A stretch of DNA of 22,870 nucleotides from the NCBI GenBank assembly GCA_013375475.1, contig JABXKD010000061.1:1-22870 (forward strand), given 5' to 3'. The notes below the pieces were generated by a model, which was given only the letters and a program-made list of their open reading frames with translations, searched no databases and was not told the origin of the DNA. Numbering within the stretch: position 1 is the stretch's first letter; every line of letters starts with the position of its first letter. This document shows positions 1-22,870 of the stretch, one piece after another. This DNA comes from Promethearchaeota archaeon (GTDB lineage Archaea; Asgardarchaeota; Lokiarchaeia; Sigyniarchaeales; SOKP01). A program made the position numbers and the translations under genes.

Positions 1-921
1 ACAAAGTTCAATTAATAGATTTTTAATTTCAGAATAACACTTTATCTCAATAAATAAGATAGCTTCAGCATTTTTAGAAATAGCTGTCTCCAGGGATCCA
101 CCTTTGAATGAATTAAAATAGATATTATATTTTTTATTTAATTTCCATAGAAGTTGAGTAAGAATTTTAATCGCATTTGCCCTACCTTCGTGGATATCGA
201 GTCCAGAGTGGCCACCAATTAACCCCTTTACTGACATTTTTACTGGCATTAAAAAAGTTTTATTTTCAGATAATGAGATTCTTTTCATTTTTATGCCAAC
301 TCTATGAATAAGAATGGCAGCACTTCCAATTGTAAATATATCTTCTCTTTCAGAATCGAGATTTATTAAATAATCTCCTTTTAATAAGTCTTTATTTATA
401 AAAATGGCACCCTCACCACTCCACTCTTCGCTAACAGTAAATAATAATGTAATGTCAGTAAATTCATAATTTAACTCTTTCTCGTGGATTTTCTTCATTA
501 AGGTTAACTGGTATGCTATACCAACTCCGTTATCTGCTCCTAGTGTTGTTCCTTTAGCAGTAATCCATTTTTCGTTATCAATCTCAAACAATTGTAAATT
601 CAAAGGATCTTTTAAAAAATCGTGTTCAACAGTATCATCTTTTACACATACCATATCCATATGACTTTGTATTATTATTTTAGTATGCTTATTTAATGAT
701 TTATTCGTCGAAGGAATCTTAACTGCGATATTTTTTATCTTATCAATTTCCGTTTGAAATCCGAATTTTTCAGCTTCATTTTTTATAAATTCCCTGATTT
801 GATCTTCCTTACGTGTATCTCGAGGAATTTTACTAATTTTTACAAAATATTCCCAAAAGTCCGCTGGTTTACCCAATTCTTTTATATTTTGCAGGTCTTT
901 CGAACTTAAAATTGATTTCAT
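1..921 (-). CDS. pepD: Aminoacyl-histidine dipeptidase PepD (M20C family), 3' end truncated by window edge; not in ORF track
   Basis: Hand translation from ATG at 921: MKSILSSKDLQNIKELGKPADFWEYFVKISKIPR...IIQSHMDMVCVKDDTVEHDFLKDPL...AKGTTLGADNGVG...FTVSEE...INLDSE...KGLIGGHSGLDIHEGRANAIK. These are the PepD motifs HxDMV, TTLGADNG, EE, NLDSE and GGHSG. The frame stays open to base 1. Confidence 0.92.
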   Translation of the reverse strand, partial: MKSILSSKDLQNIKELGKPADFWEYFVKISKIPRDTRKEDQIREFIKNEAEKFGFQTEIDKIKNIAVKIPSTNKSLNKHTKIIIQSHMDMVCVKDDTVEHDFLKDPLNLQLFEIDNEKWITAKGTTLGADNGVGIAYQLTLMKKIHEKELNYEFTDITLLFTVSEEWSGEGAIFINKDLLKGDYLINLDSEREDIFTIGSAAILIHRVGIKMKRISLSENKTFLMPVKMSVKGLIGGHSGLDIHEGRANAIKILTQLLWKLNKKYNIYFNSFKGGSLETAISKNAEAILFIEIKCYSEIKNLLIELC

Positions 922-1068
922 TTTTACAAATAGAATATTTTAATTATTTCGATAAAAAAAAAAACGAATTTTAAATATTTAACACTATTGCTCCAAATTT
1001 TTCGAATATCCTCGAGTCATTGAAGGACCTCTAATTTTAAAAAGACTTCTTTGTAAAATAAAAGAAGG

Positions 1069-1084
1069 AGTATAATTATATACT
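1069..1084. promoter_or_regulatory. Palindrome AGTATA-atta-TATACT overlapping the putative TATA box of the zinc-ribbon gene
   Basis: 6-bp inverted repeat containing TTATATAC; a second inverted repeat CTTCTTT/AAAGAAG lies just upstream at 1046-1067. Confidence 0.3.
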
Positions 1085-1106
1085 AGTTTATCTCTATTAC
1101 TTAACT

Positions 1107-1349
1107 ATGGTTAATTGTCTTTTTTGCCATAACCCCGTCACAGAGAATCAAGTATTATGTTTAAATTGTGGTTCGCAAATCAAACCGCTCGAAGTAAAAC
1201 ATAGATTCTTTTGGAGAAAACGTGATGTATTTCTCTCTAATCAACAACCTTTTTTATTTGAAAACAACGTGCTTGAGGGGAAAAAAAGGGAAATTAAGAG
1301 AAGACTTAGAAAACCGATTGGTAATATGACGTTAGATCGATGGTTATAA
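1107..1349 (+). CDS. Small zinc-ribbon protein (CxxC-x10-CxxC) with basic C-terminus
   Basis: CLFC...CLNC at the N-terminus; ATG about 25-30 nt after a TATA-like TTATATAC, consistent with a leaderless transcript. Confidence 0.7.
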   Translation: MVNCLFCHNPVTENQVLCLNCGSQIKPLEVKHRFFWRKRDVFLSNQQPFLFENNVLEGKKREIKRRLRKPIGNMTLDRWL

Positions 1350-1490
1350 TAGATTCGGTCTTTTTAATAATATTACCAAAACATTTATTGGGTTTTTTAA
1401 GTCATTACTCATTTTACTATTAAACCGAGAAGTTATTTCTTTTAATGATAGTTTCTTTGTCAAGGATGAAGCTGTTAGAGGTTAACCTTT

Positions 1491-3269
1491 GTGAAATTAG
1501 AAAGAAAGAAGTACAAAAGTTATAAAACATGGCTCCTTCATCATCTTTACAAAAACAAAATCTTGATATTGCTTGTTTTAATAGGTATTGTAATCGTTAC
1601 TTTTACAAGAACTCTCATCCCTATAATTCTTGGTGAGATAATAGATGATGCGCTAATAGTCCTTGATTATAATGTATTTATTACGCTCCTTATTATGGGG
1701 TTAGCGATTTATCTCATTCGTAACGTTATGGATTATGTAACGATGATGATAGGCCACTATCTTGGTTTGAAAACCGAGCAAAATATGAGACAAGAGTTTT
1801 TTGAAACAATCCAACATATGCCTTTAAGATATCATGATAATGCTAAAGCTGGGGATTTACAAGCCCTAGCTACTAATGATGTTCGAATTATTAACACAAT
1901 GATTGCTCACGGGGCCTTTTATTTTTACCCTTTCTTTCAAGTGGCAATAACTCTGCTCCTCATTATTACTACTCTTGATCTAAGATTAGCAGTAGCATGT
2001 ATTCCTTTTGCTTTTTTTTACATTTACTTCATTTTACATTATCGCAGAAAAATTGCACCATTTGCTGCAAAAAGGTTAAGAAAACATTCAGATCTAGCAG
2101 TTGTATTACAAGATAGTATAACTGGTGCTTCTGTAGTCAGATCCTTTGCTGCGGAAGGTTTAGAACGAAAAAAATTTAAGAAAGCAGTAGATGCTTTTAG
2201 AGATAACTCGATTGGAGAATATTTAGTGCAAGCAAAATACTTTCCGATGTTAATTCTATACATCACCATCGGAACATCGTTATTTCTAAGTATCGTTTTT
2301 GTTTTTCAAAATTCTTTAACAATTGGAGAATTAGCCGCTACGAATCTTCTTTTAATAACTCTTGTGGATCCAACTAACCTAATTTGGTGGGCTACTAATG
2401 ACATGATGAGTGGATTTGCGGCTTGCTCGCGCTTATTTACTTCGTTATCTGACGATGATAACGAAGATCAGCAAATAAATAAGCAGTCATGGCCGAAAGA
2501 GATCAAAGGAAAATTAGAATTTAGAAACGTAAACTTTACATATGAAAATGGAAAGGAAAAGAGACTTCCTGTTCTAAAAAATCTTAGCTTTACTATCGAA
2601 CCAAACCAAAAAGTCGCTCTTGTTGGTCCTACAGGGTGCGGTAAAACAACGATCGCAAAATTACTTCTCCTCCTTTATGAGCCCCAGCAAGGTTCTATTT
2701 TGTTGGATGGAAAGCCTATACAAGATTACCCCCTTGAACAATTGAGACGAAATATTGGCTATATAGAGCAAGATATATACCTTTTTTCGCAATCGATATA
2801 TGAAAATATCGCTTTTGGAAATCAAGATGCGAAATACGACGAAGTACTAAATGTAGCAAAATTTGCCCAAGTCCATGATTTTGTGCAAAATTTCTCGGAC
2901 GGATATAAAACCATTGTAGGTGAGAGAGGTACTAGGCTTTCTGGAGGAGAAAAACAACGGGTGGCTATTGCTCGAGCTTTTCTAACTGATCCGTCTCTTT
3001 TAATACTCGACGATTCTGTTTCCGCGATTGATAGTGAAACCGAAGAAAAGATAGGACTGGCAATGGATAAAATAATGGAGAATAGAACTACTTTGATAAT
3101 TACTCATCGCCTTCATACTATACGGACATCAGATAAAATATTAGTTCTTAAGCACGGTACAATTGCCGCAGAAGGAAATCACTCAGAATTATTCCAGTCA
3201 TCTGAAGATTATAGGCGAATATTTGGAAAACGAGATTCTTTATCAGATACTAAAATATCTATCACTTAA
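1491..3269 (+). CDS. ABC exporter (TMD+NBD half transporter, MdlA/TM287-like), subunit with degenerate Walker B
   Basis: N-terminal TM helices; Walker A GPTGCGKT, signature LSGGEKQR, Walker B LILDD (E->D), H-loop ITHR; GTG start after GAGGT SD. Confidence 0.95.
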   Translation: MKLERKKYKSYKTWLLHHLYKNKILILLVLIGIVIVTFTRTLIPIILGEIIDDALIVLDYNVFITLLIMGLAIYLIRNVMDYVTMMIGHYLGLKTEQNMRQEFFETIQHMPLRYHDNAKAGDLQALATNDVRIINTMIAHGAFYFYPFFQVAITLLLIITTLDLRLAVACIPFAFFYIYFILHYRRKIAPFAAKRLRKHSDLAVVLQDSITGASVVRSFAAEGLERKKFKKAVDAFRDNSIGEYLVQAKYFPMLILYITIGTSLFLSIVFVFQNSLTIGELAATNLLLITLVDPTNLIWWATNDMMSGFAACSRLFTSLSDDDNEDQQINKQSWPKEIKGKLEFRNVNFTYENGKEKRLPVLKNLSFTIEPNQKVALVGPTGCGKTTIAKLLLLLYEPQQGSILLDGKPIQDYPLEQLRRNIGYIEQDIYLFSQSIYENIAFGNQDAKYDEVLNVAKFAQVHDFVQNFSDGYKTIVGERGTRLSGGEKQRVAIARAFLTDPSLLILDDSVSAIDSETEEKIGLAMDKIMENRTTLIITHRLHTIRTSDKILVLKHGTIAAEGNHSELFQSSEDYRRIFGKRDSLSDTKISIT

Positions 3270-3281
3270 CGAGGTAAAATA

Positions 3282-5102
3282 ATGGGACTTTCTGCAGGAC
3301 TGATGGACGAGGAACAAAAACGAGAGTATTCTGATCGTGAGCTATTGGGTAGGTACTTTAAGAGTGTTGCACCGTTTAGAAAAAGCGTACTCCTAATTTC
3401 ATTTTTTATCTTCATTTCAACGATAGCTGAAATTGTAAACCCTTTTTTAATTGGGATTGCAATTGATGAGCTTTCAAATACTAATAGTAATCTTCTAATT
3501 GTATTAGGAGCGGGGGGATTATACTTCTTCTTTTCTATAATCTTATGGATAATTTTTTTTTTAAGGCGTAAAGAAATTGGTAAATTTGTACCATATTATT
3601 TGGAAAAGCTCCGTATGAAGATTTTTGATAAATTACAAGAACAAGATATGAGTTTTTTCGATAAACATCTGAGCGGCAAATTAAATACCCGAGTTTCTAA
3701 CGATGCCTTAGATTTTGGGAATACTACGCTTCTACTCGCTGATACAGTCGGCAATTTACTTATAAGTGTATTAACCTTTGGAATGCTTTTATGGTTAAAC
3801 CTAACCTTGGCTCTTATAACATTTGTAGCTATTCCTTTCATCTTTTTACTCGTTATTTCTCTCAGACGGATAGTCAGGATTGTAAGTAGAGCTTATAGAA
3901 AAGCAATTGGCGACGTCAATGCTGCTATGGTAGAGTCCATAGAGGGTATACATGTAAGTAAGAGCTATGGGCAGGAATCTACAGTTTCAAAACAATTTCA
4001 TGAAACTAATATGAACTATTTTAAGGTAGGGTTTAGAATGACAGCCGTGACCCATATGTGGAGACCATTACTCGAAACAATTGCAGCCATTTCGCTCATT
4101 GTCGTCATCTTCTTTGGAGGTCAATTAGTATTTCAAGGGATAACTAATCCTGGAACAATTTTTATGTTTATTCTATATCTTCAGAATTTCTTCCGCCCTA
4201 TAATGGTCCTCTCAACTTTTTTCCCTCATCTTAGCGCAGGAATGGCGGCATACGAACGAATACTTGATGTTCTTGATTCTGAACCCAATGTAAAGCAAAA
4301 CTCAAAGACTTTTGATGTTGGTAAATTAGAAGGAGAAATTAAAATCAACAATGTAGACTTTTGTTATAGAGAAGGAGAATGGGTTTTTACGAAATTAAAT
4401 TTACATGTATCAAAAGGGGAAAAACTCGCGGTTGTAGGGCATACCGGAGCTGGTAAGACGTCATTGGTTTCTCTTCTAGCTCGATACTATGAATTTCAAG
4501 GGGGATCAATAGAAATTGACAATAAAAATATTAGAGACATGACTTTAGAATCGTTTAGAACAAATTTGGGAATTGTTCAGCAAGATGTTTTTCTTTTTTC
4601 CGGAACCATCGAAGAAAACATAAGGTATGGTAGGCAAGACGCGTCGGAAGAAGACCTCTGGAGAGCTATTAAAATCGTACACTTAGAAGAACTAATTGAA
4701 TATTTGCCCCAAGGTCTTCAAACACAAATAGGGGAAAGGGGGAAAGGGCTTTCTGCAGGACAGCAACAACTAGTTAGTTTTGCTCGAGCAATATTAACTG
4801 ATCCCCAAATTCTCATTCTTGATGAAGCCACATCGAGCGTTGATGCTTATACCGAAGCAATTATTCAAGAGGGTTTAGAGGGGCTTTTATCGGATCGAAC
4901 ATCTATCATAATTGCTCATAGGCTCTCAACTATCGTGAATGCTGATCGAATAATTGTTATGGATAACGGGCAAATCGTTGAAGAGGGTACTCATAAAACT
5001 TTGCTTTCACAAGGAGGAAAATATTCCACTCTATACAAACAATATTTTGAGCATCAAAGTCTAGATTGGGAACCCCATCGCAAGTCTCTTAAAATTGAAT
5101 GA
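3282..5102 (+). CDS. ABC exporter (TMD+NBD half transporter, MdlB/TM288-like), partner subunit
   Basis: TM domain; Walker A GHTGAGKT, deviant signature LSAGQQQ, Walker B LILDEATS, IAHR; GAGGT SD; 12 nt after the previous gene. Confidence 0.95.
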   Translation: MGLSAGLMDEEQKREYSDRELLGRYFKSVAPFRKSVLLISFFIFISTIAEIVNPFLIGIAIDELSNTNSNLLIVLGAGGLYFFFSIILWIIFFLRRKEIGKFVPYYLEKLRMKIFDKLQEQDMSFFDKHLSGKLNTRVSNDALDFGNTTLLLADTVGNLLISVLTFGMLLWLNLTLALITFVAIPFIFLLVISLRRIVRIVSRAYRKAIGDVNAAMVESIEGIHVSKSYGQESTVSKQFHETNMNYFKVGFRMTAVTHMWRPLLETIAAISLIVVIFFGGQLVFQGITNPGTIFMFILYLQNFFRPIMVLSTFFPHLSAGMAAYERILDVLDSEPNVKQNSKTFDVGKLEGEIKINNVDFCYREGEWVFTKLNLHVSKGEKLAVVGHTGAGKTSLVSLLARYYEFQGGSIEIDNKNIRDMTLESFRTNLGIVQQDVFLFSGTIEENIRYGRQDASEEDLWRAIKIVHLEELIEYLPQGLQTQIGERGKGLSAGQQQLVSFARAILTDPQILILDEATSSVDAYTEAIIQEGLEGLLSDRTSIIIAHRLSTIVNADRIIVMDNGQIVEEGTHKTLLSQGGKYSTLYKQYFEHQSLDWEPHRKSLKIE

Positions 5103-5167
5103 GTTAAAATTCCTCACGAAAAAGTGAAAAATAAGAAATAAATTTTCAATTTAAAGAATTTCTAATA

Positions 5168-7207
5168 TTAAAAAGTAATTTTTCCTGTTAATAAATCTTT
5201 ATTCCTCGAAGAAGCTCCGATGTATATAGTATAAGTAATATTCTCAACCTCCCATGTGTTATTTTCAGGATTATACCATGCAAGATCTTTTTTCTTGACT
5301 TCGATTGAAACAGATTTTGTTTCGTATGGTTTTAAAGAAACTCGCTTAAAACCACGCAGGAGCTTTATAGGACGATCTACGATAGAATTCTCAAAACCTA
5401 TGTATAGCTGAACTATTTCTTCCCCTTCCATAGCTCCAATGTTTGTTATATCCACGCTTACAATAAACTTTTTATCCTTTAATTCAACTCTGATATTTTT
5501 GTAGGCATATTCTGTATAACTCAACCCAAATCCAAAAGGAAAAGATGGTTCGATATTTTCTTTTTCCATCAAAGTGTATCCGTGGTAATAGCCGTACTCA
5601 ATCTCGTCAGCATATACATCGAAATAAGGTAAATGAGCGGGATCTTTAGGAATTGTAAATGGTAATTTTCCACTTGGATTAACTTTACCGAAAAGAATGT
5701 TTGCTAATGCGTGTCCTCCGTCCATTCCAGAATACCAAGCCATTAGAATTGAAGGAACTTTTTCTTTCCACTCTTCCATAAGGATTGCGCTCCCTCCAAC
5801 AAGAACAACTACGCATTTTTCGTTTACTTTTACCACGGCATTGATTAATTTAATATCATCTTCTTTTAATCCAAGGTTCGTTCGGTCTCCTAATCCTCTT
5901 GAAATACGTGGAATATATTCCCCCTCATCTTTAAACGTATATCCAACAACTACTACAACAGAATCTGCGCTTTGGGAAATTTGTTGAGCAACGGCAATAT
6001 TAGTACCTTCGTTATAAATTACTTGTATTCTATCTCCAATACTATTTTTTATCCCTTGTAAAGGAGTTATAATATTTTTCTGGCGAATATTACTACTTCC
6101 ATGATCTCCAGTGTTTTTCATGTCAGCTAAAGGGCCAATCACAGCCAAGGACTCCATCTTATTAGTATTGAATGGTAAAATCTTTCCTTGATTTTTGAGT
6201 AAAACCATGCTTTTTTCAGCAACTTCTCGAGTTAACTTGACGTGATCGTCGCAACCAATTAGCTCTGTGCCATAATTTTGGGGATCTTCTTTTGTAGTGA
6301 ATTTTAATACTGTATGTAATATTCTTCTTACAGAATCGTCTACGAGGTCTATAGGAACTTTTCCTAAATTTATTGCCTTTTCTAATTTTCTTCCGTAATA
6401 TTTAGCACGAGGCATTTCGACATCTAACCCCCCCGTGATGCCCTTAATAGTATTTTTAAGACCATTCATCCAATCTGAATGAACAAAACCTTTAAAGTCC
6501 CATTCACCCTTTAATATATCTCTTAATAAATAGGAATTATGACCACAATATTCCCCTCTTAATTTGTTATAAGCCGACATAACCGTAGCACACTCTTCTT
6601 CAATACAACGCTTAAAATGAGGTAAATACACCTCTCTTAAAGTTCTTTCACTAATCTGCACATCAACTTTAAATCGTGAATATTCTATGCTGTTAGCGGC
6701 ATAATGTTTTGCCGTTGCCATTACATTATGTTTTTGAACTCCCCGAACTAACGCAGCTCCAAATTCGCCAATGTGAAATGATTCCTCCCCGTAAGTTTCT
6801 TGAGCTCTTCCCCAAGCTGGATGACGTAAAAGGTTAATACAAACACCTCCAAAAAGATTAGCCCCGTGAGCACGGCATTCCTTCCCAATAACTTCGCCTA
6901 CGCGTTCTTCAAGGAATACATCCCATGAGGCTCCTCGAGCCATCGATACTGGGAAACATGTTGATCCTGGTAAAATAACTCCCCTGGGTCCATCGGTGAA
7001 TAAAAATGGGGGCATTCCTAATCGTTCGACACCTCCACCAGGATAAGGTCGCACACCGAATTTATGATCTTTAATTACAAGCAAGAAAAAATCATGTCCT
7101 GACATAGTAGCAACTTTCTCTTTTAAAGTCATCATGTTTAATGCTTTATTAACAACGCCATCAATTTCTTCTTCCGTCATACCTTTTCTAATATCTAAAT
7201 TATCCAA
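5168..7207 (-). CDS. Glycoside hydrolase family 3 (beta-glucosidase/xylosidase, BglX-like) with C-terminal FnIII-like domain
   Basis: TDGPRG, WGRAQETYGE, KHYAAN, MSAYN, SDW nucleophile, VLLKN, FPFGFGLSYT, GEEIVQLY; TTG start after AGGGG; no signal peptide evident. Confidence 0.95.
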   Translation of the reverse strand: MDNLDIRKGMTEEEIDGVVNKALNMMTLKEKVATMSGHDFFLLVIKDHKFGVRPYPGGGVERLGMPPFLFTDGPRGVILPGSTCFPVSMARGASWDVFLEERVGEVIGKECRAHGANLFGGVCINLLRHPAWGRAQETYGEESFHIGEFGAALVRGVQKHNVMATAKHYAANSIEYSRFKVDVQISERTLREVYLPHFKRCIEEECATVMSAYNKLRGEYCGHNSYLLRDILKGEWDFKGFVHSDWMNGLKNTIKGITGGLDVEMPRAKYYGRKLEKAINLGKVPIDLVDDSVRRILHTVLKFTTKEDPQNYGTELIGCDDHVKLTREVAEKSMVLLKNQGKILPFNTNKMESLAVIGPLADMKNTGDHGSSNIRQKNIITPLQGIKNSIGDRIQVIYNEGTNIAVAQQISQSADSVVVVVGYTFKDEGEYIPRISRGLGDRTNLGLKEDDIKLINAVVKVNEKCVVVLVGGSAILMEEWKEKVPSILMAWYSGMDGGHALANILFGKVNPSGKLPFTIPKDPAHLPYFDVYADEIEYGYYHGYTLMEKENIEPSFPFGFGLSYTEYAYKNIRVELKDKKFIVSVDITNIGAMEGEEIVQLYIGFENSIVDRPIKLLRGFKRVSLKPYETKSVSIEVKKKDLAWYNPENNTWEVENITYTIYIGASSRNKDLLTGKITF

Positions 7208-7275
7208 TAAATATCCCCTAAAATTTCAAATGATTATAGTGTTAATATTTAATATAAAGAAGTATTATTTTTAAC

Positions 7276-8730
7276 TCAATAGAAGAATTTCCATTCATTT
7301 CTGTCCAAACTGTCTATTAAATTTAAAACAATTTTTGCTAAATCAGTATCCTTCTTCATTAGCTCCTTTAATTCCAACATGAGATTCTCTTCTCCGAACT
7401 TAAGAATAGAGAAAGCCGCAAGTTTTATTAAATTTTTATCCTTTAAACTCTGGAGATTTTCTAAGCAAATATTTATGAGTTCTTCGACTTGTAAATCTAT
7501 AATTACCTTGAGGACCATCTCTTTCTTTTTCAAAAATGTATCTTTTTTATCAGAGGTTTTAACTTTAGTAAGTTTTAGTATTTTTATGAATTCATCTTTA
7601 ACATTTTGCCATTCTTCAATCAAATCTGGGTTATCAATGAGAAACTCTCGAACAAACTCCAATGACCACCTATCTCCCTCATTTAATAAATTCACGATCA
7701 TTTCTTGGTTGATGAGTTTCGATTCCTGCATGTCATTAATTAGGCTCCCATCAACTATCTGAAATTTTTTTACTTTCTTAATGATTAAATCTTCCCAGTT
7801 TTCAATCTTCTCTTTTAGTACCAAAATAGCCTTTAAAATTTCTGATACGAAATTTGGGTTCTCGCTTTCCTCCAATTTTTTTAAGATAATTGATAGGAAC
7901 TTATCGTTATTATAATATCTCTTCGCAATAAGATATAATGAACCATATGGATATCTTAAAGAATTCACAAATTCGAGAGTTTCTTCCTCAAGTGATAATT
8001 CTAATATCGCACCAACCCTAAAAATATTTTCTTGAAGTGATTTTACGTTTTTTAAGAATTCTTGGTCAGTAATCTTGTCTTCTTTTATTTGAGTTAGGTA
8101 AGACTTAAAGAGACTTGTAACTTCATTCAATTTGGTGACTTCTCCTTCTTGAGAAAGATTTTCGAATGATTTAACCATTTGATTTTTGAGATGATAGTCC
8201 CTTATACTCGTATTATTTGCGAGTCTTAAAATTAATAGCTCTACATTTAGAGCAGCTGTCTTAGAAACCACATTTTCAATCAGATCAGATACCACACTAT
8301 CTGTCACTTTATCAAAGGATAAACAGTACTCAAAAGCAGGTTTGAAGCTTATTTTTTTGTTTAGTTCGCATATCCTCCTAATGTGGTGTTCGCGAAGCGA
8401 AGTGCGGAGTTCTCCTGAATCACCAAAATAACTAATTTCTCTGTAATCTTTTAAAACTTCTAATATTTGCTCTTGAATTCTTTTAATTCTCTCCTCTTCA
8501 TAAACAGAAGTTTCCTCCAAAATGTGATGCACAGCTAGAAAACTCCACGCTCTCAATAAGACTTCATTAGTGTTAAAAAGCTCATACAGGAGATTGAAGT
8601 CTTTTCTATTAACTAAAGGCTTGAATATGCTTTTATAGGTCGAGGTTAAACTTGCATTTGGACTCAGTTCTACTGGTGCATATCCCTTTCTCAATTTATC
8701 AATGATTTTTTGGTTGAATGAATTACTCAT
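7276..8730 (-). CDS. Hypothetical all-alpha protein, possibly ARM/HEAT-like solenoid
   Basis: 484-aa ORF, L/I/K/E-rich amphipathic helices (e.g. NEVLLRAWSFLAVHHIL, KNLIKLAAFSILKFG); no catalytic motif recognised. Confidence 0.75.
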   Translation of the reverse strand: MSNSFNQKIIDKLRKGYAPVELSPNASLTSTYKSIFKPLVNRKDFNLLYELFNTNEVLLRAWSFLAVHHILEETSVYEEERIKRIQEQILEVLKDYREISYFGDSGELRTSLREHHIRRICELNKKISFKPAFEYCLSFDKVTDSVVSDLIENVVSKTAALNVELLILRLANNTSIRDYHLKNQMVKSFENLSQEGEVTKLNEVTSLFKSYLTQIKEDKITDQEFLKNVKSLQENIFRVGAILELSLEEETLEFVNSLRYPYGSLYLIAKRYYNNDKFLSIILKKLEESENPNFVSEILKAILVLKEKIENWEDLIIKKVKKFQIVDGSLINDMQESKLINQEMIVNLLNEGDRWSLEFVREFLIDNPDLIEEWQNVKDEFIKILKLTKVKTSDKKDTFLKKKEMVLKVIIDLQVEELINICLENLQSLKDKNLIKLAAFSILKFGEENLMLELKELMKKDTDLAKIVLNLIDSLDRNEWKFFY

Positions 8731-8810
8731 ATAGCTTCAATATTTAGTATTCACATTTATTTTTCAATCTTTCAATTAAATTCCTTGCCGTGGAAAATTG
8801 CGAATTTTTA

Positions 8811-8822
8811 TTTTACATTGTG
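8811..8822 (+). repeat. Direct repeat copy 1 (TTTTACATTGTG), upstream of the M28 gene
   Basis: Identical 12-mer at 10116-10127. Confidence 0.45.
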
Positions 8823-8856
8823 ATTTTTGTAATGCATTGATAAATTGTTGATACAA

Positions 8857-10107
8857 ATGTTTGATAATAACTACATGCATAAATTTATTGAAGATATCTG
8901 CAACGATATAGGTCCTCGGGAATCAGGGACAGAACAAGAAATTTTAGCGGGCAACAGAGTGGAATCAGAATTGAAAAAGTTTTGCGATGAAACACACCAA
9001 GAGGAATACATCAGTAGTCCTCACGCTTTTTTGGGGGGAATAAGGTACGGGGCCTTACTGGTATTTATTGCAGGAATTTTCTTTTGGTTATCGTTGTTAA
9101 TCGATTTTAATGTTATCATTTTGAATCCTATTTTTGATATCCTCTTTTTAATTATAGCGATTGTCCTTATCGTAGTTACGATTAGCTATTTTATTTTAGA
9201 AGTAATGAAATATCACGAAACATTTGATTTTCTCTTTCCTAAACGCGAATCAAAAAATATCATTGGAACTATAAATCCAAAAGATGAAGTGAAAAACACC
9301 GTGATTTTTTCTGCCCATCATGATTCTGCCTTTGAATTTAATACATTTTATTATTTGAAGCGATTTGGGCAAATCACAATTAATGTAGGATATTTAGGGG
9401 TCGGTATTATGTTCATTGCTATAATATTGAAGTTAATTTATTTCATAATGTCGATTGAAAATCCAATTCTATTCTTGGTCTTTGGAATTATCTTTATAGG
9501 ATTTATCCCCATTATATTAGTATACGTCTTTTTCCATAGTTATAAGCCTGTTCTTGGTGCGTTCGACAACTTATCTGGAGTTTCAGTACTATTAGGAATC
9601 GCGAAATTCTTATCTGAGAATAAAAATAGTGAAGAAATCTTCCCTAAATACACCAGAGTTCACTTAATTTCTTTCGCAGGTGAGGAAGCTGGTTTAAGAG
9701 GCGCAAAGCGATATGTAAAAGCGCACTATGACGAATTAGTGTCAAATCAGACTACGGTTGTTAATATGGATAGTATTGCTAAAAAAGATTTTATCGTAAT
9801 CCATAATAAAGAATCTGGGATAGGTGTCAAACACGATCCAATAGTCTTTGAATCCCTTTTTGAGATAGCCAAGAACTTGAACCTTAACGCGAAATTATTA
9901 ACTCTCCCGTTTGGTGCCACTGATGGAGCCGTTTTTAGCAAAAATAATATTCCTACTGCCGCTATAGGTGGTTTGAATTTGAAAGAAGAACTTGCGCCAT
10001 ACTATCATACTAGAAATGATACCCCGGCTGTAGTGGAAAAAGAAGCTTTAGGACAATTTGCCCAAGTATGCGTAGAATATTTAAAACTAATAGATAATCA
10101 AAATTGA
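8857..10107 (+). CDS. Membrane-embedded M28 family metallopeptidase
   Basis: Intact ligand motifs SAHHDS, GAFDNLSG, AGEEAGL, NMDSI and YYHT; about 4 hydrophobic TM segments inserted. ATG at 8857 preferred over the track's TTG at 8845. Confidence 0.9.
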   Translation: MFDNNYMHKFIEDICNDIGPRESGTEQEILAGNRVESELKKFCDETHQEEYISSPHAFLGGIRYGALLVFIAGIFFWLSLLIDFNVIILNPIFDILFLIIAIVLIVVTISYFILEVMKYHETFDFLFPKRESKNIIGTINPKDEVKNTVIFSAHHDSAFEFNTFYYLKRFGQITINVGYLGVGIMFIAIILKLIYFIMSIENPILFLVFGIIFIGFIPIILVYVFFHSYKPVLGAFDNLSGVSVLLGIAKFLSENKNSEEIFPKYTRVHLISFAGEEAGLRGAKRYVKAHYDELVSNQTTVVNMDSIAKKDFIVIHNKESGIGVKHDPIVFESLFEIAKNLNLNAKLLTLPFGATDGAVFSKNNIPTAAIGGLNLKEELAPYYHTRNDTPAVVEKEALGQFAQVCVEYLKLIDNQN

Positions 10108-10115
10108 ATCATTTT

Positions 10116-10127
10116 TTTTACATTGTG
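10116..10127 (+). repeat. Direct repeat copy 2 (TTTTACATTGTG), downstream of the M28 gene
   Basis: Identical 12-mer at 8811-8822. Confidence 0.45.
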
Positions 10128-10141
10128 TTAGTCTCTTATTT

Positions 10142-10540
10142 TTAATAGAGAAAAATTAGTTTACGAATATAATCTTCCATTTTTTCTAAGATCACATTGA
10201 AATTAGATTCGTATTTTAAATCGAAGACTAAGAATGTTTTCTCGTCACATTCCGTAATAACGATAGTTTGGTTTCCCAGCTCTGCGATTATTTTTGTTGC
10301 TTTTCTATCTCCCATTGTATGGCTTAAACCTATAGCACTTTCTAAGACCGAAGCACACATGGATGTGAAGTTATCAAAATTAATTTTTTCTTTAAAATTT
10401 TCTGCAATAAGACCTCCGTCGCGGTATGCAAATAAAACGCCTAATAAGTTTCCATTCTCTTTAATAACATCAATAATCTGAGCTAACCTTTTAACTTTCT
10501 CAGCTTTTGGAAGTTCTAATTCATCCATGCTTAATTTCAT
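10142..10540 (-). CDS. Roadblock/LC7 domain protein (divergent)
   Basis: helix-GVLFAYRDGGLIAEN-helix(SMCASVLESAIGL)-beta strands-C-terminal helix; typical roadblock fold pattern. Confidence 0.85.
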   Translation of the reverse strand: MKLSMDELELPKAEKVKRLAQIIDVIKENGNLLGVLFAYRDGGLIAENFKEKINFDNFTSMCASVLESAIGLSHTMGDRKATKIIAELGNQTIVITECDEKTFLVFDLKYESNFNVILEKMEDYIRKLIFLY

Positions 10541-10593
10541 ACTCCGTTTTCAATAGATAATTTAATTAATGAGACTTTAAATTTTTAATATAT

Positions 10594-12030
10594 ATGAATG
10601 AAGAAAGCTTTTCTGGTGGCGAAAATCATTTAAAGGAATTAATCCGTAATACAAATGAAAGGTTTATAAAAGAAGATTTAACTAATTTTTTAAAAATTTC
10701 AAGTTATACTTCAAACAAAGAAGGAATTATTGAAGCTAAAAGTTTTCTTACCAATTACATTTCAAACCTTTGTGAAGAAGTTATAGAAATCAAAGGGGAC
10801 ATGAATCCATTACTGTTGGCTAAAGTTGACGGTGAAATCAAAGAGAAATTATTAATCTACGGGATGTACGATACACAACCTGTTAGTAAAGAGAAAGACT
10901 GGTTGAAAAAACCTTTTGGAGCGGAAATTGCAGAGTTTCCAAAACCTTTAGATAAGTTAGGTAAAGTTATTATTGCTAGGGGAGCGTATAATTCAAAAAC
11001 TCCTTTATTATGCTTTTTAAATGTAGTGAAACTTTTGAAAGAACAAGAAAAGCTTCCTATGTCGCTATTGATTTTAATCGATGGGGAAGAAGAACAAGGT
11101 TCTCCTACGCTATTAAATACTCTTAAAACAAAAAAAAATACTTTTAATGAGTGCTTTGATGCATATTATCCTTCTTTAAAACAAGATTTAAACGGAACTT
11201 CGGTTCTAAAACTTGGTTACAAAGGTATTTTATCTTTAAACATTAAAGCTTCTTCATCCAATGACGAATCTCACTCATCGTTCAGTTCGATGATACCTAA
11301 TCCTGCTCAAGATTTGATATTCGTTCTTAACGAAATTTATTCTGATAGGAAGTTTAAAATTAAATCTTTAAGCGCTCCTTACAATATGACAAAAAGAGAA
11401 AACGAAATTATGGATAAATTAATGGAAAGCATTGATTTAGAAATAATAAAAGAAAAAGCGGGAATTAAACAAACTCTCTTTGATGATCCTAAGCAAAATT
11501 TTATCGATTACTTGTTTAATCCAACTTTTAATATCTCTACTTTAAAATCGGGTTATTTGGAAAACGGTGTAAAAAATATAGTAGCCAACAAAGCGGAGTG
11601 CAATATTGACATTAGATTTGCTCATAATGTATCAACAAATTTATTATTGGACGAGATTAAAGAGAGAATTAGAGAATTAAAGAGAAATTTAAAATCCAAA
11701 TTTGAAATTACTCATAACATGGGTTATGACCGATCAAAAGTAAAAGAAGATACAATTTTAGTAAAAAGTCTTATAGATAGTTTTAAAAAGCTGGGGGTTC
11801 CTACCCAAGTTTGGCCGATTAGCGCAGCAGCAGCACCATTAAGTCAGATACAAAGCCAAATGGGGTTTAACTTTATAGTCGGCGGGTTAGGGGTCGGAGG
11901 TTACGCGCATTCACCAAACGAATTCGTTCAATTAAAATCGATTCAAAATTCAAGACTATCAAATTATCTATTTCTAAATAATTACAGATATAATTTAGTA
12001 CGAATGAAAAATTCCGCCGATTCCTCGTAA
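10594..12030 (+). CDS. M20/M25/M40 family (ArgE/DapE/dipeptidase-like) protein with atypical metal-site residues
   Basis: LIYGMYDTQP, W..PF, ARGAYNSK, DGEEEQGS, LGYKG, HSS, PTFNI, IDIRF, AHSPNE. Confidence 0.88.
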   Translation: MNEESFSGGENHLKELIRNTNERFIKEDLTNFLKISSYTSNKEGIIEAKSFLTNYISNLCEEVIEIKGDMNPLLLAKVDGEIKEKLLIYGMYDTQPVSKEKDWLKKPFGAEIAEFPKPLDKLGKVIIARGAYNSKTPLLCFLNVVKLLKEQEKLPMSLLILIDGEEEQGSPTLLNTLKTKKNTFNECFDAYYPSLKQDLNGTSVLKLGYKGILSLNIKASSSNDESHSSFSSMIPNPAQDLIFVLNEIYSDRKFKIKSLSAPYNMTKRENEIMDKLMESIDLEIIKEKAGIKQTLFDDPKQNFIDYLFNPTFNISTLKSGYLENGVKNIVANKAECNIDIRFAHNVSTNLLLDEIKERIRELKRNLKSKFEITHNMGYDRSKVKEDTILVKSLIDSFKKLGVPTQVWPISAAAAPLSQIQSQMGFNFIVGGLGVGGYAHSPNEFVQLKSIQNSRLSNYLFLNNYRYNLVRMKNSADSS

Positions 12031-12238
12031 TTTTGGTTTGATAGCTTCTTGATTAAAATATGTTCTTAACTGAAAAATTTATTTAGTTTGATGTTTTATA
12101 CACTTTTGGAAGAAAACTAAATATATTTTTTAGAAACCATTAATATTTTAATAAGAAACTTTTATTATTATTATAATTATACTTTTGAAATACTTCAATT
12201 ACAAAATAGGACGGAAATTGGATTTTAAATACAAACTT

Positions 12239-12811
12239 ATGAATCTTAATAACGACCAGAATCTAAAAAATGAGACAGAACCCGATGTACTGTTTAAAGT
12301 TTGTTTCTTTGGGGATGGAGGAGTAGGAAAAACAAGCCTGATTGGCAGATACCTAACTGGGGTATTTAAAACTAATCAAACGCTAACCATTGGAGTAGAT
12401 TTCCATGTTAAAAAAATAAAGATCCGCAATTTATTAGTTTCACTACAAATTTGGGATTTTGCTGGCGAAAGTCGCTTCAGATTTCTTCTACCGAGTTATG
12501 TTCTTGGTGCCTCTGGAGGAATTTTTATGTATGATATAACGAGATTTTCTAGCTTGAAAAATTTCACAGAATGGATTGAAATTTTTAAAAAAGGATTCGT
12601 TGGGGCTCAAGATAAGCAGTTACCTGTATTGATGGTTGGAAGCAAGCTAGATTTAAGTTATAAAAGAGCCGTTTCAAGCAAAGAAGCATTTGATCTTGCA
12701 AAAGAACAAGATTTATATGGTTATATCGAATGCTCATCTAAAGATGGGAGAAATGTAGAAGATATATTCACAGAAATAGCAAAATTAATGCTAGATAGAG
12801 CTGGATTATAA
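12239..12811 (+). CDS. Rab-like small GTPase (Asgard eukaryotic signature protein)
   Basis: G1 GDGGVGKT, G2/RabF1 TIGVDF, LQIWDFAGESRF, MYDIT, G4 SKLD, G5 CSSK. Start uncertain: ATG 12239, or TTG 12218/12185. Confidence 0.93.
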   Translation: MNLNNDQNLKNETEPDVLFKVCFFGDGGVGKTSLIGRYLTGVFKTNQTLTIGVDFHVKKIKIRNLLVSLQIWDFAGESRFRFLLPSYVLGASGGIFMYDITRFSSLKNFTEWIEIFKKGFVGAQDKQLPVLMVGSKLDLSYKRAVSSKEAFDLAKEQDLYGYIECSSKDGRNVEDIFTEIAKLMLDRAGL

Positions 12812-12815
12812 ACAC

Positions 12816-13661
12816 TCATTTTATAAAGATATCTTCTAATGTATTAATAACCAAGTCTGGATTCAAATCTTTATCAATTTTTAGTGATTGAGCAAGATCT
12901 AATCGAAGCTTCTTAACATCCGATTCTTTTGTGATTCCTGTTAATACAAGAACTGTATTAATTTTTGCCCGATTCCCCGCTAAAATATCCGTATTTAATC
13001 GATCTCCGAAAATTACAGCTTTTTCAGGGGGTGTGTCAGTGTTCTTTAGGATTGCACTAATCCCAAATGGATTTGGTTTACCAAAAATTTTTAACGGTTT
13101 CTGATTAGTACATGTTTGAAGGGCGTTGACCATTACTCCTGCTCCAGGCAATAATCTATTGGCTACAGGGAAGGTACTATCTGCATTAGTAGCGTAAAAC
13201 TGTGCATTTCCTTGTAAAATGCAGTTCTGGGCGAAAGCTAGTTTTTTGTAGTTAAAGTTCCGGTCCATACCAACTATTACATAATCAACTTCATTACTAT
13301 CAGAGTTAAAATTGACAACAGTATGCCCCTTCATTTCCAATTCTTCCCTTAACCCGATTTCACCAATAACAAAGATAGTTGCATTCTGTTTTAAATTAGT
13401 AATTTCTCCTGCGGTGATTGACGCGCTTGTAAAAATATCATTTATTTCGCTTATTATGTTAAATTCTTTCAGTCGATCAACGTACATTCTTCTAGTAGCT
13501 GTAGAATTATTAGTATTATATACAATCTTAACGGAATTCTCTTTTAAATCCTTAATCACTTCATCACTTTTAGGAATTAAGGAATTTCCTCTGTATATGA
13601 CACCGTCTAAGTCAAAAATCGCTAATTTTATATCTTTAAGCTCTTTACTTAATTCTCGCAT
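12816..13661 (-). CDS. HAD-superfamily subfamily IIA hydrolase (NagD/pNPPase-like phosphatase)
   Basis: FDLDGVIY, TNNS, ATNAD, GKP, GDRLNTDILAG, LVLTG motifs. Confidence 0.93.
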   Translation of the reverse strand: MRELSKELKDIKLAIFDLDGVIYRGNSLIPKSDEVIKDLKENSVKIVYNTNNSTATRRMYVDRLKEFNIISEINDIFTSASITAGEITNLKQNATIFVIGEIGLREELEMKGHTVVNFNSDSNEVDYVIVGMDRNFNYKKLAFAQNCILQGNAQFYATNADSTFPVANRLLPGAGVMVNALQTCTNQKPLKIFGKPNPFGISAILKNTDTPPEKAVIFGDRLNTDILAGNRAKINTVLVLTGITKESDVKKLRLDLAQSLKIDKDLNPDLVINTLEDIFIK

Positions 13662-13703
13662 AATAATTTGAGCGTCTTAGATGTGAAATATTATTATCAT
13701 TTT

Positions 13704-14843
13704 TTAAATCCAACCTACAGGCAGTCCTAATAGAACTACCATCAGTTGGATACCAATAGGTATAAAAATTGGATTTAATATATTATCTGCTGTCAATGCT
13801 GGCAAATAATCAGTAAGAAAAAACACGATAGCGCCCATAATGGCATAAACTGGGCCTACAAGCACTAAACCAATAATATAGGCGACTGTTACACCAGCGA
13901 TAAACCCTTCGATCGATTTGACATCGTTGTTTCTTAACGTTATCTTGTGCCTTCCAAAACTTCTTCCAATTAATGCAGCAGATGCATCTGAGAGGCATGC
14001 TATGAGGATTCCCGCAAAATAAACGCGAATGTCGGGGATAATTTTTGCCATATAGAGCATGTAAGAAAAAATAAATCCTGTAATAATGTAAATTTGAGGC
14101 CCAGCAGCGTTTTTTTCTTTATTTCTTAGCATAGATTTTGTTAAAAAATTAAAAACAGAATATTCAGGACCCCACACTATACGAATTATGTCGGATATAA
14201 TTGCGAATGCTAAAGCCGCAATTAAAGCAAACATGGTAATTTCCACAATAGCACGAAAGTCTCCAAGTATAAAAGGATAAGTAGATAGATCACCCCATAA
14301 AAAGTTGTACGAGGGTTCAATTTGATGGATCATTACGATAATCCCATCATTTACCAGTGAAGCGACCCCATAGTAAGCGACTAATAACAAGAATCCTGAT
14401 AAGTGAAAACTTTTCCTAATTATTTCCATTCTGAAGGGAATTTCGTCCCTATAAGGATTTTCCTTAGTCATTCTCCTAATATACCTCCTTAAAACCGATT
14501 TTTCTCGGGTATTTTCTCCTATGTTACTTCCGTTTTTCTCTTCTCTCCTCATTTTCTTTATGTCTTTTCTAATAATCGTTCTAAAAATGAGATTAATAAG
14601 AAGAATCACACCGATCCACCACACTAAAAATCCATTCCATGGAAATCTGAGAAATCTAACAACAGAGTTATAATATCCAAAAATTAGGAAGCATATTCCA
14701 CACAAGATTGAAGAGATTCCGCCATACCTATTTTTTGCTCTATACCCCTTAACGCCAATATAATACATCAAGCTCATCAAAACAAAAAAGAACAACGATA
14801 AAGTCGTATTGTATAGACTTTCCACAAAAACCCAATCTACCAT
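13704..14843 (-). CDS. CTP-dependent dolichol/phytol/diacylglycerol kinase family (SEC59/VTE5/DGK1-like) integral membrane protein
   Basis: RKSFHLSG, LRNKEK, SDASAALIGRSFGRHK, KSIEGFIAG, DNILNP; many TM helices. ATG at 14843; the track's GTG is at 14852. Confidence 0.85.
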   Translation of the reverse strand: MVDWVFVESLYNTTLSLFFFVLMSLMYYIGVKGYRAKNRYGGISSILCGICFLIFGYYNSVVRFLRFPWNGFLVWWIGVILLINLIFRTIIRKDIKKMRREEKNGSNIGENTREKSVLRRYIRRMTKENPYRDEIPFRMEIIRKSFHLSGFLLLVAYYGVASLVNDGIIVMIHQIEPSYNFLWGDLSTYPFILGDFRAIVEITMFALIAALAFAIISDIIRIVWGPEYSVFNFLTKSMLRNKEKNAAGPQIYIITGFIFSYMLYMAKIIPDIRVYFAGILIACLSDASAALIGRSFGRHKITLRNNDVKSIEGFIAGVTVAYIIGLVLVGPVYAIMGAIVFFLTDYLPALTADNILNPIFIPIGIQLMVVLLGLPVGWI

Positions 14844-15154
14844 GATAAGCACTTTAACTTGGATAGTTATGTAATTTTATAATTAATCATCAATTAATTA
14901 TTCTTTTATTTGCTCTTATGATTAATATGTATTTCGAATAATCTTGTAGCCAGATTTAAAGCTTTATCCACATATTATAAAGTTTAATAAACATATAATA
15001 AACAAGATTTTTATATATATAACGAATAAAAAAAAATAAATAAATAGTACCAATCTATTTAAATTATAAGTGAAAATATATCTTAATTGTCTTCTATTAA
15101 ATTATATTTATCTAATAAAAATAGTTAATTATTGCGAAGGAGAAAGTATCAGTA

Positions 15155-15520
15155 ATGGAGTCTGTCGAAACCTTAGATGACCTATTGAAAAAATTACTCG
15201 GAGCAATTCCCGAAGTAAAATCTGCTGCTATCGTATCTGCTGAAGGACTTCCTATTGCTTCTGCGCTTCCGCAAGGTGTTGATGAAACGAGAATCGCAGC
15301 AATGACTGCAGCTTTACTTTCCTTATCCGAAAGAGCTATAATTGAGATGGGAAAGGGAGACTTTGATCAACTTTATATAAAAGGAAGCGAAGGCTATCTT
15401 TTGGTCATGCAAGCAGGTCAGAACGCGGTTTTGACAGTATCTACTACGAAAGATGTTAGACTCGGATTAATATTGTTAGATTGTAGAAGAACTTGCGAAA
15501 AGATAGCGAAATTGATTTAA
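15155..15520 (+). CDS. Roadblock/LC7 (MglB-like) protein
   Basis: AAIVSAEGLPIASALP...RIAAMTAALLSL...QLYIKG..GY...AG..AVLTV...LGLI; AGGAG SD upstream. Confidence 0.95.
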   Translation: MESVETLDDLLKKLLGAIPEVKSAAIVSAEGLPIASALPQGVDETRIAAMTAALLSLSERAIIEMGKGDFDQLYIKGSEGYLLVMQAGQNAVLTVSTTKDVRLGLILLDCRRTCEKIAKLI

Positions 15521-15570
15521 TTTCTCTAATTACCTCTAAAATCCTCTAAGTTTAATACGTTATTTAGTAA

Positions 15571-15587
15571 AAACCACAAATTATTAA
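15571..15587 (+). repeat. Direct repeat left copy AAACCACAAATTATTAA
   Basis: 16/17 identical to 16191-16207; the 13-bp core CACAAATTATTAA is perfect. Confidence 0.6.
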
Positions 15588-15684
15588 TTTTATGCTTAAT
15601 TTTTCATGTTACTCACATTCATCTGTTTTATGGGTGCTTAATTATTTTTAAGATTTATAAAAAAAATTAAAAAATTGAGTTTAA

Positions 15685-15843
15685 TTAAACATTCCATAAC
15701 TCGTCCTTGTTTTTTTCGATCTCTTCGATAGTTGTGGGTTTTAGAGGATCGAAAAGAAAAAGCTTGTAACCTGTAAGAAGGCTAATAATATTAGGAGATC
15801 TCCATGCTACTCTTAGGTACCGCGAAGTGAAAAAAGACTTGGA
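15685..15843 (-). pseudogene. Probable 3' gene fragment without start codon (...RSPNIISLLTGYKLFLFDPLKPTTIEEIEKNKDELWNV*)
   Basis: 52-codon open frame with protein-like composition and no ATG/GTG/TTG; followed on the minus strand by T-tracts (plus-strand A-runs 15659-15674). Confidence 0.35.
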
Positions 15844-16192
15844 TTACATCACACTTATGCAATATTTACGCGATGGATTCGAAGACGCTCGACCTCCATC
15901 TATTTGGAGCAGCGAAATGCAAGATTTATACATAGAACGCCTTAAAGAATTTGTTATTGGTTGGGAAACCACGGGAAAAATAGAATTCACGAGACAAGGT
16001 CCTCCACCTAAAATCTTTGTTAACGGAGAGTGGGTAATTGATAATTCTAAGATTGATTTTATCAAGATAACATATAATGGAAAAGTATACGGCTTAGATG
16101 AAATGCTTAAAAAAGGATGGATAACAGATAAATGGGTTACCGGAATTATAAAGGATATAAGACAAAAGTTAGAAAGTCGGGGATTGTTATAA
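15827..16192 (+). CDS. Orphan hypothetical protein, possibly a C-terminal fragment of a larger gene
   Basis: 121-aa ORF with natural amino-acid composition; GTG start lacks its own SD; frame stays open upstream to about 15770; stop codon overlaps the right direct repeat. Confidence 0.55.
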   Translation: MKKDLDYITLMQYLRDGFEDARPPSIWSSEMQDLYIERLKEFVIGWETTGKIEFTRQGPPPKIFVNGEWVIDNSKIDFIKITYNGKVYGLDEMLKKGWITDKWVTGIIKDIRQKLESRGLL

Positions 16193-16207
16193 ATCACAAA
16201 TTATTAA
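16191..16207 (+). repeat. Direct repeat right copy AAATCACAAATTATTAA
   Basis: 16/17 identical to 15571-15587. Confidence 0.6.
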
Positions 16208-16261
16208 ATCTTGGTACAGTTATGAATAAATTATAACTAATTACTTATTTATTTATTAACG

Positions 16262-17122
16262 ATGAAAAATATACGAGAATTAAATTCAGAGATTAAAGGG
16301 GATTTAGATTCACAAGAATATTCTTATCTTATGGAATTAGACACCTTGGTTCGTAAAAATCTCAGGAGTGCACGTAACGATGAGTATAGTAAGATCTATC
16401 TCGACATAGAAGGCGGGAACATAATAAAACTTAGTTTAGTATCATGCAATTTATCCTCATTTCCTCCCGCCCTTTCAAAGTTCGCAAAGCTGAAAGAATT
16501 AGAATTGGATAGAAACGAAATTAAAATTATTCCCGATTCAATTGAGAATCTAAAATTATTAGAAGTCCTGAGCATGATGGAGAATCTGATTGAAGAAGTC
16601 CCTAAATCCTTAACAAAAATAACTTCTTTAAAAAGCTTAAATTTGGCAGATAATAAGATAACATTTTTACCGGGTTCCATTGGTGATTTGAGTGATCTTA
16701 GTCATTTTGCCTTGGACAACAACCGTCTTAAATTATTACCAGAATCAATAGGGGGGCTTAAATCCTTAAAGACTTTCCGCTTGAACGATAACGAGTTAGA
16801 TAATCTGCCAGAAGGTTTTGGTGGACTCGAAAGTTTAACTGAAATAACTTTGAGAAATAATCGATTGAGAACATTACCAATGTCGACTGGAGATCTCAAG
16901 AACTTGAGCTACTTAGATTTGACAAATAATTGTTTGGAAGAAATACCCGATACAATTGGGGATACAGAATCTTTACAGACTCTTTGGTTGGGCGGGAATA
17001 AATTAAGAAAATTACCGGCCACTATCACAAAATTAAAGTTATTAAACCAGATACAGCTAAAAGGCAACCCTTTGATATCCATTCCCGACGCATTAAGAAA
17101 AGATTCGATTTCTCTCATCTAA
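16262..17122 (+). CDS. Leucine-rich repeat protein (about 10 x 23-aa LRRs, N-terminal cap)
   Basis: Regular LxLxxNxLxxLPxSIGxLxxLxx periodicity. Confidence 0.95.
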   Translation: MKNIRELNSEIKGDLDSQEYSYLMELDTLVRKNLRSARNDEYSKIYLDIEGGNIIKLSLVSCNLSSFPPALSKFAKLKELELDRNEIKIIPDSIENLKLLEVLSMMENLIEEVPKSLTKITSLKSLNLADNKITFLPGSIGDLSDLSHFALDNNRLKLLPESIGGLKSLKTFRLNDNELDNLPEGFGGLESLTEITLRNNRLRTLPMSTGDLKNLSYLDLTNNCLEEIPDTIGDTESLQTLWLGGNKLRKLPATITKLKLLNQIQLKGNPLISIPDALRKDSISLI

Positions 17123-17248
17123 CAATTATTTCTAATTTTTGTATATCTTACTTTTACAAAATTGGCATTTCCATAAAATATTAATTTTATGTTTAATTTA
17201 ATTTATCAATACTAATTTTTATTTGCAATCGTATTAACTAAATTAACC

Positions 17249-17253
17249 GGTGA
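17249..17253 (+). promoter_or_regulatory. Shine-Dalgarno GGTGA for rpo7
   Basis: Archaeal SD core 6 nt upstream of the ATC at 17260. Confidence 0.7.
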
Positions 17254-17259
17254 ATTAAA

Positions 17260-17865
17260 ATCTTCAAAATCTACGCCCTCACAAGTAAAGTGGAAATCCC
17301 CCCCTTTCTATTCGACCAACCTAAGACGATCAGTGCTAGAATTATTCTTAGCGAAGAATATGAAGGAATAATTACACGGGATTATGGTTTCATTGTTGCT
17401 ATTGTTGAAATTCTTAGTGTAGGTCATGGGATCATTATTCCTGGGAATGCCAATACGTTTCATCAAGTTGAGTTTTCCGTTCTATCCTTCAAACCAAACC
17501 TTGGAGAAGTAGTGGAAGGAGATATAGTTGAGTTAGTAGATTTTGGAGCCTTTTGCCGACTAGGACCGTTGGATGGTTTGGTTCATGTCTCCCAAATTTG
17601 CGATGATTATATATCATACGAACAAGTCGGTAATCGATTTATTGGCAAAGAAACTGGAAAAATACTTGAAGTGAATAATGAGGTAAGGGCTAAAGTAATC
17701 GCAGTTTCATTAGGCACTGGACGAAGCGGTAAGTTAGGTTTAACAATGCGTCAAAAGTTTTTAGGAAAATACGATTGGATTGAAGCTGATGTCGAAGAAG
17801 AGTACGCTAGTAAAGAGGGGAAAAAATCTAAGGAGACAGATGAAGAAGGAGAAATTGAGGAATAA
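17260..17865 (+). CDS. rpo7: DNA-directed RNA polymerase subunit Rpo7 (E'); inferred ATC start, 201 aa
   Basis: (M)FKIYALTSKVEIPP...YEG...GEVVEG...FGAF..LGPLDGLVHVSQI.DD (S1 domain)...LTMRQKFLGK.DWI. The track's GTG start at 17290 would remove the conserved first beta-strand. Confidence 0.93.
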   Translation: MFKIYALTSKVEIPPFLFDQPKTISARIILSEEYEGIITRDYGFIVAIVEILSVGHGIIIPGNANTFHQVEFSVLSFKPNLGEVVEGDIVELVDFGAFCRLGPLDGLVHVSQICDDYISYEQVGNRFIGKETGKILEVNNEVRAKVIAVSLGTGRSGKLGLTMRQKFLGKYDWIEADVEEEYASKEGKKSKETDEEGEIEE

Positions 17866-17900
17866 AAATTAATTAGAGAAACCTTTAGTGAAAATCATCA

Positions 17901-18095
17901 ATGAAAAAACTTGAAAAAGCCTGTAAAAATTGTCACCTAATAACAAAAAGCCAAACAGTTTGTCCAAAATGTAAAACTCATAGTCTTAGTGATGATTATA
18001 CTGGCGAAGTTATAATAATTGATCCAAGGAATTCAGAAATGGCAAATTATTTAAAAATTCATTTTCCAGGTAAGTATGCTCTAAGAGTGCGCTAA
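17901..18095 (+). CDS. spt4: Transcription elongation factor Spt4 (RpoE'')
   Basis: KACKNC...CPKC...S.DYTG.VIIIDP.NSEMA...PGKYALRVR; follows rpo7. Confidence 0.95.
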   Translation: MKKLEKACKNCHLITKSQTVCPKCKTHSLSDDYTGEVIIIDPRNSEMANYLKIHFPGKYALRVR

Positions 18096-18129
18096 TCTAA
18101 AGAAAAATTAGGAAGATAAAGCACTATTA

Positions 18130-18711
18130 TCATTTCATCATTTCTATAAACTTTTTTACTGCTTTTTGTATTTTTTTTTCGACATTCACCATAACAATGC
18201 CCTCAGGAATTGTTTTCTTTGAATCAGTTATTGGGGGTTGGCCATAAAACACTAAACTTTTTGTTCTTTCACTGAGGGGAATGCTAAGGACTAAGGGTAA
18301 TACAAGTAAATCTTCTTCACCCATAGTTATTTTGAGAAGAGTTACTTTATCAGAACTTACAATATCGTTTAAAAGGTTAAAACTCTCTCTCTGAATTCCT
18401 CCTTGAGGGTTTTCAAATTCTATGATCTCCTCGAAAAATTCTTCAGCTTCGATTTTAATTTGATCTCTTTGAGTTTTTTCATCAATTATGCAGAGTTTGA
18501 TGAATTTTTTTAGAAAATCTTTTGCAAGAAAATCTTGGGTAACAATATCTCCTACTAGGTAAATTTTAACTTCAAGATCTGATTTTAAAAAAGCTTTTAC
18601 CGCCTTTTCAACTTCAAGTATAGTCTTGTTTCTCGTCCCCGCATATAATTTCCCCAACGGTTGAGAAAACTTATGTCTCTCAGCCTCGGGAACTTTTAAA
18701 TTTTCATCCAT
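18130..18711 (-). CDS. DUF359 family GTP-dependent dephospho-CoA kinase
   Basis: PLGKL, VGDIVT, IIDEKTQR, NPQGGI, GEEDLLVLP, YGQP..EGIV motifs; usual position between spt4 and rps24e. Confidence 0.88.
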   Translation of the reverse strand: MDENLKVPEAERHKFSQPLGKLYAGTRNKTILEVEKAVKAFLKSDLEVKIYLVGDIVTQDFLAKDFLKKFIKLCIIDEKTQRDQIKIEAEEFFEEIIEFENPQGGIQRESFNLLNDIVSSDKVTLLKITMGEEDLLVLPLVLSIPLSERTKSLVFYGQPPITDSKKTIPEGIVMVNVEKKIQKAVKKFIEMMK

Positions 18712-18717
18712 CCAATC

Positions 18718-18933
18718 TCAATCCATTGTTGTTTTTTTTGCCTTAAAGTAAAGATTAACCGTTAAAATGAAAAGTGTTACCCATAAAAATAAACTTACAA
18801 TATACAAAGTAAAGTAAATACCTACTACTATATTCTCTAGTACTAGAAAGATAATAAACATAAAAATAAGTAACAGTATTTCAATAACCATCATGATTCT
18901 TGCTTTCATGAGATAATTTTTAAAATCAGTCAT
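18718..18933 (-). CDS. Small two-TM membrane protein, hypothetical
   Basis: 71 aa with two hydrophobic helices; ATG start; stop 6 nt before the DUF359 ATG, so likely co-transcribed. Confidence 0.6.
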   Translation of the reverse strand: MTDFKNYLMKARIMMVIEILLLIFMFIIFLVLENIVVGIYFTLYIVSLFLWVTLFILTVNLYFKAKKTTMD

Positions 18934-19049
18934 TTAATTATATTAAAAAACCAAAATTTTATTTTTTACTGTTCTTTAATCTTTTATAACTCAGAATTAT
19001 CTTTAAATTAACTGATTAACTGAGAAAAATCGTTGTAAGAAGGTTCGAA

Positions 19050-19409
19050 ATGTCGTTTACTATTGAAATATTAGAAGAAAAGAAAAATCCGTTAATAGAT
19101 CGAAACGAAATAAAATTTAGGATCGAGCATTTTAACGAAAGCACGCCAAATAGGTTAGAAATAAAGAAGAAAATTGCAGCACTGAAGAATTCTAACGAAA
19201 AATTTACTATCATTAGAAAAATTCAAACTCATTTTGGGGGTGCTTACGATGTAGGTTTAGCAAATATTTACGAGGATGCTAAAGAACTTCAATTCTACGA
19301 GCCTTTCCACATTCAAGTAAGAAACTTACCAATAAATACGCGATCAGAAATTTACAAACTAAAAAAAAGAAAAGAACCTTACTCGCACTTATTTGAATAC
19401 GAAAAATAA
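19050..19409 (+). CDS. rps24e: 30S ribosomal protein S24e (eS24)
   Basis: EEKKNPLIDRNEI.F.IEH..STPNR.EI...T.FG.....G.ANIY...EP.HI..RN. Confidence 0.95.
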   Translation: MSFTIEILEEKKNPLIDRNEIKFRIEHFNESTPNRLEIKKKIAALKNSNEKFTIIRKIQTHFGGAYDVGLANIYEDAKELQFYEPFHIQVRNLPINTRSEIYKLKKRKEPYSHLFEYEK

Positions 19410-19441
19410 AGTACAATAATTAATAATAAAAATGAAAACTT

Positions 19442-19663
19442 ATGACAAACGCATCCAAATATTATAAGGTTGAAGATGGAAAATTAGAAAGGACTCATAG
19501 AGCATGTCCAAAGTGCGGACCTTCGTTTTATCTCGCAGATCATTATGATAGATCATCTTGCGGAAAATGCGGTTACACTGTATTTAAGAGAAAAACCAAG
19601 AAGGGAGCCGCTACTGTTGCCCGAAGTAGAAGAGCACCCAGAAAGCGCACGAAGTCGACATAG
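19442..19663 (+). CDS. rps27ae: 30S ribosomal protein S27ae (eS31), not ubiquitin-fused, with basic C-terminal tail
   Basis: YYKVE.GKL.R..R.CPKCGP..LADH.DR..CGKCGYT. Confidence 0.95.
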
Positions 19664-19675
19664 AATTAAAAAAAC

Positions 19676-19703
19676 ATTTCTCACTTTTTCACTGTTTTCT
19701 TTT
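19676..19703 (+). terminator. Putative T-rich archaeal terminator after rps27ae
   Basis: Successive T-tracts (TTTCTCACTTTTTCACTGTTTTCTTTT) just after the stop. Confidence 0.35.
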
Positions 19704-19747
19704 AACTCAATATATTATTAATGCTATATGGATTTTAGGTGAAATCT

Positions 19748-20770
19748 ATGAGTGTAAAAAACAAGCTTGCTCTTGGTATAGAATCCACAGCACATACTTG
19801 GAGTGTAGGTATTATTGATTTTAGTGGTAATGTTATTGGCCTCGCAAACGATATGTTTATCCCCGCGAAGGGAGGACTCCATCCTGTATTAGTGAGAGAA
19901 CAACACTTAAACAATTTTATGGGAATAATAAATAAGGCTTTATCAGAAGCTTCAATTTCAATTAGAGATATTGATTTAATCGCATTCAGTAAAAGTCCTG
20001 GTTTAGGGCCAATATTAAAAATTGGTGCTCAAGTTTCGAGATTGTTAAGTCAATTATTAAAAATACCCATTGTCGCTGTTAATCACTGTATTGCTCACAT
20101 AGAAATCGGGAGACTAATGTGCGAAATTGAAGACCCACTCACCTTATATGTGTCTGGGGGAAATACGATAATTAGTGCGTATGAATCTGGACGGTATCAA
20201 ATTTTCGGAGAAACTCTAGATATCCCTATTGGTAATTTAATTGATTCATTTGCGAGAGATATTGGAATGCCTCATCCCGGTGGACCAAAAGTCGAAAAAT
20301 TGGCCAAAGACTCGTCGAAATATTTATCCTTACCATATATTGTGAAAGGCATGGACTTATCATTTTCAGGGCTCTATACTGCTGCCAAAAGATTATTAGA
20401 ATCTAAAGATTATAACAAAAAATATGATTTGAGTGATGTGGCTAATTCACTTCAAGAAACTGCATTTGCTATGCTCACTGAAGTTACAGAGAGAGCTTTA
20501 GCTCACACGGGAAAAAAAGAAGTCTTATTAACCGGGGGTGTGGCTGCTAATAAAAGATTACAAGAAATGATCAAATACATTAGTAAGGAACATGGTGCTA
20601 GATATGAGGTCGTTCCGTTAAAATACTCTGGAGATAATGGCGCAATGATTGGATGGGCAGGAATTCTAAGATATAACGCTACAGGCGGGCATACCATATC
20701 AGATACTCAAATTAATCCCAAAGAAAGAATGGATCAAATTAGTATTCCTTGGAGAGAAGGTGGTGCTTAA
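19748..20770 (+). CDS. kae1: KEOPS N6-threonylcarbamoyladenosine synthase Kae1
   Basis: LGIESTAHT, GGLHP, SPGLGP, VNHCIAHIE, LYVSGGNT, GETLDI, VKGMDLSFSG, GGVAAN, DNGAMI. ATG at 19748 lies 5 nt after AGGTGA; the track's GTG at 19739 is inside that SD. Confidence 0.97.
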   Translation: MSVKNKLALGIESTAHTWSVGIIDFSGNVIGLANDMFIPAKGGLHPVLVREQHLNNFMGIINKALSEASISIRDIDLIAFSKSPGLGPILKIGAQVSRLLSQLLKIPIVAVNHCIAHIEIGRLMCEIEDPLTLYVSGGNTIISAYESGRYQIFGETLDIPIGNLIDSFARDIGMPHPGGPKVEKLAKDSSKYLSLPYIVKGMDLSFSGLYTAAKRLLESKDYNKKYDLSDVANSLQETAFAMLTEVTERALAHTGKKEVLLTGGVAANKRLQEMIKYISKEHGARYEVVPLKYSGDNGAMIGWAGILRYNATGGHTISDTQINPKERMDQISIPWREGGA

Positions 20771-21449
20771 AATAACATCCAACGATATAGTTATGGAAAA
20801 AGTTATTCATAAAGGCGCTGAAGCAAGTCTTATTTACGGTCATTGGTTTGGAAAGGAAGTTATATTTAAACATCGTATCCCCAAAGAATATCGTATAGAA
20901 CAAATTGATAAAAAGCTAAGGGATAATAGAACTCGAAACGAGGCTAAAGCATTGATAAGAGTTAAAAAATATGGTGTAAAAGTCCCTCAAGTTTATGAAA
21001 TTGACACTAAATCTTCAATCATTGTGATGAAGTATATTGAAGGCGAGAAATTAAAGGAAGCTTTAAATTCCATATCAAACGAGAAAAAGGTGCACTATTT
21101 AAAAGAATTAGGCAAAAACATTGCACTCTTACATAAAAATGGACATGTTCACGGGGATATCACTACAAGTAACGTAATTATAACAAATTCTCAAGATATT
21201 TTCATTATTGATTTTGGTCTTCACGATTATTCTGATTATATCGAAGATAAAAGCACTGATTTACACTTGTTTAAAAGAGTATTAATATCATCCCATGGAA
21301 ATGATTTTATTATATGCTTTGAAGCTTTTCTGGAAGGATATCGTGAAGGGTATGGAACGGATAAGATACATGAGTGTGAAGAAATTGTAAAAAATGTTTC
21401 AATTATCGAAACAAGAGGGCGCTACATTAAAAAGGAAGATAGAATTTAA
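20760..21449 (+). CDS. bud32: KEOPS kinase Bud32
   Basis: KGAEA, K.RIPK.YR...D..LR..RT..EA, HGDITTSN, IDFGL, EDKS.DLHL, RGRY; overlaps the kae1 end; exact start uncertain. Confidence 0.95.
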   Translation: MVLKITSNDIVMEKVIHKGAEASLIYGHWFGKEVIFKHRIPKEYRIEQIDKKLRDNRTRNEAKALIRVKKYGVKVPQVYEIDTKSSIIVMKYIEGEKLKEALNSISNEKKVHYLKELGKNIALLHKNGHVHGDITTSNVIITNSQDIFIIDFGLHDYSDYIEDKSTDLHLFKRVLISSHGNDFIICFEAFLEGYREGYGTDKIHECEEIVKNVSIIETRGRYIKKEDRI

Positions 21450-21725
21450 TTGAATTTAAAGTAAAATTTTTTCAATTGACCTTAAATTTTTGACATTAAT
21501 TGTTCATTTAATTGATAAAAACATCAAAATTATTTACATCTGGCTTAGAACTCTTTAAATGCTGCTAAAATCAGAGAGATAATTTTATATACAAGTTTAA
21601 CTTATATTTTATTATCAAAAAGTTGGAATTAGTTAAGGGCTAACAATAATAGATCGGTTGTACTATTACTTGATCCACCTTTCTGAACCTATAATTAAAA
21701 ATTAATAATTTTAGTGAGATTAAAA

Positions 21726-21926
21726 TTGCCGAATCCTAATAAAGAGAAGAAACCAGCAATGCAAAATATTACTATTAACATTCCTGATATATATGATGTT
21801 AACATTCAAAAACTCATCAAAATGAAAGTTGTTCCTAGTCGCTCAGAGGCAATTAGAACTGCCTTAAGGGAATTTTTTCGTACTGAATATGAACACTTAC
21901 AATTATTAGGATTTTTTGACGAGTAG
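21726..21926 (+). CDS. Ribbon-helix-helix (CopG/MetJ-like) transcriptional regulator
   Basis: MQNITINIP....IQKL......SRSEAIRTALREFF. Start likely TTG 21726; alternatives are GTG 21714 or the internal ATG. Confidence 0.85.
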   Translation: MPNPNKEKKPAMQNITINIPDIYDVNIQKLIKMKVVPSRSEAIRTALREFFRTEYEHLQLLGFFDE

Positions 21927-21947
21927 AACCAAAAAAAATTAAAATTA

Positions 21948-22193
21948 TTATCTTCGTTTTCGTATTTTTCTTGCTTCTCTTTCTACTTCTCTTAAGATAA
22001 CAATATCACTAACTTGAATGGGACCCTTAACATTTCTGGTTAAAATTCGGTTTCTATCCGGGCCTTCAAGGATTCTCACCTTAATTTGATTAATCTCGCC
22101 TGTTAAACCGGTTCTTCCAACTATCTGAATGACTTCAGCGGGAACTGAAAAATCCTGTTCGGTTTTTCCTTTTGATTTATCTATTTTTGCTAA
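21948..22193 (-). CDS. rps28e: 30S ribosomal protein S28e (eS28), 81 aa; inferred TTA start; not in ORF track
   Basis: Hand translation: (L/M)[80 protein letters not shown]. It has the eS28 motifs GRTG, RNVKGP and EREAR and lies directly after rpl7ae, as in other archaea. Confidence 0.95.
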
Positions 22194-22199
22194 GGTTTT

Positions 22200-22204
22200 T
22201 CACC
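22200..22204 (-). promoter_or_regulatory. Shine-Dalgarno GGTGA for rps28e
   Basis: Minus strand GGTGA-AAAACC-TTA; same 6-nt spacing as at rpo7. Confidence 0.7.
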
Positions 22205-22210
22205 AGATAG

Positions 22211-22579
22211 TTATTTTATTGCAGCTACCTTCTTTATAATATCTTCTAATTCTCGATCGTTTCCAGTGCCCACATTTTCAATTGCGATTGCAGAAGAAGC
22301 AACATTGATGCGAGCTGAATTCCCTAATTCCTTTTTCGTTGAAACATAACAAAAAGGAATACTCTTTTCTTCGCAAAGTAATGGAATGTGAAATAAAATC
22401 TCGGGAGGGGTTACGTCTTCTGCCATAATAACCAGTTTTGCCAAACTTCTCTCGATTGATTTTGTAACCTCATTCATTCCTTTTCTAAGTTTAGAATCGC
22501 GGGTGGAAGCTACTTTATCTAAAAAACTCTTAATTCCGTTTTTTAGATCGTCCGGAATTTTAAATTTTATATAACTCAT
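22211..22579 (-). CDS. rpl7ae: 50S ribosomal protein L7Ae (eL8)
   Basis: MSYIKF..P...KLRKGMNEVTKSIER..AKLVIMAEDVTPPEI..HIPLLCEEK.IP...KKELG. ATG at 22579 preferred over the track's TTG at 22594. Confidence 0.96.
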   Translation of the reverse strand: MSYIKFKIPDDLKNGIKSFLDKVASTRDSKLRKGMNEVTKSIERSLAKLVIMAEDVTPPEILFHIPLLCEEKSIPFCYVSTKKELGNSARINVASSAIAIENVGTGNDRELEDIIKKVAAIK

Positions 22580-22870
22580 TTTTTCTCTTTCCAATATATT
22601 TGTTTTAATATATTATCACAAATCATCGATTTTTAATGTATTACTTAATTTAGGATATAAAATAAAATTTTTGATTTGAAGGTGTTATGATTTTTTTTAA
22701 ATCTATATTTAAGAAGAATGAGATATTCATCATGAAAAATTTATCAACCAAGAGCGAGAGAATAATGAAGAAAATATATATAATTTTTTGGAATATTACT
22801 GAATAATTTAGGAGATGAATTATAAAACAGAATAGTAATTTTTTAAGTTGATTCTTGGTTCAAAAGACTC

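Follow-up and report, generated by a model that had tools for sequence, protein, structure and literature searches.

Start codons other than AUG, GUG and UUG are known in bacteria, where AUU, AUA, AUC or CUG are selected through a Shine-Dalgarno (SD) sequence. In Escherichia coli this applies to infC, which encodes IF3, and to pcnB, and the weak start lowers or tunes the output of these genes. A poor start also underlies the autoregulation of eukaryotic eIF1, according to the accessible text of a study of its archaeal orthologue (Ivanov et al., 2010, as cited in PMC6237735), which further reports a destabilising effect of aIF1 on initiation complexes formed with non-AUG mRNA (PMC6237735). In the available sections of a review of archaeal translation, only AUG, GUG and UUG are named as archaeal starts, and SD sequences are judged not prevalent in the cultured Lokiarchaeon on the basis of annotated starts (PMC7531240). 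The available part of a ribosome profiling study of Haloferax volcanii mentions that ~30% of the putative alternative initiation sites were near-cognate, and these were set aside by its authors (PMC7261190). No description of dense near-cognate starts in Asgard archaea was found in the literature searched.

Here, we analyzed a stretch of 22,870 nucleotides (the window) from a metagenome-assembled genome (MAG) of a Promethearchaeota archaeon (GCA_013375475.1 JABXKD010000061.1:1-22870). Among its ~25 plausible genes, a canonical start is absent only from rpo7 and rps28e (Table 1). As proposed in a previous sequence-only reading of the window, both genes present GGTGA, 6 nt and a non-canonical codon (ATC and TTA, respectively) followed by an intact protein, on which the sequence and Pfam agree; the TGA of GGTGA is an in-frame stop in both, leaving no usable ATG, GTG or TTG, and the same type of SD precedes the normal ATG of kae1. 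We consider it likely that both genes are initiated by an SD-led near-cognate mechanism, as one case of a genus-wide habit. The best reading is that this kind of initiation is already known and is unusually dense in the host genus.

Table 1. Coordinates of the start sites and neighboring genes in the window.
Feature	Position	Strand	Remarks
Shine-Dalgarno GGTGA of rpo7	17249..17253	+	TGA 17251-17253 in frame, closes the upstream frame
ATC, probable near-cognate start of rpo7	17260..17262	+	6 nt (17254-17259) past GGTGA; aligns with codon 1 of orthologues
rpo7 (RNA polymerase subunit Rpo7/E') CDS	17260..17865	+	201 codons and TAA (17863-17865)
GTG, first canonical codon of the rpo7 frame, not taken as the start	17290..17292	+	Codon 11
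spt4/rpoE'', partner downstream of rpo7, normal ATG	17901..18095	+	Pfam Spt4
AGGTGA, 5 nt and ATG of kae1 (canonical comparison)	19737..19750	+	AGGTGA 19737-19742, ATG at 19748; SD run 6, spacing 5; Pfam TsaD
rps28e CDS counted from TTA	21948..22193	-	81 codons and TAA (21950..21948)
ATA, alternative candidate start of rps28e	22182..22184	-	15 nt past GGTGA; sole near-cognate codon before the S28e domain
TTA, candidate start of rps28e	22191..22193	-	6 nt past GGTGA; same position as the TTG/GTG start elsewhere in the genus
Shine-Dalgarno GGTGA of rps28e	22200..22204	-	TGA 22202..22200 in frame; 6 nt past the L7Ae stop
rpl7ae, upstream gene of the L7Ae-S28e pair	22211..22579	-	ATG at 22579; stop 22213..22211; Pfam Ribosomal_L7Ae

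The GGTGA motif is complementary to the 3' end of the 16S rRNA, ...GGATCACCTCCT (contigs C222 and C154), and the SD distance of the canonical starts in the host genome peaks at 4-9 nt, a range that includes the 6 nt spacing of both rpo7 and rps28e. The rpo7 frame opens at 17254, and its first ATG, GTG or TTG is found only at codon 11 counted from the ATC. Pfam recovers SHS2_Rpb7-N at residues 10-62 (profile positions 3-55 of 57) and S1 at residues 78-154. The ATC at 17260, which aligns with the Met1 of orthologues, is the probable start, as previously suggested. Close relatives do not always carry a canonical codon there: among the 22 genus loci in which the start is covered, ATT is found in 15, ATC in 3 (18/22 for the two codons together) and ATG in only 4, while the 78 species loci present ATG (50), ATT (20), ATC (3), ATA (1), GTG (3) and TTG (1). 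The 14 nt upstream contain a GGTG in 22 of the 23 ATT, ATC or ATA loci versus 5 of the 50 ATG loci, keeping in mind that these genomes are related and not independent. The weak codon tends to be paired with a stronger SD. For all the non-canonical starts proposed here, we infer from sequence both the codon at which translation begins and the first residue.

The case of rps28e is less straightforward. The Ribosomal_S28e domain covers residues 17-77 (profile positions 4-64 of 64), and the first in-frame canonical codon, the GTG at 22079, falls in the middle of the domain. At the homologous position, the 25 genus loci show TTG (15), GTG (2), TTA without any canonical start (6) or TTA with an ATG three codons downstream (2), the TTA clade thus comprising 8 of the 25. 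TTA is one base away from the ancestral TTG and two from ATG. The ATA three codons downstream is replaced by ATG in two genomes (G008 and G004) and by ACA in another (G011); it is a conserved Ile codon, including in the species starting with TTG, and its distance from the SD is outside the usual 4-9 nt of the host genome. Genome-wide, TTA behind SDs was found at background level (20/1730), with no enrichment, so that the earlier proposal of TTA as a start codon finds no support at the genome scale and the start of S28e is left as either the UUA in the ancestral UUG position or the AUA three codons downstream.

Both arrangements are kept in the genomes of other species and, therefore, the comparison indicates that the lack of a normal start in rpo7 and rps28e is neither an error nor a chance pattern. 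An independent Logan contig of run X1, which may be the source sample, covers positions 21757-22267 with 0 differences, and no indels at the rpo7 and rps28e sites were found among the differences listed for the Logan contigs. The RNA run X13 covers neither of the two starts. The contamination of the MAG is 6.4%, and a bacterial-type rRNA end is present on contig C263.

From two cases among about 25 genes, the sequence-only reading had anticipated many more throughout the genome and the lineage. We considered in-frame codons preceding the first canonical start by 6 codons or more, in ORFs of at least 100 codons and with an SD at 5-8 nt. In the host genome, an SD run of at least 5 accompanied 86 of 4578 near-cognate codons versus 289 of 28939 for the rest (OR 1.9, p=7e-7), and a run of at least 6 accompanied 33/4578 versus 53/28939 (OR 4.0, p=1e-8); AT-only control codons gave 88/8738. 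The codons enriched at SD-spaced positions are ATT, ATC, ATA, ACG and CTG. The statistical excess corresponds to about 25-40 genes, including uL15, uS8, PheT, GatB and ThrC. The expectation of many more cases is thus supported in number, at an estimated rate of roughly 1% of genes or slightly more instead of 2/25. The enrichment was replicated in a genus-mate (G017, 793 kb; 11/797 versus 8/4584, OR 8, p=1.7e-5). In contrast, it was not observed in the one outgroup genome compared, from another family of the same order with the same G+C (G032, of which 1.2 Mb, part of the genome, was sampled; 1/1073 versus 17/7165), although SD-led ATG starts are equally common there (99/634 versus 320/2564 in the host). 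The lineage-wide character holds for the genus, considering also the orthologues in 24 genus genomes; the absence of enrichment in the outgroup suggests that the habit is confined to the genus or family and does not extend to all Lokiarchaeia.

Individual genes agree with this picture. Of 20 candidates chosen by eye out of the 86 and checked with Pfam, 13 have a domain model that begins, at profile position 1-3, ahead of the first canonical codon (Pop5, uS8, PheT-B1, Ras, RagA-like, DeoC aldolase, Metallophos_2, Radical_SAM, SMC_N, GatB_N, Fer4, Thr_synth_N and PIN_6), and the other 7 are ambiguous. Near-cognate and canonical codons alternate between genus loci of the same gene: ATT/ATA in 4 of 24 for uL15, the others having ATG; ATA 10, TTG 10, ATG 4 and GTG 1 among 25 for uS8; ACG 4 and ATG 8 among 12 for ThrC; and CTG 7, TTG 8, ATA 3, ATG 2, ATT 1 and GTG 1 among 22 for GatB. 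The gene encoding aIF1 (PF01253) itself belongs here, as no ATG, GTG or TTG is found before the zinc knuckle in 15/15 genus loci. Codon 4 is invariably ATT in these loci, 9 nt past a GTGA and hence at the edge of the usual 4-9 nt range. The gene of the factor thus has a predicted non-optimal start, as in autoregulation of the infC/eIF1 type. This absence of a canonical start fits a self-limiting loop of that type, through which start-codon stringency would stay low.

Other explanations must be weighed against SD-led near-cognate initiation. For rps28e alone, termination-reinitiation after L7Ae, in which the SD-held ribosome accepts UUA or AUA, is a possible, if tentative, addition to it. Indeed, every one of the 8 TTA-clade genomes, as well as the TTG-start relatives L039-L042, shows the same arrangement of the L7Ae stop, GGTGA and N6, and the TTA is invariant in 8/8 loci though it is no general start codon. 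However, rpo7, aIF1 and an amidohydrolase on contig C18 have no upstream gene ending close by and, therefore, coupling of the L7Ae type cannot be the general rule. Initiation at the GTG within GGTGA (in aIF1, at a GTG, ATG or TTG over the TGA), with a subsequent +1 frameshift or mini-ORF reinitiation, appears very improbable. In rpo7, rps28e and aIF1, this GTG shares bases with the in-frame TGA and is offset by one base from the reading frame; in the host genome, five consecutive A come after it in rps28e and six in aIF1, and the GTG frame of aIF1 is always a 5-codon mini-ORF whose TAA overlaps the ATT. Nevertheless, no separate SD precedes the GTG, which is itself part of the SD, and the A runs are absent from rps28e of G024 and G011 and from aIF1 of G022, G015 and G006. 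There is no conserved slippery site as in +1 frameshifting of the prfB type, the 7 nt spacer after the GTG in rpo7 differing in nearly every species, and in many further near-cognate genes the SD contains no NTG (e.g., GGAGGT before GatB and GAGGT before ThrC).

We give hardly any credence to shorter proteins initiated at the next canonical codon, to pseudogenes or to assembly errors. A start at the GTG of codon 11 would spare most of the SHS2 domain of Rpo7 (the loss of codons 1-10 costs only ~3 Pfam profile positions), and the source is a MAG. However, this GTG has no SD (run 1) and varies among relatives (GTA, GTC, TGT, ATC and ATT), while the 10 residues preceding it are conserved as protein, and rps28e has no canonical codon before mid-domain. 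Moreover, rpo7 and rps28e are single-copy and essential, the same codons recur in numerous species whose assemblies come from different samples, and the 5' end of a sister species, ATT-TTT-AAG, appears at a loose end in runs X1 and X4. A changed or second initiator tRNA, with a different anticodon or with C34 modified so as to pair with A, U or C at the third codon position, would make AUH, and perhaps also UUA and GUA, genuine start codons; it could account for the dominance of AUA, AUU and AUC in the near-cognate set and for the amidohydrolase family, in which ATA, TTA and GTA (the latter in two sister species) occupy one SD+6 position in different species. It is highly unlikely for other reasons: ACG and CTG starts are also used, which fits a general one-mismatch tolerance, and the initiator tRNA found in 7/24 genus-mates is standard (A1, anticodon CAT and three G-C pairs), with an anticodon arm identical to those of other families, bearing in mind that DNA cannot show base modifications. 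No initiator tRNA was found in the host MAG. This canonical arm and the conservative nature of the changes in the aIF1 protein give no support to the relaxed aIF1/aIF2 discrimination suggested earlier.

According to the preferred SD-led near-cognate reading, the SD/anti-SD duplex would place the non-canonical codon in the P site. In rpo7, the usual initiator Met-tRNA (anticodon CAU) would pair with the AUC 6 nt past GGUGA despite a single mismatch. In rps28e, the ancestral UUG would have been lost, with initiation at the UUA in its place or at the AUA three codons on, possibly helped by ribosomes terminating on L7Ae 6 nt upstream of the SD. Throughout the genus (Promethearchaeia, Asgard), AUU, AUA, AUC, ACG or CUG, preceded by a good SD, would serve at the codon that is AUG, GUG or UUG in relatives, and aIF1, which rejects non-AUG starts, may limit its own synthesis. 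A bolder and rather doubtful extension is that the SD fixes the site so firmly that even the two-mismatch UUA (in S28e and the amidohydrolase) and GUA (in the amidohydrolase of the two sister species) could serve (an NUA/NUG set), stringency being lowered by the self-limiting AUU start of aIF1; if true, nature would provide in this Asgard lineage a low-fidelity counterpart to the stringent choice of AUG in eukaryotes.

These observations matter for the use of Asgard genomes, which are mined for eukaryote-like proteins through gene calls limited to ATG, GTG and TTG. As had been predicted, such calls miss or truncate genes: canonical starts yield an S28e of 43 aa, an Rpo7 lacking 10 aa and no aIF1 ORF of at least 40 aa. 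In the host genus, S28e and aIF1 are lost outright, and Rpo7, uL15, uS8, PheT, GatB, small GTPases and others are clipped, often losing catalytic or nucleotide-binding motifs. The results also bear on the evolution of start-codon stringency on the archaeal side of eukaryote origins, as initiation with eukaryote-type factors (aIF1, aIF1A and aIF2) and an SD apparently tolerates AUH, ACG and CUG in core genes. Two families of one order with equal G+C offer a natural comparison for what sets this stringency.

In relation to the known systems, textbook archaeal initiation is similar to that of the host in its SD-assisted positioning and in the complementarity of a GGUGA-type SD to the 16S 3' end. 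Whereas the H. volcanii sites are described as alternative or extra in the available part of that study (PMC7261190), conserved essential genes of the host genus would have no possible start other than the near-cognate codon. Like aIF1, its orthologue eIF1 guards start-site selection while its own start is poor; the weakness in aIF1 lies in the codon (no ATG, GTG or TTG), whereas in eIF1 it lies in the sequence context of the AUG, as far as the accessible text indicates (PMC6237735). With infC and pcnB, the genus shares a conserved one-mismatch codon behind a good SD at the normal start position. Both rpo7 and rps28e present such an SD and spacing and lack a canonical start; rpo7 also has the one-mismatch codon at the orthologue start, while in S28e the TTA is two bases off and the ATA is off-position. 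In infC, as in the aIF1 gene of the genus, the gene of a fidelity factor bears a weak start; IF3, eIF1 and this aIF1 are all proofreading factors whose own genes start weakly. Unlike infC and pcnB, the host is an archaeon with the eukaryote-type set aIF1, aIF1A and aIF2, ACG is used too, and negative feedback of aIF1 on its own translation is a hypothesis. The genus also differs in scale: the habit extends to tens of genes in each genome, those for RNA polymerase and ribosomal proteins among them, versus two to four.

The start sites of rpo7, rps28e and kae1 (see the table) read base for base as the sequence-only reading had stated, and its description is therefore exact. Among the plausible genes of the window, only rpo7 and rps28e lack a canonical start (ATG, GTG or TTG). 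By Pfam comparison, the rpo7 frame contains SHS2_Rpb7-N and S1 domains, and a complete S28e domain occupies residues 17-77 of the rps28e frame. The kae1 and bud32 genes, which are fused in some archaea, are separate here; the kae1 stop (20768-20770) falls within the bud32 open frame (window 20760-20795), and bud32 could start at GTG 20760, GTG 20763 or ATG 20793. The host MAG (G000) comprises 3.92 Mb in 288 contigs at 32.5% G+C, the 22.9-kb contig C246 being the entire window. It holds three small-subunit rRNA 3' ends (contigs C263, C154 and C222), of which that on C263, with adjoining tRNA-Ile and tRNA-Ala, is bacterial-looking, in agreement with the 6.4% contamination of the MAG. Its four to six tRNA-Gln genes likewise suggest a mixed origin, and one tRNA gene (G000:C154:219-297) carries ten N exactly covering the anticodon loop.

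Start-site features of the genes discussed (SD, Shine-Dalgarno)
Feature	Position	Strand	Remark
rpo7 SD, GGTGA	17249-17253	+	in-frame TGA at 17251-17253
rpo7 ATC	17260	+	six bases after GGTGA; opens a 201-codon frame
rpo7 first canonical codon, GTG	17290	+	codon 11
kae1 ATG	19748	+	preceded by AGGTGA and 5 nt
L7Ae gene end	22213..22211	-	upstream of the rps28e SD
rps28e SD, GGTGA	22204..22200	-	its TGA is in frame
rps28e TTA	22193..22191	-	six bases after GGTGA; opens an 81-codon frame
rps28e first canonical codon, GTG	22079	-	within the S28e domain
aIF1/SUI1 (PF01253)	G000:C234:645-983 (L422)		follows its own AT-rich intergenic region

The comparison of orthologous start codons was run on 40 genomes, 24 from the same genus and 16 from other families of the order, and near-cognate codons recur across the genus. 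Coverage reaches the rpo7 start in 22 genus loci, whose codon at the residue-1 position of the alignment is ATT in 15, ATC in three and ATG in four (three further loci, whose start lies outside coverage, were left out of the count), while five loci of other families have ATG (3), TTG (1) and ATA (1). In a public genome collection, 78 of 80 species loci gave ATG 50, ATT 20, ATC 3, ATA 1, GTG 3 and TTG 1. An upstream in-frame canonical codon free of an intervening stop exists in 3/24 of the ATT/ATC/ATA loci, and the ten residues following ATT or ATC are conserved at the protein level, unlike the codon-11 GTG. GGTG lies upstream in 22/23 loci starting with ATT, ATC or ATA against 5/50 ATG loci (mostly GGTA), in genomes that are related and not independent, which makes the p-value of this contrast too favourable; thus, a stronger SD accompanies the weaker rpo7 codon.

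Sequencing error was rejected as the cause of the missing canonical starts because the same codons recur in relatives. The S28e start is spanned without a single difference by Logan contigs of run X1, which may be the source sample, and loose ends of Logan contigs in runs of two studies contain the 5' end of a sister species' rpo7 with its ATT start. Among the difference rows listed for these contigs, which are not reads, there was no indel at the rpo7 or S28e start. Contigs of the RNA run X13 span parts of the window and neither start, the uncovered parts being uninformative. The readings of a +1 frameshift and, for rpo7 and S28e, of truncated proteins were also rejected.

Genome-wide, the SD k-mers GGTGA, AGGTG, GAGGT and GGAGG, which pair with the 16S 3' end GGATCACCTCCT, peak 4-9 nt upstream of 4111 first canonical starts in G000. 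We scored every in-frame codon located six or more codons 5' of the first canonical start, using ORFs of at least 100 codons, for an SD match of at least five or at least six bases at 5-8 nt. At a run of at least five, the near-cognate codons ATT, ATC, ATA, ACG and CTG were preceded by an SD in 86/4578 cases against 289/28939 for all other codons (OR 1.9, p=7e-7), and at a run of at least six in 33/4578 against 53/28939 (OR 4.0, p=1e-8), with ACG alone reaching 8/239. AT-only control codons (AAA, AAT, TTA, TTT, TAT) gave 88/8738 and 11/8738, respectively, and several SD matches of the other codons are mere neighbours of near-cognate starts. The excess amounts to about 25-40 genes, a lower bound, since short genes such as S28e and genes with a nearby canonical codon go uncounted.

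From the 86 candidates, 20 with recognisable N-termini were chosen by eye, so the selection is biased. For 13, the Pfam model starts at profile position 1-3, ahead of the first canonical codon, so that a canonical start would remove P-loops, Fe-S motifs and similar elements; the remaining seven were ambiguous. These Pfam-backed starts are ATA (Pop5, uS8, PheT B1, RagA-like GTPase), ATT (Ras-like GTPase, DeoC aldolase, Metallophos_2), ACG (radical SAM, SMC, Thr synthase, PIN), CTG (GatB) and ATC (ferredoxin). Near-cognate and canonical codons replace one another among orthologues, with position and SD unchanged: in uL15 (24 genus loci; ATT 3, ATA 1, the others ATG), uS8 (25 genus loci; ATA 10, ATG 4, TTG 10, GTG 1), ThrC (12 loci; ACG 4, ATG 8) and GatB (22 loci; CTG 7, TTG 8, ATA 3, ATT 1, GTG 1, ATG 2). 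In four genus members (G004, G003, G023 and G015; L134-L137), uS8 aligns as two separate segments (residues 1-48 or 1-69, then about 17/37/47-127) that are separated or interrupted by stop codons; a frameshift, an insertion or an intron-like element may be the cause in this essential ribosomal protein gene.

The same test was applied to G017, a distant member of the genus (793 kb sampled, 30.2% G+C), and to G032, a single-contig genome of another family (1.2 Mb sampled, 31.2% G+C). In G017, the enrichment was found again (run of at least five: 21/797 against 61/4584, p=0.007; at least six: 11/797 against 8/4584, OR 8, p=1.7e-5), with ATT or ATA in all cases and with PheT and a DsrE-like gene being near-cognate in G000 too. 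In contrast, G032 showed no enrichment of near-cognate codons at either threshold (12/1073 against 73/7165, p=0.43; 1/1073 against 17/7165), and differed from G000 at a run of at least six (p=0.014), with SD-led first ATGs being equally frequent in both (99/634 in G032, 320/2564 in G000). The habit is thus a trait of the genus or family and not of the whole order, which narrows the lineage-wide use proposed from the sequence alone. AT pressure alone was rejected as an explanation because G032 lacks the enrichment at a G+C content comparable to those of G000 and G017. Other families do contain isolated near-cognate starts (rpo7 with ATA in G034, ThrC with ATT in G035, one ATT in G032). The lone strong G032 candidate (GGTGA, 6 nt, ATT; C1 at about 926,344, L348, plus strand, offset 6344) has a 172-codon frame with the first canonical codon 91 codons in.

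The gene of the initiation factor aIF1 itself lacks a canonical start. In all 15 genus loci whose sequence includes the start, its frame opens right after an invariant aaaGGTTGTGA, the stretch up to the N-terminal zinc knuckle is free of ATG, GTG and TTG, a canonical codon first occurs at position 18 at the earliest (mostly at 43 or beyond), and codon 4 is an invariant ATT, 9 nt after GTGA. No canonical-start ORF of at least 40 aa was found at the G000 locus. The TGA is overlapped by a GTG that begins a mini-ORF of five codons, and the TAA closing this mini-ORF shares bases with the ATT. The layout recurs in genus g5, which belongs to another family, except that the codon overlapping its TGA is ATG or TTG. 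Extra copies in the genus-mates G005 and G007 have an in-frame GTG start, and ten other outgroup loci start with TTG (5), GTG (2) or ATG (3). The aIF1 protein differs from outgroups in only five genus-specific substitutions, all conservative, from which we draw no interpretation. Complexes formed on non-AUG mRNA are reported to be destabilised by aIF1, and eIF1 to curb its own synthesis via a poor start (PMC6237735). Taken with the absent canonical start, an infC-like loop, in which aIF1 would limit its own synthesis through a weak start, is a plausible and reasonable reading.

The Pfam model did not find aIF1 in 7/24 genus-mates (G017, G018, G023, G010, G013, G024, G004), nor did the G000 protein as query in five of those seven genus-mates searched. 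A neighbouring 145-aa gene was likewise not found in the genomes tested, and the 307-aa neighbour was matched there at 31-36% identity only. Therefore, the whole region seems to be missing from these assemblies, otherwise 82-100% complete, and loss of aIF1 was not inferred.

The initiator tRNA was also looked for. In G000, no CAT initiator tRNA was found by ARAGORN with and without introns, a motif scan or the Rfam tRNA model (36 matches). A pattern search recovered it in 7/24 genus-mates in canonical form, with A1, anticodon CAT and three G-C pairs, and with an anticodon arm identical to that of other families. Initiator tRNA genes of G005, G016, G020, G009, G012 and G037 (L474, L475, L476, L478, L473, L472) carry an insertion in the T-arm region, a probable intron, because of which ARAGORN misses them. 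The distance between the initiator tRNA gene and aIF1 is about 25 kb in G005, G016, G020 and G002, where both share a contig.

For S28e, the codon six bases after the SD is TTG in 15, GTG in two and TTA in eight of 25 genus loci. The TTA is invariant in G000, G014, G012, G002, G024, G011, G008 and G004, and in 6/8 of these no canonical codon precedes the S28e domain. The ancestral TTG start has therefore disappeared in a subclade, with nothing taking its place. G008 and G004 have an ATG three codons past the TTA, where G000 has ATA and G011 has ACA; in 6/8 TTA loci, G000 not included, an ATC stands immediately 5' of the TTA, only 3 nt from the SD. UUA, in the right position and with two mismatches to AUG, is a possible though somewhat doubtful S28e start codon, and the ATA, with one mismatch and 15 nt from the SD, may be an alternative.

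A second TTA case is an amidohydrolase (G000:C18:4658, L440) with GGTGA, 6 nt, TTA and an in-frame TGA, lacking a canonical start ahead of its metal-binding DAHLH motif and having a conserved ATT further downstream. Its orthologues have ATA at that position in five species, TTA also in G011 (with an ATG two codons later) and GTA in G014 and G024 (an ATC or ATT lying 3 nt from the SD), the remaining ones having ATG and no GGTGA SD of that layout. These variants keep alive the bold reading that NUA codons may be able to start translation; genome-wide in G000, TTA (20/1730) and GTA (5/491) stand behind an SD at background level, with no enrichment. The earlier interpretation holds in part: that rpo7 starts at AUC and that near-cognate starts are used across the genus is, in our view, probable, whereas its extension to UUA finds no genome-wide enrichment.

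Reviews list only AUG, GUG and UUG as archaeal starts (PMC7531240), and a Haloferax ribosome profiling study left its near-cognate sites aside (PMC7261190). Our literature searches for near-cognate starts in Asgard archaea and for aIF1 genes lacking a canonical start found no description of either. In E. coli, infC and pcnB are initiated at a near-cognate codon behind an SD, as the near-cognate genes of this genus appear to be. The type of mechanism is therefore known; the present case is distinguished by its unusual density, its occurrence in core machinery, its limitation to one lineage and a host with eukaryote-type initiation factors.

Follow-up and report, generated by a model that had tools for sequence, protein, structure and literature searches.

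A conserved TTA codon at the ancestral start position of the ribosomal protein gene rps28e in a lineage of Asgard archaea

Non-canonical initiation and the rpl7ae-rps28e junction

In Escherichia coli, AUU serves as the start codon of infC, the gene of initiation factor IF3, and of pcnB, and NCBI translation table 4 lists UUA as an initiation codon in relation to kinetoplastid mitochondria. Coupling of termination and reinitiation at neighboring genes reportedly occurs in both archaea and bacteria. To our knowledge, no natural UUA start codon has been described in archaea or bacteria, and a search of the archaeal start-codon literature likewise yielded none. In an E. coli reporter series covering all 64 codons (Hecht et al., bioRxiv 10.1101/063800), near-cognate codons initiate at 1-2% of the AUG level and codons beyond AUG, GUG, UUG and four near-cognates at about 0.01-1%, as far as the accessible part of this preprint goes, the main text of which does not give UUA.

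The rps28e gene described here, which encodes ribosomal protein eS28, shares features with each of these systems and departs from each of them. As in infC and pcnB, a weak non-canonical start appears to lie behind a Shine-Dalgarno (SD) sequence on a translation-related gene, and the likeness to infC extends to the fidelity factor aIF1, which in the present genome also lacks a canonical start in its own gene. In contrast, AUU is a single mismatch and IF3 autoregulation was demonstrated experimentally, whereas rps28e does not encode a fidelity factor and its unusual start is a prediction from sequence. The kinetoplastid mitochondria are similar in that UUA is accepted as an initiator, but they are organelles of an unrelated lineage with their own initiator tRNA and editing biology and without SD sequences. 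With termination-reinitiation systems, rps28e has in common that it is a downstream operon gene, located 17 nt from the upstream stop codon, and coupling to rpl7ae termination could compensate for the weak start; however, in the cases described so far the stop codon overlaps or abuts a start codon that is canonical, while rps28e has a separate SD sequence and no canonical start. The E. coli reporter, finally, in the part of the preprint available, offers a likeness in that codons which are not even near-cognate initiate with methionine at a low level, although this is an engineered reporter, whereas in rps28e the supply of a stoichiometric ribosomal protein would depend on such a codon in nature.

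The window, i.e. the whole stretch of 22,870 nucleotides analyzed here, carries both genes on the minus strand. Of the two, rpl7ae (22211..22594; L7Ae, Pfam PF01248, E 2.1e-23) comes first in the operon and is contained in the list of open reading frames; its longest frame begins with TTG at 22594, and an ATG is also present at 22579. Following the rpl7ae stop codon TAA (22213-22211), the minus strand reads CTATCT, GGTGA, AAAACC, TTA, GCA, AAA, ATA and GAT, precisely as in an earlier sequence-only reading, which had also given the 17-nt distance between this stop and TTA correctly; the distance to ATA is 26 nt. The SD-like GGTGA (22200..22204, minus strand), read directly from the sequence, is invariant in all 33 loci in which the corresponding start position is occupied by TTA, and contains both an out-of-frame GTG (22203-22201) and an in-frame TGA (22202-22200), which closes the rps28e frame upstream. 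Six nucleotides after GGTGA lies TTA (22191..22193, minus strand), the codon aligned with the TTG, GTG or ATG start of orthologues and our favored initiator. The rival initiator ATA (22182..22184, minus strand; codon 4) follows GGTGA by 15 nt and is the sole near-cognate codon with a single mismatch in the 5' part of this rps28e copy.

Counted from TTA, the rps28e coding region (21948..22193, minus strand) comprises 81 codons and the stop codon TAA (21950-21948); the frame is free of stops from 22199 to 21951, leaving 83 codons open. The first in-frame ATG, GTG or TTG is a GTG (22077..22079, minus strand) at codon 39 and, since this is the first canonical codon, the list of open reading frames holds just a 43-aa fragment (21948..22079). 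The Pfam match to eS28 (PF01200, E 1.7e-27) extends over residues 19-79 of the open frame (83 residues) and profile positions 4-64 of 64. Judged from this span, GTG 22079 lies within the conserved eS28 core and is not plausible as a start; the list of open reading frames and the Pfam span thus bear out the earlier claim that no canonical start precedes it, and the unbroken frame with its full Pfam match agrees with the view that the protein is otherwise intact. Immediately 3' of the stop codon, a directly read T-rich tract (TAATTTTAA followed by T8; 21931..21947, minus strand) is a candidate for the end of the rpl7ae-rps28e transcript, with a putative role as terminator. The usual follower, rpl24e, is absent directly after rps28e in the window. 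A small gene of the ribbon-helix-helix (CopG) type on the plus strand (21714-21926; Pfam E 1.4e-4) converges on the rps28e end. An RNA-library contig spans the 3' end of rpl7ae and the entire rps28e coding region, a weak hint of co-transcription. No Rfam family matched at 21800-22870 (E <= 1), and the predicted RNA fold of 91 nt at the rps28e start is not unusual (z-score -0.07).

Integrity of rps28e and its start position among relatives

A gene without a canonical start in a draft assembly (3.92 Mb in 288 contigs, 6.4% contamination, G+C content 32.5%; G000) might have resulted from misassembly or be a pseudogene in decay. Several lines of evidence stand against this and make it extremely unlikely. 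A contig of 511 nt from DNA run X1 (depth 52), which may be the source sample of the assembly, covers 21850-22267 with no differences and no gaps. A second contig of 391 nt, obtained in another study from RNA-library run X7, covers 21953-22343 without a gap, and all of its seven differences fall within rpl7ae (22238-22307) and none into the start region of rps28e, while RNA runs X6 and X4 end at 22176 and 22158, short of this region. In all 33 TTA loci, exactly six bases separate GGTGA from TTA, mostly without the run of A residues. The possibilities raised before, namely that the run of five A residues is really one of four or that TTA is a misread TTG, are contradicted by both contigs and the 33 concordant loci, and an assembly error at either place was rejected on these grounds. 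The same TTA occurs in the same frame at all of these loci, the changes in the rps28e core are mostly synonymous across them, and the frame is unbroken and matches the Pfam profile in full. Furthermore, rps28e is a universal ribosomal protein gene and yielded a single match in the 3.92-Mb assembly at E <= 10; a second intact copy, which would have left this one as a possible pseudogene, was not found at that threshold. The gene also sits in a conserved position, with rpl7ae directly upstream in the window and in the loci of the genus. We conclude that rps28e is a real, functional gene which has lost its canonical start codon, and that it must be translated from an unusual one.

Editing of the mRNA, by which the A of UUA or another base would be changed to give UUG or AUG, would reconcile TTA with a canonical start. 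This explanation has no direct support, and the single RNA-library contig across the site carries the genomic letters; the contig is, however, weak evidence against editing, since rare variants are lost in contigs and DNA may be present in the library. Such mRNA editing is not known to us from archaea, and we consider it very unlikely here.

The start position was compared across relatives. The gene is present in all 42 genomes of the genus, and the comparison comprised 122 loci, made up of the genus genome loci and 79 metagenome loci (80 were read, 79 of which include the start region); the nearest public proteins are labelled as Lokiarchaeota or Promethearchaeota metagenome-assembled genomes. 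The codon aligned with TTA of the window is TTG in 65 loci, TTA in 33 (the window and 32 others), ATG in 13, GTG in eight, ATA in two and CTG in one. The variation among orthologues that had been predicted by the sequence-only reading is therefore found, and includes codons other than those it had named. ATA (twice) or CTG at this position belongs to other lineages, represented by metagenome loci L104, L110 and L121. In seven loci (L014, L021, L022, L024, L114, L117 and L127) an in-frame stop directly precedes TTG or GTG, which identifies the aligned codon as the ancestral rps28e start, and GGTGA occupies the same place in most orthologues with TTG or GTG.

Of the 33 TTA loci, 14 belong to 13 genomes of the genus and 19 are metagenome contigs; together they represent 29 distinct sequences. 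One genome (G049) has two TTA-type loci (L032 and L046) on different contigs, which may point to contamination of the assembly or to more than one strain in it. A tree was computed from the rpl7ae and rps28e sequences without the start region; in it the TTA rows fall into two well-supported groups within a clade of 21 rows (SH-aLRT 99), in which these two groups and one TTG group appear as an unresolved three-way split; the tree is compatible with a single TTA origin. Both TTA groups share the derived states ATC TTA GCA AAA ATA as opposed to TCC TTG GTA AAG ATT, and because of these shared states around the start codon TTA is likely to have arisen once.

Near-cognate starts in the source genome

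A census of the source genome returned 166 in-frame sites at which a codon that is, or precedes, the first canonical start stands in register with an SD 5-mer. In 23 of these, here termed orphan sites, no canonical start occurs in the next eight codons and coding-like sequence follows. The SD-aligned codon at 17 of the 23 orphan sites is ATT (6), ATA (4), ATC (3), ACG (3) or CTG (1), compared to 2.5 expected from codon usage (binomial P ~2e-12); these near-cognate sites include C277:41427(-), C267:6569(+), C212:35088(-) and C11:8204(+) in addition to 13 more. TTA is not enriched, with two sites, one of them rps28e, versus 1.0 expected. The other candidate for a TTA start, a thioredoxin-like gene (G000:C214:20298-20303; L129/L135), was rejected, as it is better explained by an AAG one codon upstream: this codon is ATG in 24 of 30 orthologues and AAG in six, including the source genome, and it lies 3 nt after GGTGA, so that a 3-nt spacer works in the genus.

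The genome contains 280 coding-like open reading frames with a late canonical start. A Pfam check covered six proteins, and in four genes the first canonical start lies downstream of the beginning of the domain. Two of the four, encoding a RagA-like GTPase and a dodecin, have ATA six nucleotides behind GGTGA, the dodecin frame being devoid of any canonical start, and in the other two, encoding an SMC-like ATPase and a PIN nuclease, the codon is ACG with a stop directly upstream. Of 30 genus orthologues of the SMC-like gene, 22 retain ACG and two have ATG at this codon; of 30 GTPase orthologues, 18 retain ATA and six have ATG. By this conservation, these near-cognate starts are old. The source genome thus uses single-mismatch start codons widely, and rps28e, far from being an isolated oddity, is a striking case within a lineage-wide relaxation of start-codon use; in the published literature we searched, nothing was found on near-cognate starts in Asgard archaea.

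Further observations concern individual genes. One GTPase orthologue (L253; G015:C3) has TTT at the SD-aligned codon and ATA two codons downstream, and this TTT is a possible second start with a double mismatch. Three others (G045:C57:13473-14102, G019:C7:53940-54569 and G054:C52:78124-78753) have 30 additional nucleotides over the matched part, along with two in-frame TGA codons. The gene of ribosomal protein L11 (G000:C230:9912-10382; L130/L165) has no canonical start before residue 39, and in three genomes (G052:C2, G020:C16 and G005:C107) the first 28 residues of L11 match in a frame different from that of the rest, which could be due to a frameshift, an error or recoding. The gene of aIF1 (SUI1; G000:C234:645-983; L255) has no ATG, GTG or TTG before the zinc knuckle; its ATT codons are the candidates, and by its sequence aIF1 probably starts at one of them. 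By analogy to IF3, such a start might possibly serve as feedback on start-codon stringency.

UUA and AUA as candidate initiators

The 33 TTA loci were inspected codon by codon. GGTGA and the A following it are invariant within the TTA clade, and the two bases after GGTGAA are hypervariable, with three to four states each. The codon before TTA (-1) is ATC in 26 loci, ACC in three including the window, ACT in two, CTC in one and GCC in one. Both TTA and AAA at codon +2 occur in 33 of 33 loci. Codon +1 is GCA (22), the synonymous GCG (5), TCA (3) or GTA (3), always encoding a small residue (Ala, Ser or Val), and codon +3 is ATA (23), ATG (6), ACA (3) or GTA (1). Synonymous sites vary at most codons in the same sequences. 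These counts therefore indicate that conservation sets in at or just before TTA and that no alternative start is common to all loci, and no single near-cognate codon explains them, because four have ACA or GTA instead of ATA or ATG at +3 and seven lack ATC at -1. TTA is thus the only candidate in all 33 loci, and the three codons following it behave like coding sequence. Taken alone, the invariance of TTA is weak evidence because these loci show no variation in two of the four core leucine codons either.

The position of TTA relative to GGTGA points in the same direction. Among 1395 genes whose first canonical start is ATG, 54 GGTGA motifs were located upstream, with a peak at a spacer of 6 nt (16 of 54) and most spacers between 4 and 9 nt; spacers of 3 nt and 15 nt were each observed once. 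The rps28e arrangement, GGTGA-N6-TTA, accordingly has the commonest spacer of the genome. A start-context matrix was derived from 393 ATG starts with an upstream stop 8-14 codons away, the codon itself being ignored. By this measure TTA scores 7.5 bits, close to the 90th percentile for true starts and exceeding the 99th for internal codons, compared to 4.1 bits for ACC at codon -1 and 0.8 bits for ATA at codon +3 (around the 25th percentile of true starts); true starts have a median of 3.2 and a 90th percentile of 7.7, and the 99th percentile of internal codons is 5.6. We therefore tentatively favor UUA, the aligned invariant codon, as the start of rps28e translation, while giving this reading somewhat less than an even chance. 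An argument against it is that two of the three bases of UUA are mismatched to the CAU anticodon. In the draft assembly, aragorn identified 29 tRNAs only, and tRNA-Met(CAT) and tRNA-Leu(TAA) are not among them.

The window has no codon with a single mismatch at the SD-aligned place, TTA differing from AUG at two positions and ATA being 15 nt away. Alternatively, translation might start at this AUA (22184-22182) to yield a protein of 78 aa beginning with MDKSKGK, in which case TTA GCA AAA would be a leader and ribosomes would find the start by searching after termination or independently of the SD sequence; in relatives without ATA, the start would be the ATC that immediately precedes TTA. AUA has a single mismatch, and as outlined above it is a real start behind GGTGA-N6 in the genes of the RagA-like GTPase and dodecin, in the former with conservation in 18 of 30 orthologues. 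At codon +3, ATG arose at least twice in the tree (in L031 and in L011 together with L013). No TTA locus lacks both ATC at -1 and ATA or ATG at +3, where 0.85 would be expected, a difference that is not significant. Many public proteins of 78 aa begin with MDK; two NCBI proteins, P0036 and P0039, begin in this way and otherwise equal the frames of L003 and L034, the DNA of which has ATA, and this is consistent with annotators calling ATA, another strain with ATG being also possible. A 3-nt spacer can be functional, as seen in the thioredoxin-like gene. An SD 4-mer is present in 257 of 991 confident starts of the genome, leaving about three quarters without one, and SD sequences are described as rare in Lokiarchaea in the accessible part of a 2026 review (PMC12993045). 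On the other hand, a 15-nt spacer was found in only one of 54 cases, the context score of AUA is low, ACA or GTA replaces it in four loci, ATC at -1 is missing in seven, and the supposed leader shows the conservation pattern of coding sequence, in contrast to the hypervariable bases immediately upstream of it. Geometry and conservation thus favor TTA, whereas codon chemistry, the habit of the genome and apparent annotation practice favor ATA. Going by the near-cognate and other levels given in the accessible part of the E. coli preprint, a badly spaced AUA could be about as strong as a well-placed UUA. We accordingly regard AUA as a serious possibility, which we rank only slightly behind UUA and likewise give less than an even chance. 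The earlier proposal that TTA or ATA is the start holds insofar as both are serious candidates in this copy, TTA being the more probable initiator by a narrow margin.

As a further explanation, ribosomes might start at the GTG (22203-22201) that is part of GGTGA, perhaps reinitiating there at a distance of 7 nt from the rpl7ae stop, and then slip by +1 from CUU to UUA at CUU-AGC. The yeast Ty1 and EST3 +1 sites are CUU-AGG-C and CUU-AGU-U, which CUU-AGC of rps28e resembles. In 31 of the 33 TTA loci the GTG frame has CTT, followed by AGC (27), AGT (3) or ATC (3) as the next codon of the loci; AGC is rare in the genome (6.9 per 1000), and the mini-ORF in the GTG frame is open up to the slip site. 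However, GTG has no SD sequence before it, two loci have TTT for CTT, and the would-be slow codon varies. The Ty1 mechanism, moreover, depends on the absence of a CUU-cognate tRNA-Leu, and aragorn finds tRNA-Leu(GAG), which is cognate to CUU and a poor match to UUA, to be present. Conservation of the GTG is uninformative because the same GGTGA serves as SD sequence for TTG and GTG starts in orthologues. Taken together, a frameshift appears improbable. The remaining probability beyond the readings discussed falls to mixed or other starts.

The ancestral TTG probably changed to TTA in the common ancestor of a subclade of this Loki-type genus, and TTA has since been kept through at least 13 species. 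If UUA is the initiator, as we tentatively prefer, then with GGTGA still located exactly 6 nt upstream the small subunit would still be placed with UUA in the P site, where the initiator tRNA might start, inefficiently, to yield (M)AKIDKSK... Such a start may be tolerated since the lineage seems to check start codons loosely, as suggested by its AUA, AUU, AUC, ACG and CUG starts and by aIF1 without a canonical start. In addition, ribosomes finishing rpl7ae 17 nt upstream may keep the site loaded by coupling. That UUA is a genuine and stable initiator of an essential gene through exact SD placement and a lineage-wide loosening of proofreading involving aIF1 is an account we hold as tentatively as the UUA start itself, and with slightly less confidence.

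Gene finders restricted to ATG, GTG and TTG miss rps28e or truncate it to the 43-aa fragment, and as this is a universal marker gene, its loss affects completeness estimates and marker-gene trees of Asgard genomes. An essential ribosomal gene that has kept TTA through many speciations shows the extent to which the choice of start codons has become relaxed in this lineage, and the dozens of ATA, ATT, ATC, ACG and CTG starts point in that direction too, as does the aIF1 gene with its missing canonical start. Since eukaryotic scanning evolved from the aIF1/aIF1A/aIF2 machinery that is present in Asgard archaea, a lineage that tolerates near-cognate and perhaps double-mismatch start codons constitutes a natural test case, which could show how SD positioning and codon-anticodon checking each contribute to setting the fidelity of start-site selection.
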